NCBI GenBank assembly: GCA_964543815.1
Contig: CAZIZG010000003.1
Location: 17,833-81,832, forward strand
Direction: 5' to 3'
Length of the DNA stretch: 64,000 nt
Source: an uncultured Bdellovibrionales bacterium
GTDB lineage: Bacteria; Patescibacteriota; Minisyncoccia; Moranbacterales; UBA1568
How positions within the stretch are numbered: position 1 is the first letter of the stretch; each line of letters opens with the position of its first letter. Position numbers and translations under genes: made by a program. The notes below the pieces were generated by a model. That model saw nothing but the letters and a program-made list of their open reading frames with translations, did not search any database and was not told where the DNA came from. Of the stretch, positions 1 to 64,000 are shown piece by piece.

Positions 1-599
1 AACAAAATTGTCAGCATGAATAAGCGCCCCTTCATCAAAGCCGTAGGTGATGACTTTCGCTTTGGTTTTTTCTTTCATTTTGAGTGTCCGACTGTCATCA
101 GCATTCAGGATAGCAAAGCCGTCTTCTGGTAAGGTGGCAATGATTCTCCCTTTCTCGCGAGCAATGGCATTAAGCGTTCCGAAATAGGCAATATGGCTTG
201 AGGAAATCTGGGTCACGATACCAATTTTCACCGGTACAAACTGAAGGAGAAAATCCATATCTCCAGGGCGGTCGATACCCATTTCGAGTACCAATACCTG
301 AGGATATTCCGTCGGCACCATGACCAGATACAACCAACGAACAAAAACTCGGAACCAACCAAGGATTGAACCGCCGCCACTTTTGGCGCCGATAATCGTC
401 AGTGGTATACCAATTTCGTTGTTATAATTCCCTTCAGCCTTACGAACCGTATACTCAATTCCCAATACTAGAGCTACTGCCTCCTTGGTAGAGCTCTTCC
501 CCACGGAGCCAGTAATCCCGACAATAATCGGCTGGTACTTTTTGAGCACGACTCGGGACATGAAGCGAAGCAGTCGTTCCAATATTTTTCTTTTGGTCA
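1..599 (-). CDS. murF: Mur ligase (MurF-like UDP-MurNAc-tripeptide--D-Ala-D-Ala ligase). Start codon at 599; the 3' end runs off the window start.
   Basis: Minus-strand translation from the ATG at 599 gives MTKRKILERLL...KYQPIIVGITGSVGKSSTKE...NYNNEIGIPLTIIG...VLEMGIDRPGDMDF...IGIVTQISSSHIAYFGTLNAIAREKGRII. This has the Mur-ligase P-loop and the MurF-type NxNNEIG(V/I)PLT motif. It lies directly downstream of ftsI in a dcw cluster. It is absent from the ORF track because it is incomplete. Confidence 0.6.
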
Positions 600-616
600 T
601 GGGCATAATACTCACT

Positions 617-2407
617 TTAGTGGTTGTTCGTCTCCTCGGTTGGCTTAACCTTGGCGTACTCTAGCAAAAATTTCATAATCTCGCCAAATGTCGGTGCAGC
701 ACTCGATTCGGCCCACTCAACATTTTTTGGATTATCCAGCTTTACCAAAACGACAAATTTTGGATCATCCAGAGGCGCATAGCCCACAAACGAACCAATA
801 CTCTGTCCTTCCTCGTATCCCTTTGCTCCGCTTTTAGCCACCTGGGCAGTCCCGGTCTTTCCGCCGACGAGATATCCCGGAACATCGGCTCGTTTGCCGT
901 GCCCATTCACGACGACACTGCGCAGCATCTTACTAATTGAACGACTGGATTCCTCGCTGATAACCCGCCGTATCTCAACTGGCGCATACTGTACTTCGTT
1001 TCCATCGGCATGAATTATTTTATCAATAACTTTCGGCTTGAGGAGCCTTCCTCCATTCGCGAGCGCCGCATAGGCACTCACCATTTGAATCGGTGTTGCC
1101 GTAATACCCTGCCCAAACGAAGCAGTAAAGAAATTTATCGTAGCCCGTTCATTTTCCAGATTTCGTAAATTACCAGCAAGCTCTGCCGGCAACTCCACCC
1201 CGGAACGTACACCAAACCCAAACCGCTTGAGATAATCTCCGAAAATACGATTTCCAACCAACTTTTCAACAAAAATAACTCCCGTATTAATTGATTGGTC
1301 CAGTACCTTGTACATATCACTTCGCCCATACACCTTGTCTTCAGCGTTACGAATAGTATAGCCCGCCTCAGCCACCAAACCAGTATCAACATATTCGGTA
1401 TTAGGCGATACCTTGCCCTCATCGAGACCGATAGCCATAGTGATAGGCTTCATGATAGAACCCGGTTCATAGGCGGAACTGACTGCCTGATTGAGAAAAA
1501 GCGAATAATCTTCTTCTTTCGAATAATTATTGGGGTCAAACTGCGGCGATGTTGCCATGGCCAAAATATTACCCGTTTTCGGGTCCATCACGATAGCCGT
1601 AGCACGATCAGCGGCATACTTTTCAATTGAATCCTTAAGAATTTTTTCTGTTTCATACTGAATGACCCGATCCAAAGTCAGTACCACGCTATCGCCATTC
1701 TCGGCATGATCAATCGATCGATCAGAAAGTGGGATCCAACGACCACTCGCGTCCTTCTCCTGAGTCAATGTCCCAGTTTCGCCCCGTAATTCACTATCGA
1801 GTGACGCCTCAATACCATACCCACCAGCTCCTCCCTTTTCACCGAGACTAGCAAAACCAATAACCTGAGCTGCCAGCTCACCAGCAGGATAGTATCGGTA
1901 TTTTTCTGGTACCAAATTCACGCCCTTGAGCTTTAACTCCTTAACGCGATTCACTTCATCATCAGTAAGTCGCTTCTTGATAATTTCAAAAGGGTCGTTC
2001 GGGCGGGCCAACTTGTCTCGAATTTCACCGACCTCTATGCCCAGTGCTCGTGAGAGCTCAACGGCCACCATATCTTTTTCTTCGATATCTTTCGGAACAA
2101 CAAATACCATCTGATACTCACGATTGACCGCGAGTGGATAGCGATCCATGTCACCATCATGCATATAAATCTCGCCACGATCAGCAGAAAGCTCGAGCGA
2201 GGCGTTATGCTGCGATTCTGCCAAAGCAACCCATTTATCATGGGATAGAACTTGCAAAAAAAAGAGCCTGACGATAACAGTCAGTCCTACCAGCATCAAA
2301 AAAGAAAGAAGGATCCTGACACGGACAACACTGCCCAAAAGGGCAGTTCCGGGGGCCTTTTTTTTGTTCTGATAGTTTTGTGTATGACGCATATCTCCTG
2401 GTATCAC
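617..2407 (-). CDS. ftsI: Peptidoglycan D,D-transpeptidase FtsI / class B PBP
   Basis: 596 aa with an N-terminal TM segment and the SxxK (SIMKP), SxN (SINTG) and KTG (GGKTGTAQ) motifs. Lies in a dcw cluster after ftsL/rsmH/mraZ. Confidence 0.85.
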   Translation of the reverse strand: MIPGDMRHTQNYQNKKKAPGTALLGSVVRVRILLSFLMLVGLTVIVRLFFLQVLSHDKWVALAESQHNASLELSADRGEIYMHDGDMDRYPLAVNREYQMVFVVPKDIEEKDMVAVELSRALGIEVGEIRDKLARPNDPFEIIKKRLTDDEVNRVKELKLKGVNLVPEKYRYYPAGELAAQVIGFASLGEKGGAGGYGIEASLDSELRGETGTLTQEKDASGRWIPLSDRSIDHAENGDSVVLTLDRVIQYETEKILKDSIEKYAADRATAIVMDPKTGNILAMATSPQFDPNNYSKEEDYSLFLNQAVSSAYEPGSIMKPITMAIGLDEGKVSPNTEYVDTGLVAEAGYTIRNAEDKVYGRSDMYKVLDQSINTGVIFVEKLVGNRIFGDYLKRFGFGVRSGVELPAELAGNLRNLENERATINFFTASFGQGITATPIQMVSAYAALANGGRLLKPKVIDKIIHADGNEVQYAPVEIRRVISEESSRSISKMLRSVVVNGHGKRADVPGYLVGGKTGTAQVAKSGAKGYEEGQSIGSFVGYAPLDDPKFVVLVKLDNPKNVEWAESSAAPTFGEIMKFLLEYAKVKPTEETNNH

Positions 2408-2434
2408 AGAATCACGAGACCCAAGAGTCCTGCA

Positions 2435-2815
2435 TTAGCGGAGCGCTACCGGTACGCCTTGTTCTGAGGCAACCGGCGCAGCGGATTCTCGTTCTTCGAT
2501 GTATTTCACGTTGTCGAGCTTTTGCATTTGGAGTTCTTCTTCAGCGCTCTCGATACGTGATAATGAACGTAAATCAGCCTCTGCGATACGAAGTTCGGCA
2601 TTCTTTTGTTTGAGTGCATCTATCTCTTTTTCCAGGGTCCGCATGTGATAGCCCTGAACCGCACTTTGGTTGACCGCATACAGGTAACCACCACCAGAAA
2701 CAAAGAGGGCGGTCAATACGGCCAACAGGAACATATGGACCGACCCGGGCAACTCGCGTGAAGCCTGTTTCGGGACCCAAGTCGTCATCATTTTTTTACG
2801 ACGTGTCACTGACAT
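2435..2815 (-). CDS. ftsL: Cell division protein FtsL-like (single TM plus coiled coil)
   Basis: Small protein with the TM segment FLLAVLTALFV followed by a coiled coil (EKEIDALKQKNAELRIAEADL), located between rsmH and ftsI. The track ORF starts at TTG 2854; the first ATG (MSVTRRKK) is at 2815. Confidence 0.6.
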   Translation of the reverse strand: MSVTRRKKMMTTWVPKQASRELPGSVHMFLLAVLTALFVSGGGYLYAVNQSAVQGYHMRTLEKEIDALKQKNAELRIAEADLRSLSRIESAEEELQMQKLDNVKYIEERESAAPVASEQGVPVALR

Positions 2816-2857
2816 ATGAATTTGTATTTTTATTTTTCTGCCCAGAGCAGACAATCC

Positions 2858-3838
2858 TCAACTCGGTTTTTCCCCTAACTTCTCTATCACTCGGAGCTTG
2901 GCGCTCCTGGCCCGTGAATTGTCAGCTATTTCTCGTTCGCTCGCCACGATTGGCCGCTTGGTAAGTATTCTAGCCTTTGGTGCTTGACCACAACGACATA
3001 CCGGAAAATTCGGCGGACAGATACAACCCTGAGCTACTTCTCGAAAAAATTGCTTGACCCGGATATCCTCACCAGAATGAAAAGTGATGATAGCAAGTCG
3101 TCCTCCCGGATGAAGAACCTGAAGAGCCTGCTTAAGAAATGATTCCAGGTGATCAAACTCGCGATTGACCGCAATTCGGAGCGCCTGAAAGGTCTTGGTA
3201 GCCGGATGTATCTTCATCGTCATCCGCTTACGCTTTGGGTAGACCTCAGCAATAAGCTCAGCCAATTGATGCGTCGTCTCAATCGGTTGTTCCTCACGCT
3301 CCTTCACGATACCGTGGGCAATCCGCCGATACTCCGTTTCGTCACCGGCGCGCAGCATATCCATGAGCGTCTGCTCAGAGTAAGTATTAACGATGTCGCG
3401 GGCTGTGAGTGTCGTTCGCTGATCGAGTCGCATATCAAGTGGCCCGTTCTGCTGAAAACTCAACCCCCGAGCACCGTCCTCAATCTGATCTGAAGAAAAA
3501 CCCAAATCAGCGAGTATCGCATCCACCGATGGAACGTTCAGTCGTTCCAAGACCGTCATGAGATCCGAATAATTACTCCCCACAAGGACAAGTCTCCCCT
3601 CCTTAGAGGCTTGTGTAAGTGATTCATCGGATGACACAGCGGTCTTGAAACGACTGAGAGCCCTCTCATCAGCATCAAGCCCGATAACGCGTCCGGTTGG
3701 TGATACTTCTGCGAGCATCATCCTTCCATGCCCGCCACCGCCTACGGTTGCGTCTACCACCGTCATTCCTTTTTGAAGGTGCAGCATTTTTCGTACTTCC
3801 TCGTACAACACCGGTACATGCTTCGTCATACAATCCAA
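2858..3838 (-). CDS. rsmH: 16S rRNA (cytosine1402-N4)-methyltransferase RsmH/MraW
   Basis: MTKHVPVLYEEV...DATVGGGGHG... is a typical RsmH N-terminus with the SAM motif. Position after mraZ. Confidence 0.85.
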   Translation of the reverse strand: MDCMTKHVPVLYEEVRKMLHLQKGMTVVDATVGGGGHGRMMLAEVSPTGRVIGLDADERALSRFKTAVSSDESLTQASKEGRLVLVGSNYSDLMTVLERLNVPSVDAILADLGFSSDQIEDGARGLSFQQNGPLDMRLDQRTTLTARDIVNTYSEQTLMDMLRAGDETEYRRIAHGIVKEREEQPIETTHQLAELIAEVYPKRKRMTMKIHPATKTFQALRIAVNREFDHLESFLKQALQVLHPGGRLAIITFHSGEDIRVKQFFREVAQGCICPPNFPVCRCGQAPKARILTKRPIVASEREIADNSRARSAKLRVIEKLGEKPS

Positions 3839-3911
3839 GAATCAAAAATCAAAATGCTCTCCACTCCTTCCTTTCATTTTTTATTTTTGAACTGTATGCG
3901 TACGTTTGGTG

Positions 3912-4346
3912 TTAATAGATACCGAGCTTGCCGAGATCTTCTGCAATCTTGCCCGTATTCTTTTCTGCCTGATTCTTATATTTGTTCCATTTCGTCGTAT
4001 CCCAGATTTCCAATCGATTGAAGAGCCCCACAATCGTCACATCCTTTTTTAGTCCACCGTCCTGTTTGAGATATTCTGGCAAAAGTACCCGTCCCTGACT
4101 ATCAAGCTCTACATCAGCAGCACCAGCAAGCATCACTCGAATAAAACTGCGCGTGCCCGCTTCGCCAACGGGGAGCGTACCGAGTTTGGTGGCCAGCTCC
4201 TCCCATACCTTCATCGGATAGACAAAGAGGCAACTATCGAGACCACGTGTCACCACAACTTTATTCCCAAGTTCACCACGAAACTTCGAAGGAAGCGCCA
4301 GGCGTTTCTTGGGATCAATCGTATGTGCGTATTCTCCGATAAACAT
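3912..4346 (-). CDS. mraZ: Transcriptional regulator MraZ
   Basis: 144 aa starting MFIGEYAHTIDPKKRLALPSKFR, a duplicated MraZ fold, first gene of the dcw cluster. Confidence 0.85.
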   Translation of the reverse strand: MFIGEYAHTIDPKKRLALPSKFRGELGNKVVVTRGLDSCLFVYPMKVWEELATKLGTLPVGEAGTRSFIRVMLAGAADVELDSQGRVLLPEYLKQDGGLKKDVTIVGLFNRLEIWDTTKWNKYKNQAEKNTGKIAEDLGKLGIY

Positions 4347-4374
4347 GCGCGTGAAATATTCTCGGTGTGAAATT

Positions 4375-4390
4375 CCCCACTTTCACCCAC
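4375..4390 (-). promoter_or_regulatory. Candidate MraZ operator: direct GTGGG repeats with 10-nt periodicity
   Basis: The minus strand reads AGTGGGTGAAAGTGGGG between the promoter and the mraZ start. Further degenerate GGGTGG/GTGGAG repeats lie upstream. MraZ is known to bind spaced GTGGG-type repeats in its own promoter. Confidence 0.45.
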
Positions 4391-4409
4391 TTTTGTTCCT
4401 TACCTCCAC

Positions 4410-4438
4410 ATTTTATACCACCCATATTCACCCGTCAA
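4410..4438 (-). promoter_or_regulatory. Sigma-70-like promoter of the mraZ/dcw operon
   Basis: Minus-strand TTGACG, a 17-nt spacer, then TAAAAT, about 60 nt upstream of the mraZ ATG. Confidence 0.5.
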
Positions 4439-4454
4439 CACCGGACTTATACAC

Positions 4455-4486
4455 CAAAAAAACGGCCTTTTCAAGCCGTTTTTTAA
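4455..4486. terminator. Bidirectional rho-independent terminator (after pepA, before the mraZ promoter)
   Basis: Hairpin AACGGC-cttttcaa-GCCGTT flanked by A-run/T-run on both sides (aaaaaaACGGCcttttcaaGCCGTtttttt). Confidence 0.6.
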
Positions 4487-4500
4487 ATGAATAAATGCTT

Positions 4501-5907
4501 TTATTGCGTTTCCAGAACCTTTATCAAAAGTCGCACCGGCGTACCAGCCGAGCCTTTGGCGAGAAATTCGTCAGGCAGCGCAGTCATGCGCGGAGCAATA
4601 TCGAGATGGACCCAGGAGTAAGCACCATCTACGAATTGCTTGAGAAACACCGCCGCGGTGATAGCACCACCATAGCGGGTACGACCGAGATTGGCCACAT
4701 CACCAAATGTTCCTTTCACCTCATCATCATATTCATCCCACAGTGGCAGTGGCCAGACATAGTCACCGCTTTCTTCGCCAAGATGGCGAAGCTTTGTTTC
4801 AAGTGCTTCATCAGCGGTAAACAACGCTGTTGCTCGTTCGCCGAGAGCTCCCATCGCTGCCCCCGTCAGTGTTGCCACATCAATGACGAGTGACGGCCGA
4901 TATCGTTTGGCATAGTGGAGCGCATCAGCGAGGATAATCCGACCCTCAGCATCAGTATTGAGCACCTCGATAGTCTTGCCCGACATGGAATGAAGAATGT
5001 CCCCTGGCCGATAACTCGCGCCCGACATCATGTTCTCCACTGCCGGTACCAAAACCACAATATTTTTTTTCACCCGAAGACGTGCCGCTGCTGCCAACGC
5101 ATGAATAACCGCGGCACCACCCGACATATCCATATTCATACCGAGAACAGCGTCACTCGGTTTCAAATTGATACCACCAGTATCAAACGTCACACCCTTC
5201 CCAACGAGCACGATAGTCTCATTCGAAGCCGAAGATAATGATTTTCCTTTCCTTCCGCCAAAGTATTCAAGAATTATAAAACGTGATGGCGCTGACGATC
5301 CTTTACCAACACCAAGTACACCGCCCATGTTGAGTTTACCCATCTGCTTTTCATCGAGTATCCGCACAGTAATGGGTAGCCCCTTCACTGACGCTCTTGC
5401 ATGACGAGCCAAAATATCAGGCGTCATGGCGCCACCAGGCATGGTAGCAATATGACGGGAACGATTCACTTCCTCTCCGATGATTTTCCCTCGAACGATA
5501 CCAGCCTTCACCATCTTGTCAGAAGTACCGGAGAGGACTATGCTCTCAATCTCTGGAAAGCCACCCTGGGGCTTCGTCAAAAATTCCCGAAAGGAAAATT
5601 CTGCCATGACAAAATTCGTAACGAGGAGTTCTGCCAAATCTCCCGTGGCAATTTTCAAATGAGCAAAGTGAAACTGTCCCAAATCAATGGTTATTTTCGC
5701 ATACTTTTTTGCCAATGCCTCACGCACCACCCGGCGCGCCAAGAGCATGAGTCTCCGCCTCGTCATCTTGTTACGCTCACCAACGACCAGCACCAGGGTT
5801 TCGACGCCATTCTTAATCTCCACCACACCATCTTTTCCTTCTTGTTCCAATCGCACCCGAAGCGCTCCTTTTTTCAACGTCTCTTTTTCGGTAATCTTGA
5901 TGTCCAT
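4501..5907 (-). CDS. pepA: Leucyl aminopeptidase (M17 family)
   Basis: 468 aa with the NTDAEGRI and VGKGVTFDTGG motifs characteristic of M17 aminopeptidases. Confidence 0.85.
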   Translation of the reverse strand: MDIKITEKETLKKGALRVRLEQEGKDGVVEIKNGVETLVLVVGERNKMTRRRLMLLARRVVREALAKKYAKITIDLGQFHFAHLKIATGDLAELLVTNFVMAEFSFREFLTKPQGGFPEIESIVLSGTSDKMVKAGIVRGKIIGEEVNRSRHIATMPGGAMTPDILARHARASVKGLPITVRILDEKQMGKLNMGGVLGVGKGSSAPSRFIILEYFGGRKGKSLSSASNETIVLVGKGVTFDTGGINLKPSDAVLGMNMDMSGGAAVIHALAAAARLRVKKNIVVLVPAVENMMSGASYRPGDILHSMSGKTIEVLNTDAEGRIILADALHYAKRYRPSLVIDVATLTGAAMGALGERATALFTADEALETKLRHLGEESGDYVWPLPLWDEYDDEVKGTFGDVANLGRTRYGGAITAAVFLKQFVDGAYSWVHLDIAPRMTALPDEFLAKGSAGTPVRLLIKVLETQ

Positions 5908-5934
5908 AGAATACTATCCCTTCTCAGTAATTTC

Positions 5935-6408
5935 TTATTGTTTACAGAGCTCCTTTATATCGCTCAATACTTCTTCCGCATGACCATCAGGTTTGACGTC
6001 CTCGTAGACTTTGGCAATCTTTCCTGTCGGATCAATAAGAAACGAAGTCCGGAGAATTCCCATATATTCTCGACCCATAAATTTCTTCTTGGCCCATACC
6101 CCATAGAGCGCCACTACTTTCTTTTCTTCATCGGCCAGCAGTGTGAATGGTAACTCGTATTTCGTAACAAATTTGGCGTGTTTCTTTACTGCATCGACAC
6201 TAATACCAAGTATCACTGCCTTGGACCGTTTGAATTTAGGAAAGTTATCCCGGAACTGACAAGCTTCTACCGTGCACCCCGGGGTATCATCTTTGGGATA
6301 AAAATAGAGTACCACCCACTTCCCAACATATTCTTTAAGCGTATGCATTTTCCCCTCCTGATCAGGCAAAGTAAAATTCTTCGCCTTGGTTCCTTTTTTG
6401 GGCAACAT
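5935..6408 (-). CDS. bcp: Thiol peroxidase / peroxiredoxin Bcp
   Basis: 157 aa containing YFYPKDDTPGCTVEAC, the AhpC/TSA peroxiredoxin motif. Confidence 0.85.
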   Translation of the reverse strand: MLPKKGTKAKNFTLPDQEGKMHTLKEYVGKWVVLYFYPKDDTPGCTVEACQFRDNFPKFKRSKAVILGISVDAVKKHAKFVTKYELPFTLLADEEKKVVALYGVWAKKKFMGREYMGILRTSFLIDPTGKIAKVYEDVKPDGHAEEVLSDIKELCKQ

Positions 6409-6439
6409 ATTTCCTGGTTCGTTATCGATTAGTTTGGAA

Positions 6440-6866
6440 TTTTAGCACAAAAGAAAAAGCCCCGCTACGACGATGCGTAACGAGACAACTATTTGATTCC
6501 TCCTTGGCTCAGTGGGTAGCCGTTCGACCAAGGGCGGCGTTTACCTTCTCGTAAAGACGCCTGACTCCCTTGGAGCGTGTACCACGCACGTGGAGAACCT
6601 TGAGGATGGCCAGGGCATCGCCATGACGCTTCCTCCGATAGAACGCCACGGCGTCACCGAAAAGCTCGTGTGAATTCCTTCGCTCCAGCTTCCTGAAACG
6701 CGGTACGATTCCTGTCTCCGAATGTGGGCAATACTCGCCCGCTCTTTCTTCACTCAACAATTCTCACCTCTGCTCTCTACAAACAAAGAAACTCCTCTCG
6801 CGGAGGGTTTCACGTATCACCTGTCGTTCCAGGCTTTAAGAATAGTAACCTAAAATCCTTATCCCG
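6440..6866 (-). ncRNA. Ambiguous 430-bp GC-rich stretch: candidate structured RNA (RNase P RNA-like motifs) or an 83-aa basic ORF (6509..6760)
   Basis: Long intergenic stretch that is GC-rich relative to its neighbours. The minus strand contains GAAGAAAGAGCGGGCGAGUAUUGCCCA (resembling the RNase P P4/P5 region GAGGAAAGUCCGGGCUCCAUAGGGCA), GGUAAACGCCGCCC and CAAAUAG (both present in E. coli M1 RNA), and a hairpin CCTTGG...CCAAGG. A U-rich 3' end reads GCGGGGCUUUUUCUUUU. The P15-P18 region and a clear 3' P4 strand were not found. Alternatively, a TTG-start ORF with an AGAGGUGAG RBS encodes an R/K-rich 83-aa protein. Confidence 0.3.
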
Positions 6867-8093
6867 TCAAGTCTTGAGGTATTTTCTTTCCTTGAGGCGT
6901 TCCGGAAAGTATTCTTGCTCTGCTTCTTCGGCATTCTTGAAGTCAGGGGTGTACTTATATCCTTTGCCATAGTCAAGCTCTTTCATGAGCTTAGTCGGCG
7001 CATTCCGCAAATGGAGCGGGACCGGTTCGTTCGGAAATTTTCGTACGTCCTCCTTGGCTGCTCCATAAGCAACATAGAGGGCGTTTGATTTTTTGGAGAG
7101 CGCGAGATAGACAACGGCCTGAGCCAAATGGACCTCACACTCCGGCATTCCAAGCATCTGACAAGCCTGAAAAGCCGCCACTGCCTGTGGCAGCGCGAAG
7201 GAATTAGCAATACCGATATCCTCAGACGCAAAACGGACTAGCCGTCGTGCCACGTAGATCGGATCCTCACCCGCTTCGAGCATCCGAGCGAGATAATAGA
7301 GCGAGGCATTCGCGTCGTTCCCCCGCAGTGACTTATGGAGAGCTGAAATGATGTTATAGTGCTCCTCGCCATTTTTGTCATAGAGAAGGTGCGAGCGCTT
7401 CACTATTTGCTCCACAATCTTTGTATCAATATGCGTATGTTTGAGGGCACAGGCCTCGAGCGTGTTAAGCGTCATCCGAGCATCACCTCCCGAAACAGCC
7501 GCGATAAATGAGAGCGCCTCGTCATCTGCTTGTACTTTTCTCCCAAAATATTCCTCACTTTTTTTGAGAGCCCGCTTCATGAGACCAACGAGCGTCTCCT
7601 CGTCATGCTTTTCCAAGACCAAAACTCGCGCTCGCGAGAGGAGGGCAGCATTGACCTCAAAACTCGGGTTCTCCGTCGTCGCTCCGATGAGCGTCACGGT
7701 TCCCCGCTCGACGTGCGGGAGCAGACTATCTTGTTGTGACTTATTAAATCGGTGAATTTCATCGACAAAAAGAATCGTTTTCTTTCCCTGTTTCTTGTTT
7801 TCCTCCGCTTCGGCAAAAACGGCTCGCATATCCTTCACCCCGCTCCCGACAGCCGAGAGCTGGCGAAATTCAGCCTGCGTAGCCTGGGCAATAAGAAGAG
7901 CGAGCGTTGTCTTGCCACTCCCGGGTGGTCCCCAAAAGATGAGTGATGGGACATGGTCAGCCTCAATCGCTTCACGGAGAAACGATCCTTCGCCAAATAC
8001 TTTTTCCTGTCCAAGAAACTCCTCTAGTGTCTGGGGTCGCAATCGTTCAGCGAGTGGAATATACGTGTTGGAATCAGACATACTCTGTTTCAA
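6867..8093 (-). CDS. rarA: Replication-associated recombination protein A (AAA ATPase RarA/MgsA)
   Basis: 408 aa with Walker A GPPGSGKTT, Walker B ILFVDEIHRFNK, and C-terminal MgsA helical domains. Confidence 0.85.
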   Translation of the reverse strand: MKQSMSDSNTYIPLAERLRPQTLEEFLGQEKVFGEGSFLREAIEADHVPSLIFWGPPGSGKTTLALLIAQATQAEFRQLSAVGSGVKDMRAVFAEAEENKKQGKKTILFVDEIHRFNKSQQDSLLPHVERGTVTLIGATTENPSFEVNAALLSRARVLVLEKHDEETLVGLMKRALKKSEEYFGRKVQADDEALSFIAAVSGGDARMTLNTLEACALKHTHIDTKIVEQIVKRSHLLYDKNGEEHYNIISALHKSLRGNDANASLYYLARMLEAGEDPIYVARRLVRFASEDIGIANSFALPQAVAAFQACQMLGMPECEVHLAQAVVYLALSKKSNALYVAYGAAKEDVRKFPNEPVPLHLRNAPTKLMKELDYGKGYKYTPDFKNAEEAEQEYFPERLKERKYLKT

Positions 8094-8892
8094 GTATGAT
8101 TCCTACTGGGCAATGATCCGAACCCATCACCGAAGGCAGAATAAAAGCATCCCGCACCCGATCACGGAGTGAAGCACTGACGAGAAAGTAATCAATCCGC
8201 CAGCCGACGTTTCGTTCTCGAGACTTGGCAAAGTGGGACCACCAAGAGTAGTGTCCATTCCCTTCATGAAAGAGTCGAAAGGTATCCACAAATCCAGCCT
8301 TGATAAAATTTTGAAATCCTTCCCGTTCCTCATCAGTAAATCCATGTTTCCCAACATTCCCCTTGGGATTCGCCAGGTCGTCCTCGGTATGAGCCACGTT
8401 CAAATCACCACAAAAAACAACCGGCTTCTTTTTTTCTAAGCTTTGACAGTAGGCCAAAAAAGCTGGATCCCATTGTTTGTGACGGAGTGGCACGCGACTC
8501 AAATCCTCTTTGGCATTTGGGGTGTACACGGTCACCACATAAAACTGAGCGAACTCTGCCGTAATGACCCGCCCTTCAGCACAGGGATCGCCATAGCCAT
8601 CGGCCAAAAGATTGAATTTTTTAATAATCTGAGCTGGGAAACCATTAGTGACAGAGAGCGGCTTGGTCTTGGTAAAAATCGCTGTTCCGGAGTAACCCTT
8701 TCTCTCGGCCGAGTGCCAGTACTCTTCATACTCTGGCAAATCAATCTCCGCCTGACCCTCGAGAGCCTTTGTTTCCTGAAGACACAAAATATCAGGTTGA
8801 TACTCCTCAATAAATGGCAGAAATAATCCCTTCTTATGGACCGCCCGAATACCATTTACATTCCAGGAAAAAATTTTAAGTGATTGTGACAT
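8074..8892 (-). CDS. xth: Exodeoxyribonuclease III (AP endonuclease Xth)
   Basis: 272 aa beginning MSQSLKIFSWNVNGIRA with ...LCLQETK...GDLNVAH...SDHCPV, the EEP-family motifs. Overlaps the rarA start by 20 nt. Confidence 0.85.
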   Translation of the reverse strand: MSQSLKIFSWNVNGIRAVHKKGLFLPFIEEYQPDILCLQETKALEGQAEIDLPEYEEYWHSAERKGYSGTAIFTKTKPLSVTNGFPAQIIKKFNLLADGYGDPCAEGRVITAEFAQFYVVTVYTPNAKEDLSRVPLRHKQWDPAFLAYCQSLEKKKPVVFCGDLNVAHTEDDLANPKGNVGKHGFTDEEREGFQNFIKAGFVDTFRLFHEGNGHYSWWSHFAKSRERNVGWRIDYFLVSASLRDRVRDAFILPSVMGSDHCPVGIILETEYV

Positions 8893-8991
8893 ACAAACGT
8901 GTTTACTTACCTTTCATCATACCAGGTCTCTTGAAAAAAAGAAAAGTCGCCAAACCTGTTTAGGCTGACGACGAAAGGTGTGGGCGATGCC

Positions 8992-9135
8992 TCACTGATT
9001 GAAGTACGGATGCTCGTGTCGGGGCAAATCGCGATAGTCGTCACAGGGACGACCACGGAGAATGTCCCGAATTTCACGGCACCAATCGATTGAGGTGGCG
9101 ATGTATCCACCCACCTTTTTGAACCATTTGATCAT
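8992..9135 (-). CDS. Small hypothetical protein (47 aa), RBS-supported
   Basis: Minus-strand ORF MIKWFKKVGGYIATSIDWCREIRDILRGRPCDDYRDLPRHEHPYFNQ. AGGAGG lies 5 nt upstream of the ATG, and a hairpin plus U-run follows at about 8925-8965. It falls below the track length cutoff. Confidence 0.35.
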   Translation of the reverse strand: MIKWFKKVGGYIATSIDWCREIRDILRGRPCDDYRDLPRHEHPYFNQ

Positions 9136-9282
9136 GGCAGCCTCCTGAGGCATGGGGGACACGGGAACTTACTTTCCTTATACGCCTCTCGGGTATCATT
9201 GTCAACCAAAAAAGCCCTTATAAATAAAATGAACGCCGCCCGGTACCGTGAGGTAGCGGGCGGACCAACGAAGCCAGAGGGT

Positions 9283-9414
9283 TCAACGAGTACGGCGCAC
9301 CATGCGCGCAAACTCGGCGAAATCGGCGAAATCCCTCTTCATTGCCCGGTGCACTGCCGGGTCAAAAGCGGCGGCCACAGCAGCTGCAGCCAAAAGAACC
9401 CAAAAAATCGACAT
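9283..9414 (-). CDS. Small Ala-rich membrane peptide (43 aa), hypothetical
   Basis: MSIFWVLLAAAAVAAAFDPAVHRAMKRDFADFAEFARMVRRTR, with AGGAGAG 4 nt upstream of the ATG. It lies in a 780-bp non-coding stretch that is locally GC-rich. Weak call. Confidence 0.25.
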   Translation of the reverse strand: MSIFWVLLAAAAVAAAFDPAVHRAMKRDFADFAEFARMVRRTR

Positions 9415-9672
9415 GGAACTCTCCTGCGGATGCCGCAACCACCCCCGTGGTGATTACTTGGTGCCATTATACACCCAAAGACACCCTTTGTCAAGGGTAT
9501 ATCCATTATATATGGCTTTATAAAGCCTTTTTATGAGACTTTCCTAAGGGAAAGAAGCGAGAGTCCGTATTCTACTGCAGTCAAAAAAAATGTAGCTACG
9601 GAATACTCACGCTTCGGCAGACTACCCTCCGAGTAGCCCTTCTCAGCCTTCGTATCCCCCACTTACATTTTT

Positions 9673-10842
9673 TTAATTTCGTGACGAAAGAGACCCCCTC
9701 TTCTTTCCTTTGAACGCTATGGCGTCTAATTCATGAAAACGGCGCTGTTTTTCCTCAATAGCAATATCATCCGCCATTCCCCGAGCGGCAGCGGTCCCTG
9801 GCCGTGGTGAAAACCAGGCAATAAAAGTTTTGGCGAAATCCACTCGCCGAACCAAATCAATCGTATCTTCAAAGTCCGCCCGCGTTTCACCAGGAAAACC
9901 GACGATGATATCGGTAGTAAAGACCATATCAGGAATTTTTTCACGAATTCGATCGATGAGCGTGAGATACTCCTCTCGCGTATACCAACGGTTCATCTTT
10001 TTGAGTACAGCATTACTCCCCGACTGGACCGGGAGATGGAGTGTCCGATCAATTGTTTGGTGCCGCGCCATCACTTCAATGAGGGCGTCTGAGAAATCCC
10101 ATGGGTTCGATGAGATGAATGATACCTTCTTCACACCGGGTAGCTCAGCGATATACTCGAGAAGATAAGGAAACAACGTTGGTATCCGATGACGACTCAA
10201 GTGTTTGACCATGATGGGCGCCACTTTCCTTCCATCGGGCAGTTGGTACTCCTCCCCTTCTTTCAGTTTTTCTTGTAAAAAGTCAGCTCCGTACGAATTG
10301 ACATTCTGACCGAGAAGCACAATTTCCTCAAATCCCTGTTCCAGTGCCTCCTTCGCCTCAACCACGATATCTTCAAAGGAACGGGAACGTTCCTTGCCCC
10401 GAGAGAACGGCACGATACAAAACGCGCAGTAATTATTACACCCATTCGAGATAACAATTGAGGCCGACTTCCCTGGCTTCCGCACTGGAACATGTTCAAA
10501 CCCCACTTCTTCCAGTGGCAAAAATTCCGCCTCAGGCAGCCGCCCCGTGAGACGCTTCATCATCTTACCAGAAGGTTCTCGGGCAGCCGCCCCGACGAGA
10601 CAACCAGTGATAACCATCCGCGGAGCCCGGTCACCCAACTCTTGCTTGAGACTACGAACCAATCCATAGATACGCTCTTCGGCTTTGTCGCGAATGACAC
10701 AGGTATTCAGAATGAGGACATCGGCCTCTTTTTGAGATGATGCTAGCTCAAAACCACGTGAACGATAAAAGCGCTCGATGCGTTCCGAATCGGCTACATT
10801 TTGTTGGCACCCAAACGTTTTGATAAAAAATTTCTCAGTCAT
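9673..10842 (-). CDS. Radical SAM methylthiotransferase, MiaB/RimO family
   Basis: 389 aa with an N-terminal MTTase domain (FGCQQN...NTC) and the radical SAM motif CNNYCAFC. The C-terminal TRAM domain is reduced. Confidence 0.8.
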   Translation of the reverse strand: MTEKFFIKTFGCQQNVADSERIERFYRSRGFELASSQKEADVLILNTCVIRDKAEERIYGLVRSLKQELGDRAPRMVITGCLVGAAAREPSGKMMKRLTGRLPEAEFLPLEEVGFEHVPVRKPGKSASIVISNGCNNYCAFCIVPFSRGKERSRSFEDIVVEAKEALEQGFEEIVLLGQNVNSYGADFLQEKLKEGEEYQLPDGRKVAPIMVKHLSRHRIPTLFPYLLEYIAELPGVKKVSFISSNPWDFSDALIEVMARHQTIDRTLHLPVQSGSNAVLKKMNRWYTREEYLTLIDRIREKIPDMVFTTDIIVGFPGETRADFEDTIDLVRRVDFAKTFIAWFSPRPGTAAARGMADDIAIEEKQRRFHELDAIAFKGKKRGSLSSRN

Positions 10843-10865
10843 AGACGTTCACGTAGCGTACGGTA

Positions 10866-11864
10866 TCATTTCTCCGGCGTCAAGACAGTTTCACCAGTTG
10901 GTAAAAGCGACACCGGAATATCTTGAAATGATAGACCTTTGGTCACCTGATTGAACGTCATCTTCACGAGTAGCCCCTGCCTCGTTGCCTCCTCTTCATA
11001 CTGATCAAAGACCAAGTTCCCCAGGGAATAATAGATGGTTTTTCCTTGATACAGCTCCTTCTCCTGTATCACGTGCGGATGTGAACCAATAATGACGTCT
11101 GCACCGGCATCAATAAATGAATGGGCTAATTCTTTTACCTTTGGTAGGGCCGGGACATATTCGGCTCCCCAGTGCGTATAGAGTACGACGATATCAGCCT
11201 CCTGTTTGGCTCGCGCAATATCAGTCAAAGCTTTTTCTTTCCCCTGAAAAACAAACTCGTTATAGTTAACAAGTGCCACCTTTACTCCCTTGATTTCTCT
11301 CAATAAGATTCGGTTGTCTCCAGAAAGAGGCGATCCGAAATATCCCACGTTTGATTGCTCTAAGTACTGCTTGGTTTGGATTACTCCCGCCTCATTAAAA
11401 TTCAAAATATGATTATTCCCAATATTGACGGCTTCGATATGGAAACGCTTCAGTAACAAAGCAATGGAAGGATCAAAGGTAAAGAAATAGTTGTCCCGAG
11501 CCCCGATGAGACTCGTCTCACTGACTGAAGCGTTATCCGTAATAGGGCCTTCCAGATTAGCCACGACCAGATCTGCCCCAACCAGAACATCTTTGAGGTA
11601 AGCAAGTGGATAATCAATGCCACGTTTGCGCAACACCGTGCGGATATAACGATCAAACATCATATCTCCACCAAAGAGAATCTTCACCTCATCATAACGG
11701 GTCGTTTCTACCGACCTGATCCGGTGTTCCTCATGAGATAAACGATTAAACGTTTGCTGTACCGAGATTTGAATCGGGGTTAATGATAGAAACCAGAGAA
11801 CAAGACCAGCAATAAAAAGAATGGAGGTTGTAAAAATAAGACCAACGCCAATTCGATTCATCAT
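10866..11864 (-). CDS. capA: CapA/PgsA-family metallophosphatase (poly-gamma-glutamate synthesis protein-like)
   Basis: 332 aa with an N-terminal TM segment, GGDMMFDR, NLEGPIT, NIGNNH and GSHPHV motifs of the CapA family. Confidence 0.75.
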   Translation of the reverse strand: MMNRIGVGLIFTTSILFIAGLVLWFLSLTPIQISVQQTFNRLSHEEHRIRSVETTRYDEVKILFGGDMMFDRYIRTVLRKRGIDYPLAYLKDVLVGADLVVANLEGPITDNASVSETSLIGARDNYFFTFDPSIALLLKRFHIEAVNIGNNHILNFNEAGVIQTKQYLEQSNVGYFGSPLSGDNRILLREIKGVKVALVNYNEFVFQGKEKALTDIARAKQEADIVVLYTHWGAEYVPALPKVKELAHSFIDAGADVIIGSHPHVIQEKELYQGKTIYYSLGNLVFDQYEEEATRQGLLVKMTFNQVTKGLSFQDIPVSLLPTGETVLTPEK

Positions 11865-12922
11865 ACTCCTACGTTTTGATCGATATTTTTCTCTACAATC
11901 AACTGACCGCAGGCGGCCGCAATATCATCGCCCATGGTACGACGACGAGTGACAGTCACTCCAGCATCCTCCAAACGCTTCTGAAAATCAGCGAAATCAC
12001 CTGGGAGACTATCCCGATAAACACTCCCTGTGAAATTATAGGGAATGAGATTTATCCGCACCTTGCCCACCTGTCGCGCAAAACGAATGAGAGCCTCAGC
12101 ATGCATCCGAGTATCATTCACCCGAGAAAGCATTACGTATTCAAAAGTAAGGTGACGACGACGACTCTCAAATTTCTCAAAATAACGATTGGTCCACTCG
12201 GCTAAACGATCGAGGAATCCATCGTAAGAACTTGGCATGATAGCCCGACGAGTATCACTGTCCGCACTGTGAAGTGATATCGCAAGACGTACCGCCGGCC
12301 AAGATTGGTCATGCAGAATTTTTTCAAGCATTGGGATGAGTCCCACCGTTGAAACGGTAATTCGAGTCATGCCGATATCAGTATAAGTAAGGAGAAGACG
12401 AAGCGCTTCTTTGACGTGATCGTAGTTGGCCAATGGCTCACCCATACCCATAAAGACGACATTGGAGATACGGCCCTCCAAGTCACTACGCTTCCCTAAA
12501 AATTCACGCCAAAACCGTATCTGATCAACAATTTCATCAGCCAACAAATTACGCGTAAAACCCATCGTACCAGTAGCGCAAAAAGTACACGCCATGGCAC
12601 AGCCCACTTGAGAGGAAACGCACACCGTCCAAGCCCCCCGGGCATTTTTCATAAGTACCGTCTCAACCCGTTTTCCACCTGCCACTTCCACTACCCCCTT
12701 GTAGGTATCTTTTTTAGCACTTTCTAAAATCTGCACTTCCGTGACTGATAGCCATGAGAACTCTCGCCGCAAAACCTCGCGCATGGCAAGCGGTATATTA
12801 GAAATATCAGTAAAATCCTTAAAAAGGGGCGAAAAAAGAGCCTCTTCCATCTGACGGAGGCGAAAGGCTGGAGCTCCAGGAAAAAGAGCTCGAAATTTTT
12901 CTGCACGTGAGAGTGGGGACAT
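11861..12922 (-). CDS. rlmN: Dual-specificity RNA methyltransferase RlmN (radical SAM, 23S rRNA m2A2503 / tRNA m2A37)
   Basis: 353 aa with CAMACTFCATG (Cx3Cx2C) and MGMGEPLAN motifs typical of RlmN/Cfr. Confidence 0.85.
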   Translation of the reverse strand: MSPLSRAEKFRALFPGAPAFRLRQMEEALFSPLFKDFTDISNIPLAMREVLRREFSWLSVTEVQILESAKKDTYKGVVEVAGGKRVETVLMKNARGAWTVCVSSQVGCAMACTFCATGTMGFTRNLLADEIVDQIRFWREFLGKRSDLEGRISNVVFMGMGEPLANYDHVKEALRLLLTYTDIGMTRITVSTVGLIPMLEKILHDQSWPAVRLAISLHSADSDTRRAIMPSSYDGFLDRLAEWTNRYFEKFESRRRHLTFEYVMLSRVNDTRMHAEALIRFARQVGKVRINLIPYNFTGSVYRDSLPGDFADFQKRLEDAGVTVTRRRTMGDDIAAACGQLIVEKNIDQNVGV

Positions 12923-12964
12923 AGTTTGCTATTCTACCCCAAATAAGACTCTTTGTCCATCCCC

Positions 12965-13300
12965 TCACTCAAGTTCGGTCCCAGTAAAAACATTGCGTAC
13001 GAGCTTTGGTTTCTCCTCATGTTCTTCTGAACGACTCTGAAGACCCTTCACCGCCTCGAGAAAAGCTCGTTCCTTAAAAACAGTTTCTTTGAAATGCTGC
13101 TCGAGATAGGCTTTCTTCGTCTCAGGACTCCACTGATACTGGTAGAGATTACCGTACCAGACAGTACCGCCGTAGCCCAAAACGAGAAGGAATCCCAGAA
13201 AAAAGAATGCCTTATAATGACGATACCAAAAAAACATCAGATGCTTTCCGGAAACATATTTCTTGAATTGAGGCACTGATGGAAGACGCATAACGTTCAC
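12965..13300 (-). CDS. Small single-TM protein at the end of the pilus operon, hypothetical
   Basis: 111 aa with the hydrophobic segment FFFLGFLLVLGYGG, co-oriented immediately downstream of pilO. Confidence 0.45.
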   Translation of the reverse strand: MNVMRLPSVPQFKKYVSGKHLMFFWYRHYKAFFFLGFLLVLGYGGTVWYGNLYQYQWSPETKKAYLEQHFKETVFKERAFLEAVKGLQSRSEEHEEKPKLVRNVFTGTELE

Positions 13301-13301
13301 A

Positions 13302-14066
13302 TTATTTACTCACGTAGATGACCGTATCAAATGTTGCCTCGAGCGAACCAGGAATCACCTCTTTTTCTGGCGCAGCAACAGAAACACTTGGTTCAGGAGC
13401 GCTCTGCCCAAAAATCAAGAAGGGGTTCTGACCGGGTCCGGCCGATGGCACACTGACAGCATCCTCGACACTTCGTTCGCGGAATTCAAGCCCGACCACA
13501 TCCAAGGCAAACGGTAACGTTTCCATCCTATGAAGAAATGTCAGTATCTCGGGGTATTCACCAATAATCGAGATATTAACCCGCAAATACCGAGGATATG
13601 GGAGCATATCAATGATACCCTCATCGGTTTTAGTCTTCTTTTTATTATCCAACGCCGTTGACGTATCAGTATTACCATCAGAAGTCTTTTCTGACTTCGC
13701 TGGCTTCTTCTCCTGGATATCACTCCCGTCCTTTGAGGTGATGGCGATATGAACGCCCGATCTCTCTGCTAATCCTTCAAGCGTTTTCACGAGATCAACA
13801 ATCTGCTCCTGCGAAAGCAGGATATCTAACGTATGCTCATTTTCCGAAATAGCCTCAAACTGACTCTGGAGCTCCGGCAATTTGTTAATCTGTCGTTCTC
13901 GATTTTCACGGAAGGCATAGTACTCTTGAATACCGTCCGCCTTTTCACGAATAAACGCATGAAATGGCAAAATTCCAAACCATACGATGAGCCCCATAGC
14001 CACCAGTAACGCTATGAGTACCACAAGCGGCATATATGCTCGGTATTGTTTAAAAAAATGACTCAT
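13302..14066 (-). CDS. pilO: Type IV pilus assembly protein PilO-like
   Basis: 254 aa with an N-terminal TM, coiled coil and C-terminal domain. Positioned after pilM and pilN with 4-nt overlaps. Confidence 0.6.
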   Translation of the reverse strand: MSHFFKQYRAYMPLVVLIALLVAMGLIVWFGILPFHAFIREKADGIQEYYAFRENRERQINKLPELQSQFEAISENEHTLDILLSQEQIVDLVKTLEGLAERSGVHIAITSKDGSDIQEKKPAKSEKTSDGNTDTSTALDNKKKTKTDEGIIDMLPYPRYLRVNISIIGEYPEILTFLHRMETLPFALDVVGLEFRERSVEDAVSVPSAGPGQNPFLIFGQSAPEPSVSVAAPEKEVIPGSLEATFDTVIYVSK

Positions 14067-14626
14067 AGTCCCTTAAGACAATCTGGAGTTATCGAAAAAT
14101 CAGCCTGAAAATCAATATTCTTTTGAGAAAATAAGTTAGAAATCGGGATATCCACATCAGTAATGCACTCACCAGCATTCTTCAGATGATCATCAAAAAG
14201 GAGGAGATCCTCTCGTTTGGCTGCCTTTCCAGTCAACGATATTTTATACTCCTTAGTTACCAGATGGCTGATAGTTACGCCCTCCGGGACCAACGGACCA
14301 AGCAAAGTAAATGCTTTCGTAAAGCGAAGATGGAAACGGTCAATTTTCCCAATAACGTCCACGGTTGAATTAGTATCTTTAAACTTCTTTTCGTACTCAC
14401 TCAAACGCTTTTCGTCATCAAATGAAGCCACTGGTGAGGCCTCACCCAAAGCAGTCAAGCTCTTCAATTGGTAGTCCAGAACCAGAAACGTGCTTATGAG
14501 AATACTGAGGTAAAACAACTCAAGCACAAAGAGAAGAAAGAGTTGCCACAGCAGAAAGCGAAAACGGAGACGCTGCTGAATAGCGTCTTTCTTTTCTTCT
14601 GGTAATAAATTAAGCAAAGTCTTCAT
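14063..14626 (-). CDS. pilN: Type IV pilus assembly protein PilN-like
   Basis: 187 aa bitopic membrane protein immediately downstream of pilM (overlapping gene ends), the typical PilMNO order. Confidence 0.6.
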   Translation of the reverse strand: MKTLLNLLPEEKKDAIQQRLRFRFLLWQLFLLFVLELFYLSILISTFLVLDYQLKSLTALGEASPVASFDDEKRLSEYEKKFKDTNSTVDVIGKIDRFHLRFTKAFTLLGPLVPEGVTISHLVTKEYKISLTGKAAKREDLLLFDDHLKNAGECITDVDIPISNLFSQKNIDFQADFSITPDCLKGL

Positions 14627-15704
14627 ATTCGTCCAAACCTCTTAATGCCAAACCGATGGCGGTAGAATATTGCACGGAGCGTCGTCTATCAATAAGCGGG
14701 ATTTCTCGTCCCAATTTCACATTCACCCAAGGATTACCGGATTCAACTGGTCGACCCAGGCGCTTGGTCATATAGGGTAAAAAGCCATTCATATTGGATC
14801 CACCACCGCAAAGCACGATTGAATCAATCGTTTGAGAGTAGCGTAAACTATTGAGATAGAAATCTATCGAACGCTCTATCTCTACCGCCATACTCTCAAG
14901 TACTGGCTCGGCCGCCTTGAGAACTGGACTTTTCATGGCCAGCGACCCAAGACCATGTTTGATTTTCATGGATTCCGCTTCCTCAAAAGAAATTTTCAGC
15001 TCCTTTGATATCGCCTCTGTTACCATCTGAGACGAAAGAGGCACACTCGAAGTAAAGCACGGCGTACTACCAATAGCGATGAGGAAACTCGTCCGGCGAT
15101 CGCCAATATCGACGATGAGCGTGGTATTCTTGTCATTCTTTTCTGCCAAAAGACTGCGAGCCTGAGCGATGGACTCTGTTTCAAGACCAATTACCTCGAG
15201 TCCGGCACTCTCGAGCACCTCGGCAAACTGATCCACTACGCTGCGCGCCACCGCCACCACGAGCACGCTCATTTTTCCTTTTTCCTGAGCAATATCAAGA
15301 TCAAGAATCTGCCAATCATAGTAGACCTGGTCAAGTGTCAGCGGAATATTGGCCTCGATTTCCCATTTAATGGCCTCCTTTACTTCTTCTTTTCCCATTT
15401 TTGGCAACGCAATGATACGAAGGAAGGCTTTTGTTTCAGGCAACGAACAGATGACTTTCTGAGTTCCAATTTTTTTTGGACCCGCCTTGTCCATAAGATT
15501 GAGGATAGCACTTCTGACTGCCTCCGGATTCATAATTTCTCCATCTACCACATTTCCCAAAGAAAGTGGCACCGATCCAAAACTAGCAATCGAATCATGA
15601 TTGCCGGATCGATCAAGCCAGACCGCTTTGATAGAGAGATCGGACAGATCGAGACCGAAAGAGCTCGGGAACAAGTCAAATATTTTTTTACGCAGGATAT
15701 TCAT
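14610..15704 (-). CDS. pilM: Type IV pilus assembly protein PilM (actin-like ATPase fold)
   Basis: 364 aa beginning LDLSDLSIKAVWL and containing CGGGSNMNGF, a pattern resembling PilM/FtsA-like proteins. Confidence 0.75.
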   Translation of the reverse strand: MNILRKKIFDLFPSSFGLDLSDLSIKAVWLDRSGNHDSIASFGSVPLSLGNVVDGEIMNPEAVRSAILNLMDKAGPKKIGTQKVICSLPETKAFLRIIALPKMGKEEVKEAIKWEIEANIPLTLDQVYYDWQILDLDIAQEKGKMSVLVVAVARSVVDQFAEVLESAGLEVIGLETESIAQARSLLAEKNDKNTTLIVDIGDRRTSFLIAIGSTPCFTSSVPLSSQMVTEAISKELKISFEEAESMKIKHGLGSLAMKSPVLKAAEPVLESMAVEIERSIDFYLNSLRYSQTIDSIVLCGGGSNMNGFLPYMTKRLGRPVESGNPWVNVKLGREIPLIDRRRSVQYSTAIGLALRGLDEYEDFA

Positions 15705-15770
15705 CTTCTGTTTTCTTTTTCTTTTACTCCTATCATATCATATCTCAACATCTGAGGGCGATCATCATAC

Positions 15771-17288
15771 CTATTGCTCCTGCCACAAATCCATCTCATA
15801 TTGAGTCCCCGTTGGAAAATACGGTGGCGGGAAATAGAGTAAGTTATTATCGTAATAAAGATTACGGGTGTTATAGCCCCAGTTTTGAACTCCGTTCGTC
15901 CAGGCAAATCCATACCGCTGATTGGTGGCAATGGCACCCTGAACCGTGATAGAATTTTTGTGGTCGGTTGTTCCGTAATCAGCGCGTCCAACCTTCCCCT
16001 GCTGTGCCAAAAGAGCCCCGTCAATCCGTAAGTCCGTGTCGCTTGATTGTGGTATCGTGATATCCTGCTGACCAATAACTCCCAAAATATCACTTCCTGT
16101 GTAGCTGGAGTAAGTCAAATCATTGGCAATATAAACCGAAGGAGAGGAACCACCAACCAAATCAGCAGCTACTACCGTTACTTTCTTGTTACTAATCTGC
16201 CCTTCAAGCCAGACGTTGTCCTCAACAAATATCACACCGTCAGTGGGAATGGTGTAGTTCTGAAGACAAAGTCCGCTGCAGGTTGAGCAGGTACCCGCCC
16301 CTGACGCCCGGCGGTAACCATTGTTAGTAGCAATATCATAGGTAGGGCCGACACCCGTAATACTGGCAGATGCTACACGACAGGTATCAAACGTCCCATT
16401 CGTCTTCAAAATAATCTTTCGACCGACATCATTCGTGAGATTTGCAAAATACCGACTATTGTTAGTCCCCGCCTGAGCAACCGCCTTCATATTACTCAAA
16501 TCACCCAAAACACCATTAAAATCCACTACCGCTTCTGGAAAAGCACGGCCTGCCATAAACACATCCGTCCGATTTGGCACAGTCGCTGGTGGTGCTTCCG
16601 CAGCACGATACGTGTCATTCACACCTACTCCCGGAGGAGCGTTCACGTGAGTATGGACACCGAACTCTACTCCTCCATTATGATCGGGGTCATCGTAACT
16701 TGATACCGAACTCGATACCACATTGTGAGCAACGCCATCAAAACGGATACCCTGATTAGAATGAATCTTTCCATACACTTCCGTACCTGATCCGAACCGC
16801 ATGACATCATTGGCAAGGACGGCACTTTCACTCCAGGAAGGTCGACGGAAGCGTACTTTGATGACACGGGTAACACTTGGATAACGATAGGTCCAGCCGG
16901 TAGCTTTGACAGTGACGATAGTTGATCCAGTTGCAGGCGCTGTCACCTCGAGACGATACTTGCCAATAGGATCACCACCTGGGTCTTTATACTCCACTTC
17001 ATACGGCGTTGCCACTCCGTACGGATTCCCCGTGGCCCAAAAAGTAGCTATCTGCTGAGCGGTCCGACCCTCTACCTGGTGTGCCAAATACCAGCGATAG
17101 AAATGAATGCCAGATTCAGCAATCTGGAAGGCCTGTTCCCGAGCGTGAGTCTGAAGCGAATACTTCGTCTGATTAGCAATAAAACTAATGATGGACGTCA
17201 TGATGATCGCCATCATAAACATAATGACCAGTCCATAGGCCAGTATCGATCCCTTCAGCATTCGGGGAAACTTATTCATAGTCATTGA
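15771..17288 (-). CDS. Large minor pilin / PilX-GspK-like prepilin-type protein (about 500 aa)
   Basis: N-terminus MNKFPRMLKG|SILAYGLVIMFMMAIIM is a basic leader followed by G and a hydrophobic helix, lacking Glu+5 (a GspK/PilX-like trait). Contains a large Gly/Thr/Asn-rich beta-type domain. Start codon ambiguous (17264-17336). Confidence 0.55.
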   Translation of the reverse strand, partial: SMTMNKFPRMLKGSILAYGLVIMFMMAIIMTSIISFIANQTKYSLQTHAREQAFQIAESGIHFYRWYLAHQVEGRTAQQIATFWATGNPYGVATPYEVEYKDPGGDPIGKYRLEVTAPATGSTIVTVKATGWTYRYPSVTRVIKVRFRRPSWSESAVLANDVMRFGSGTEVYGKIHSNQGIRFDGVAHNVVSSSVSSYDDPDHNGGVEFGVHTHVNAPPGVGVNDTYRAAEAPPATVPNRTDVFMAGRAFPEAVVDFNGVLGDLSNMKAVAQAGTNNSRYFANLTNDVGRKIILKTNGTFDTCRVASASITGVGPTYDIATNNGYRRASGAGTCSTCSGLCLQNYTIPTDGVIFVEDNVWLEGQISNKKVTVVAADLVGGSSPSVYIANDLTYSSYTGSDILGVIGQQDITIPQSSDTDLRIDGALLAQQGKVGRADYGTTDHKNSITVQGAIATNQRYGFAWTNGVQNWGYNTRNLYYDNNLLYFPPPYFPTGTQYEMDLWQEQ

Positions 17289-17913
17289 GGTTACGCAAAT
17301 CCACGAACGATTCAATATTGATATTGTTTGGCGCATGAACCGGATCGATATTAATCAAAAGCTTCACTCGAATCATCTGAATTGTCCCGACACTCGCCGG
17401 AGTAGCTAATGGGTTATTGACGGTATCACCTGGATAATTACTGTTGTAATAATAAAATATTGGGTTATCACTTTCATTTACGACGTAGTTAGTGACAACT
17501 GACACGACACTATCGTTGGCCGGATAGGTAACAGGATTGGTCGCTAACGGATTACTCACTCCCTGCTTTAACTGGTCGTTGGCCTGGTCAAGATAGTAAT
17601 GTACCTTCTCCACCACACCATCGTCATCTATATCGCAGTAAAATACCAGATCAAAACCATCCGCTGACTTGATAGGAAAATCACCATTATCGGCCTGTTG
17701 AACGCCTCGTAACTGGATAACAATTTTATTCGTCGCCCGTGAAGCTGCCGACGAGGCCATTCCCTCTTCTAATACGAATTTATTGTTATCCCACATTTTA
17801 GTAAAGAGCAGCGTCATACCCTCCATAGCAAGAAGGGCTACACCAATAGCAATAAGCATCTCAATGAGAGACATGCCGCGTAATGCTTTCCTGGGAATTG
17901 CCAACATATACAT
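17272..17913 (-). CDS. Type IV (pseudo)pilin with a class III signal peptide
   Basis: MYMLAIPRKALRG|MSLIEMLIAIGVALLA, the canonical prepilin peptidase site G|MSLIE with Glu+5. 213 aa. Confidence 0.75.
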   Translation of the reverse strand: MYMLAIPRKALRGMSLIEMLIAIGVALLAMEGMTLLFTKMWDNNKFVLEEGMASSAASRATNKIVIQLRGVQQADNGDFPIKSADGFDLVFYCDIDDDGVVEKVHYYLDQANDQLKQGVSNPLATNPVTYPANDSVVSVVTNYVVNESDNPIFYYYNSNYPGDTVNNPLATPASVGTIQMIRVKLLINIDPVHAPNNINIESFVDLRNLNDYE

Positions 17914-19280
17914 TAGGGAGTCATGTTGATAGTTTTTGTCTGGAGCGCTCCGTTCACACTGGCCGTCGATGAGGCATTCGAGTAACCCGCCATCGTTACC
18001 TCTATATCATAAGTCCCGTCGGAAAGAGCCGGGAGCGAGGTCGGAAAATAAGCAATACCGTACTGATCCGTATTGACTGTTGCATCGTACCCGAGCGTCG
18101 TGTTCGACACGTGGACACTCGCACCTGATAACACGTTACCACTCCCCTGATCTTGAACGGTTATTTTAAGTGAACCAATTGACTTATCGAGAAGTACCGC
18201 AGTAATGTCTGCCGCAGATCCAGCAATAGCCGTAAAACCATTGGCGACTGGACTCTCTGGAGAGAGCTTGTAAAGGTCGTAGTTCGCATTCGTAATCGTC
18301 ACCGTATACTGCCCCCTGCTTTCATCCGCATAATTCGCTTCACCAGAAGCATTGGTTGTTCCAGATTGTGTAAAACCATATACCGTAGCACTCGTCACAG
18401 GATTGGTACCCAGCACTCGACCACCCGTTATGGTATAGCCAATGTTCGGAATTTCTGTTCCGAAAGGATCCTTGGTCGTCAACGTAATATCCGATGCCCG
18501 ATCCATTACCATAGTTTTTTGATTGAGCACATTGGCTACAACAGAAGCATGGACATCAACCGGATTGTACGCCGTGGTAGGATAGGGCGGAAAAGTTGTT
18601 GCTCCATAGTATCCATTTTTTGAAACAGTTAAGGTGTACTTCTGTGTGCCAGCTGGTGCCCCCGGGAGCGTCAAATTTCCCGTTGAGTCGGTCGTACCAG
18701 TCGTATTGATACCAGATGTCGCATTCACAATATGGACACTCGCCCCACTGACACCTGCTCCACTCCCATCCAAAATATTGATGGACAATACCCCGCCGCC
18801 ACTTGACGTTTCCACCCCTTTTGGTGAAAAGTTTCCAAAAATTACGACCGTCTGATCGGTGCCAAGCTCACCCCAAGAGACCGTAATGCGTACCCGCTTA
18901 TAGTCGGTAGGGATAGTGTCCTTCGAAGCACCAGACCCGCCAGATGTCCCGTCGAAAGTATCATCCACATACTGTACAAACGTATGGACCGTGTATTTCA
19001 CCGTATTGACACTAATCGTTTCGCTTTCCGCCAAACTGCCGGCCGGAATACCCGTGGTTGTACCAATGGCCGCATAGTCAATACTACGAATAATCTCCAT
19101 TTTTTGATTGGCAAGCGCCGTTGCCCCCAATCGATTTTTTGATTCAATAATGAGTCGTGTCCCCACTGAATAGGTCTCCACAAAAACCACACTGATGAGA
19201 GCGAACAAAAACAAAAACACCATCGCCTCAATAAGCGTATAGCCGGAGAGTGTTCGCCGTGACCCAAGATGCAGTTCCAT
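17913..19280 (-). CDS. Large type IV pilin-like protein (455 aa) with two Ig-like/CarboxypepD-reg-like repeats
   Basis: MELHLGSRRTLSG|YTLIEAMVFLFLFALISV, a prepilin signal. An internal duplication is visible (SGAGVSGASVHIVNATSG... and SGNVLSGASVHVSNTTLG...). Confidence 0.7.
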   Translation of the reverse strand: MELHLGSRRTLSGYTLIEAMVFLFLFALISVVFVETYSVGTRLIIESKNRLGATALANQKMEIIRSIDYAAIGTTTGIPAGSLAESETISVNTVKYTVHTFVQYVDDTFDGTSGGSGASKDTIPTDYKRVRITVSWGELGTDQTVVIFGNFSPKGVETSSGGGVLSINILDGSGAGVSGASVHIVNATSGINTTGTTDSTGNLTLPGAPAGTQKYTLTVSKNGYYGATTFPPYPTTAYNPVDVHASVVANVLNQKTMVMDRASDITLTTKDPFGTEIPNIGYTITGGRVLGTNPVTSATVYGFTQSGTTNASGEANYADESRGQYTVTITNANYDLYKLSPESPVANGFTAIAGSAADITAVLLDKSIGSLKITVQDQGSGNVLSGASVHVSNTTLGYDATVNTDQYGIAYFPTSLPALSDGTYDIEVTMAGYSNASSTASVNGALQTKTINMTP

Positions 19281-19285
19281 GACCT

Positions 19286-20506
19286 CTATTTAATATTTTC
19301 CAAAACACTGTACATTGGCTGAAGCATCGCGACCGCAAAAAATCCCACGCCACCACCGATGAGGAGCATGAGGATAGGCTCGATGATTGAGGACATATTT
19401 TTGGTGATTTGTGAAACTTCTTCCTCGTAGAACTCCGCCAAACGCTGGAGTACCACTTCTGTTTTACCCGTCTCCTCACCTACTTCAAGAATCTGGGGCA
19501 CCAAGAGCGGGAAGAGACGCGGGTACCGACTGATGACCATGGAAAGCTCAGTTCCTTTCTGAATCTCGGCAATAGCCGCATTGAGCGCATCCTTATAGTA
19601 CAGATTGGAGAGAGTCTTTGAAATAATAGTGAGAGCGTTCACTACCGACACACCACTCTTGAGTAGCGAGCTATAAATACGGGCGAAGCGGGCGCAGTTT
19701 ACTTTGACCACGATATTTCCCACGATTGGCATCCTGACAAAGACAAACCCAAAAAAACGCTTCCCCGGAATGGTACCCGAAAAAACCTTGGTTCCAATAA
19801 TAAGGGCAAGCGATACTCCGATGGTAATAAAAGCATGGTTCCGCACGAAATCACTGATAGCGATAATAACCAGTGTCGTTGCCGGAAGCTGCACATCCAT
19901 ATCCTGGAATACTCCGGTAATTTTAGGGAGAATGTAGACCAGCATGAGAATAGCGATACCAATCATCGCTACCACGATCACGGCCGGATAAATGAGGGCT
20001 CCACGAACCTTGGAAAGCAAATCGTTTTCCTTTTCGAGCTGCAAAGCTAATATATCAAGCACTTCTTCAAGATTTCCCGATACTTCACCCACGTACACCA
20101 TGTTCACAAAGAGCTCATCAAAAACGGATGGATACTTGCCAAGACCCTCAGAGAGAGTTTTCCCGCCCTGTAGGTCATCATTCACATCATCAAGAATCTT
20201 TTTAAACGTCTTATTTTTAGTCTGAAGCGAAAGATTATGCACTGCCCGAGACACGGTCAGGCCAGATGAAACCATCACCGACAAATTTCGGGTAAACGTC
20301 ATCTTTTCCTTGAGTGGCACTGATTTGAACCGGTCTAAAAATCGCACACTTAAAGACGTCGCTACCTGCTCTTCCTTGAACGAAGTGAGCAGTAGCCCTT
20401 CAGCCCGAAGCTCTTGAGCGAGCGACTTTTCATCTTTGGCTTCACGCTCTCCACCAGAAGTCTCGCCAGTGGAAGAATTTTTTGCAGTATAGAAAAACTT
20501 CGACAT
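19286..20506 (-). CDS. pilC: Type IV pilus platform protein PilC (GspF family)
   Basis: 406 aa with two GspF-type repeats and three TM regions. The C-terminus reads ...EPILMLLIGGGVGFFAVAMLQPMY. Confidence 0.85.
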   Translation of the reverse strand: MSKFFYTAKNSSTGETSGGEREAKDEKSLAQELRAEGLLLTSFKEEQVATSLSVRFLDRFKSVPLKEKMTFTRNLSVMVSSGLTVSRAVHNLSLQTKNKTFKKILDDVNDDLQGGKTLSEGLGKYPSVFDELFVNMVYVGEVSGNLEEVLDILALQLEKENDLLSKVRGALIYPAVIVVAMIGIAILMLVYILPKITGVFQDMDVQLPATTLVIIAISDFVRNHAFITIGVSLALIIGTKVFSGTIPGKRFFGFVFVRMPIVGNIVVKVNCARFARIYSSLLKSGVSVVNALTIISKTLSNLYYKDALNAAIAEIQKGTELSMVISRYPRLFPLLVPQILEVGEETGKTEVVLQRLAEFYEEEVSQITKNMSSIIEPILMLLIGGGVGFFAVAMLQPMYSVLENIK

Positions 20507-20563
20507 GTGGGTATGTGTTTTTGGACTTTCATGTTGAAAGCCTACTCACAGTATACCACAATT

Positions 20564-21484
20564 TCAAACGCTGAGACGCTCTTTAAAACACTGAAACACT
20601 CTCGGGCCACGCGGACGAGGAAGAAACACTAGTGCCTCATCGCTCACCTCGATGAGACTCCCCTCGAGATGAGTTTTTGGATTGGCGGCTATCTTTTTTC
20701 TCTGCCAAGACCTAAGCCAAGACTCAATCATAAACCAATCGCCGATTCGTTCCAATCCATTACGCAAACGCTTGGCCAACGTATTTTCAGATACCAGCCA
20801 CAAGCTCGACAAGACCGTAGGAGCATAGTTTGGTTTGAAATCTCGAATCCAGCGATTTTTGAGCTCAAATATCTGAAAAAGCGGAAACGAGAGAAGTGGG
20901 ATCAGAAAACGATATTCGTGAGCCGAGTAGAGATCCTTCGTAGCAATCTCGAGATGATTATCCGTGACAAAATAGTTGAGACAAGCACGATTGTTGATTT
21001 TTATCCCATGCCGTCTTTTGCCAATACTGTGGAGAAAAGCCGTGAGGATGGTTCGTCCCATCCAGATTCTCCCCGATCGAAGAACCACCAACATATCCCA
21101 GTCGCTACCACGCATACCATGTTTCATCGAGAGACTCCCCGTCGCTCCTATCATTCGGATATACGGTACAAAAGCGAGAATACGAGCCAGCCGTTTCATC
21201 CCCTTCAGTTTTTTCACAGACAGCTTTTCCCGCTCAATCCGTTCTGTTACCAAGTGAGATCGACCTGGTAAAAAATAAAATCCATCCTGTTGTTCTAGTT
21301 TCTTCGTAAGCTGCTCACCATGAAGCAGGTTCCATACTTCGCCTAGCGAAACTGGACCAGACAGTCCATGATCACGATTATATTCAATCAGATGTTTCCA
21401 AATCTCAAACACCGTCAACGGAAAATCCATGACGTCATAGTACGTCACTGTCGCCGCAATATTTTTGCCAAGCTGATAACTCAC
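20564..21484 (-). CDS. Hypothetical protein with a Pol-beta-type nucleotidyltransferase motif
   Basis: 306 aa containing GATGSLSMKHGMRGSDWDMLVV, the [GS]x9-13Dx[DE] NTase signature. Confidence 0.5.
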   Translation of the reverse strand: MSYQLGKNIAATVTYYDVMDFPLTVFEIWKHLIEYNRDHGLSGPVSLGEVWNLLHGEQLTKKLEQQDGFYFLPGRSHLVTERIEREKLSVKKLKGMKRLARILAFVPYIRMIGATGSLSMKHGMRGSDWDMLVVLRSGRIWMGRTILTAFLHSIGKRRHGIKINNRACLNYFVTDNHLEIATKDLYSAHEYRFLIPLLSFPLFQIFELKNRWIRDFKPNYAPTVLSSLWLVSENTLAKRLRNGLERIGDWFMIESWLRSWQRKKIAANPKTHLEGSLIEVSDEALVFLPRPRGPRVFQCFKERLSV

Positions 21485-21632
21485 ACGTAAACTTTAAAGC
21501 TCAATTTTGATTTGACATTATCAGGTTCATTTTACCATTTTCAGAACACTCGTTCACTATTGACGCCCCTCTTTTTCTATGCCTTAATACTTCCAAATAG
21601 CACCCTTCACAATCAACTGCGAAAGGATCCAG

Positions 21633-21881
21633 GTGAAAACTCCTGCCAAGGTTACGCTCATCCTAGTAGGCCTGATGCTCCTCAGTGGAACAACCGCGAT
21701 TGCCATCGGAACCCCGCTCTATTTCGCTGGAGCCGACGTACCGCCATGGGCGAGTTTTCTCTGTCCATTCCTTGTTCTCTGCTACGGATTGATGGCTCTC
21801 TGTTTCATGGTTGCTGCCGTCTACGGCAGTCTCCTGGAACCAGGATACTGGATAACAAACGAACCATCTTCCGACGGATAG
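21633..21881 (+). CDS. Small two-TM membrane protein, hypothetical (GTG start)
   Basis: 82 aa, VKTPAKVTLILVGLMLLSGTTAIAIG...FLVLCYGLMALCFMVAAVYG. GAAAGGA RBS about 6 nt before the GTG. A clean rho-independent terminator follows directly at 21899-21930. Confidence 0.45.
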   Translation: MKTPAKVTLILVGLMLLSGTTAIAIGTPLYFAGADVPPWASFLCPFLVLCYGLMALCFMVAAVYGSLLEPGYWITNEPSSDG

Positions 21882-21898
21882 CATTCCGTACCAAGCAC

Positions 21899-21930
21899 TG
21901 CACCCTCGCTATACAGGGTGTTCTTTTTTT
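21899..21930 (+). terminator. Rho-independent terminator
   Basis: GCACCCT-cgctata-AGGGTGT followed by TCTTTTTTT. Confidence 0.6.
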
Positions 21931-22302
21931 ACTCAAAAAATACTTTAGAGTTGAGTTTCCAAAAAATATCTTCCATTTTCTTACCCTATCATTCCCACCG
22001 AACATCTCTGACTCGCTTCATCGAACAGGGAGCTGTCCTGTACCAGGGTGTCAGTCACGCTCGACTGTTACCGATACGCTCATCAGAGATGTTGCCGCCG
22101 GGAACCGGAGAAAGAAAACGAAAGAATATTTTAGAAAACTTAATGATGTTTCTTTCTCCCAAGAATTCTTTTGGGCGACTTTGTAGCCAAAAGCAGGTCT
22201 TTTCGTTGTGTGAAAAGTTTCGGCGTACAACGTCAGAGAGAATCTCGCTGGGATCCTCTCGGCACAAAAGAGTTGCTTGGGAGTAAGAAATCACCGAAAA
22301 AA

Positions 22303-25170
22303 TCACAGATACTTCGCGGTGAAACTCCGCTTACAGGCTTTCAGTTTTTCCGGCGGGCCCGCAAAGATGAGCTCGCCTCCTTTGGCGCCACCCTCCGGTC
22401 CCATTTCGAGTACCCAGTCCGCCGAAGCAATAACATCAATGTTGTGTTCAACCACGAGTACGCTGTTCCCTTTATCAACGAGTGCCTCGAGTACCTCGAG
22501 GAGACGTCTCACGTCCTCAAAGTGTAATCCAATAGTGGGCTCATCGAGAATATAAAGTGTTTTACCGGTTGATTTACGAGCCAGTTCAGTCGCCAGTTTG
22601 ATACGCTGAGCCTCACCGCCCGAGAGATTGGTAGCACTCTGACCCAAGACCAGATACCCGAGGCCTACCTCCTCCAGAACTCGAAGCTTTTCCTCAATCA
22701 TTGGCTGGTCAAGGAAGAAGTGGCGCGCCTCAGTCACGGTCATCTGAAGAATATGAGCGATATTCTTGCCCCGATATTCGATAGACAGTGTTTTTTGATT
22801 ATAACGAGTCCCCTGACACACTTCACAGGGCACATAAACATCCGGGAGGAGATACATCTCTATTTTCTTGAGCCCGCCACCCTGACAGGTCTCACAGCGA
22901 CCACCCCGCATATTAAACGAAAAGTGACTAGCGGAATATTTCTCCCGTTCTGCCTCGGCCGTCGCGGCAAACAAATCTCGGATAAGACTAAATACCCCAG
23001 TATAGGTCGCGGCGTTTGATCGAGGCGTTCGCCCAATAGGATCCTGAGTTACCGCGATGACCTTGTCGATATTGGATAGTCCTTCGATTTTTTTATGCGC
23101 TCCTGGTTGGGCCTTAGCATGATAAAAATGTTTGGATAAAGCCCGGGACAAGATATCATGAACGAGCGATGATTTACCCGATCCAGAAACACCTGATACA
23201 GCAACGAGCATCCCTAGCGGAATAGTGACATCAACATTCTGGAGATTGTGTTCCGTCGCGCCCGTTATCACAATACTGTCTTTGCCGGGTTTCCGCTTCT
23301 TGTCTTTGATAGAAACACTGCGCTTTCCTGATAGATACTGACCCGTAAGCAATTTTGATTTGAGGAGCTTGTCTGGTGTCCCAGCAAAAATCACTTCACC
23401 ACCTTCAACACCAGCTCCTGGCCCCATATCGATGATATAGTCAGCCCGCTTCATGATAGCAACGTCATGCTCTACCACCACCAAAGAATTATTAGCGGCT
23501 CGCAAATCCTCAAGAGCGTTAATCAGTCGCTCTGTATCACGACTGTGAAGACCCACTGACGGCTCATCCAAAACATAGATGATACCGGATAATCCCGATT
23601 TCATCTGTACCGACAGACGAATGCGCTGAGCCTCACCCCCCGAAAGAGTATCAGCTCCACGCGATAGTTCGAGATACCCGAGACCTACTTTCTCGACCGC
23701 CTGAAGCCGGGTCTCCATTTCACGAAAGAGCGGCTCCACCACGCCTCGTTCACCCTGCTTAACAAGCACTTCTCTGAGCGGTTTCACCAGAGCAAGAAAA
23801 GACTCAACGCTTTGGCTGACCACGTCATCTATCGAAAGGTTATTCACCTTGACCGAAAGACTAATCTGCTTCAAACGCTTACCAGCACACTGCGGACAAA
23901 GCTTCGTGAGCATATAGGCCTCAATTTCTGCCCGAAGATGATCAGACTTTGTCTCTCGATACTTCTGTTCCAAAAGTGCAATAACCCCGGGAAAACCATC
24001 TTCTTGTCCATTTTTTTCACCGTACAGAATAACATCAAAATGTTTGGCAGACATTTTTTTAAGAGGAGTATCCAGCGAAAATTTTTCCCGCTTAGCACAC
24101 TCGCGAAGGAGCGCCATCGGACCAGTCCCAGTATGTCGGTCGCTATTCATTTTACTCCAGGGCCTGATGGCTCCCTCGGCAATTGAGAGACTTTTATTGG
24201 GAATAACGAGCGCCGGATCAAATTCTAGTGTCACCCCAAGACCAGCACACTTCTCACAGGCTCCTTCTGGACTATTAAACGAAAAATGACTCGGGGTAAA
24301 TTCTGGCAGATGAACATCGCAGGCCTCGCAACGATACTCTTCATTGTAAATATGTTCCTCGCCCTGGCCATTGAGGCACAACAAAAACGTTCCCTGCCCT
24401 ACCCGAAAGGCAGTCTGAATATCATCAATGATGCGCTCCTTATCTGGACGCGCCAAATCAAGTACCAACCGATCCACTACCACCCCAATAGGAGATCGTT
24501 CCGTGTGAGAAGCTTGTTCCAGAGCTTGTGCCAGGGCTACAACCTCACCACGAAAACGTACCCGAACATAACCCCAGGCGTTGACGAGAGCAAGTGCCTC
24601 CCGTTCAGTTTTGCCGACTAATTGCGGACTCTCAGCCAAAAAAACGATAGCCATACCATCAGGCAAAGCCAAAATTTCATCAAGAATTTCTCGGACACTT
24701 TTACGCGACAGTACTTTTCCGCAGTGCGGACAATGCGGCACCCCCAACTTAGCATACAGGATACGTAAATAGTCATATACTTCCGTCATCGTTCCGACCG
24801 TCGAACGCGGGCTCCGCGAAACGCTTTTCTGATCAATAGAAATAGCCGGCGACAAATTGCGAATAGCATCCACATCCGGCTTGTCGAAGCCATCCAGAAA
24901 AGTACGCGCATACGAAGAAAGCGACTCGACATAGCGTCGATTCGCTTCTGCAAACAGGGTATCGAAAGCGAGTGATGATTTTCCAGAGCCGGAAAGCCCA
25001 GTGATGACCACGAGGGCATCACGGGGAATATCAACATCGATGTTCTTCAAGTTATTGACTCGGGCGCCTCTGACTTCGATGACCGGCTTTTTCGCTCCCA
25101 TAGGGCGTGAGAGTAGTAAAAAAGTGAGAGAATCGCTTTCCATGCTATCACTTTTTTGAGCGTGGGTCAA
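22303..25170 (-). CDS. uvrA: Excinuclease ABC subunit A
   Basis: 955 aa with duplicated ABC ATPase cassettes ([25 protein letters not shown] signature) and zinc-finger cysteines. The true start is probably an internal Met near 25100. Confidence 0.9.
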
Positions 25171-25185
25171 CTCTGTGTATAACTC

Positions 25186-26433
25186 CTACTCTTTTCCCAA
25201 AAACTCCTTCCCACGCCGCTTCCGATGAAAAGTAAGGGCGAACCGATGCGCCTCGTTATTGACGAGAAGGATCTCTTTTTCAAAGCGACTAATGAGCGAA
25301 GCCGGCCCGATGAGGCGTTCAGGCTGATGACGATTGTCCTTGACGACACCAATCACCGGAATACCCAGTCCCGCCTCACGAATAATTCGTTCCGCTACCT
25401 CATACTGGAGTTTCGCACCATCCACCACTATCATCTCCGGCAACGACCATTCGCTATGCTTCAAACGACGCATAAGCATTTCACCAAGCGCTGAGAGATC
25501 ATTACCACCATGCTTTTCACGTAGCTTAAACTGGCGATACCCCTGTTTATTAGGACGACTTTCTTCCACGACTGTCATGACGCCCACTGAGGCCGTCCCC
25601 ATGAGGTGAGCGACGTCATACCCTTCGATGCGATGAGCATGGCGCTCACGGAGATCATCTTTGATGAGCGCCATATCCTGGATATGTTGTAACCCAAAGA
25701 GCGTGCGCTTGAGTTCACCAGCTCGTTCGAACCGGAGTTCTTTGGCCGCTAACTTCATATCACGCTTGAGCGCCTTCACCACATCGCCCTTGTGCCCCTC
25801 AAAAAAAAGTCGAATATGATTGATGGTTTGCGCATACTCTCGAGCGGTCACTGCTCCAGTACATACGCCCGGACACAGTCCAATCTGGGCATTGAAACAC
25901 GGACGAACACCCCCCGGCTGACACTTGTCCCGGTAGGGAAAGAGCCGCCGCACGATTTTCATCGCCTCGCGAAGCGCTCCTCCCTGAGGGAAGGGACCAA
26001 ACAGGTATTTAACTGGTTCAGTAAATTTTTTTTGCTCAATATCACGACCACGGACGATGAGTACGCGCGGAAACGACTCCTTAGTGATAACGACATGGTT
26101 ATAGCTCTTGTCATCCTTCTGATCAGTATTGTAGGGTGGCTGTTCGGCCTTAATGAGATTGGTTTCAAGAATGAGTGCCTCGAGCACCGATTCTGTTTCT
26201 CGATAAGCTATGGTCACAATCTGCGGCTGCATAAGTTCGATTTTTGGCCCCCGCGTTTCGAGAAGATCCTGAACAAAGTAACTCTTCACTCGATCATGCA
26301 GCGAAGTGGCTTTGCCAATATACAGGAGTGACTCATTGGCATCCAAAAAAAAGTACACTCCCGGTACCTCTGGTAGCGTGTTTTTTTTCTGAAACGCTTG
26401 AAGCGTTACTTTTTTCTCCCACAATGTAGCCAT
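25186..26433 (-). CDS. uvrC: Excinuclease ABC subunit C, short form (415 aa, lacks C-terminal HhH)
   Basis: N-terminal GIY-YIG (GVYFFLDANESLLYIGKAT...Y), Cys-rich UvrBC region and RNase H-like endonuclease region. It ends about 180 aa short of canonical UvrC. Confidence 0.75.
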   Translation of the reverse strand: MATLWEKKVTLQAFQKKNTLPEVPGVYFFLDANESLLYIGKATSLHDRVKSYFVQDLLETRGPKIELMQPQIVTIAYRETESVLEALILETNLIKAEQPPYNTDQKDDKSYNHVVITKESFPRVLIVRGRDIEQKKFTEPVKYLFGPFPQGGALREAMKIVRRLFPYRDKCQPGGVRPCFNAQIGLCPGVCTGAVTAREYAQTINHIRLFFEGHKGDVVKALKRDMKLAAKELRFERAGELKRTLFGLQHIQDMALIKDDLRERHAHRIEGYDVAHLMGTASVGVMTVVEESRPNKQGYRQFKLREKHGGNDLSALGEMLMRRLKHSEWSLPEMIVVDGAKLQYEVAERIIREAGLGIPVIGVVKDNRHQPERLIGPASLISRFEKEILLVNNEAHRFALTFHRKRRGKEFLGKE

Positions 26434-26439
26434 AGTATC

Positions 26440-26468
26440 TTGACTTTTTTACCAAAATAGAGTATAAT
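26440..26468 (+). promoter_or_regulatory. Near-consensus sigma-70 promoter driving the + strand ORF 26524..26904
   Basis: TTGACT (26440-26445), a 17-nt spacer, then TATAAT (26463-26468). A GGAGG RBS lies before the ATG at 26524. Confidence 0.55.
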
Positions 26469-26523
26469 ACACTATTGTAGTTTTAACAACACTTTTCTCC
26501 CCCTGTTCCACCTCGGAGGTTCT

Positions 26524-26904
26524 ATGCCCGCCCTGGTAACACAGCGGTCATCCGCTCTTCCTCTCCCGGTTCCTGACTACGTCAGCATCCTCCTCACAGA
26601 CGTCGTGGTACGTTTGAAGCTACGCCACCCCCGCACCACCGGCTTCGAAAACGATTTCCGGCGAGCATTTGCCGAGGCCGCCCACGCTGTGGGGCTTTAC
26701 CACAGCAAAGAGACTACCACCTACAACTACTTCTACGGCAAGGTACGGGAGCGTATAGAGGGAGAACTCGCCATCCTTCGTGAACAATCCCGCAAACCAC
26801 TGCGGCCCATCGCCACCACACGCCAGACCAAACTTCCTTTTGATGGTCCAATTGCAGGACCGGCCACGGTAGAGTCCTCCATCCCGGCGTACCTCGTTCA
26901 CTAG
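26524..26904 (+). CDS. Hypothetical protein (126 aa)
   Basis: A complete promoter / RBS / ORF / terminator unit on the plus strand. No recognisable family. Confidence 0.45.
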   Translation: MPALVTQRSSALPLPVPDYVSILLTDVVVRLKLRHPRTTGFENDFRRAFAEAAHAVGLYHSKETTTYNYFYGKVRERIEGELAILREQSRKPLRPIATTRQTKLPFDGPIAGPATVESSIPAYLVH

Positions 26905-26920
26905 GTGGCCGCATCATTCG

Positions 26921-26956
26921 CGCCCAAGTCAACTGACTTGAGGCGTTCTTTTTTTA
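26921..26956 (+). terminator. Rho-independent terminator of the + strand ORF
   Basis: CGCC-c-AAGTC-aact-GACTT-ga-GGCG followed by TTCTTTTTTT. Confidence 0.5.
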
Positions 26957-26992
26957 TCAAAAATAAAAAAGGGCTGATGCGTTACATCACCC
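26951..26992 (-). terminator. Rho-independent terminator of the - strand gene 26987..27499 (convergent with the previous one)
   Basis: Minus strand reads GGGUGAUG-uaacg-CAUCAGCCC then UUUUUUAUUUUU. Confidence 0.5.
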
Positions 26993-27499
26993 CTCAGATT
27001 CGAGAATAGACTGAGCCGCCAGGTGCAATGATTGATACACCATCCGATACACCTCTCTCGGATCAAAATAGTAGCAGAGCTCCTCAAATCCAACCGGCAC
27101 CATTTGAGGTGGTGGTACCTTACGAAAAAAACGTCCTTTCTTTCTCACAACGATTTTGTAGGGACCGCTTGACCCTAAACGATACCGTTTGACGCCCATA
27201 CGTCCTTTGATATCACCCAAGAGGAAAGTTATCGGAGATACACTGAGCACTGCTCCGTACATCCGACCCGCATCGCCCATAAAAAGGGCATTCAACTGAG
27301 TTACGATGAGCCTACTCATCGCAAACTGAGACCGCCGCAATTCGCGCGCGATGTACCACGGCGTTCGTGGCAACAAGAGCGCAGGAGGAACACCATGTGG
27401 GGACTCAGACATACGCAGATATGCCTGAGTCACGCCCCGCCTCACATGAGACTCAACGTAACCAGCAGACATACTGCATCCTCTCTTTCTGTTAAACAA
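26987..27499 (-). CDS. Hypothetical protein (about 160-170 aa)
   Basis: ORF with a terminator. The likely start is MSAGYVESHV. No recognisable domain. Confidence 0.4.
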   Translation of the reverse strand: MFNRKRGCSMSAGYVESHVRRGVTQAYLRMSESPHGVPPALLLPRTPWYIARELRRSQFAMSRLIVTQLNALFMGDAGRMYGAVLSVSPITFLLGDIKGRMGVKRYRLGSSGPYKIVVRKKGRFFRKVPPPQMVPVGFEELCYYFDPREVYRMVYQSLHLAAQSILESEG

Positions 27500-27894
27500 C
27501 CGTGATACTCTACTCTACGGTAAAAGATATCCACCGTCAATCGAAGGGTTGATAGAATCATATATTTCGTGTACTATAAAAGCCCGAGTGACGTCGCTCG
27601 GAGACAGTTCTTTTATCCTCTCGATACGGAAGAGTAGAAGTTCGAGAATTTGTCCGCTGGGGAGATATCTGATGAGTTTCCATGAAACTCTGGTCCCATC
27701 TGAGAACCTATTCCCGACCAATTACTCTCCAAGAGGATGTATCATCTTTGACTCGCGAACCACTCGTTCGCCGTCAGCGCAGAACCCTGCTGCCAAAGAT
27801 GTCACATTTCCCTCATCGAGAACAAACAAAAAACCACCCTTCGATATACTCGGGGTGGTTTTTTGTTTCCTTACTTGGACAAACGCCTCGGCAA

Positions 27895-28092
27895 TTACGC
27901 GCGAGCTACGTTAGTCGCAGCAGGACCCTTCGGGCCTTCAGTGATCTCGAAAGAGACAGTGTCGCCTACTTTGAGTTCATCAAAAGTGACCCCAACGAGA
28001 TCCTTGGAATGGAAGAACAAGTCCTTCACTTCGCCTTCGCGAGCAATGAACCCGAATCCTCGGTCCGTCAAGGTTTTGATTGTTCCGGTCAT
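27895..28092 (-). CDS. cspA: Cold shock protein (CspA family)
   Basis: 65 aa, MTGTIKTLTDRGFGFIAREGEVKDLFFHSKDL..., with RNP1/RNP2-like motifs. Confidence 0.9.
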   Translation of the reverse strand: MTGTIKTLTDRGFGFIAREGEVKDLFFHSKDLVGVTFDELKVGDTVSFEITEGPKGPAATNVARA

Positions 28093-28156
28093 GATGTTGT
28101 ATGTGGTAAATTATATCGTGAAACTCGACTCTGTTTCCGCATCTACTACGTCCCCA

Positions 28157-28185
28157 GTATAGCACGAATTCCCCGGCTCTGCAAC
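28157..28185 (-). promoter_or_regulatory. Candidate promoter of the cold-shock gene
   Basis: Minus-strand TTGCAG, a 17-nt spacer, then TATACT, about 60 nt upstream of the csp ATG. Confidence 0.35.
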
Positions 28186-28399
28186 CCCCTCCAACCCCTC
28201 TTCACCTACTTGTCAAGATGGGTCATTTCTCTCATGTTTCACTCATGTGCTATACTTCCAGTGCAAGCCTTCAGAAAGAAGAGGCGATAAATTGAAACCC
28301 ACCTGGATTTTCAGGGAAAAATGTAATTTTTTCCGTTAACTCATTTTTCGGGATTCAGCCGTCACTTCCGCATTGAGGGCTTTTGCTTTTTCATCGGTT

Positions 28400-28888
28400 C
28401 TAAAACCAAATCTTCCAGGCAAAAACAGCTACCATCACCAGAGCCAAAACGAAACTCACTATCGATCCGGCCAAAAACCCAACCAGGCTCCCCACTCCAA
28501 TCCTCAATGCCGCCCGCCAATCCCGACCACCCAAGAACCGTTCTGAAGCAACGGCACCAACAAAAAGACCGAGAAATAAACCTGGCAAATTTAAAAAGAT
28601 AAACCCCAAAATTCCACCGAGCGCCGAGCCGATGACCCCAACTCGGCTTCCACCAAAACGAGCTACCCCGTACATACTCGCAAGCGCGTCAAACGACAGG
28701 GAACAAATGGTTGCCACCCCAAAGAGCACCAGGGTCGTCAACCCCACCGTTTGGATACCAAAAAAAAGCGCGTAGAAAAGGATACCTCCAAACACTAGTA
28801 CCACTCCCGGAATACCGGGAAACAGAGTGCCCACGAGACCAGCAATAAGGAGAAGCCAGGTAAGCGTCACGATAATCCAAGGTTCCAT
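28400..28888 (-). CDS. DUF456-family membrane protein
   Basis: 162 aa, polytopic and Gly-rich (LFPGIPGVVLVFGGILFYALFFG). Confidence 0.6.
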   Translation of the reverse strand: MEPWIIVTLTWLLLIAGLVGTLFPGIPGVVLVFGGILFYALFFGIQTVGLTTLVLFGVATICSLSFDALASMYGVARFGGSRVGVIGSALGGILGFIFLNLPGLFLGLFVGAVASERFLGGRDWRAALRIGVGSLVGFLAGSIVSFVLALVMVAVFAWKIWF

Positions 28889-28898
28889 ATTCGGAAAA

Positions 28899-29432
28899 TT
28901 ACGATTTTACTCCCGGCTTCCGCCACCAAGATGGATACTCGCCGCGTCGAAAACACAGCATATCGTAGATAGCCATAAGAGCAATAAGCCATGGCACAAA
29001 ACTCATAAGCGCATCAGTTGTTGAATGCGACTGACTGTCGATGAAAGAAAAGAGTAACCCGCCCATTCCCACAAACATAAACGTTACTCCCCAACCTCGG
29101 CGAGAAACTGGATAATAGAAAGCAAACCAATGCCAAAAACGAGCTGGTCGAAACCAATAATCCGCTCCTGTCACTCCGGGCGTCTTTTTTTCAACATCCT
29201 TTAGACCGCCACGATTAACAACATTCGTATAGCCCAATTTGATCAATGCTTGACGTGCCCGCTCTGCCCGCCCACCCGAGTGACAGTAAAGCTCAATAGG
29301 AGTCGCCTTGTCCGTATCGGCCAAAATGCCAAGATTGCCGTACAGTATCGCCAATACTGGAAGCGAAATAGCCCCGTCGGCATGACCGGCGGCATATTCT
29401 TCTGGGTTTCTCACGTCAATAAGGAGGGTCAT
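28899..29432 (-). CDS. Rhodanese-domain protein fused to a C-terminal two-TM domain (YgaP-like)
   Basis: N-terminus IDVRNPEEYAAGHADGAISLP...YCHSGGRAERA with a rhodanese active-site Cys, followed by two TM helices. Confidence 0.65.
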   Translation of the reverse strand: MTLLIDVRNPEEYAAGHADGAISLPVLAILYGNLGILADTDKATPIELYCHSGGRAERARQALIKLGYTNVVNRGGLKDVEKKTPGVTGADYWFRPARFWHWFAFYYPVSRRGWGVTFMFVGMGGLLFSFIDSQSHSTTDALMSFVPWLIALMAIYDMLCFRRGEYPSWWRKPGVKS

Positions 29433-29437
29433 AGTAT

Positions 29438-29821
29438 TCAGAGAACTTCACGGACATAATCCACTGCCTTCTGAGGCGTAGTAAGTGACTTGATGAGATA
29501 GAAACGTGTCTCAAATTTTCCAACCTGTTTAAAGGAATCTTCATTATCAATATTCGTGAGCACAATAACGGGAATCCTGGAGAGTTCCTCATCAGCATTG
29601 AGTTCCGTGAGAACCTCTACGCCATTTTTGACCGGCATCTGGAGATCAAGCAGAATAATATCTGGCTTTTTCTCTCGAATCAGCCGCATCCCCTCTTCGC
29701 CATTGACCGCCACCGAAACATCAAACCCCTCCTGATTAAATTTCATGAGGTAAATTTCCCGCAAATCCGAATCATCATCGACGATGCAGACTTTCTTCCG
29801 TTGCCACGTGTCTTCTTCCAT
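29438..29821 (-). CDS. Single-domain response regulator (CheY-like receiver)
   Basis: 127 aa, KVCIVDDDSDLREIY...DIILLDLQMP...VIVLT...K motifs. Confidence 0.75.
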   Translation of the reverse strand: MEEDTWQRKKVCIVDDDSDLREIYLMKFNQEGFDVSVAVNGEEGMRLIREKKPDIILLDLQMPVKNGVEVLTELNADEELSRIPVIVLTNIDNEDSFKQVGKFETRFYLIKSLTTPQKAVDYVREVL

Positions 29822-29839
29822 AGTAAAAAGTATTGAGTA

Positions 29840-30229
29840 TTACCCAAGAAAATCGCGATCCTTATCGAAGCGGGCCTGCCAAGCGATGAGATTGATGAAT
29901 CCGTAAAGGAGCACCGTAATAGTAAGAAGTCCCAAGTGACGCTCATGATTGAGAGCCGCCTGATCAACGAGGAGATAGGTAATAACAAAGGCCAAAAGCG
30001 GCAGCACCACATCTACCCAACCGTTCCCTGGCGCTTCTGATAACCGCACATATTTCTCGAGCAGTTCCCACAACAGAGCCAGGATAAGAGTAGCGACGAA
30101 GGTCAAAAATGTCGGCCAAGAAAAAGAAATAGCCGCAAGCGCCGTCACGATACCAAACATGAAATGCGGCACTGACCACCAATCAAAGAGCTTGTTGGGA
30201 TCGAAAATCTCGTTTTTCTTTTTCTTCAT
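29840..30229 (-). CDS. Hypothetical membrane protein (129 aa)
   Basis: Three or four TM helices. No known motif. Confidence 0.45.
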   Translation of the reverse strand: MKKKKNEIFDPNKLFDWWSVPHFMFGIVTALAAISFSWPTFLTFVATLILALLWELLEKYVRLSEAPGNGWVDVVLPLLAFVITYLLVDQAALNHERHLGLLTITVLLYGFINLIAWQARFDKDRDFLG

Positions 30230-30263
30230 ACTTATCAGTATTCAGCAAATCGCTCAGGATATC

Positions 30264-30674
30264 CTAACGCCACAGCACCCGAGCGAGTGTAAAAAGACTC
30301 GAGGCAACTACTGCATTCGTCACTATTCCCCAGGACATGTCAACCAGAATAAAACGTGTCGTCCAAGCGGTAAGAATAGCTAAGTTGGTGAGATCGAATA
30401 TTCCAAAAGTTACCAGCCCAAATGCACCGCCGTAGAGAATGACTTGTCCCAATGTTGCTGACTGTGGCAAAACAAAGAGCACGGTCCCGAGCGCCATGAA
30501 CAGATAGGCAAGCAGTGCCGCCCAGGTTCTGACCTGCCATTCCCCCGCCCCTGATAAACGTAAGATACTCCCGACTTCAGCCTTGAAAAAATTTCCAGCC
30601 AGCTTAAACCAGATGAAATCTAGTATGACAAACAACACAAAAGCAAAAACAATGAGTACCAAAAACTTTATCAT
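30264..30674 (-). CDS. DUF2177-like membrane protein
   Basis: Polytopic membrane protein. The start is probably MIKFLVLIV at 30674, avoiding overlap with the upstream gene. Confidence 0.45.
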   Translation of the reverse strand: MIKFLVLIVFAFVLFVILDFIWFKLAGNFFKAEVGSILRLSGAGEWQVRTWAALLAYLFMALGTVLFVLPQSATLGQVILYGGAFGLVTFGIFDLTNLAILTAWTTRFILVDMSWGIVTNAVVASSLFTLARVLWR

Positions 30675-30696
30675 AAATATTTTAGGAGAGACGGCA

Positions 30697-30954
30697 TTAC
30701 TTCTTGTATTGTACCACATTACCCCTATCGTTCTCACGAGATACTTCAAATACCTTTCGTTTTCCTGTCATGCCAGCACGCAGTGTCAGATTTGCCAGAG
30801 GTACCCGGAGAAAGAGTGCTAGTACTCTCCGGACGGCGTCATTAGCTCTACTATCAACTGGCATCGCCCGAACCAATATCCGGAAGTGCGTCTCATCGAG
30901 TTGTTCTACACGCTCTTCACGTGCTCGAGTTTTCACGGTGACAAACAATCTCAT
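30697..30954 (-). CDS. DUF167 / YggU-family protein (UPF0235)
   Basis: 85 aa, MRLFVTVKTRAREERVE...RANDAVRRVLALFLRVPLANLTLRAGMTGKRKVFEV matches the YggU pattern. Confidence 0.6.
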   Translation of the reverse strand: MRLFVTVKTRAREERVEQLDETHFRILVRAMPVDSRANDAVRRVLALFLRVPLANLTLRAGMTGKRKVFEVSRENDRGNVVQYKK

Positions 30955-31547
30955 TTTTTTCGCTTCAACCAGAAAAAAAGACTCGTGGCAGCGAGAGCGC
31001 CGAGCGTATCAGCCAACATATCCTTCTGGGCATCCCAGATATCCCCCTGACTACCGAGGTACGCCGCTCCCGCTTCGGGATTCGCCAGAGCCGCATAGAT
31101 CCATTCGATCAGCTCATAGCTCATCGCCACCGTGGCGATAGTAAAGACCGGATACGTAAAAAGAAGGAAACGGTTCGCTACCAACTTGTGACGTGAGAGA
31201 TATTCTGCCAAGGCATACGCATAAAACCCTACTGAGAAATGAGCTATCCGATCAAAATGATTACGAGCAAAACCAAAAAAATCCGTCACCCAATCAAACG
31301 GTACCAAGGCAAAGGTGTAGTGACCACCAATCGTATGCAGATAGACGAGGACAAACATGAGTCCATACGCCAATCGAGAGAAGCGGACTTCGAGCAGATA
31401 CAAACCAAGGATACAAGAAAGAATGATCCACACTGTCAGGTTTTCCACGAACCAGGTCATCCGGTCTATTGGTGCTACCGCAAGCACTGTAAACAGTACC
31501 CCATACACCGCCATGAGCCACCCCAGCCATTTTCCTGATGATTGCAT
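30951..31547 (-). CDS. DUF2238-family membrane protein (YjdF-like)
   Basis: 198 aa polytopic protein with His-rich loops (HTIGGHYTFALVPFDW..., NHFDRIAHFSVGF). Confidence 0.55.
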   Translation of the reverse strand: MQSSGKWLGWLMAVYGVLFTVLAVAPIDRMTWFVENLTVWIILSCILGLYLLEVRFSRLAYGLMFVLVYLHTIGGHYTFALVPFDWVTDFFGFARNHFDRIAHFSVGFYAYALAEYLSRHKLVANRFLLFTYPVFTIATVAMSYELIEWIYAALANPEAGAAYLGSQGDIWDAQKDMLADTLGALAATSLFFWLKRKK

Positions 31548-31548
31548 A

Positions 31549-31965
31549 TTATTCTTTCGCTTGTTCGGCTACCTGCTGTTCATCCATATAAAAAACCTCC
31601 CAGATATGACCATCAGGATCCTGAAAACTGCGGCCATACATAAATCCATGGTCTTGCGGCTCACGAGCTTCCTCCGCTCCTGCCTCAAGAGCCACTGTCA
31701 TCCGCTCGTCTACTTCTTCCCGACTGTCAACGGAGAGAGCAGTGATAACCTCAGTCATCTTAGTCGCATCGACGACCTCCTTCTTGGTGAACGTCTGAAA
31801 AAAATCCTCAACCAACAACATCACAAAAATATTTTCACTCACCATCATACAGGCTCCATTCTCGTTGGTAAAATCCGGATTAAACTGAAAACCGAGTTTA
31901 CTAAAAAATTCCATAGACACCTGAAGATCCTTGACTGGCAGATTCATAAATATCTTGGTCGCCAT
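31549..31965 (-). CDS. VOC/glyoxalase-family protein
   Basis: 138 aa, ...FFSKLGFQFNPDF...DPDGHIWEVFYMDE, a glyoxalase/bleomycin-resistance fold pattern. Confidence 0.6.
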   Translation of the reverse strand: MATKIFMNLPVKDLQVSMEFFSKLGFQFNPDFTNENGACMMVSENIFVMLLVEDFFQTFTKKEVVDATKMTEVITALSVDSREEVDERMTVALEAGAEEAREPQDHGFMYGRSFQDPDGHIWEVFYMDEQQVAEQAKE

Positions 31966-32038
31966 ACATGTTTGATAAAGATTAGACCCTATTACCAGGA
32001 TATCACTCCTACGGGAGAAGGCAAAGATAGGCCCACTG

Positions 32039-34105
32039 TCAATACCGAATAAGAGGAAGAAGGGAGTTCGTCGTATCGGTCCACTGGACCGGGACTACGT
32101 TATCAAGTGAGTGTACGGCCTCCCCGGAAAAAGGAGCTCGTTCAAAAATAGTCTGCTCTTGAGCGAAAACCGCCCATTGGGACTCGAAGTACGGAAAAGG
32201 CGGGTCTAGTTCATGTACGAAGCGTCCGAATAACCCAAGTGCCGTATAGCCAGCAACGACTCGTCCCAAATCAAGATGCCGACTCGAGATATGGATGGCG
32301 AGCAACCCATCGGAAGCAAGCATCTGTTGGTAGAGCGTGGCGGCCTCCAGGGTCAACAAATGAGCCGGGACCGTATCATCAGCATAAGCATCAATGATGA
32401 TGATGTCATACGGTCTACCCCCTTCTCGCCAAGAACGCTCCATACCGATACGCCCATCCTCCACGGCTATCGTCGCATTCGGACAACGATCCAGATACGT
32501 AAAGAAACGCTTAGCAATCTCGACTACCTGGGAATCAATTTCAAAAAATGAGAATTGGTCCCCTGATTGGCAATAGGTCGCCAAAACACCCCCGCCCATA
32601 CCAATAACTGCTACCCGGAGCGGCACATCACCCCGTATCATTCGGAGCGTCTCGATTGTTTTTCCGACCCCACTCCCTGGACCATAGTAGGATGCCGATC
32701 CTCCTGCCGCCTCACCGCTCATGACCTGCAACCCATGATTGGTCAAACCATGGATAAGAGTCCGCACCACTCCTCGCTCTGTTTCATACTCCGTGACCGA
32801 CTTGTGACCAAAAAAATTTCGAGCCTGAAAGATACTCTCATGCATGTTTTTTATGAACGCTCCTCCAGCAAAAAACAGGAGGCCAGAGAGGCTCAGCGCA
32901 AAGACGTACACTCGATAACTTCGAAGGAAAGAAATGGTTTCTCCCCCGCCCTGAACAAACTTCTGATAACTGATAAATATTCCAGCCACCACAAGCATAG
33001 ACACAAATTCAATTGGAATAACCAAAAGATAGAGACTCGAAATCATCACCGTGAGACTTCCCACGATACCTCCCAAAGAAAGTGCCGTATAATATAACGC
33101 GATCCGGGAAACATCTGGCCGTTCCCGATACAGCATCTCATGGCAAAGATGATAGACGGCAAATAATGCACCTAGCACCATAACAATTGCTGGCACTGAC
33201 GGAACAAAAGTGACCGCCAGAGGGAGCAGTCCTAAGAAGCACGCCCCAAGCATGAGCCACTCGACTGTTGTCGTTTTTAAAAAACTCCTCTTCTGAAATG
33301 AAACGATAAAACTGATGAGGTAGAGAGCAATGGGTAACACCCAGAGCAGTGGCAATGGAGCGATATCCGTTGTTAACTGACGCGTCCCCGTTACCATGGC
33401 TGCTACCGGTATGGCAGCAAGCAAAACCCAACGCCAGAACTGACGAACCGATACTGTCATTTCCTTTTGAGGAGTCCTCTCGGTTAATTCATGGCTCTTC
33501 ACAGAAAGCAGACAGACACCACAGAGAAGAAATGTGTAGAGCAGAAACCCATATGTCCAGAAATGACCCTGTGCCGGCGTGGAAAGAAATGGTTCAAACA
33601 CAAACGGATAACTGAGTAGCCCAAGCAAGGACCCCACATTCGAAAGACTGTAGAGTGAGAATGGCTCTTTACCAGAAATATTCCCGTACCACGATTGCAG
33701 GAGCGAACTCGTAGTGGAAAGAAGAAAAAATGGTAAACCAACACTAAAGGTCAATACCGAAAGCAATGCCAGAACAGCATCGTGTGACCACAGACCAATA
33801 CTGTCGTATCGTGGCGTGATAGCAGATGGCCACGTTGCCTCATGGGAAAAAAGAACAAAAAGGGTCACCCCGAGAAGTACACCCTGGACCAATACCTGGA
33901 GAGATTGCCTGAGACGAGAAAGACCGAGGACATACAGATACCCCAGAGCCAGGATCAACATGAAGAAAAACATAGCCACAATCCACACCGCTGAACCTCC
34001 CCCGTACCAAGGAAGCACATGTTTACTCAAAAGTGGTTGGACCTGGAAAAGAAGGAAGGAACTCGTAAAAATAGTTGCTGAAAAAAGAAGGTAAGAAACG
34101 GGCAT
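32039..34105 (-). CDS. Membrane-anchored spermidine/spermine synthase-family protein (polyamine aminopropyltransferase fused to a large N-terminal TM domain)
   Basis: 688 aa. About 12 TM helices are followed by VAVIGMGGGVLATY...DIIIIDAYADDTVPAHL, the SpeE-type SAM/aminopropyl pocket motifs. Confidence 0.65.
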   Translation of the reverse strand: MPVSYLLFSATIFTSSFLLFQVQPLLSKHVLPWYGGGSAVWIVAMFFFMLILALGYLYVLGLSRLRQSLQVLVQGVLLGVTLFVLFSHEATWPSAITPRYDSIGLWSHDAVLALLSVLTFSVGLPFFLLSTTSSLLQSWYGNISGKEPFSLYSLSNVGSLLGLLSYPFVFEPFLSTPAQGHFWTYGFLLYTFLLCGVCLLSVKSHELTERTPQKEMTVSVRQFWRWVLLAAIPVAAMVTGTRQLTTDIAPLPLLWVLPIALYLISFIVSFQKRSFLKTTTVEWLMLGACFLGLLPLAVTFVPSVPAIVMVLGALFAVYHLCHEMLYRERPDVSRIALYYTALSLGGIVGSLTVMISSLYLLVIPIEFVSMLVVAGIFISYQKFVQGGGETISFLRSYRVYVFALSLSGLLFFAGGAFIKNMHESIFQARNFFGHKSVTEYETERGVVRTLIHGLTNHGLQVMSGEAAGGSASYYGPGSGVGKTIETLRMIRGDVPLRVAVIGMGGGVLATYCQSGDQFSFFEIDSQVVEIAKRFFTYLDRCPNATIAVEDGRIGMERSWREGGRPYDIIIIDAYADDTVPAHLLTLEAATLYQQMLASDGLLAIHISSRHLDLGRVVAGYTALGLFGRFVHELDPPFPYFESQWAVFAQEQTIFERAPFSGEAVHSLDNVVPVQWTDTTNSLLPLIRY

Positions 34106-34217
34106 AGCTCCTTGGTTAGGTATGAATGGATGTCTATCCTATTAGTGTACCATTGATTATCGCGGATTTTTCAAAAATGCTATACTACCAACAGTAATAA
34201 TTCCTTATCGACCCCGT

Positions 34218-34520
34218 ATGATTGGTAATCCCATGGAGCAGATTCCTCTTGATTTTGGTTCGGAAGAACCAGTCGCCGAAACCCCGACTTCACCCGAAAT
34301 AAAGCTTGAAACTCTCAGTACAGCAGAGTTAGAGAAGCGGTACCAGGAAGCAGTCGGGTATGATCCCGCTCATCGTTTTCTTGATCGCACCGAAGAAGAA
34401 CGACGGGATATCCTCATCGAAGGCATCAACGATCCAGAGGCCGGCAAGGATCGCCTGCGCCAAGAAGATATGGCTGACGATCAGGCCGCAGCCAATTCAA
34501 GTACTTACTGGAAAAAATAA
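34218..34520 (+). CDS. Hypothetical acidic protein (100 aa)
   Basis: Plus-strand ORF ending 7 nt before a perfect terminator. No known motif. Confidence 0.4.
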   Translation: MIGNPMEQIPLDFGSEEPVAETPTSPEIKLETLSTAELEKRYQEAVGYDPAHRFLDRTEEERRDILIEGINDPEAGKDRLRQEDMADDQAAANSSTYWKK

Positions 34521-34526
34521 CGCCAC

Positions 34527-34556
34527 ACCGCTCCCTTTCGGGAGCGGTTTTCTTTC
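34527..34556. terminator. Strong bidirectional rho-independent terminator
   Basis: ACCGCTCCC-tttc-GGGAGCGGT followed by TTTTCTTTC. Genes converge on it from both sides. Confidence 0.75.
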
Positions 34557-34833
34557 AGTACTGGTCCGCTATCCACAGAAGGAAAGTTATGTTTTGGGCC
34601 ATCAAAAGTGGGATACCGATAAGAAAATACCACTTACGTGTCTTGTGATGAAACACGAGCATCCCAAAAAACACCCCTATACTCCCAAAGGCAGTCGCCA
34701 AGAAAAAGAGAAGACCCTCAGATATTCGCTCTGCCCCGCTTTTTCGTGACTGTACTTTGTCCCACAGCATGATGAGAAAAGACACAGCGTTTATTACGAG
34801 AAAAAAGAGTACGAGCCACTGGTAACCAATCAT
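34555..34833 (-). CDS. DUF1294-family membrane protein
   Basis: 92 aa, ...RKSGAERISEGLLFFLATAFGSIGVFFGMLVFHHKTRKWYF, the DUF1294 signature. Confidence 0.65.
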   Translation of the reverse strand: MIGYQWLVLFFLVINAVSFLIMLWDKVQSRKSGAERISEGLLFFLATAFGSIGVFFGMLVFHHKTRKWYFLIGIPLLMAQNITFLLWIADQY

Positions 34834-34836
34834 AAA

Positions 34837-36057
34837 CTACATCCCTTCATTATCCTTCGGGTGGTTTCCAAATTGATCACCCTGGAGGGGTACTGGAGAC
34901 GAAGTCGGGGTAAGCATACTCGGCGCAAAATTCTGACCAAGTGGTGCGGTCACCGTGTCACAACTCCGACCCGATCCGTGTTCATGCCAAACCGTATTTC
35001 CAACATAATTATTGGCTCTTGTTTCAGGACTCATCGTGAGAGCAAACGTGGCACACAGTTCGAACTCTCCCACTCGGGTCATGCCAACCGTACGCGACGG
35101 AGTGACGACACGGTACTCATAGGGTAGCGCCGTCTCCGGATCCGTCATATAACCAGAACAGTAGCTGTACTGACTCGACTGTTTGAGTTCTGCGAGACTC
35201 TCTGGGAGCATCCCAAGACTATTCGTATACTGTTCGATACAACTTGAGAGGGTACTCAGGTTATCCGCCCGAGTCTGATCAAACGTCCGATTACGCTGTG
35301 AAGAAGGCGAGCCCCCAGCCACAAACCCTAACCCTATCGCAAGAACCACTACCAATGCTACTGCCTTGCCAAAATTCTGAAAGGTACTCCGGGCAATATC
35401 GACATGATACTGAATCTTTTTCCGTTCCAAATAGTAAAAACCAAAGATGGCTCCGGCAATAGCCAGAATAACGAGCGCTTTGAGAAAAAACCGCACGGTG
35501 ATTTCGCCTTGGAGAAACGTAAAAACAATCGCGATAAGATCCCCGACGATAGTGACCGCAGTCACCAAAAGCACCAAGTAGGTCAACCATTTGGACAGTT
35601 TAGATTCAGTCCGTCCTTCATCTTCGCGAAACTTTCGAAACCACAATCGCATCGCAAAAAAATACAGCGGGAACCCGATAAGAAGTGCCGCAATGGAATA
35701 GTGTATCGAACTCATGGCAGCGCTCGTACCGTACCAGTTCGTACTATCAAGCGCATCAGGAAGCTGCAGGTTAATCACCTGAAATAAAAGAGTGCCAAGG
35801 GCGGAGGCAACGATACCAAGAAGAATAAATGAGAAAAAATTAATGACTACATCAACCGTCGAAGCCTTACGAGACAACGTGGCCCGGTTACCCTCACTTG
35901 GAACCGGTGCCCCGAGTGCGACTACAGCTGCCCGATAGGCTTCCTCTGTCTCGTCCTCTGTCCAACCAAGAGCAGTGAGTTCTTCATGCAACTCCGTCTT
36001 GGTTATGCCGGTTCGCATCCGACCAAGCACGTACTCCGACAATGTCTCGGGAATCAT
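34837..36057 (-). CDS. DUF5671-like membrane protein, hypothetical
   Basis: About 400 aa with an N-terminal soluble region, multiple TM helices and a C-terminal Cys-containing domain. The start is probably MIPETLSEY at 36057. Confidence 0.5.
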   Translation of the reverse strand: MIPETLSEYVLGRMRTGITKTELHEELTALGWTEDETEEAYRAAVVALGAPVPSEGNRATLSRKASTVDVVINFFSFILLGIVASALGTLLFQVINLQLPDALDSTNWYGTSAAMSSIHYSIAALLIGFPLYFFAMRLWFRKFREDEGRTESKLSKWLTYLVLLVTAVTIVGDLIAIVFTFLQGEITVRFFLKALVILAIAGAIFGFYYLERKKIQYHVDIARSTFQNFGKAVALVVVLAIGLGFVAGGSPSSQRNRTFDQTRADNLSTLSSCIEQYTNSLGMLPESLAELKQSSQYSYCSGYMTDPETALPYEYRVVTPSRTVGMTRVGEFELCATFALTMSPETRANNYVGNTVWHEHGSGRSCDTVTAPLGQNFAPSMLTPTSSPVPLQGDQFGNHPKDNEGM

Positions 36058-36167
36058 AAAAATGAAGTGAGCAATTACACCTTTATTATAGCACTTCCCA
36101 AATTCGAGCAAAGAAAAACGGGGAGATGAGCATCATCTTCCCCGAAAGCAGTATCCGGAAATCAGGA

Positions 36168-36602
36168 CTACTGCTGCTTGTCTGGGCCAGCCTTCGGCGA
36201 CCTCGTATCGGTGGTGGTTGCAGCCACCGTCTTCACCTTCGGATCACCCTTGGGTGGCAACTTCTTGGCAGCGACCTTCTTGGCCGAAGCCGAAGCAGCG
36301 ACCGGAGCAGGTGAAACAACCACGGCAGCTGGCGAGGGAGCGGGCGGCGGTGTTTCCGCCGCGGGTGCAGGCGAAGGCGACGCTTGCGACCTGACACCAG
36401 CCACATCAGCGGCAGCATCTATGCCCGCGATGTTCGCGCGGCCAGCGGTTGCCATGAGGCTCTGGTTGTTGGGATCATCAGCGCCGGTCAGCTTGGCGGT
36501 CCAGGCCTTGCCGGCATCCACCATGCTCGAAACGGTACCACAACCCGCGAGGGACAGCAGCGAGACGAATGCTCCGAGGAGCACGAAACGACTCTTGTTC
36601 AC
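36168..36602 (-). CDS. Pro/Ala-rich lipoprotein in a high-GC island
   Basis: MNKSRFVLLGAFVSLLSLAGC is a lipobox signal peptide. The region is 65 % GC and Pro/Ala-rich, unlike the backbone. Confidence 0.6.
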   Translation of the reverse strand: MNKSRFVLLGAFVSLLSLAGCGTVSSMVDAGKAWTAKLTGADDPNNQSLMATAGRANIAGIDAAADVAGVRSQASPSPAPAAETPPPAPSPAAVVVSPAPVAASASAKKVAAKKLPPKGDPKVKTVAATTTDTRSPKAGPDKQQ

Positions 36603-36685
36603 GAGAACACTCCTTGAAACACCGAATCACCTATCGGCACCTTCTTTATAGCTTCTTTTGATATTTCCCGCAATACTCCTCTCTC

Positions 36686-36928
36686 TTATTGAGTACACAA
36701 CATAAGTTTTTCAGACCGAGATATTTTTTTGACCCGTGCCTCCTCCTCAGCCGCGCGGGAACGAGTGCGGAAGCGCTTCGTGTAACGAAGCGTCACTGGC
36801 CGCCGACTCCTCGTATACTTAGCGCCCCGCGGAGAAGTATTGTGTTCCTTGAGGCGCCTCGTCACATCAGTCGTGATTCCAGTGTAGAGTGTCCCATCGG
36901 CACACTCGAGTATATAGAGCGTATACAT
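36686..36928 (-). CDS. GIY-YIG nuclease-family protein (UPF0213, YhbQ-like)
   Basis: 80 aa, [30 protein letters not shown]...GAKYTR. Confidence 0.75.
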
Positions 36929-36950
36929 ACAAAAAACTTTACTCCAGCCA

Positions 36951-37628
36951 TCAACTCACCACTCGCCAGAATTTCTCCGCAAGATTAGACAAGCGACCAG
37001 TGTTGCCAGCCAGAGAAAAGAGGATCGCCCCGTAGACCGCGAGATTAATAAGGGTATCATCGGAACGTAACTTGAGCGCACTCCCAAGCGCCTTGTTGGG
37101 AATAAAGGGTGTGCCATGAAAATTAACCGCTGCATACAGCTCATCCAAGACGAGGTGTCCGATATAGCCCGCTATCATCGCCATCCCGAGAATAAACGCC
37201 TCCATATCGGCAAAAGAAAAGTGTCCGGCCAGGAAAAATGTCACCAGTCCCGCGAGTAATGCCGCCGGCAGAGAGTGAGCCATCCCCCGATGACGCGTAA
37301 AACGTTTGAAGAAAAATCCTACCACGAGATACACAAACGCGAACGACCCGACCGACCACTCGATGATTCGCCACACATCATGCGGAGTTTCCTGATGGGC
37401 CGATGATCCCGTCATCACTGCTGCTACGAGCGCAAACGAACCAAATGAAACATGGAACGGGATACCAGAGTCACTGTCCATATCAGGAAGTACTGATCCA
37501 AGGACAGCCGCTACAAACACGACCGAAAGAAAACTCGGCGCATCGAAATACGCGAGTGAGATAAGTCCGGCCGCCCCGAGAATACCTGAGGCGATACCGA
37601 GCGAAACGTGAGATCGAAAACTAGCCAT
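36951..37628 (-). CDS. Membrane-bound metal-dependent hydrolase (YdjM/DUF457 family)
   Basis: Polytopic protein with His-rich motifs (SHVSLG..., [25 protein letters not shown]). Confidence 0.55.
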
Positions 37629-37715
37629 AAGAAAGATACCTTGAGTATACCATTGGCCGGTAATCCCAGACAAAAGAAAAAACCACTCACAGAGATTCTG
37701 AAGAGTGGCGGACGT

Positions 37716-38549
37716 CTACGTCACAGCAGGAAGGGCAAGGAGATTAAGTCGGGCGAACTGATGGGCCAGCATAAGCGCCGGCTTGAGTTGATTCATGAGA
37801 GCGACATGCCGGTTGATGTTCGGGATAACGCGCAGTTCGGCAAGCGCCTCCACATACCTCCGTTCCATCCCAAGCAGTTCATGAAACAAATCGACCGAAT
37901 GGGCGATATTGAGACGTTGGTAGTGTGCTCTGACGACCGCCTTACTGTCATCAGTCAAATCGAAATCCGGCGCCAGACACTGAAGCATCTTGCGAGCCGC
38001 ATGAACCGGAAATGACAGGGCCTTGCCCAGGACGGCAGCGAGTTCGGCGTCACTCATGACGGCGAGACTTTCGAGGGCCCGATCGAAGCTTCCGCACTTA
38101 CGCACCAAGTAACCATGAACCTCTTCGAGGTAGGTCATACGCTTGGGTGCGATATACGACAGCGGGTCCTCTTTGATGATGCCACCGGCACAGGCTGCCC
38201 CACAGAGGTGAGCGTGGTACATCGGGTAGAACGAATGACTCCCCCGCAAAGCGAGTTCACTGTCCACTGCGATGATGCGCAGCGGCACGAATCGGCCAGC
38301 CGCAGCCGAGCGCAGATGTTGCTGGAGCGAGACGATGATCTCCTGCGTCCCGGGGCGATAGATGAGCAAAGCATCGATGTCGCTCCGCTCATCGCAGTCG
38401 CCCCGGAGAGTCGATCCGTAGAGCAATGCCCCGATGACCGCCGGTTCCGCCGCCAGGTCACGCCGCAATTGATTGCTGATATACGAAAATGCTTCAGGAC
38501 GCGGGATAGCATCCGTCCGAAGCTCGTCCCAGGTAAAAACACGGGCCAT
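37716..38549 (-). CDS. Nucleotidyltransferase-domain protein (ANT/KNTase-like), in a high-GC island
   Basis: GALLYGSTLRGDCDERSDIDALLIY is the minimal NTase motif (GSx9-13DxD) plus a C-terminal helical domain. GAGGGGG RBS 7 nt before the ATG at 38549. Confidence 0.6.
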   Translation of the reverse strand: MARVFTWDELRTDAIPRPEAFSYISNQLRRDLAAEPAVIGALLYGSTLRGDCDERSDIDALLIYRPGTQEIIVSLQQHLRSAAAGRFVPLRIIAVDSELALRGSHSFYPMYHAHLCGAACAGGIIKEDPLSYIAPKRMTYLEEVHGYLVRKCGSFDRALESLAVMSDAELAAVLGKALSFPVHAARKMLQCLAPDFDLTDDSKAVVRAHYQRLNIAHSVDLFHELLGMERRYVEALAELRVIPNINRHVALMNQLKPALMLAHQFARLNLLALPAVT

Positions 38550-38671
38550 GGATACCCCCTCATAGTTATGAGTTGTCAAAAAAACGATAGTGCATCGTAG
38601 CGAAAAATTACCTGAAAGTCAACAAAAATCCCCCCTTAGGGGGATCGAGAAAACCAAGAAAGAAAAAATAT

Positions 38672-39925
38672 CTACACTACTCGAATGGCCTCATCAAGAG
38701 TGGTTACGCCGTTCATGACCAAATTGACTGCGTTTTGACGGAGCGTGGTCATCCCAGTTTTTTCGGCATACATCTGAAGTTCATTCATCGAAGCCTTATC
38801 CACAATCATGGCCCGCAGTTCATCGTCAAAGATAAGCACCTCAAACACTCCGGTCCGTCCCCGATATCCGGTATGGTTACACTCGTCACAGCCTGCCCCA
38901 CGCCGATAGTTCACTGACATACCCTGCATCCCGAGGAGGTTGATATACTCAGCACGTGGCGTCTGATCCGGGGCGCTACATGACGGACAAATCTTGCGTA
39001 CCAACCGCTGAGCGATAACGCCGCGGATAGCATACGCGATCATACCGCGTTCGATATTCAAATCAATCAGACGAGCGATAGCACCAATAGTGGTGTTGGC
39101 ATGAAGGGTCGAATACACCATCCGACCGGTGAGTGACGCCTGGAGAGCATGGTCAGCCGTCTCAGCATCACGAATTTCTCCAATCATCATCACGTCCGGA
39201 TCCTGACGGAGAATACTCTTCATGCCCTTGGCAAATGTGAAGCCAATTTCCGGCAAAATCTGACTCTGGCGCATATCATCGATGAACACTTCCACCGGAT
39301 CTTCAAGCGTCATGATATTGCGCTCCTTGCGATTGATTTCCATGAGCATCGAGTACAGCGTCGTTGTCTTGCCGGAACCAGTCGGACCAGTCGTGAGTAT
39401 CATGCCGTAACTTGCCATAGTCAGTTGACGAACCCGCAGACGGATATCCTCATCAAATCCGATATCGTCAAGCGAAATGAGCATATCGGAACGATTGAGG
39501 AGTCGCAGCACTGCCGTCGGACCATTGACCGTCGGAAACATAGACACGCGCACATCGATGATGCGCTCCTTACCATCAGTTTCATCCTGAAACTTCACCG
39601 CGAAATGACCATCTTCTGGTAGCCGCACTGGTCCCACCTCCATATTGGCCAGTACCTTGAGTCGATTGATGACATGCTCATGATCATCCTTCGACAAATG
39701 TTCGTAGGTTTGGAGCACACCATCCACCCGAAAACGCACCAACACTTCATTGGGCATCGCTTCGACGTGGACATCAGAGCTCCCCTGACGAGCCGCTTCA
39801 CGCACCATAGGCGTCACGAGGTCAGCCCCGGTCGCGTCCCGCAGTACGATACTGCCCTCAAGTGGCGTTCCTAATTCGGTAGTCGTATTCATATGAATGG
39901 AGTATATCACACCCATCTTTCCCAT
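38672..39925 (-). CDS. pilB: Type II/IV secretion ATPase, GspE/PilB family (short form)
   Basis: 417 aa with Walker A TGPTGSGKTTTL, Asp box, Walker B and tetracysteine CPSC...CDEC motifs. Confidence 0.85.
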   Translation of the reverse strand: MGKMGVIYSIHMNTTTELGTPLEGSIVLRDATGADLVTPMVREAARQGSSDVHVEAMPNEVLVRFRVDGVLQTYEHLSKDDHEHVINRLKVLANMEVGPVRLPEDGHFAVKFQDETDGKERIIDVRVSMFPTVNGPTAVLRLLNRSDMLISLDDIGFDEDIRLRVRQLTMASYGMILTTGPTGSGKTTTLYSMLMEINRKERNIMTLEDPVEVFIDDMRQSQILPEIGFTFAKGMKSILRQDPDVMMIGEIRDAETADHALQASLTGRMVYSTLHANTTIGAIARLIDLNIERGMIAYAIRGVIAQRLVRKICPSCSAPDQTPRAEYINLLGMQGMSVNYRRGAGCDECNHTGYRGRTGVFEVLIFDDELRAMIVDKASMNELQMYAEKTGMTTLRQNAVNLVMNGVTTLDEAIRVV

Positions 39926-39962
39926 GAAAAAAGAGCCGTGGGGGCTCTTAGAGAGAAGTGAA

Positions 39963-40317
39963 CTAGGTCGCTCGAGCGGCCTTCAGCTTGAGTTCGGCGA
40001 TTGCCCTCTTGAAGCCTGCTTGTCGCTGAAGCACTGGCTTCGGACGGACGAGAAAGTCTGCCGATTCGAGCCGCGCACCACCGGTTTCTTCACGCTTCCA
40101 GTAGTTGATACGGACTCGCTTGTCCTGCTTGCTCATCGCGTAGATGAGCTTCATGTGCTTGAATTCAGGAATCTCGCACACGTTGTGGTTGTTTCCTTGG
40201 GTGTCCTCCTGACCACTCAGCCAGTTCTCCACAACCGCGAGCTGACTCAGGAGCGCGCTCACTCGCTCTACGGCTTCAGGAGTATGTAGCTCAACAAAGT
40301 ATTTCAAGGGTGCCTCC
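39963..40317 (-). CDS. Hypothetical protein (about 118 aa)
   Basis: ORF starting MEAPLKYFVELHTPEAVERV. GC-rich. No known domain. Confidence 0.35.
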
Positions 40318-40440
40318 ATGAGGAATGCGATGGGAACGCTGTCCCACAGTGGACATACGATACCACATCCGAGAAAAAAATCAAGGAATGGATCCGGACA
40401 TTCTTTTCTTGACAATTTGTTCATTTCCGGGGAAAATACT

Positions 40441-41115
40441 ATGTCTGCCTGCCACATGGCGGATTTTTGTCCCTCCCACAACTCCAAGGAGTATCACGTG
40501 CACATCATCATCGCCCCCTGTTTCACCAACGGTGACCTCCCGGGCAACGCCCTGGAACTATGTGAGCTGTTCATGCTCCGCCGTGAAGAAGAGGTGCCGA
40601 TCGAAAGCTACACCATCGTCTACGATGGCAAGGAACACGTGGCTCAGGTCGGCCCCGGCAATCACCAGCCGGCCCTCTTCCTTCTCTACTGCATGACCAA
40701 GTCGGCCGCTCCGGCCTTCGAGTTCACGCCTGAGATGCGCCAGCTCGCCCGAGACTACTTCGGTGACGAGATCATGGCAAGCGCCATCCCCTTCGACACC
40801 CGGTACACGACCGTCCACGCCCTCCACGGCCATACGGTCTACATCCGTCTCACCCTCAAGCCGGGCTATCGCAACTGCATGGCCGCCAGCCGCACGGTCG
40901 AGGAAGTCATTGCGCACGGCTGGGACATGCAGGCAGAACTCGGGCCGCAATCGGAAGCGCCCTTCCTGCGCCTGGCCCTCGAACGGTTCTTCGCAGCCAT
41001 CGAAGCAAGGACGCTGCAAGTGGCCGATACCGAGCGGGGACCCTGGCCGACACCCATGTGGGCTGACCGAGCCACCACGCTGCAGCAACTCCTCGGCCAG
41101 ACCGAGACCACCTAA
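40441..41115 (+). CDS. Hypothetical protein, paralog A of a two-member family in this window
   Basis: About 224 aa. Shares ...LFLLYC..., ...LKPGY..., ...HGW..., LGP.S.AP... blocks with the ORF at 54986..55606. High GC. Followed by a terminator. Confidence 0.5.
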   Translation: MSACHMADFCPSHNSKEYHVHIIIAPCFTNGDLPGNALELCELFMLRREEEVPIESYTIVYDGKEHVAQVGPGNHQPALFLLYCMTKSAAPAFEFTPEMRQLARDYFGDEIMASAIPFDTRYTTVHALHGHTVYIRLTLKPGYRNCMAASRTVEEVIAHGWDMQAELGPQSEAPFLRLALERFFAAIEARTLQVADTERGPWPTPMWADRATTLQQLLGQTETT

Positions 41116-41136
41116 TCCGCAACGCGGAGACATACA

Positions 41137-41162
41137 AGCCCGACTCATGCCGGGCTTTTTAT
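41137..41162 (+). terminator. Rho-independent terminator
   Basis: AGCCCG-actcatgc-CGGGCT followed by TTTTATT. Confidence 0.55.
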
Positions 41163-41198
41163 TATGCAACTCTTGATACATCGCCTCCGAAAGGAAAG

Positions 41199-41414
41199 CT
41201 ATGACTGTTTCGAATCCGTTGATCCAGTCTCGATTTTACACGTAGAAATTCCGAAGAGTGAATACAACGCACAGAAACGCATGACTCCCGTGAGAAAAAC
41301 GACGATACCAACTGCGACAAGCCACCACATCATCGAGAGGGAGCCGTACCCAACCAGGATAGCCCCTAAAACCATGCGCACGAGACGATCCACACCTCCA
41401 ACATTTTGTTTCAT
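41199..41414 (-). CDS. DUF2892-family small membrane protein (YgaP-associated)
   Basis: 71 aa, ...GGVDRLVRMVLGAILVGYG...FLTGVMRFCALYSLFGISTC. Confidence 0.55.
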   Translation of the reverse strand: MKQNVGGVDRLVRMVLGAILVGYGSLSMMWWLVAVGIVVFLTGVMRFCALYSLFGISTCKIETGSTDSKQS

Positions 41415-41450
41415 AACAAAAACGTTACTATTTATATCTGTAGTGTAACA

Positions 41451-41762
41451 CTATTTTTTATTGCACACACTGAGAGAAAAAGTGATTGTATCACGTGCTC
41501 GTATCTGTTCCTTCGTTCTCACACTCGCCTTGAGTGGCAAGAGGTAGCCACCCGAACGCTTGTCGGGAAAAATTGATGTCCGCCAAGTAGTCGTGCCAAT
41601 AGTGACCGAAACCGGGAGCGACCCCCATCCCCGGGAGCGACTTCCGAACTGCTCTTTGATGAGCGTGGATTCTTTTTTTGGCAAGGTGACAAAATGCCAG
41701 CTCGCGATATCTCCAGGATAGAGCCACACCTCACCCTTCATAGTAAACGTATTTCCCGACAT
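41451..41762 (-). CDS. DUF1905-domain protein
   Basis: 103 aa, ...GEVWLYPGDIASWHFVTLPKKES... Confidence 0.5.
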   Translation of the reverse strand: MSGNTFTMKGEVWLYPGDIASWHFVTLPKKESTLIKEQFGSRSRGWGSLPVSVTIGTTTWRTSIFPDKRSGGYLLPLKASVRTKEQIRARDTITFSLSVCNKK

Positions 41763-41767
41763 ACTGA

Positions 41768-42163
41768 TCAGCGATTAAGCACCGTGATGGTGAGTTGCAA
41801 AATTGTAGCAAATGACACCCAGAGGAGATATGGGATTTGAGCATAGGCAATGAGACGAGCGTGAGGAAAGATAGCCATCATCGCCCAGACAATAGTCCCC
41901 AGTACGAGCAGGATATCGATCGAGGCCAAGAGATTATTTTTCAGTCCAAACTGAATCCAGGTAAAAGAAAAATTGAAGACGAGATTAAGCACGAACGGCA
42001 GCGCCACCACGAGTGGTATCTGCCCCTGCCAAGCCAGGAAGAAAACCCGACCAAACGTGAGTGCGATGATGACGTAAAGCACCGACCAGACCGGACCAAA
42101 CACCCAAGCTGGTGGTGACCAGGTGGGTTTGATAAGCATGGCGTACTCAGTGAAATTATTCAT
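41768..42163 (-). CDS. tspO: TspO/MBR-family protein (tryptophan-rich sensory protein), N-terminally short
   Basis: 131 aa, WSPPAWVFGPVWSVLYVIIALTFG... and the W-rich TM pattern typical of TspO. Confidence 0.6.
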   Translation of the reverse strand: MNNFTEYAMLIKPTWSPPAWVFGPVWSVLYVIIALTFGRVFFLAWQGQIPLVVALPFVLNLVFNFSFTWIQFGLKNNLLASIDILLVLGTIVWAMMAIFPHARLIAYAQIPYLLWVSFATILQLTITVLNR

Positions 42164-42167
42164 AGCC

Positions 42168-42341
42168 TTATATCCCCCGTGCGAGCAGAAAATCCACCAG
42201 GCTCGGTACCCACATGTCCCGTGTCACGATGAGACCGAGTCCGAGCGCGATGAGCAGAAGCAAAAATATCTGTACCGCTCGAAGCCACGGACTACGACAG
42301 CAATTCCCCTGTTCATTTTTTCCACATGCGCACTGCCACAT
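42168..42341 (-). CDS. Small Cys-rich membrane peptide (57 aa), hypothetical
   Basis: MWQCACGKNEQGNCCRSPWLRAVQIFLLLLIALGLGLIVT... Its stop overlaps the tspO start. Confidence 0.25.
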   Translation of the reverse strand: MWQCACGKNEQGNCCRSPWLRAVQIFLLLLIALGLGLIVTRDMWVPSLVDFLLARGI

Positions 42342-42430
42342 AATTGATAAGTATAAATAATTCTCTTTCAGTATAGCACTGAAAAAAGAAAAAACCGGAG
42401 AGGAATACCTCCCGGCTTGGAACGTGCACG

Positions 42431-42892
42431 CTACAGCGCGCCCTGGGTGGCCAGATGGAGACTCTCCATGAGACCAAAGATGTCTACCAGTGCCAGACGT
42501 TGCTCACCGGTATCAACCGTCGCCATGATGTGCGTGAGCGTATCCGGGTGAGGATGCCCATCCACCAGTCGCACTTGATCTGCGGTGATGTCAAGCACTT
42601 CGGAAACACCATCGACGACGACGCCGATGATGCGGCCAGAAAGGTTCAACACCACGACCACCGTCAGCGGACCGAGACTGCTCTCACAACCCGCCACGAT
42701 GCGCAAATCGATGATGGGGATAGTGACCCCGCGAAGATTGAACACTCCCCTGAGAAACGCTGGCGCCCCATCGATGTGACTCGGCTGCTCGTAGGAGCGG
42801 ATTTCCTGAGCGAGCAGGATATTGAGTCCGTAGTACTCGCCACCGAGACGAAATACCAGGTACTCCCCAGCCAAAGAAGCAGCTTCGGTCAT
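42431..42892 (-). CDS. cheW: Chemotaxis coupling protein CheW (orphan)
   Basis: 153 aa, EYLVFRLGGEYYGLNILLAQEI...VFNLRGVTIPIIDLR... is the CheW-domain pattern. High GC. Confidence 0.8.
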   Translation of the reverse strand: MTEAASLAGEYLVFRLGGEYYGLNILLAQEIRSYEQPSHIDGAPAFLRGVFNLRGVTIPIIDLRIVAGCESSLGPLTVVVVLNLSGRIIGVVVDGVSEVLDITADQVRLVDGHPHPDTLTHIMATVDTGEQRLALVDIFGLMESLHLATQGAL

Positions 42893-43167
42893 GCTGCCCT
42901 CCTTCGGCGCGACTTGGGAGGCAACTCGTGCAACCTGCTGAGCGCGATGCGCGCCTCACGAGCCGTCACTTCCAGAGTGACCAGCGCCTCGTACGAAAAA
43001 GCGCCAATCACCTTGCCCGAACCAGGTCGATAGAGCACGGCCACACTGCCGCTCGGATTGTCCCGAGCAAAGACGACCGCTTTCATCGGAAACTTGGTCC
43101 TGACACCATCAGCCGTTGTCCCCTGACAACGGAGCTTTTCGCGACGCGTGTTCATCGAAACACCCAT
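42889..43167 (-). CDS. Hypothetical protein downstream of cheW
   Basis: About 90 aa (MGVSMNTRREKL...). Overlaps the cheW start by 4 nt. Confidence 0.3.
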   Translation of the reverse strand: MGVSMNTRREKLRCQGTTADGVRTKFPMKAVVFARDNPSGSVAVLYRPGSGKVIGAFSYEALVTLEVTAREARIALSRLHELPPKSRRRRAA

Positions 43168-43291
43168 GTTGCATACCTCACTGTGGTACGCCCAGGCCCG
43201 GGATGGGCCTGCTAGCGACATCGACCCACCCTGTGAGTCGATGAAATATCATCCCCTATTTCAAAATCCCTGTCAACTCCTTCTCGTTTCA

Positions 43292-43330
43292 TATAAAAAG
43301 CGAAAGGTCCCGGCAAAACGCGTTTGCACG
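43292..43330 (-). terminator. Near-perfect 30-bp palindrome functioning as a minus-strand terminator
   Basis: GGTCCCGGCAAAACGCGTTTGCACGGGACC. On the minus strand it is followed by UUUCGCUUUUUAUAU. Confidence 0.5.
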
Positions 43331-43622
43331 GGACCAGTCCTTTCAGACAACTGAGCGGGGCGAGGCTTTTGGGGCCACAAGACCGCTTCATTGTGTAACC
43401 CGGACAGGGCTACGTTAGTCGATGAAGGCTTACGCTCCCTAGGGGGAACAACCTTTCTTCGAACTCGGTGGAATCACACCGAGGGTTTACTGCAGCGGAC
43501 GTGGTTTCCCGTGGGACTCCTCATCCAGTTTCTCCTCGTTTTGGTTGATGACTCTGGTGGTACTCTCTCGAGTATACACCCTTGAGGGATCTCCGCGGCC
43601 GTATCTTCGCGACCGCAGTGCG

Positions 43623-43823
43623 TCAGCTCACCGGCTTCGGAGGCACGGTACCGACGCTGTTCAGCAGGAACCCCGGGTAGGACTCGGGTCCCTTGCCGAA
43701 CAGACCCTGGCATGCGAGCCGGAAACCCATTCGCGCGACCTGCAGCAGATGTACCGTGAAGGTAAACGCTGCGGCCAGAACGGGAACCCGAATCCAGGCG
43801 GCCAGGGCATGCACGAGGCTCAT
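43623..43823 (-). CDS. Small hydrophobic protein (66 aa), RBS-supported
   Basis: MSLVHALAAWIRVPVLAAAFTFTVHLLQVARMGF..., with AAGGGAGG 5 nt before the ATG. Confidence 0.4.
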   Translation of the reverse strand: MSLVHALAAWIRVPVLAAAFTFTVHLLQVARMGFRLACQGLFGKGPESYPGFLLNSVGTVPPKPVS

Positions 43824-43872
43824 GGAGCCTCCCTTCAGTGGGCGCCGAAGCGTCAGGCCAGCGTGGCCAGAC

Positions 43873-44160
43873 GCACGGGCGCGGCCACCGGGTCGCGCAG
43901 CACCGAGGTGCCGGCGCCGTGGCGGCCGTTCTTCAGGTCGACGAAGTTCGAGAGCACGCCGATCACGTTCACGGCGCACCCACCAGGCCCGAGGCGGGGC
44001 CGGCGGCCAGCGGCAGCAGGTTGGTTTCCTGGGAAGCGAACACGCCGGAACGCGCCAGGGACACGCTGCCGAAGCCCGAGTCGAAGAGGCCGATCTTGCC
44101 GGTGCCTTCGCCGCCGCTGCCTTGCAACACACTCACCTTGCCGGTGGTGGGGTCTTTCAT
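43873..44160 (-). pseudogene. Frameshifted gene for a Gly-rich hypothetical protein (about 100 aa)
   Basis: AAGGAGA RBS, then ATG at 44160 giving MKDPTTGKVSVLQGSGGEGTGKIGLFDSGFGSV...GLVGAP, then stop. The +2 frame continues as VNVIGVLSNFVDLKNGRHGAGTSVLRDPVAAPVRLATLA. A 1-nt loss in ccg(g)tg is implied. Confidence 0.4.
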
Positions 44161-44401
44161 TAGGATCTCCTTGATCAAGTTGCGGGAACTCCGCTCGACA
44201 ACCAAGAGGTTGAACGAGCGGATAATTGAAGCCTAGTCATAAGCCACAAGTATCCGCTCGCTCGAAACTATTTCACTGCAAAAATTGAAAGAACTTTCCT
44301 ATCGATAGTACCAAAAAGTTTACTACCGTTCAAGCCAAAAGCCCGAAAGAAAACTCTACGCCATATATCTATTTCTGTCAACCCCTAGAACCACAAAAAA
44401 G

Positions 44402-44457
44402 AAATCCCCCGGTCCGCGGTACGGAACGGGGGTATGGGGCCTCAGTGAGGCGTTGGA
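44402..44457. repeat. 56-bp direct repeat, copy 1 (terminator module)
   Basis: AAATCCCCCGGTCCGCGGTACGGAACGGGGGTATGGGGCCTCAGTGAGGCGTTGGA is identical to 45161..45216. It contains hairpins CCCCCG...CGGGGG and GCCTCA-g-TGAGGC. On the minus strand it is followed by a U-run. Confidence 0.8.
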
Positions 44458-44464
44458 AATCAGA

Positions 44465-45043
44465 CTAGCGGTACGTCATGTACGTCGCAGCGTAGCTCAC
44501 TTCCTCGAAAGAGAGGTACCCGACCTCATGGAGGTAGTATGTCGTACCACCATGAAATCGCGGGTTAACCTTGCGGACCGTGCGACAGCCCGTCACAAAG
44601 AAGTCACGGTAACCGAGCAGCATGGCAAGTAGGTCAACAGCCTCTTCCTTGTCCCACAACGGGTGATGCATGGCATCAATAAGCGGGTGGCAAAGTTCAT
44701 GAGCCATAGCGATGACCGTCGCATCAAACGTGGCCTTGGCCAGAAATGGCTTCCTGATGAAGACCGTCACCTCCGTTTGCCGGAATGCCTCGGATCCAAA
44801 AATTGGCATAACGTCAGGCCTGACCACCCACGCCGGCGCCTGGGGGTTACAACCACCAGAATTCACCAGTCCGAGCCGGACCCGGCAATCGAGATGGAGA
44901 CTCTCCTTGACGCGGTACATCATCCGACCGAACTCACCGGCGTCATACAGAGCACGCAGCTCTTCTTCTGAAACCAGTGGCCGCAGTGGCCCAAAGCTCG
45001 CCCGAAGTTGCTGGACATAAGACTGAATAAGTGCTTGGCGCAT
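44465..45043 (-). CDS. Putative zinc metallopeptidase-like protein (HExxH)
   Basis: 192 aa with IAMAHELCHPLIDAMHHPLWD. Flanked by the two copies of the 56-bp repeat. Confidence 0.45.
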   Translation of the reverse strand: MRQALIQSYVQQLRASFGPLRPLVSEEELRALYDAGEFGRMMYRVKESLHLDCRVRLGLVNSGGCNPQAPAWVVRPDVMPIFGSEAFRQTEVTVFIRKPFLAKATFDATVIAMAHELCHPLIDAMHHPLWDKEEAVDLLAMLLGYRDFFVTGCRTVRKVNPRFHGGTTYYLHEVGYLSFEEVSYAATYMTYR

Positions 45044-45160
45044 GGCACCCTCCTTTGCATACGTTGCAATTGATAAAAGACTCGAAAGGAACTACGAACA
45101 CTCCTTTATAGCATAAAAATACATTTTTGTCAATATGAGAAAACATCCGCAAAAAATAAA

Positions 45161-45216
45161 AAATCCCCCGGTCCGCGGTACGGAACGGGGGTATGGGGCC
45201 TCAGTGAGGCGTTGGA
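45161..45216. repeat. 56-bp direct repeat, copy 2 (terminator module)
   Basis: Identical to 44402..44457. Lies just downstream (minus strand) of gene 45228..45602. Confidence 0.8.
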
Positions 45217-45227
45217 GTGGCCGTGGC

Positions 45228-45602
45228 CTACTGCTGGCCGCTGGCGCCGGCGTCCTGCTGGCTGAACAGCTTCAGGCCTTCGGCGGCGGCGACGGCCATC
45301 TCGCGCACGGCCTGGTGCGACATGATGCCGATCACGCGGTTGTCGCCGTCGATGAACTTGATCGCGGCCGGCTTCTTGCCCTTGGCCGGGAGCAGCTTGC
45401 CGGACCAGGAGTTGACCTCGCCGCCGTCCGGGGCCGTGCCATGGAACTTGATGTAGCCCGACGTGTCGGTGACGATGGCCTTGTCCTGGCGGCGCTTGCG
45501 CTGCTGCTGGCCGGAACCGATGCCGATCGACTGATCGCTCGCCAGCGAGCCGAGGGCGGCAGCCAGACCAGCCATCAGGGCGTTCACGTGATGCTTCTGC
45601 AT
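45228..45602 (-). CDS. Secreted hypothetical protein (about 124 aa)
   Basis: GGAGA RBS, then MQKHHVNALMAGLAAALGSLASDQ, a signal-peptide-like N-terminus. High GC. The longer overlapping ORFs in other frames are GC artefacts. Confidence 0.45.
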   Translation of the reverse strand: MQKHHVNALMAGLAAALGSLASDQSIGIGSGQQQRKRRQDKAIVTDTSGYIKFHGTAPDGGEVNSWSGKLLPAKGKKPAAIKFIDGDNRVIGIMSHQAVREMAVAAAEGLKLFSQQDAGASGQQ

Positions 45603-45747
45603 GGGAATCTCCGAGGGTTGCAGTTGATGCTTCAAGAGCCCGACACGGGTCTTGTAAAGCAAAGATCGACCATAGAGGCCGACAAAAGAGGAGTGTACAG
45701 CAAATACCCTCCCCTGTCAAGGGTGGTTATCCACAAAAAATCAATAT

Positions 45748-45915
45748 GCTATTTGAAGAAGTAGGGATGAACAGCTAGACCCAAGTAGTAGGGCCACAAG
45801 AGCACGGCGAGCACCCCCTGCCAAAAACTCAGGTGCAAAAAGCCGATAGTAAATATCCAAGCCGCCATCCACAGGCCACCAGAAAAAAGATGGTTTTCAA
45901 TTTTTACCTTTTCCA
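45748..45915 (-). CDS. Small two-TM membrane peptide (55 aa), hypothetical
   Basis: MEKVKIENHLFSGGLWMAAWIFTIGFLHLSFWQGVLAVLLWPYYLGLAVHPYFFK. Immediately upstream of pspC on the same strand. Confidence 0.3.
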
Positions 45916-45930
45916 TAAAATTGTTTTCCC

Positions 45931-46161
45931 TCAGACCGAGAGAGGCTTTTCTTCTCGCGGAAGTGGGACGATAAAAATAGCGATGATGTAGACCAGAATC
46001 CCCGGAGCAAAGCCAGTAAAGACCGTGAGGAAAACCCAGAGCAATCGAAACAAAACCGGATCAATACTCCAGTACTCCCCGAGTCCCCCGCAAATGCCAG
46101 CCAGGGTCTGATTGGTGCGGCTGCGAAAGAGATGACGCATCGGTGTATCTGTCATAGTCAT
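45931..46161 (-). CDS. pspC: PspC-domain protein (phage-shock protein C family)
   Basis: 76 aa, ...RSRTNQTLAGICGGLGEYWSIDPVLFRLLWVFLTVF... is the PspC signature. Confidence 0.75.
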   Translation of the reverse strand: MTMTDTPMRHLFRSRTNQTLAGICGGLGEYWSIDPVLFRLLWVFLTVFTGFAPGILVYIIAIFIVPLPREEKPLSV

Positions 46162-46216
46162 ATCTTACTGATTACACCTCCAGTATACTCTTTCTCCCTC
46201 GAGAATAACAGGTTGT

Positions 46217-46615
46217 CTATCTACTCTTTTTCTTTTTATTCTGAGCGACTGTAAGCTTGGTTTCCTTGACGCGGAAACGGACGATTTTGGTGATGAGGGC
46301 AAGCGGCAGTGGTTTCCCGATAGGAAACTGGATAGCACCCTTGGAATACTGGTAGCGTTTGGCGATTTCTGCTTCGAACTGTTTCACTCCGGAAGGTGCC
46401 GGATAAAAACCGTAGTGATTTTTCTGTACCGCGAAGTGGACGAGATTTTTACCATTGAAGCGTATCGTCGGCATCCCGTACCGTATCGCTTCTTCGCCCT
46501 CCGGCACGAGCTCACGAAGGAGTAGCCAGAGACGCTTCGCCTCCCCCTGCGCGTCCCGCGGCACTTGCTTCAAATATTCCCCGACTGTTTCGTACGTTTG
46601 CATAGTAAGTATCAA
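46217..46615 (-). CDS. DUF1801 (YdhG-like) domain protein
   Basis: 132 aa, ...EAIRYGMPTIRFNGKNLVHFAVQKNHYGFYP... Confidence 0.55.
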   Translation of the reverse strand: MILTMQTYETVGEYLKQVPRDAQGEAKRLWLLLRELVPEGEEAIRYGMPTIRFNGKNLVHFAVQKNHYGFYPAPSGVKQFEAEIAKRYQYSKGAIQFPIGKPLPLALITKIVRFRVKETKLTVAQNKKKKSR

Positions 46616-46694
46616 AAATCATTTTCATCCGTAGTATATATGACATTTTTAAAAAGAAAAACGGCTTCGGTAAACCTACCAAAGCCGCGAAAAA

Positions 46695-47063
46695 CTACCA
46701 GCTCAAGACCCGCCCGATGACCTCGATCAGCTTGTTCGGATCAAACGGCTTCACGAGCCAGCCCGTTGCACCGGCAGCCTTGCCCTTCATCTTCATCGCG
46801 TCACTCGACTCGGTGGTGAGGAAAAGAATGGGCGTCTTCGGGAAACGGGGATCCGCGCGCATCTTCTCGGTCAGCGTGAGACCGTCCATGCGTGGCATGT
46901 TCTGGTCGAGGAGCACGAGGTCAAACTTCGCGCCCCGCTCGATCTGCTCCCACGCATCCTGACCGTCCACCGCGAGGAGCACCTCGTAGCCGGCGTTCCT
47001 AAGCGTGAACGACACCATCTGGCGCATCGACGCGCTGTCATCAACCACAAATATCGTCTGCAT
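46695..47063 (-). CDS. cheY: Chemotaxis-type response regulator CheY (orphan)
   Basis: 122 aa, IFVVDDSASMRQMV...DLVLLDQNMPRMDG...LTTE...K...GWLVKPF. High GC. Confidence 0.8.
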   Translation of the reverse strand: MQTIFVVDDSASMRQMVSFTLRNAGYEVLLAVDGQDAWEQIERGAKFDLVLLDQNMPRMDGLTLTEKMRADPRFPKTPILFLTTESSDAMKMKGKAAGATGWLVKPFDPNKLIEVIGRVLSW

Positions 47064-47167
47064 GAATCATGCCTCCTTCGTCAAACAACTACTCCGCTAC
47101 AAAACCGACACCGCAGTAAATCATCGAATCCCTCCCCTGTCAACCAGTCATGAGAGACTAAGTCATC

Positions 47168-47560
47168 TCAGGCATGAGGAATCTGCTCCACGAGGAGCGC
47201 CTGACCCGAACTATCGAGGTAAGTACAAGTCATCGCCTCCATGTCGACTCGCCACCTCTCTACTCCGGCTCGGGCTGCATCCTGACAAAAAGTGAAGTAG
47301 TCACTCCCTCCAGCCTGGTGACGAGCGAGGTCAGCCCGAAACGCGGCCGCATCTCCCATGGTTGCCACCTGAAGCGGCGCATAGATCGGTTCACTCTGAA
47401 GTACAGCATCTTCTCCCCCGACGTATTCCGCATGACCGTCCACGACAAAGACATCATACCTTCGCACGCCGAGAGCAATGAGCGCCTGTACGTAGGCAGG
47501 AAAATCCGCTCCACTTTTCACAACACTATGAGCCGCCGCAATCTGTTCCAAAGTAAACAT
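47168..47560 (-). CDS. DUF1398-family protein
   Basis: 130 aa beginning MFTLEQIAAAHSVVKSGADFPAYVQALIALGV. High GC. Confidence 0.55.
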   Translation of the reverse strand: MFTLEQIAAAHSVVKSGADFPAYVQALIALGVRRYDVFVVDGHAEYVGGEDAVLQSEPIYAPLQVATMGDAAAFRADLARHQAGGSDYFTFCQDAARAGVERWRVDMEAMTCTYLDSSGQALLVEQIPHA

Positions 47561-47598
47561 ATGGTTTCAAACAATCATTGTTCTAATTTTTTTATTCC

Positions 47599-47829
47599 TC
47601 AACAATTTTTTCTCAGGATGGCCAGGCACTCTTCATACGCGTCAGCGAGACCACCGAAATATTCATTACGACCAAAAACTTCTATGTCCTCACTTTCACA
47701 AAGTTCTTCCCGCCAAACCTCTCGAAATTTTTTTGCCAAAACCTCTATCTCTACTTCGCTTCGATGAGACATCATAATTAAATGGAATAATTTTGATCCC
47801 ATTTTTGATCGAAGCAGCAGAACTGTCAA
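47599..47829 (-). CDS. Small hypothetical protein downstream of res (low-GC island)
   Basis: 76-aa ORF. The likely start is MGSKLFHLIMMSHRSEVEIEVLAKKF... Weak call. Confidence 0.25.
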   Translation of the reverse strand: MTVLLLRSKMGSKLFHLIMMSHRSEVEIEVLAKKFREVWREELCESEDIEVFGRNEYFGGLADAYEECLAILRKNC

Positions 47830-47975
47830 ATAACCCCTCCTATCCCTTCAAAAACTTCTCGAGATATTTTTTAAAAACACTAAAAAGAATAATCACTCCC
47901 AATGCTAATCCCAAATATTTTATAGTTGTCGGACTAAAGAATGCTTTCAATAGTTCTAATAGGTTTAAATGCATA

Positions 47976-50633
47976 TCACATAATATCAATTAAATCTTCC
48001 TTCGTTGCCACCTTAAAATTCTCAAATCCGATCGCTCTAAAATGTTTCTCTCCACAGAAAATCTTCTGCTGCTCAACCAATGGTAGTTCAGCAGTCAAAT
48101 CCTCATATCCAAATTTTGTTTCCCGTACAAGATATAATTTTTCTCCCTCACTCGTATTCCATACAATTGCCCAGTCCGGAATATATCCCCCAAGCGGAGT
48201 ATCCACCACAAACCCGCGCGGAAGCTTTGTATACACCCGGACGTTTTGACTTTGTTCCAAATGCTCAGCAAATAATTTTTCGCCTTTACTATCAAACGCT
48301 ACACGATCAAATACCGACTTATCACTCTCAATACTCTTACTTGGCAACACTTCGAAATCCTTAAAAAGTACATCAACCTCCCAATAATCACCCGTTGGAA
48401 TATACTTCAATCCTTCATTGATCAATAAATCATTCAGACACCCATTCAAAATCACAACGACACTCCGAATGTACTCTTCTGGATTATCAAGCAGCAAATC
48501 AAGATTCTCTACACGAGACAAAGCATCGAAAACGGTCCTCCTCGTTAACCCAGTTTCACGCGCAATGCGATCAACCACATTCTGCAAAAATACCTTCCGA
48601 TCCAACTTTGCCCCAGCGGACTGGCCAGCATATACCGTCTGTATTTTGTTTCTTTCATCGAAATAGACATTAACCTTCTCAACCGTCACGATCAAATTCG
48701 AGATATTCCGCTCGTTGATCTTTTCGACAGCATTCCCGATCAATTTTTCTGTTTGGACTTCGATATTGAACTTCGTCCGCTGGCTAATTCTCTTCCAAAG
48801 CTCCTTAAAATCATCTTCGCCAATATACTTGGTCGGCCGCACCAACACCTTCTTTTCCTTGGCATCTGTCATTTCTACTTGTTCTGTATAACCAGCCTCG
48901 GTAAATTCCGCCTGCAACTGCCCGACATACTCCCGATAGCTCTCATTTGCCACTACCGTCAGAGTATTTATTCGGGGATCATACACGCGATTACCATTCA
49001 CATCCACAGCCAAGCGCAAACCGCGGCCGATTTCTTGCCGCTTTTTCATGAGAGAATTCGTCTCGCGCAAAGTACAAATCTGAAAAATATTCGGGTTATC
49101 CCATCCCTCCTTCAAAGCAGAGTGCGAAAAGATAAACGAAACAGGCTCAGAGAAAGAAAGCAATCGTTCCTTATCCTTCATGATCAAATCATAGGCCTCC
49201 TTGTCTATCTTGGAATCACCACGCGTATCCTGAAAAACCACCTGCCCCTTCTCTTTCTTACTGGCAAAATATCCTTTGTGAACAGTCTGTACATCGGCAT
49301 CCTTGAACTGATCATAATTCCCCTTCAATCTCTCAAATTCCTCAACAAAAATCTTCCGAATCAAACTCTCTTCGTGGGTATAATTATCAACTCGATCAAT
49401 GAAAAACAATGACAAAACTTTGATACCCATTCCAAGCTCTTCTTGTTTATCAAAATGCGCTTTGATCGTCTCGCGAATCTGCGTGCGAAATACGGCTTCT
49501 TTATTCTCACTCCCCTCATCCAAGCGATAATACTTTCCATCCGAAAGCTCGACGCGATTGTGTTGCGCATTAACGTCGTTCACTTGTAGTCCAGCATATG
49601 CCGCATTCTTGGTCTTTCGCGCCACATCATCCCCTGCCTTCAAGACAATTTCTTTTCGGACAAACTCATCATTGGCATTTTTTATTTCTACTAAAACCTT
49701 TGCCTTTGGGGACTCCCCTTTCTTCGTTTCAATACTCCGCACCCTGAAAACCAATGCATTCGAATCATCATCCTTCACACCAAATACCGATATCTTTTTG
49801 ACTAACCCTTTCTTATAAGCATCAATCGGCGTCAGGCGATAGACAAGATTATGGATCTCTTTGTGCGTCGCGCTATATCGTAACTTGAAAAGCGGAGCCA
49901 AATCAGCAATGGCCGCCTTCGAAAGTTCTGACTCCATATTCTGCGGCTCATCCATGATCACCACTGGTCGAGTTGCTGCCACGAGACTGATCGGACTTTC
50001 ACCATTGAAGCGATCCGGCGTCGAGCGCATGATATTAGTATCACTATTGAACGACTGAATCGTCATCACCATGATTTGAATGTCCAGCCCTTGTGCGAAA
50101 TCACGCACGCGCGAAAGTTTACTAGAATCGTATGCAAAGTATCCATACCCCACACCATACAAATCTCGAAAGTGCTCTTTGGTTTGTTCGAGTGTTTTCA
50201 AAACGCCCTCACGGATGGCCACGCTCGGAACAAGAATGATAAACTTCTTCAATCCATATTTCTTGTTGAGTTCAAAGATTGTCCGAAGATAAACATAGGT
50301 CTTTCCAGTACCCGTTTCCATTTCAATGGAAAAATCGAAACCACTCAACTTTTTATCTGGTTCACCACCAAACACATATTCCCCAAATGCACCAGCAAAC
50401 TCGCTAATATCATCTACTTTTTCAAAAAGGGAATTTCTTTTCTGTATAGAAAATAAGTTTTTTAAAATTCTATCCTGTTCAATCTCCAACTCATTTTTTA
50501 TTACAGAAACAGCCGAGCGCAACTCAAAAGACTCTTCACTTCTTACAAAGTTTCTTCCAGTATCAAAGATATCCACGATCGCATCGACCGCTTCCAGCTG
50601 ATACCCTAGATCTTTTGAGAATTTAAATTTCAT
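47976..50633 (-). CDS. res: Type III restriction enzyme, Res subunit (SF2 helicase-like endonuclease)
   Basis: 885 aa with Walker A METGTGKTY, DEAH-like VIMDEPQN, helicase motif VI-like IGRGLR, and a C-terminal endonuclease region. Last gene of the operon. Confidence 0.85.
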   Translation of the reverse strand: MKFKFSKDLGYQLEAVDAIVDIFDTGRNFVRSEESFELRSAVSVIKNELEIEQDRILKNLFSIQKRNSLFEKVDDISEFAGAFGEYVFGGEPDKKLSGFDFSIEMETGTGKTYVYLRTIFELNKKYGLKKFIILVPSVAIREGVLKTLEQTKEHFRDLYGVGYGYFAYDSSKLSRVRDFAQGLDIQIMVMTIQSFNSDTNIMRSTPDRFNGESPISLVAATRPVVIMDEPQNMESELSKAAIADLAPLFKLRYSATHKEIHNLVYRLTPIDAYKKGLVKKISVFGVKDDDSNALVFRVRSIETKKGESPKAKVLVEIKNANDEFVRKEIVLKAGDDVARKTKNAAYAGLQVNDVNAQHNRVELSDGKYYRLDEGSENKEAVFRTQIRETIKAHFDKQEELGMGIKVLSLFFIDRVDNYTHEESLIRKIFVEEFERLKGNYDQFKDADVQTVHKGYFASKKEKGQVVFQDTRGDSKIDKEAYDLIMKDKERLLSFSEPVSFIFSHSALKEGWDNPNIFQICTLRETNSLMKKRQEIGRGLRLAVDVNGNRVYDPRINTLTVVANESYREYVGQLQAEFTEAGYTEQVEMTDAKEKKVLVRPTKYIGEDDFKELWKRISQRTKFNIEVQTEKLIGNAVEKINERNISNLIVTVEKVNVYFDERNKIQTVYAGQSAGAKLDRKVFLQNVVDRIARETGLTRRTVFDALSRVENLDLLLDNPEEYIRSVVVILNGCLNDLLINEGLKYIPTGDYWEVDVLFKDFEVLPSKSIESDKSVFDRVAFDSKGEKLFAEHLEQSQNVRVYTKLPRGFVVDTPLGGYIPDWAIVWNTSEGEKLYLVRETKFGYEDLTAELPLVEQQKIFCGEKHFRAIGFENFKVATKEDLIDIM

Positions 50634-50637
50634 CCTT

Positions 50638-51381
50638 TTAACTAATGTTGTTATCCAAAGAAAACATTTTCACAAAAAACTTCCCCTTATCTGTTAGAGT
50701 TATATCCTTATTCTTATTAGAGAACTCTATTAATCCATTTGTATGTGAATATGCCATGACCCCCTTAGGAATGCCACGCTCCGTATAATCCCCAACAGTC
50801 CACCTGATACTACCCTCATACTGATATACAGATTCAATAAGAAAATTAAAGTCATTATAATATTCAGACTTTTTAAATGATTCATACTCTTCATTCCAGC
50901 TAACCGTCGGATCAATATTTCTGATTGCCTTTTCTTTCTTTACTTTTTCTTCAAGAACAACCAGCTTTTCAGTCTCAGCTTCTTCAAATCTCTTTTCGGC
51001 ATCGCTTAATTTCCTTTGTTCATCTATCCTTATTTTTCTTTTCTTTGTTCTATCTTCTTCATCTTTTTTAAAGGCTGGAATTAAAAACCAATCCGGAAAC
51101 TTCCAAATAACAAAGTACGTCAAAATAAATGGCATTATCCATGAAATCCAAAAATAAGGATCACTCACATTAAAAAATTCCTGGCTTAAATAATCACTCT
51201 TAAGTAATTGTTTTGACTTCCAAATTCTATCTTCGCTCACCAAAAAGACAGTGACGAGTAATTTCCAATGAAAAACTGACCACCAAATAGAAAACACACC
51301 ATAGATAGGAGTATTTACCTTTTCTTTCCAAGACTCGCTTATTGAGTCAGTAATTTCATTACTAACTTTTGGAATTTTCAT
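50638..51381 (-). CDS. Unknown 2-TM membrane protein embedded between mod and res (protein Y, 247 aa)
   Basis: Two TM helices (IYGVFSIWWSVFHWKLLVTVFLV; FWISWIMPFILTYFVIWKF), a highly charged coiled coil (KKDEEDRTKKRKIRIDEQRKLSDAEKRFEEAETEK...) and a C-terminal domain of about 90 aa. There is a 4-nt gap to res and an 11-nt gap to the upstream gene. Confidence 0.6.
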   Translation of the reverse strand: MKIPKVSNEITDSISESWKEKVNTPIYGVFSIWWSVFHWKLLVTVFLVSEDRIWKSKQLLKSDYLSQEFFNVSDPYFWISWIMPFILTYFVIWKFPDWFLIPAFKKDEEDRTKKRKIRIDEQRKLSDAEKRFEEAETEKLVVLEEKVKKEKAIRNIDPTVSWNEEYESFKKSEYYNDFNFLIESVYQYEGSIRWTVGDYTERGIPKGVMAYSHTNGLIEFSNKNKDITLTDKGKFFVKMFSLDNNIS

Positions 51382-51392
51382 AACACTCCAAG

Positions 51393-52379
51393 TTATTTAT
51401 CAGATTTAGTTAACTCAATAACTTGTCTCACTGGGTTTCCGGGATTACTTATGGTTTTTAAATAGCCCGTGTCCTTGGTATCAAAAATTGCTCTAGTTAA
51501 CTCAGCAAGCATTGCGTTGGCCGTCTCCTTATCATTTTCGCTTTCGGTCGGACGAATAGAATTTAATAGTGCTTGATGGGAATCAAGAGCATTCTGACGC
51601 TGGGTATTTACATAATAGAGGTGTTTTTCAGCAGAATAATTTCTATTGAAATGAGCAATAGCGAAACCTCCAATTGAAAGAATCAAAAACTTTAGCAATA
51701 ACCCCTGATGAAAAATCTCGGTTAGAACTTGACTAGTATTTTGATTCTGGACTCTTACAAACCAATCGGTATCCCCTGCAAGCAAAAGAATAGCAATAAT
51801 CAGTGTCACTCCAGCGCTCAAAGCCATATATGTCTGAGCGTTTTTTGCCGCTTGGTCATTTTTATCAGCACAATCCCCAAAAAACCTTCCATACTTTATA
51901 GCCTCAATCTTCTGGGCCTCATTCTGAACAGTACTGAGTAAAGACTGTGCTTTTGTAATCTGTGCCTCAAACTCCCCTATCTTACCCTGAGCGTCGATAA
52001 TCTGCCTCTTAAACTCCTCATTTTTAGCAGGATCTTTCAAAACAAGGAACGTGTAAAATGGTCCCATGCTTTGATGTAACTCAAACTCTTTATTTCTTAT
52101 GGTATCAAGCCATTGTTGTCTCTCGTTAATATTCTGAAAACCAAGAATTTGATTTTTCAGCTGCAAGAATTGCTGTAAATGAGTACGGATACTGTTTAAA
52201 AACTGTGGCGGAAAATTTTCAAGATCCGCATGATTAAAAATCGTATCAAAAACTTCCCTTATCCCCTCAAAAGAGGGCTTCGACTCTTCAAGGCTATAAG
52301 AACCCAGGTCCTTTCTTAACAAAGAAGTCCAATCTAAGCTTCTATATTGTTCTATAGAATCGCGAAGTTGCTGATCCAT
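51393..52379 (-). CDS. Unknown protein with an N-terminal helical domain and a 2-TM hairpin, embedded between mod and res (protein X, 328 aa)
   Basis: A soluble helical N-terminus of about 190 aa, then TYMALSAGVTLIIAILLLAG and LLLKFLILSIGGFAIAHF TM helices, then a C-terminal tail of about 70 aa. Lies 5 nt after the mod stop. Confidence 0.6.
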   Translation of the reverse strand: MDQQLRDSIEQYRSLDWTSLLRKDLGSYSLEESKPSFEGIREVFDTIFNHADLENFPPQFLNSIRTHLQQFLQLKNQILGFQNINERQQWLDTIRNKEFELHQSMGPFYTFLVLKDPAKNEEFKRQIIDAQGKIGEFEAQITKAQSLLSTVQNEAQKIEAIKYGRFFGDCADKNDQAAKNAQTYMALSAGVTLIIAILLLAGDTDWFVRVQNQNTSQVLTEIFHQGLLLKFLILSIGGFAIAHFNRNYSAEKHLYYVNTQRQNALDSHQALLNSIRPTESENDKETANAMLAELTRAIFDTKDTGYLKTISNPGNPVRQVIELTKSDK

Positions 52380-52384
52380 ACGGA

Positions 52385-54271
52385 TTAAATCACTTTCAAA
52401 ATTACATTCTTCGAAATATTCACTTTTGTTGTGTCATCAAGCGCAGAATCGAGACACACAAAAATATCTTCTAGTTTGAGACCGAGAGACTCGACTTGCT
52501 CTTTAGAAATTTTTTCCACAAATGTTACAGCAAGCTTTTTATTGTCATCAATAACAACCCAAGAATTAAGATCATCCTTTTCCTGTGTAACCTTAGCATT
52601 TAAACTAAAACCTTCTTTAACAAGAATTTCGTATACGACCGCACGCTCATCGTAACCGTCAACAAGTGGATACTCGAGAAAAAGTTTAGACTGAGCCAAG
52701 AGCTTTTCTTGATCATCATTTTCGGTCAAAACACTCCACTGTCGATAATTTGATTTTTGAAGTACAAAAGTCTTGAAGCCCGTATCTCCTTTATCAACTT
52801 TCTCTCCTGCGCGCCGGATACGCTCTCGAGAAATATCAGCAATGGTCTTGTATCCAGCTTTGTATGCCTCACTTTTCTCATCCGTCGCTTCTGGCAACTG
52901 CACACAGATCCACTTCCGATTCCCATCATCCTCATCGTTCAAATCCATCACTGCATGCGCTGTCGTTCCGGAGCCAGCAAAAAAATCAAGCACCAAATCA
53001 TCTTTTCTTGTGCCAACAGTCAAACACTTTTTTATCAAATCGATTGACTTAGGAAAATCAAAATAAGAACTACCCTCAAAAAGCTCTCTGAATATTTCCT
53101 TACCGAACTCGTTATTTATTTCACTTTCGATCCAAAGCGCCTTTTGTTTTGTAGTTGCTAACTCGCCACTTTCATCATGCAAATAGTCTTTTCTATATAC
53201 TCTCCAGGCCCCCGTATTTACTTCTTTAGCCAAGAGATTGCTTATATTTTCTGCAACTTTTTTCTGACCCCAGGTCCAACAACCCTCTACTCCTTTTGAA
53301 TTAAGTGGCATTGCCTCAACAATAAAGCCTTCATCCCTCTTTAAAGAAACCTCGTTGGTTTTTGGATTTACATAGATAGGGTAAAAAAGATTCGGGCGAT
53401 TTGAACGATTAAAGACCGGGTTTCGATTCCTTAATTCTAACAATCGAAATTTTCCATTCTTATCTTCTTTATTATACTCAGAAATCTTTTCTTCACTTTT
53501 CACAATTTCATACAGACCACCGTCTTCTATATTTTTAGCATATACCAAAATATACTCATGTGTTTTAGCAAAGTACCTATCAAGAGTACGTCCTCGAGGA
53601 TTTAATTGAACAATAATTTGAGCCACAAAATTCTCCTCACCGAAAACCTCATCCATGATGAGATGAAGATTGGCGGCTTCGTTATCATCGATAGAGATAA
53701 AAATCACACCATCTTCACGAAGAAGATTTTTTGCCAAAAACAGTCGCGGATACATCATGGTAAGCCAGTCACTATGAAAACGACCGTTCTTCTCGGTATT
53801 GGCAGTCATTTTGATCCCGCCTTCTGTCTGACCGGTCTGCTCATAATAATCAGCGACGCTCTGCGCGAAATTATCCTTATATACAAAATCATGCCCCGTA
53901 TTATACGGTGGGTCAATATAAATCATCTTAATCTGTTCGCGATATTTCTTCTGGAGCAATTTCAATACCTCGAGATTATCTCCTTCGATAAAAACATTCT
54001 CGGTCTTGTCCCAATTCTTGCTCTCATCTTCCTGAGGAAACAGAGTTCCTTTGGCTGTCTCACGAATCAGCCGAAAGGCATTACTTTTTCCAGCCCAGTT
54101 CAAACCATACTTTTCTTCTCTGCCAGCAATTCCCTCTGCGTCAAAAAACTTCTTGAGCGCATCAAAATCAACCGAGCCATCTTTTACAAACTGCGGAAAT
54201 ACCCTCCGAAGCTTCTCCAGATTCTCATTCTGTATGTTTTCAGATGTTGTAGAAACTTTTTCAATAGTCAT
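52385..54271 (-). CDS. mod: Type III R-M DNA methyltransferase, Mod subunit (N6-adenine, beta class)
   Basis: 628 aa with IYIDPPYNTGHDF (DPPY motif) and FDFFAGSGTTAHA (SAM motif I). Confidence 0.85.
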   Translation of the reverse strand: MTIEKVSTTSENIQNENLEKLRRVFPQFVKDGSVDFDALKKFFDAEGIAGREEKYGLNWAGKSNAFRLIRETAKGTLFPQEDESKNWDKTENVFIEGDNLEVLKLLQKKYREQIKMIYIDPPYNTGHDFVYKDNFAQSVADYYEQTGQTEGGIKMTANTEKNGRFHSDWLTMMYPRLFLAKNLLREDGVIFISIDDNEAANLHLIMDEVFGEENFVAQIIVQLNPRGRTLDRYFAKTHEYILVYAKNIEDGGLYEIVKSEEKISEYNKEDKNGKFRLLELRNRNPVFNRSNRPNLFYPIYVNPKTNEVSLKRDEGFIVEAMPLNSKGVEGCWTWGQKKVAENISNLLAKEVNTGAWRVYRKDYLHDESGELATTKQKALWIESEINNEFGKEIFRELFEGSSYFDFPKSIDLIKKCLTVGTRKDDLVLDFFAGSGTTAHAVMDLNDEDDGNRKWICVQLPEATDEKSEAYKAGYKTIADISRERIRRAGEKVDKGDTGFKTFVLQKSNYRQWSVLTENDDQEKLLAQSKLFLEYPLVDGYDERAVVYEILVKEGFSLNAKVTQEKDDLNSWVVIDDNKKLAVTFVEKISKEQVESLGLKLEDIFVCLDSALDDTTKVNISKNVILKVI

Positions 54272-54275
54272 ATCT

Positions 54276-54452
54276 TTATTTCTTCCAATCCTTAACCATC
54301 AATCCACCGCGAGTTCTTTTGACGACTACCTTTTGCTTTTCTTTCCATCCAAGCTCTCGAACGAGTTCGATCGGGAGCGTGAGGCCGATGGATTTACCAC
54401 CAAGTTTGGTCAGTTTTCTGACTTCTTTTTCGTTAGTCGCTTTGTTTGCCAT
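54276..54452 (-). CDS. AbrB/SpoVT-like small DNA-binding protein, possible controller of the R-M operon
   Basis: 58 aa, MANKATNEKEVRKLTKLGGKSIGLTLPIELVRELGWKEKQKVVVKRTRGGLMVKDWKK, a swapped-hairpin-type motif. Its stop is 4 nt before the mod ATG. Confidence 0.5.
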   Translation of the reverse strand: MANKATNEKEVRKLTKLGGKSIGLTLPIELVRELGWKEKQKVVVKRTRGGLMVKDWKK

Positions 54453-54470
54453 ACTCGAAAAATACGTAAT

Positions 54471-54725
54471 TTACCCTGTCAAATACGATTTGAGTCTATT
54501 TTTTAAAAACATTTTTCCATGGTAAGTTTTTAGATACTTTTCCCTATGCGTTGCATCTTGTTGATTGAGACACGCTTCATAGTACGCCAATTCAAGTGGT
54601 CGTCTATCTTTGGTTGATTCTACGTGCCCCTTTTTATGTTCCTCAAATCGTAATTTCAAATCCTTCGTATATCCAGTATAGAACTTCCCATCTTTTGCAG
54701 ATTTAAGTACGTAGGTATAGTACAT
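54471..54725 (-). CDS. GIY-YIG nuclease-family protein (UPF0213), second divergent copy
   Basis: 84 aa, MYYTYVLKSAKDGKFYTGYTKDLKLRFEEHKKG... Heads the low-GC R-M island. Confidence 0.75.
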   Translation of the reverse strand: MYYTYVLKSAKDGKFYTGYTKDLKLRFEEHKKGHVESTKDRRPLELAYYEACLNQQDATHREKYLKTYHGKMFLKNRLKSYLTG

Positions 54726-54985
54726 AACCTGACAGATTTGAAATTATTTAACAGGGTGAATTACGTAACTCCATTATACTCCCCTCCAAAAAACAAGCAA
54801 AAACCGGCCAAAAAGCCGGTTTCTGGAATATACTCATCTATATACTCTACCCCTCCGCCAGGACTTCAAAGCCACCGTAGGCGACGTATCCCTTGACTTT
54901 CCCGAAAAATCACGCAAACATGGGAGCTATCTGTTGCGCCCCTGTAACAGTCTCTTGTTCTTCCCCGAAAACCAGTGAGGTATCC

Positions 54986-55606
54986 ATGGATAACACCGCC
55001 CCGATTGTGCCGACGTTCAATGGTGAGCTCGCACATGGCGCCGCCACCCTCTGCGATTTCTTCCTCGTTCCTACCGAGGACCAAGTCCCGGTGACCAAGG
55101 TCACCATCCTGGTCGATGGAGACAAACACAAGTTTGCCGTTGGGAACGGCAAGTACCGGTCGACCCTCTTCCTCCTCTACTGCGCGGTGCTCAAGCAGAG
55201 CACGTCGTTCACCTTCGATGCCGAGCTCAAGGCCATGCTCGTGCCCTACTTCAGCGCCGAGCTCGTCGACCAAGCCAAGCTCCCCGAAACCGAGCATGTC
55301 GCGCTCGGGCACCTGGTCATCGGCAAAAGCATCCAGGTGAACCTGGTCCTCAAGCCCGGCTACGAACTACCGAAGAATCCCGGCCGGTCCCTGCGCAAGC
55401 TCATCGAGCACGGCTGGAATCAGCGTAAGCAGCTGGGACCGAACTCGGCCGCACCACTCATCCGGCAAGCCGTCCAGCAATTCATCGAAGGCGAACGCAG
55501 TGGTGCCATCCGTGTCCACAACAGTCGTCGCCAGGATGTGTGGCCTGACTACGACTGGGTAGACAATGTTCGGTCTCTCCGTCGTCTGCTCGCTGTTTCG
55601 CTGTAA
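54986..55606 (+). CDS. Hypothetical protein, paralog B of 40441..41115
   Basis: About 207 aa sharing the LFLLYC / LKPGY / HGW / LGPxSxAP blocks with paralog A. High GC. Followed by a terminator. Confidence 0.5.
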   Translation: MDNTAPIVPTFNGELAHGAATLCDFFLVPTEDQVPVTKVTILVDGDKHKFAVGNGKYRSTLFLLYCAVLKQSTSFTFDAELKAMLVPYFSAELVDQAKLPETEHVALGHLVIGKSIQVNLVLKPGYELPKNPGRSLRKLIEHGWNQRKQLGPNSAAPLIRQAVQQFIEGERSGAIRVHNSRRQDVWPDYDWVDNVRSLRRLLAVSL

Positions 55607-55645
55607 TCACAGCAGCGAAAAAGCAAGTAGCGCCGATGCCAACAA

Positions 55646-55676
55646 CCCGACACTCACCGAGTGCCGGGTTTTTTCT
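55646..55676 (+). terminator. Rho-independent terminator
   Basis: CCCGACACTC-acc-GAGTGCCGGG (one mismatch) followed by TTTTTTCTT. Confidence 0.55.
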
Positions 55677-55682
55677 TGTACC

Positions 55683-56054
55683 CTAGCCCTCTACCAAGAC
55701 TTCGAAGCCGCCGTAGGCCACGCGCTTCGGATCAAACGGCATTGGTCCCTTGAAGTTTTCTGGAGCCATAAGCGGATCATTCATCACCTTGGCATTGACC
55801 TGGTCACGATGCTTGCGTGATTTGAAAACGATATAGGAAAACACGACTACTTCACCTTTCTTCAAATTGGTCATCTTGGGAAAAAGTGGCGCCATCCCCA
55901 TCGACTTGGAGCGGATATCCTCACTCACGCATTCTTTGTAATCAAGTGCCCCACATTTTTTCCACACCTTGGCCCCGAGCTTGGCCATCTTTTTGTAATC
56001 ACCCAAGTTTTTCTCCGGCATCACAATCACAAATCCGTCCACATACTTCGCCAT
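55683..56054 (-). CDS. DUF1428-family protein
   Basis: 123 aa beginning MAKYVDGFVIVMPEKNLGDYKKMA... Confidence 0.6.
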   Translation of the reverse strand: MAKYVDGFVIVMPEKNLGDYKKMAKLGAKVWKKCGALDYKECVSEDIRSKSMGMAPLFPKMTNLKKGEVVVFSYIVFKSRKHRDQVNAKVMNDPLMAPENFKGPMPFDPKRVAYGGFEVLVEG

Positions 56055-56086
56055 ACTCGTACAATAAAAAGTTAGCTGTTACTTAT

Positions 56087-56437
56087 TTAAAAACTTTTTC
56101 CATCAAATTTCTCCGAGTGAAGGGTCGAGAGATCTATCCCTTCAAGACAGCGAACGTTCACCATCACCGTCGCATTGCCCGATGGGTCGGTACCGCGACC
56201 GAATGACTGAACTCCGCAGACCTTGCAAAAGAGATGAGCAATTTTTTTGGTATTGAACCGGTACTCAGTGAGCACGTCTTCACCAGAGAGGAGAGTGAAA
56301 TCCGCTGCCGGAACAAAAGCGAGGATAAATCCCTTGGCTTCGCAGTGTGAACAGTTACAGACAAATGTCTGTGCCAAATCCGTCGTCACTTCGTACCGTA
56401 CCGCCCGACAATGACAGCCACCCGTGTATTTCGCCAT
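56087..56437 (-). CDS. GFA-family protein (glutathione-dependent formaldehyde-activating / CENP-V-like Zn domain)
   Basis: MAKYTGGCHCRAVRYEV...CNCSHC...CKVCG, the Cys-rich GFA signature. AGGAAA RBS. Confidence 0.65.
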   Translation of the reverse strand: MAKYTGGCHCRAVRYEVTTDLAQTFVCNCSHCEAKGFILAFVPAADFTLLSGEDVLTEYRFNTKKIAHLFCKVCGVQSFGRGTDPSGNATVMVNVRCLEGIDLSTLHSEKFDGKSF

Positions 56438-56564
56438 AAGCATTTTCCTGTTAATAATCCTCCCCATTTTACACCTATCACTCGGTATGCCAAAATCACC
56501 CTCGTCTCCAGGAGAAAAATAAAAGTCGGCCTTGTGGCCGACAATACGGAAAATATGTAAACCA

Positions 56565-56783
56565 CTAGAGTTTCTCAAGCTCCTTCAAATCCTTATCCGG
56601 GAGATAAAGAATAGCGAAACCAACAATGATACCGGCTACCGCTGTGTACAGACGATTACCATCAAAGACAGTCGTATCTACGATATCAAGCAGATGCCAA
56701 ATACCCCGCCAGACCAACACCAATCCAACGACTATAGCCAAATTATGGGCGAAATAGGCAACTAAATTTCCTTTCTTCATCAT
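56565..56783 (-). CDS. Small two-TM membrane protein, hypothetical
   Basis: 72 aa, ...LAIVVGLVLVWRGIW...AVAGIIVGFAILYLPD... Confidence 0.4.
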   Translation of the reverse strand: MMKKGNLVAYFAHNLAIVVGLVLVWRGIWHLLDIVDTTVFDGNRLYTAVAGIIVGFAILYLPDKDLKELEKL

Positions 56784-56816
56784 AAGGTTGTGTAAGTATG
56801 ACTTTAGTATATCACG

Positions 56817-57353
56817 TCAAAACAGCCACCAGACAATTCCAAAGAAAACTGTCGCGAGAAGCACGAGTTCAAACGCCAGTTTGAGATTGGGTTTCAGATA
56901 CTGCTCCTCAAGCCAGTAGGGATTACCATGCTGCGCTGCTACTACCCGCTGCTCCTCACGATTGCGAAAGTACCGCTTGGGACTATACGACGCAAGCGTA
57001 AAGTAGCCACGGGAGAACGGGTGAAGCCACTGAATCCCCCAACCGCCATCGAGCGTGTCATGGATAAAATGAGCGAGCGTCCCCATCCCCCACACGAGAC
57101 CATAGGCCGGATAGAAACTCCCGATAAGGAGAGCGCCGCCGACACCGACAATAAGCGGGAGATGAAACAAATCACGATGCTCGTGAGCAAACTGGTTGGA
57201 ACGAAAACGGTTTCGGATGAGCCATACGATAAAGTCTATGTCCGGCGCCAAGGTCGCGAACACCGCAAAGAGCATGAGCACTACCATATCGCCACCACTC
57301 CCGAGTGCCACAAAAAATCCGATGACCAGTCCTACCGCAATATCGATATACAT
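56817..57353 (-). CDS. Membrane-bound metal-dependent hydrolase (YdjM/DUF457-like), second copy
   Basis: 178 aa, ...FATLAPDIDFIVW...HEHRDLFHLP...HFIHDTLDGGWG... Confidence 0.55.
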   Translation of the reverse strand: MYIDIAVGLVIGFFVALGSGGDMVVLMLFAVFATLAPDIDFIVWLIRNRFRSNQFAHEHRDLFHLPLIVGVGGALLIGSFYPAYGLVWGMGTLAHFIHDTLDGGWGIQWLHPFSRGYFTLASYSPKRYFRNREEQRVVAAQHGNPYWLEEQYLKPNLKLAFELVLLATVFFGIVWWLF

Positions 57354-57362
57354 AGAAAAATA

Positions 57363-58967
57363 TTACACTGATGCGAGACCAAGTTTTTTGAGCCGGGAAC
57401 GGATAGCGCCCGGTTTTCGTCCGAGCTTTTCCGCCATCTCTTTCATTTGCTTGCCTCGCTCAAACATTTTTTTGAGCTTTGCTTCCTCATCGGCCGTCCA
57501 TGCTCGATAGGCCTGAGGATGTATGGCTCGTATCTCGCCGAAAGCCTCTGCTGATTCCTCGTTCTTCTTCGTTTTTTTTCTCTTCGGTTCCTTCTTTGCT
57601 TTTTTCTCCTTGCCACCACAGATCACGATAAAGTTGTGTTCCATCTCGGCGATACGTTCCGGGGTGAGACGGGCGTAATCCTCTTCGGCCCGTTCGGATG
57701 CTGCCCGCAAACGAATATCTTCTTCAAGCACTACTGGGTGCACCTCGAAAGCTCGAGCGTTGACCCCAAGGAGATGAACACCGGAAAGTGTGCGTACCCG
57801 AGAGAGCGCCACATAGCCCTGACCGTATTCAAACGTCTGCGAAAGATCCATCACCGCCGCATCAAGCGACACCCCCTGACTCTTATGAATAGTCATCGCC
57901 CAGGCAAGACGAAGCGGTATCTGAGTAATTTTGGCAAACACCTCATCTCCTTCGGCGATAGTCCACTCCATTGGCTCGGTCTCTACCTTCAATCCGTCGG
58001 TAGTCCGAACGATGGGATATTTTTTGTCTGCCGTAAATCCGATGACAGTGCCGAGCGTTCCGTTGACATAACCGGCACCGGGATTGTTTTTGGTAAACAT
58101 GACCGCCGCTCCTACTTTGAGCTCGAGCCGCTCTGGTGAGAGACAGCCACGCACGAGAGCACTGGTGAGTGCCTCTGGACCACGGAGCGCCATCGTATAG
58201 GCATGCGTTTTGCCAGACAACTTCTTCAATTCAGCATTGTTCAAACTATCGACGTTGGCATTGTGAGCATAGAGTCTGGTCATGTCGTCCGGTGCTTCCG
58301 ATGGTTCGACGATTCGGTCCCGGACCGTTTCAAAATGACTCTCATCAAATTCGTTGCGTCGGATAGCAGAAAGAACGCCGAGAAATATCTCATCCTCCTG
58401 ACGATGCTGCTCGGTGAGATAGCACACTGTCGGCCGAAGAGCACTCCAGACTTCGGATTCAAACGCAAATTCGACCGGTCCCTTTTCTTTCCCCTGGACC
58501 GGTGGCAACTGAAAGAAGTCCCCGACCAACACCACCTGTAATCCTCCGAACGGTAGCTGCGTTCGCCGCACCCGCCGACACACCCGCTCCACCATCATGA
58601 GCACTCGCCCATCGAGCATCGAGACCTCATCAATGATCAGTACCTTGGCCCGTTTGATTCGTTTACTGACATACCCGTTTTCGGCGATGTGCTTGAGTGA
58701 CTCATCATCAAGCGACGACTGCACCCCGATACCGCTCCACGAATGAATAGTCATGCCGTGGATATGGGTAGCAGCGATGCCGGTCGACGCTGTCACAGCA
58801 AAGTCTATCTCGTGTTCACGGAGATAGTCGGTATAGGCACGGATGGTGTGGGTCTTGCCGGAACCGGCCTCCCCGGTCAAAAACACGTGGGCACCGGTCT
58901 TCAAAATAGCGAGGGCTTGGTCTTGGGTCATATTCCCCATCCTACCATCCCCCATCCCTCGGAGCAA
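57363..58967 (-). CDS. ATP-dependent DNA helicase, Pif1/RecD-like, with a C-terminal basic HTH tail
   Basis: 534 aa with Walker A GEAGSGKTH, Walker B LIIDEVSM and a helicase C-terminal region. Ends with a KK-rich segment and a sigma-70 region-4-like helix. Confidence 0.75.
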   Translation of the reverse strand: MLRGMGDGRMGNMTQDQALAILKTGAHVFLTGEAGSGKTHTIRAYTDYLREHEIDFAVTASTGIAATHIHGMTIHSWSGIGVQSSLDDESLKHIAENGYVSKRIKRAKVLIIDEVSMLDGRVLMMVERVCRRVRRTQLPFGGLQVVLVGDFFQLPPVQGKEKGPVEFAFESEVWSALRPTVCYLTEQHRQEDEIFLGVLSAIRRNEFDESHFETVRDRIVEPSEAPDDMTRLYAHNANVDSLNNAELKKLSGKTHAYTMALRGPEALTSALVRGCLSPERLELKVGAAVMFTKNNPGAGYVNGTLGTVIGFTADKKYPIVRTTDGLKVETEPMEWTIAEGDEVFAKITQIPLRLAWAMTIHKSQGVSLDAAVMDLSQTFEYGQGYVALSRVRTLSGVHLLGVNARAFEVHPVVLEEDIRLRAASERAEEDYARLTPERIAEMEHNFIVICGGKEKKAKKEPKRKKTKKNEESAEAFGEIRAIHPQAYRAWTADEEAKLKKMFERGKQMKEMAEKLGRKPGAIRSRLKKLGLASV

Positions 58968-58981
58968 AAACCCTCTCAGGG

Positions 58982-59668
58982 TTACAGCACATCAATGATA
59001 CGGAGTGCCCGTTCCGTGAAAACATAGAGTTTGGCAGGACGACTCGGACCATCGCGCCGCACTTTTCCTGTCTCCTTTACCAATTGAATTTCGTGTATCT
59101 TTTTACGAAAGTTTCTTTTATCAAGCGTTCTCCCCAAAAGAATTTCGTACAGTGATTGCAATTCCGACAGAGTAAATTCTTTCGGCATAAGTCCAAAGGC
59201 GATATTGGAGTACCCTAATTTGCTCACGAGACGCTTGCGACCGAAACGCACTATCTCGGCGTGATCAAAAGCAAGCTTCGGGAGATGATCAACGTCTTTC
59301 CAACCAATGTCCGCATAGTACTCTGTCACTTTAGGCAGAAACATATCATCTCGAACCAAAGCAAAGTAGGCCACCGATACACTCCGGCTACGCACGTCCC
59401 GATTGGGTTCACCAAAGGTAGCGAGTTGTTCTAGGTACATACCGTCCACCCCGGCCTTTTCCGAAAGCACCCGGAGTGCCGCCTCTTCAAGAGACTCATC
59501 CACGCGCACCAATCCACCAGGAAGTGCCCACATATCAGCGTAGGCATCGCCGGCAATCTTTACGAGTAGCACCTTGAGCTTACCGTGACTGACCGTAAAG
59601 ATGAGGGTGTCAACCGCCACTTTGATATGAGCAGACTGCTTCTTTTTTGATAATTTTGAGCGAACCAT
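58982..59668 (-). CDS. nrtR: Nudix hydrolase with a C-terminal winged-helix domain (NrtR-like regulator of NAD metabolism)
   Basis: 228 aa with Nudix box ALPGGLVRVDESLEEAALRVLSEKAGV and a C-terminal wHTH-like domain. Last gene of the pnuC-nadR operon. Confidence 0.55.
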   Translation of the reverse strand: MVRSKLSKKKQSAHIKVAVDTLIFTVSHGKLKVLLVKIAGDAYADMWALPGGLVRVDESLEEAALRVLSEKAGVDGMYLEQLATFGEPNRDVRSRSVSVAYFALVRDDMFLPKVTEYYADIGWKDVDHLPKLAFDHAEIVRFGRKRLVSKLGYSNIAFGLMPKEFTLSELQSLYEILLGRTLDKRNFRKKIHEIQLVKETGKVRRDGPSRPAKLYVFTERALRIIDVL

Positions 59669-59683
59669 AGAGTTTGTTCTTTT

Positions 59684-60724
59684 CTAACTTAGCTGTTCCC
59701 TCCTCATAGTGTCAATTATACACCCGAAAGATTCTTCTCGTGGGAAACGCTGGAACACGTCACTCCCCGATACGAGCAGACGTTCACACGCTCGAACAGC
59801 TTGAGCCAAGCGTTCTTCCGGCGTCCCAGAAACAACCAGGTGCGGAATATCTTCTGTGGTCAAAAGTTCCTGAAAACGCTTCTGCATCGTATGGCGGATA
59901 TATTCTCCATCACGCATGCCATCATCGACAAACGGTATCTCATCCCCCGTAAGAATCACCAGATCATAGCGTCGGCCCTTGGCGACCTGATCAACCTCGG
60001 CGCTCAGAGTTCCCCGATACCGCTCATGCCACAAACGAGTAGCCCAGGCATTGGTGTCACAAAAGAGCACTTTGTTCGCCAAACGCGCATAGGCATCTTC
60101 GACACGATTCTGAGTGTTGGCGATAAAGACAAACTCGTCACTCTGCCAGGCCGTTTGTGATGGCAGCTTTCCTTCGCTGTAGAGTCGTCCAAATTCGGGC
60201 ACCCACACGGTCTCGAAGTATTCTGCCAAGGACCGAGAAAGTGTCGTCGTCCCAGTTGATTCAGCTCCCACCAGAGCCACTCGCCGAACTAGGGCCGCTC
60301 GAGCACTCGCTCCCAAGTACTGCCACGACGTGTAGGGATTTTCACGAATACGAGTACCAGAAATGGGAACTTCGTGACGCTCCCGATCTACGAGTATGTG
60401 CTCCGCACCTAAATAACGAGCATAGGCATCGCCATAGTCCTCAGAAGTAAAGACTCGGTCCGGAGCATATCCCAGAAAATTTATCGTGTACTCCGCCCAA
60501 CGCTTGGAGTTATCATCATCCATGATGTCACGCATGACTCGCACCTCGATATCGGGAAACATCTCCCGAATCCATACTGCCCGCTCTGCCCCAGTAAAGG
60601 ACTGATCAGACCGATCACAGACGATGACAGTCAGCTGGTCCGACTGCTCCCGTGCGACAGATATGAGATAGGCATGTCCAGCATGAAAGGGATAAAACTT
60701 ACCAATAACCAATCCGCGCTTCAT
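59684..60724 (-). CDS. nadR: Bifunctional NMN adenylyltransferase / ribosylnicotinamide kinase NadR
   Basis: MKRGLVIGKFYPFHAGHAYLI (HxGH nucleotidyltransferase) and GAESTGTTTLSRSLA (P-loop kinase). The start at 60724 overlaps the pnuC stop (ATGA). The longer track ORF includes out-of-frame upstream sequence. Confidence 0.8.
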   Translation of the reverse strand: MKRGLVIGKFYPFHAGHAYLISVAREQSDQLTVIVCDRSDQSFTGAERAVWIREMFPDIEVRVMRDIMDDDNSKRWAEYTINFLGYAPDRVFTSEDYGDAYARYLGAEHILVDRERHEVPISGTRIRENPYTSWQYLGASARAALVRRVALVGAESTGTTTLSRSLAEYFETVWVPEFGRLYSEGKLPSQTAWQSDEFVFIANTQNRVEDAYARLANKVLFCDTNAWATRLWHERYRGTLSAEVDQVAKGRRYDLVILTGDEIPFVDDGMRDGEYIRHTMQKRFQELLTTEDIPHLVVSGTPEERLAQAVRACERLLVSGSDVFQRFPREESFGCIIDTMRREQLS

Positions 60725-61425
60725 AAGACAGCCACCTCCTCTCTCTTTGTTCCCTTGATTCCCGAGATAGCCTGTTTCTTCCATTCGGCATGCCAACGGT
60801 AAAGCCCGCTGAGAGCCAAAAGAAGAAAAATCGCGTAGAGCACAGAGACAAACTTTACCTCCTTCGTGTAGTAGAGCCACACTCCGATGATATCGACCAC
60901 AATCCAGAGATACCAATTTTCCAATCGTTGACGAACCAGAAGAATCTGTGCGATGAAACTCGCCACCGTCGTAAAGGCATCGAGATAGGGAAATGATGCT
61001 GCCTCTGGAAACCATAGTGGAAACAACACGTGTATCCGAGCGATGAACGCGCCGAGGATAATTGTCCCCACAATAAGGACAAAGGTCCATCGTATATTTT
61101 CATATTTTGTATTATGACTGATGGTCTCCTGCGTCGGAGATTTCCCCTGCTCTTTCTTGAGACGAAGCCACATCCACCAGCCCCAAAAGCCAGTGACAAA
61201 GTAATAGATCTGTTCGAGAAAATCAGAGTACAGACGAATCTGATAAAAGAGCACCGCAAACAGTATCACCGCCCCGATGCCGATGGGCCAGTTCCAAATA
61301 CTTTTTCTGGCGCACAGCCACACGGTTATGAGATTGAGAATCGTACCACAAAACTCGAGGTAGCTCATGGGATAGTCCCAGAGCGTAAAGAAAACATTGT
61401 TGATATCGAAGAATGAAGCAATCAT
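60721..61425 (-). CDS. pnuC: Nicotinamide riboside transporter PnuC
   Basis: 234 aa polytopic protein with a W-rich N-terminus (...GWWMWLRLKKEQ...) typical of PnuC. Confidence 0.75.
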   Translation of the reverse strand: MIASFFDINNVFFTLWDYPMSYLEFCGTILNLITVWLCARKSIWNWPIGIGAVILFAVLFYQIRLYSDFLEQIYYFVTGFWGWWMWLRLKKEQGKSPTQETISHNTKYENIRWTFVLIVGTIILGAFIARIHVLFPLWFPEAASFPYLDAFTTVASFIAQILLVRQRLENWYLWIVVDIIGVWLYYTKEVKFVSVLYAIFLLLALSGLYRWHAEWKKQAISGIKGTKREEVAVL

Positions 61426-61468
61426 ACTTTTGTTCGTTTAACCAAATTAATCCCCCCCCGCTATTTAT

Positions 61469-61481
61469 TGTATATATTACA
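61469..61481. promoter_or_regulatory. Palindromic box TGTATATATTACA upstream of pnuC (candidate NrtR operator, site 1)
   Basis: TGTA-tatat-TACA palindrome 44 nt upstream of the pnuC ATG. It repeats (13 of 13 with one change) at 61532..61544. Confidence 0.4.
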
Positions 61482-61531
61482 CTAATTACCCGATAGAAAA
61501 CGCGTCGACCACGCGTTCTTTCATTACTTAG

Positions 61532-61544
61532 TGTCTATATTACA
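61532..61544. promoter_or_regulatory. Second copy of the box (TGTCTATATTACA, within the TAGTGT-ctatatt-ACACTA palindrome)
   Basis: Direct repeat of site 1 with an extended inverted repeat TAGTGT...ACACTA. Lies between the PurM-like terminator and the pnuC promoter region. Confidence 0.4.
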
Positions 61545-61571
61545 CTATATTAAAATCCTGTCAAGACTTCC

Positions 61572-61613
61572 TAAAAGAAAAAACGGATGAACGTTCGTAA
61601 ACATTCATCCGTT
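61572..61613 (-). terminator. Rho-independent terminator of the PurM-like gene
   Basis: AACGGATGAA-cgttcgtaaaca-TTCATCCGTT. On the minus strand it is followed by UUUUCUUUU. Confidence 0.65.
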
Positions 61614-61630
61614 ATAGCAGCGCCCGGCTG

Positions 61631-62764
61631 CTACGGGTAAATCACCCGGGTGCCGTCGAAGCGCGAGGTGAGCCCGACCGTATAGCCCCGATAGGGCACG
61701 ATACGTCCCGCCACCCGCATATCGACCTCACACAGTTTGGCGAGCTCCTGAACCAAGCTGAGCTCTGGTTCATCAATCACGATAAGTGCTCCCTGGCCGC
61801 CGTTCCAGGTCTCGTAGCACTGCTCCGAATTCATGCCGCGCCATTCGGCACACTGGCGCATGATGAACGGCGGATCGAACAAGTTGTCGAGTTCTGCCGT
61901 CAGACCGAGACGGTGCAGCACGCTCCCGAACTTGCCCTTGAAGGCACCCCCCGAGAGATGTGTCACCAGATGGAGCCGGACCGTAGGCCGGAGCAGCGGG
62001 TCGAACCAACCATGGAGGCGGTTGAGCATGCGGTCATACTGGACGGAAGGGACAGCACAGCGCAGGATGGCATCGGTCGCCTTGGTGTTCTTCCACCACT
62101 CGTCCCCGAATTCCTTGGCGAGCGCCTTGCGCACCGAACTGATACCGTTGCTCCGGAAGGTATCGCCGAACACCACGATGATCTGGCCCGGCTTCACGCT
62201 GTCACCAAGGATCATCTTGTCAGGATGGTAGACACCGGTCATCGAGCCGCCCCAGTTGAAGCGCACCAATGCGTCCGGGTTTTCCGAACCGACACAGACG
62301 CCGAGTTCGGCCGTCTCGCCGGTGAGCAGCACGTACTTGTGCTGATCAGCCAGTTCTGCAAGGCCAATCATGATCTCCTGACAATGCCGGTAGGTTTCAG
62401 AACCAACCTCACCAAGAGAGCTGACATCGAAGATGTTCTGGAACACGAGCGGCAGACCGCCGTAGCGCGTGATGTCCATGGCACACATGGCCACCACGTC
62501 GTTCGCGGCATCGCCATAGGTACGAGCAGCATCGATGAGCACCACTTTGGTGCCGATGCCGTCCATGGCACCGGTGAGCAGACACTCGTCCGGCAAATCA
62601 ACCGGTCGCCAGCCACGCGGCCCTCGGAAATCACCCCTGGACAGATCGGTGACCTGCACAAAGCGTGAATTGCCATAACTCTCCCGGCACAGCTGCCCGA
62701 CGAAAGCACTGAAGGCATCGCCGGCAGGAATGTTGACGCCGTCTTGCTTGTAGAGATCAGTCAC
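61631..62764 (-). CDS. AIR synthase-related protein (PurM-like), high GC
   Basis: AAGGAG RBS, then GTG at 62764. VTDLYKQDGVNIPAGDAF...GAMDGIGTKV...ETAEL matches the PurM N-domain pattern (YKDAGVDIDAG...DGVGTKL). 377 aa. Confidence 0.6.
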   Translation of the reverse strand: MTDLYKQDGVNIPAGDAFSAFVGQLCRESYGNSRFVQVTDLSRGDFRGPRGWRPVDLPDECLLTGAMDGIGTKVVLIDAARTYGDAANDVVAMCAMDITRYGGLPLVFQNIFDVSSLGEVGSETYRHCQEIMIGLAELADQHKYVLLTGETAELGVCVGSENPDALVRFNWGGSMTGVYHPDKMILGDSVKPGQIIVVFGDTFRSNGISSVRKALAKEFGDEWWKNTKATDAILRCAVPSVQYDRMLNRLHGWFDPLLRPTVRLHLVTHLSGGAFKGKFGSVLHRLGLTAELDNLFDPPFIMRQCAEWRGMNSEQCYETWNGGQGALIVIDEPELSLVQELAKLCEVDMRVAGRIVPYRGYTVGLTSRFDGTRVIYP

Positions 62765-62904
62765 GGTTGGCTCCTTGTGTGACAACGCTTGGAAAATCTG
62801 CCAAGCCAGAAAAAAACCACTTTCTTGTTTTTTTAATGAACGTTTCAGTATGCCCTGACCTGCCTTTTTTGTAAAGTTACCGGTCACTTTTCATCATCCT
62901 CACC

Positions 62905-62948
62905 ACTGAAAATCAAAAACCCACCGAAAGCGGGATCCGCTTGGTGGG
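62905..62948 (-). terminator. Rho-independent terminator after gene 62951..63211
   Basis: CCCACC(g)AAGCGG-atc-CCGCTTtcGGTGGG. On the minus strand it is followed by UUUUUGAUUUUC. Confidence 0.5.
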
Positions 62949-62950
62949 TA

Positions 62951-63211
62951 TCAGTGCTGCGAGAAAGTGCCGGCGCTCAGGGCGTGCGCCGAAGTTTCGA
63001 TGCCGTTGAACGGAGCGGTCCGGACATGGTGCCCGGACCAGCCATATTCGGCCATGAACGCAATCTTGCACAGCTCTTCAGCTCGAGCCCGAATCTCGGG
63101 TCCCGTGAGGGGCCGCTCGAAGTGAACCACCGTACACGTGTGATCGGGCTGGCCATCTCTCATGGCCATGAGCGAATAGCCCGCGGCCGTAAATCTTTCA
63201 TCCATCATCAT
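62951..63211 (-). CDS. Hypothetical protein (about 85 aa)
   Basis: GAGGAG RBS, then MMMDERFTAAGYSLMAMRDGQPDHTCTVVHFERPL... High GC. The long overlapping ORF 62951..63613 is an Arg-rich frame artefact upstream of this start. Confidence 0.4.
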   Translation of the reverse strand: MMMDERFTAAGYSLMAMRDGQPDHTCTVVHFERPLTGPEIRARAEELCKIAFMAEYGWSGHHVRTAPFNGIETSAHALSAGTFSQH

Positions 63212-63221
63212 CTCCTCTCGA

Positions 63222-63701
63222 CTACTCGAGCCAGTGCGCCACTGCGAGCAGGGATTCGATGTTGGGGTTAGTGCGCAAGTGCCAGCGCTGATCCTTGAGA
63301 ACCGCCGGATTGAACTGGTGCATGCGGATGGCCACCACCACGGCAATCGCCTCGTTCCACAACCGATTCGGACACGACGACGCGTAGGCGAGGTAGAAAT
63401 CGTAGGCATGGACCGCCACCGCCGTACTGGCGCCATCGCCCATCCAACGACTGCTCGTGAGCCTGTCATGCGACAGAAGCCAGTGCAGCTGAGCCCCGGC
63501 TTGACGCTGAAACTCGCTGGTAATTTCCGGAGTGAGCGGCGCTGTGCGAAAGCCCAAGACGGGAGCGCCGTTCTTGGCCATGACCGTACACCAGCCATCG
63601 ACCTCATCGTCAAACAGACTGGCTGCCTTGCCGAGATCGATCACACGACTGGTCGTCCGTACGATGCGGGCCAAGTATTCACCATTCGCCGGAATAGACA
63701 T
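63222..63701 (-). CDS. Hypothetical protein (159 aa)
   Basis: GGGGG RBS, then MSIPANGEYLARIVRTTSRVIDLGKAASLFDDEVDGW... High GC. No known motif. Confidence 0.4.
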   Translation of the reverse strand: MSIPANGEYLARIVRTTSRVIDLGKAASLFDDEVDGWCTVMAKNGAPVLGFRTAPLTPEITSEFQRQAGAQLHWLLSHDRLTSSRWMGDGASTAVAVHAYDFYLAYASSCPNRLWNEAIAVVVAIRMHQFNPAVLKDQRWHLRTNPNIESLLAVAHWLE

Positions 63702-63872
63702 GGGATTCCCCCTTTCGAAGAGAATTGAAGAACTCGCCCTTGCATGGAAGGACCACGTACCATACCACACCCTCCCCTTTCTGTCCACCCTACACTCCGC
63801 CCCATACTCAACTTACTTTATTTCCCCTCTTTCCTAATTCCTCACTTTTTCACGGTCGTAAGAAAGTGAGGA

Positions 63873-63906
63873 GAAAGAAAAAAGCCGAAGGGGTATTTCC
63901 TTCGGC
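63873..63906 (-). terminator. Rho-independent terminator
   Basis: GCCGAAGG-ggtattt-CCTTCGGC. On the minus strand it is followed by UUUUUUCUUUCU. Confidence 0.6.
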
Positions 63907-63937
63907 GAGGTTACTCATCTGTCAGAGATCGCTGGCA

Positions 63938-64000
63938 TCACGGATAGCGCATGGCTTGAAACGCCTGAAGCGACACGCCCGTCAGCCGCTCGACGATACG
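63938..64000 (-). CDS. 3' end of a gene entering from beyond the window (...RIVERLTGVSLQAFQAMRYP*)
   Basis: The reading frame is open to the window edge on the minus strand. The stop at 63938 is followed by a terminator. Confidence 0.3.
   Translation of the reverse strand, partial: RIVERLTGVSLQAFQAMRYP

Follow-up and report, generated by a model that had tools for sequence, protein, structure and literature searches.

The window, i.e. the whole stretch of DNA that was analyzed, comprises 64,000 nucleotides and carries on its minus strand an operon of five ORFs (ORF list) in the order AbrB/MazE-like gene, mod, X, Y and res, where X and Y encode two membrane proteins. Neighboring genes are separated by 4 nt (AbrB-like/mod), 5 nt (mod/X), 11 nt (X/Y) and 4 nt (Y/res), exactly as given in a preliminary description of this locus, whose coordinates were all reproduced.

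Mod (52385..54271, minus strand; 628 aa) is a Type III methyltransferase that matches N6_N4_Mtase (PF01555) at 1.4e-34 and, over aa 4-622, the PADLOC profile MTase_III at 6.5e-183. Its translation carries the IDPPYN (DPPY) and FAGSGTT motifs that mark it as a beta-class N6/N4 amino-methyltransferase. Res (47976..50633, minus strand; 885 aa), the Type III restriction subunit, matches ResIII (1.8e-14), DEAD (4.2e-12), RE_endonuc (1.6e-28) and PADLOC REase_III (3.1e-225). It consists of an SF2 helicase and a C-terminal PD-(D/E)xK endonuclease, with GTGKT, DEPQ and PD...ETK motifs in the translation; against NCBIfam PRK15483 it scores 299.9 bits, under the equivalog cut-off of 564. Judged by these matches and motifs, Mod and Res are the complete, intact and ordinary Type III pair that had been proposed. 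The locus departs from the two-gene mod-res arrangement of Type III systems in that X and Y intervene, while the enzymes themselves are canonical.

The first of the five genes (54276..54452, minus strand) encodes a 58-aa SpoVT/AbrB (MazE-type) protein that matches PF04014 at 2.8e-7 (30.8 bits vs. a cut-off of 24.7) and, below the cut-off, TIGR02609 (doc_partner, antitoxins partnering Doc toxins) at 1.9e-4. A homolog is kept upstream of mod in the one close relative of this operon (L005/26). The AbrB-like controller of the preliminary description is thus a real, conserved gene of that fold, and its controlling role is retained here as a candidacy: the protein is a candidate regulator or orphan antitoxin, which probably either represses the operon promoter or is the remnant of an antitoxin. 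We also considered a restriction-modification (R-M) controller (C) protein and rejected it, as the fold is SpoVT/AbrB (PF04014) and not an Xre-type helix-turn-helix, and the gene lies upstream of mod, not res.

The whole block sits in a low-GC islet of ~7.2 kb (47550..54800; 200-nt composition profiles). GC content is 39.6% in the operon vs. 48.6% in the window and 55-63% in the flanks of the islet; the earlier figure of ~33% for the block has to be corrected, since just the Y gene is that low (32%). The composition agrees with the mobile defense island that had been suggested, and the designation of the block as a horizontally acquired defense islet is supported. A terminator-like hairpin with a T-run (54798..54825, minus strand), located by consensus scan and sequence reading, marks the end of the upstream gene and is followed by a TATAAT box at ~54773-54778 (consensus scan); both are pattern matches only, and it is in this region that the islet transcript probably starts. 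A small GIY-YIG protein of 84 aa (54471..54725, minus strand; PF01541, 1.6e-14) is encoded inside the islet at 35% GC. Its gene, which possibly opens the operon, lies 18 nt upstream of the AbrB-like one. It is the only one of the GIY-YIG genes formerly placed around the block that could be upheld; no GIY-YIG gene is among the ORFs on the other side. There, past res and still within the islet, the ORF list and the gene calls of public contigs contain two small minus-strand ORFs (47599..47989). The first (49 aa, with a hydrophobic segment) overlaps the res stop codon, and the second (76 aa) gave no family match in a profile search. Both are absent downstream of res in L005, and their status as genes is uncertain.

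X (51393..52379, minus strand) is an all-helical protein of 328 aa. Kyte-Doolittle windows and the AlphaFold2 helices place a two-helix transmembrane (TM) hairpin at aa ~183-205 and ~224-246 (51642..51833, minus strand), with a short acidic loop between the helices and, from the charge distribution, a predicted N-in, C-in topology. Y (50638..51381, minus strand), of 247 aa, combines two aromatic-rich hydrophobic helices with a charged coiled coil and a C-terminal winged-helix domain. Its helical hairpin (aa ~25-47 and ~75-94; hydropathy and AlphaFold2) is less hydrophobic than that of X. The C-terminal domain (aa 158-247; 50641..50910, minus strand) is modeled with a pLDDT of about 88 and resembles solved winged-helix domains in its three-helix bundle and beta-hairpin wing. 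Y may engage nucleic acid, or else a partner, at the membrane. The two hairpins and the lack of any enzyme motif in X and Y bear out what had been read from the sequence. Neither protein has a family match: at E<0.1, Y gave none in Pfam, PADLOC or NCBIfam, and X gave none in Pfam, PADLOC (PADLOC-DB 2.0) or NCBIfam except two at chance level.

Profile-profile comparison did connect X to a named domain. An alignment of the X clade (A1) aligned with the relative P0145 in hhalign with a probability of 99.4% (E 5.5e-22, 190 columns) over X aa 121-328 (51396..52019, minus strand), a segment that comprises a stalk helix, the TM hairpin and conserved post-TM helices, and the X profile matches P0145 at 5.5e-24 in hmmsearch. 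P0145 in turn scores 27.8 bits against DUF6161 (PF19658), where the Pfam gathering cut-off is 27, followed by a Vibrio relative at 23.8 and P0125 at 15.5. At E<0.05, PF19658 is matched by 9 of 115 X relatives, although X itself has no match at E<0.1. Features in common are the stalk helix, the two-TM hairpin and the motifs H-x4-N-x2-RQN-x-L and NA-x-L...AIF...TGY; residues F167, H253, N258, R261, N263, L265 and G305 of X are near-invariant among the 115 relatives. By this chain of homology, X has as its C-terminal half a divergent DUF6161 domain, to which the X family adds a conserved N-terminal bundle of ~115 aa that lies beyond the DUF6161 model. The family is very large and uncharacterized (2,627 representatives at E<=1e-3 in a profile search). 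DUF6161 has been predicted to be defensive by a protein language model (10.1101/2025.01.08.631966), and the literature searched contained no mention of it within restriction operons.

The order mod-X-Y-res recurs in the close relative (L005/6/7/26), where it is kept in a different genomic context; beyond this relative the X-Y pair was not found. Synonymous sites between the two operons are saturated (pS 0.62-0.77), and identity is higher for X (76%) and Y (69%) than for mod (59%) and res (62%). X and Y are under purifying selection. Because the relative keeps both the gene order and the identity of X and Y despite saturated synonymous sites, mod-X-Y-res is not a chance pattern of ORFs. X and Y show no homology to each other (hhalign probability 0.2%). 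About 30 other loci have X and no Y; operons of Type I, of Type IIB and further ones of Type III are settings in which X stands without Y. Y is rare, and in 4 of its 6 contexts it lacks X and lies outside any mod-res operon; one homolog is inserted, together with a methylase, into a ribosomal-protein operon, and others occur in mobile and defense islands. Since X and Y are unrelated and each is found without the other, they are therefore not an obligate pair. In analogy with the embedded defense genes PrrC, DarTG2, TgvAB and Ronin, we regard them, on sequence grounds, as independently mobile passengers.

The preliminary description had named, as grounds for refutation, that mod-X-Y-res is not conserved because X and Y occur elsewhere independently of R-M genes; these grounds tell against the proposal for Y and for the X-Y pair, and not for X. 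Of 34 distinct X-related loci, mostly metagenomic and with some contigs incomplete, 26 adjoin R-M genes with gaps that are mostly 2-17 nt. Thirteen are Type I operons with the order hsdS-X-hsdR (L019, L020, L021, L036, L039, L041-L043, L045, L047; in L037 and L046, X is separated from hsdR by extra cargo, and L044 is cut off by the contig end after X), many with gaps of 2-6 nt between X and the R-M genes. Six are BsaXI-like Type IIB operons with the order RM-X-S, whose RM subunit matches PDB 8w0p at 1.2e-33 and bears an HSDR_N_2 nuclease domain. Six are Type III operons or remnants thereof, and one combines a PLD-SNF2 helicase with an Eco57I-type methylase. The hosts belong to candidate phyla radiation (CPR) lineages, Gamma- and Alphaproteobacteria, Bacteroidota, Verrucomicrobiota and Bdellovibrionota, and a neighbor-joining tree of X, which carries no support values, has several switches between restriction types. 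By its sequence neighborhoods, one clade of the X family is confined almost exclusively to Type I, IIB and III R-M operons. Further cargo in the X-bearing operons includes NYN, PIN_12, RhuM, Bro-N, DUF2130 and a HigBA-like pair. In L010 and L025, X is still present next to restriction genes that have decayed; in the Type I operon L021 it is frameshifted and so is dispensable there.

Distant relatives of X stand alone with the same full-length architecture, N-terminal domain included. One, from a Vibrio defense array that also holds Hhe, an AbiH-family protein and a HEPN-associated protein, forms an integron cassette with a single ORF, flanked by attC repeats. Others adjoin a serine recombinase (one locus), reside on IS-rich Piscirickettsia plasmids, or lie amid housekeeping genes (L051).

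From these contexts, X is a good candidate for a back-up antiviral gene, and we infer that its most likely role would be that of a membrane-acting back-up or abortive-infection effector. The islet would have been acquired horizontally with Mod and Res as its core, and X and Y would have been captured separately between mod and res, where they would be co-transcribed and translationally coupled. X would face the cytoplasm with its N-terminal helical bundle, carried by a long stalk on the membrane hairpin, and with a highly conserved polar segment beside the membrane. If restriction failed or was inhibited, X could oligomerize and perturb the membrane, leading to abortive infection or exclusion. 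Residence in a restriction operon would serve co-expression and co-transfer, as for PrrC, DarTG2, TgvAB and RonA, and Y would be a separate passenger, a putative membrane-anchored winged-helix protein. We give about an even chance to this explanation as a whole, in which an acquired defense islet with a Type III core has captured X and Y and X provides second-line defense at the membrane. Several points count against it: X has no match among the defense models or in Pfam, one distant relative sits amid housekeeping genes (L051), and X is dispensable in L021. In addition, X keeps a fixed position, either directly ahead of the R subunit or flanked by RM and S, which could reflect a functional link specific to these enzymes and not passive carriage.

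In one alternative, X would be a latent membrane toxin that is held inactive by Mod2Res2, HsdM2S or RM-S and freed once this complex is blocked by a DNA mimic or an anti-restriction protein of a phage, with cell death or arrest as the outcome; X would then be a large two-TM analog of RonA/Ronin or PrrC. The close-set hsdS-X-hsdR arrangement in many Type I operons, which puts X at the PrrC position, is as expected, as is the stronger conservation of X relative to mod and res. Precedents exist in Ronin, which joins a TM toxin to HsdMS, and in the Type III enzyme EcoR22I, which triggers cell death on Ocr, and restriction guardians are recognized in reviews. However, X is linked to three mechanistically different enzyme types that have no subunit in common, its stand-alone relatives share its architecture in full with no restriction genes nearby, and it persists beside decayed restriction genes, and we consider this mechanism unlikely, if still worth bearing in mind. 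The same breadth of partners, and the occurrence of X alone, weigh on the possibility that X (here with the winged-helix protein Y) acts as an inner-membrane anchor for incoming DNA or for the restriction complex and thereby directs restriction to the site of DNA entry, since such an anchor would need a partner-specific interface. Both proteins are modeled as cytoplasmic domains on a membrane hairpin, Y bears its winged helix, the X gene adjoins that of the R subunit, and EcoKI is reportedly membrane-associated; yet most restriction systems function without an anchor and Y is missing from nearly all X loci, which leaves anchoring improbable.

The preliminary description favored an integrated four-component Mod-X-Y-Res system, with X and Y as a dedicated sensor/effector pair co-opted by the Type III enzymes. 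The tight gaps among the four genes, the conserved order in a different genomic context (L005/26) and purifying selection on both inserts are what such a system would predict. The pair is limited to two close lineages, however, and the two unrelated proteins are otherwise found apart, X in about 30 loci and Y in 4 of 6 contexts; we judge the integrated system very improbable. It is also rather unlikely that X and/or Y lack antiviral activity of their own and are selfish or neutral passengers, or tuners of the expression of the downstream R subunit. The frameshifted X of L021, the distant X relative in a housekeeping neighborhood, the Y homolog and methylase within the ribosomal-protein operon, and the lack of a match to validated defense proteins would all fit, but X and Y are under stronger purifying selection than mod and res, restriction operons from different phyla repeatedly contain the X clade, and X relatives are found in defense-rich integron and plasmid contexts.

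Our preferred explanation, X as a captured back-up effector at the membrane, can be compared with several known systems. AbiZ of Lactococcus, as described in a review (PMC13064643), cooperates with a phage holin to lyse infected cells prematurely. It and the SLATT proteins resemble X in having a TM hairpin; as single genes or effectors, AbiZ and SLATT proteins cause lysis or membrane damage on infection. The PADLOC AbiZ profile is matched, as a profile match only, by 5 of 115 X relatives (best 6.7e-6), and RTasSLATT weakly by some relatives; X matches neither. The SLATT-like fold formerly envisaged is not borne out, as SLATT_1 is matched by one of the 115 relatives (P0144; 25 bits vs. a cut-off of 26.3) and not by X, and no SMODS, SLOG or reverse-transcriptase partner occurs in about 40 loci examined. 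These matches, to a few distant relatives and mostly sub-threshold, may reflect a coiled-coil and TM composition. Ronin (RonA, HsdS and HsdM) lacks a nuclease; its 61-aa protein RonA, with one TM helix, has been suggested to disrupt the inner membrane in response to anti-restriction proteins (Silas et al., 10.1101/2023.04.06.535777). Both systems link a membrane-protein gene tightly to restriction-type methylase and specificity genes. With 328 aa and two TM helices, X differs from RonA as described in size and TM count, and a nuclease is retained in the operons that host X (Res, HsdR or the Type IIB RM nuclease domain).

PrrC, of the EcoprrI Type Ic locus (and RloC), resembles X in position, as an accessory gene between hsdS and hsdR; X takes this slot in 13 Type I operons and lies between mod and res in the window. 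PrrC is a back-up immunity upon restriction inhibition. It is a soluble ABC-ATPase/anticodon nuclease, whereas X is a two-TM helical protein that is found in Type IIB and III operons, too, and on its own, and neither ABC-type NTPase nor anticodon-nuclease domains were found in X or Y (Pfam, PADLOC, NCBIfam). The 'guilt-by-embedding' approach of Payne et al. (10.1101/2024.01.29.577857) covers Hma, BREX, DISARM and Type I R-M operons, and not Type III or IIB. DarTG2 and TgvAB, found in Type I operons, exemplify independent defense modules, which are located between hsdS and hsdR or elsewhere in R-M, BREX, DISARM and Hma operons. X-bearing operons likewise hold NYN, PIN, RhuM, Bro-N and HigBA-like genes; the validated embedded examples are nucleases, toxin-antitoxin pairs and GmrSD-like enzymes, whereas X matches no candidate model of PADLOC-DB 2.0. 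Passengers embedded in restriction operons are thus an established phenomenon, and the term "novel defence module", applied to this locus before, is an overstatement.

We identify X, the 328-aa membrane protein encoded between mod and res of a Type III restriction-modification operon, as a member of a DUF6161-related clade, embedded in restriction operons, that had not been described before, and its 247-aa neighbor Y as a membrane-anchored winged-helix passenger unrelated to X. The six-frame ORF list places, on the minus strand, a 58-aa SpoVT/AbrB (MazE-type) gene (54276-54452; PF04014, 2.8e-7), mod (52385-54271; 628 aa), X (51393-52379), Y (50638-51381) and res (47976-50633; 885 aa), in the order and with the gaps of 4, 5, 11 and 4 nt given in the preliminary description. 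Mod matches N6_N4_Mtase in Pfam (1.4e-34) and MTase_III in PADLOC (6.5e-183), Res matches ResIII, DEAD and RE_endonuc as well as REase_III (PADLOC; 3.1e-225), and the catalytic motifs of both are visible in the translations; judged by their sequences, Mod and Res are a Type III pair. The 58-aa protein also gives a sub-threshold match to partner antitoxins of Doc toxins (NCBIfam). Transcription may start at an 84-aa GIY-YIG gene (54471-54725, minus strand) located 18 nt upstream of the 58-aa gene, since a terminator-like hairpin (54825-54798) and then a TATAAT box precede it. Such small, stand-alone GIY-YIG genes (81-88 aa) recur within a few kb of X loci in unrelated genomes (contigs L010, 2205-2471, and L011, 3332-3577).

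The block is held within a low-GC islet (~47550-54800) with sharp edges and flanks of 55-63 % GC. Its GC content was measured at 39.6 % rather than the ~33 % first reported, and a single GIY-YIG gene was counted where flanking GIY-YIG genes had been described. Two small ORFs (47599-47989, minus strand), considered candidate genes, lie directly 3' of res within the islet; the first (49 aa), which contains a hydrophobic segment, overlaps the stop codon of res, the second is 76 aa long, and neither is conserved in the relative operon on contig L005. Elsewhere in the window, a 63-nt direct repeat (44395-44457 and 45154-45216; 97 % identical) flanks a minus-strand ORF (44465-45043). In minus-strand orientation the repeat reads as a G+C hairpin with a T-run after it and looks like a duplicated terminator module. 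No tRNA genes were found in the window.

The closest relative operon, represented by contigs L005, L006, L007 and L026, has the order AbrB-like gene, 65-aa ORF, mod, X, Y and res within an entirely different genomic neighborhood. Between the two operons X is 76 %, Y 69 %, mod 59 % and res 62 % identical, while synonymous sites are saturated; the better conservation of X and Y than of mod and res despite this saturation indicates that they are real genes under purifying selection. Beyond these two lineages, the four-gene order was absent from homologue searches and from scans of genome and metagenome contigs. The 65-aa ORF (L005, 7018-7215; also on L006, L007 and L026) separates the AbrB/MazE-like gene from mod, carries a C-terminal hydrophobic tail and is not present in the window; it could encode a small membrane toxin whose partner would be the MazE-like protein. 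The idea that contig L004 is a strain variant with another flank was discarded, as L004 matches the window at 100 % identity and differs only in gene calls.

X and Y had been proposed to form a dedicated pair, a claim that did not survive the comparison of contexts. A homologue search found only 12 Y homologues, and outside the two mod-X-Y-res operons Y occurs in four contexts: 3' of a DUF3761 gene and close to a Schlafen/AlbA_2 gene (L013), immediately 3' of a Schlafen/AlbA_2 gene (L014), alongside an AAA_15/21 ATPase and a deaminase on an integrase/Rep element (L053), and, together with an N6_N4 DNA methylase (476 aa) and a 115-aa ORF, as a 243-aa homologue between rpsJ (S10) and rplC (L3) (L054, 1822-4481). 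Because these contexts lack X, Y is a sporadic mobile gene and no partner of X. The two were also ruled out as paralogues (hhalign probability 0.2 %). The ribosomal-protein operon of L054 is an unusual insertion site. Schlafen/AlbA_2 genes lie near Y in three of six Y contexts (L005, 5236-6666; L013, 5955-7025; L014, 6466-7743), which may reflect either defence-island co-location or a real link.

Direct family searches of X and Y gave no match in Pfam, NCBIfam or PADLOC. The AlphaFold2 model of X is all-helical (mean pLDDT 77; >90 for aa 1-110) and predicts an N-terminal bundle followed by an 85-residue stalk helix that is continuous with a first hydrophobic helix (~aa 183-205), a short acidic loop, and a second hydrophobic helix (~aa 224-246) extending into long, predicted cytoplasmic helices. 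The charge distribution suggests that both termini are cytoplasmic. Conservation is strongest in the segment after the second transmembrane helix; H253, N258, R261, N263, L265 and G305 are nearly invariant among 115 relatives with a column identity of only ~22 %.

We collected 34 distinct X-clade loci by searching for homologues and by scanning contigs from genomes and metagenomes, and classified their neighboring genes by Pfam and phmmer. X adjoins restriction-modification genes in 26 of the 34, typically with a gap of 2-17 nt, which bears out the proposed link to restriction. Thirteen loci are Type I (hsdM-(cargo)-hsdS-X-hsdR), two of them with added cargo between X and hsdR; six are Type IIB, BsaXI-like (RM-X-S); six are Type III or remnants thereof, including Fic-mod-284 aa-X-res and X-mod; and in one X lies downstream of a PLD-SNF2 helicase and an Eco57I-type methylase. 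Among the eight loci without an adjacent restriction-modification gene, five are truncated contigs and one faces a GmrSD gene. The Type IIB large subunit combines an HSDR_N_2 nuclease domain with N6_Mtase and matches RM.BsaXI (PDB 8w0p; 1.2e-33), so that a reading of these M-X-S loci as nuclease-less, Ronin-like systems was rejected. Hosts of the clade include several lineages of the candidate phyla radiation (CPR) as well as Gamma- and Alphaproteobacteria, Bacteroidota, Verrucomicrobiota and Bdellovibrionota. In a neighbor-joining tree without support values, Type III contexts appear in at least three places, which implies, as far as such a tree can be read, that X moved repeatedly between restriction types.

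Further cargo in X-bearing operons comprises NYN, PIN_12, RhuM, Bro-N, DUF2130 and a HigBA-like pair. A second variable slot, between hsdM and hsdS, is seen in the Type I operons of L036, L039, L041, L045, L046 and L021, where it is occupied by NYN, Bro-N plus DUF2130, PIN_12 or RhuM; in L037 (8006-9438), X and hsdR are separated by a HigB-like and an HTH/ImmA-like gene.

Searching 1.84 billion cluster representatives with a profile returned 2,627 members of the wider X family at E<=1e-3, mostly 320-350 aa long and aligned end to end. A third homologue search, with a broad alignment and up to its candidate limit, contributed few further relatives. One of the 2,627, P0145, scores 27.8 bits for DUF6161, reaching the Pfam cut-off, and aligns with the X profile over X residues 121-328 (hhalign probability 99.4 %); together with DUF6161 matches in 9/115 relatives, this indicates that the C-terminal half of X is a divergent DUF6161 domain. 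DUF6161 has been listed as predicted defensive, with no known homology (preprint 10.1101/2025.01.08.631966). A few relatives also match the PADLOC AbiZ model (5/115), LeoBC (9/115), SLATT_1 and RTasSLATT weakly, and these sequence matches serve as leads only. Distant relatives (21-26 % identity) lie outside restriction operons: one beside a serine recombinase, one amid housekeeping genes, some on IS-rich Piscirickettsia plasmids, and one, from Vibrio tubiashii, as a single-ORF cassette between VCR-like attC repeats. The array that holds this cassette, of integron type with ~130-nt VCR-like attC repeats and located on plasmid pFP31 (L055; NZ_CP117031, 184366-203337), encodes, in sequence, Hhe, a HEPN-associated protein, a 5'-nucleotidase, a DUF6161-like protein, a GIY-YIG nuclease and an AbiH-family protein. 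A phage origin of X and Y was discarded, with no relatives found in IMG/VR contigs or GenBank phages.

Because one full-length architecture, that of X, serves three enzyme types without a common subunit, and occurs alone as an integron cassette, we favor the reading that X would be an autonomous, membrane-acting module, carried and co-expressed with restriction enzymes, over a partner-specific subunit. Its main rival is a guardian role, which we consider unlikely and which is kept alive by analogy with Ronin, a transmembrane toxin paired with HsdMS and triggered by anti-restriction proteins (Silas et al., bioRxiv 10.1101/2023.04.06.535777), and with EcoR22I, a Type III enzyme of similar behavior. 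In an extended form that seems to us quite improbable, this clade of the DUF6161 superfamily would be a general guardian, a two-TM effector physically monitoring Type I, IIB and III enzymes whose inhibition or overload would lead to membrane depolarization, with Y adding a membrane-anchored, DNA-binding sensor in the lineage of the window. That X and Y are passengers without a defence role is doubtful, and a role for them as membrane tethers is the least probable of these alternatives. If X were merely a passenger, the locus would still be a clean case of mobile accessory genes captured at the operon level.

No bacterial defence is commoner than restriction-modification, which phages disable as a matter of routine. 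To our knowledge, only a handful of the back-up genes tied into restriction operons are understood, namely PrrC, Ronin, DarTG2 and TgvAB. X is a concrete, widespread candidate for such a gene, with ~2,600 representatives at 50 % identity and one clade found in three enzyme types and many phyla. If it is a membrane effector, a function would be gained for DUF6161-type proteins, embedded cargo would prove to be a feature of Type III and Type IIB operons as well as of Type I, and light would be shed on CPR defence, where knowledge is scant. Were the guardian reading true, Ronin- or PrrC-style back-up immunity would reach a family that is widespread, above all among the ultra-small CPR bacteria. 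To speak of a novel defence module goes too far, as embedding in restriction operons is already known: PrrC is embedded between hsdS and hsdR, DarTG2 and TgvAB are embedded in Type I operons, and embedded defence genes are covered by a 'guilt-by-embedding' survey (Payne et al., bioRxiv 10.1101/2024.01.29.577857). The evidence agrees with this known pattern of restriction operons that harbor accessory defence genes.
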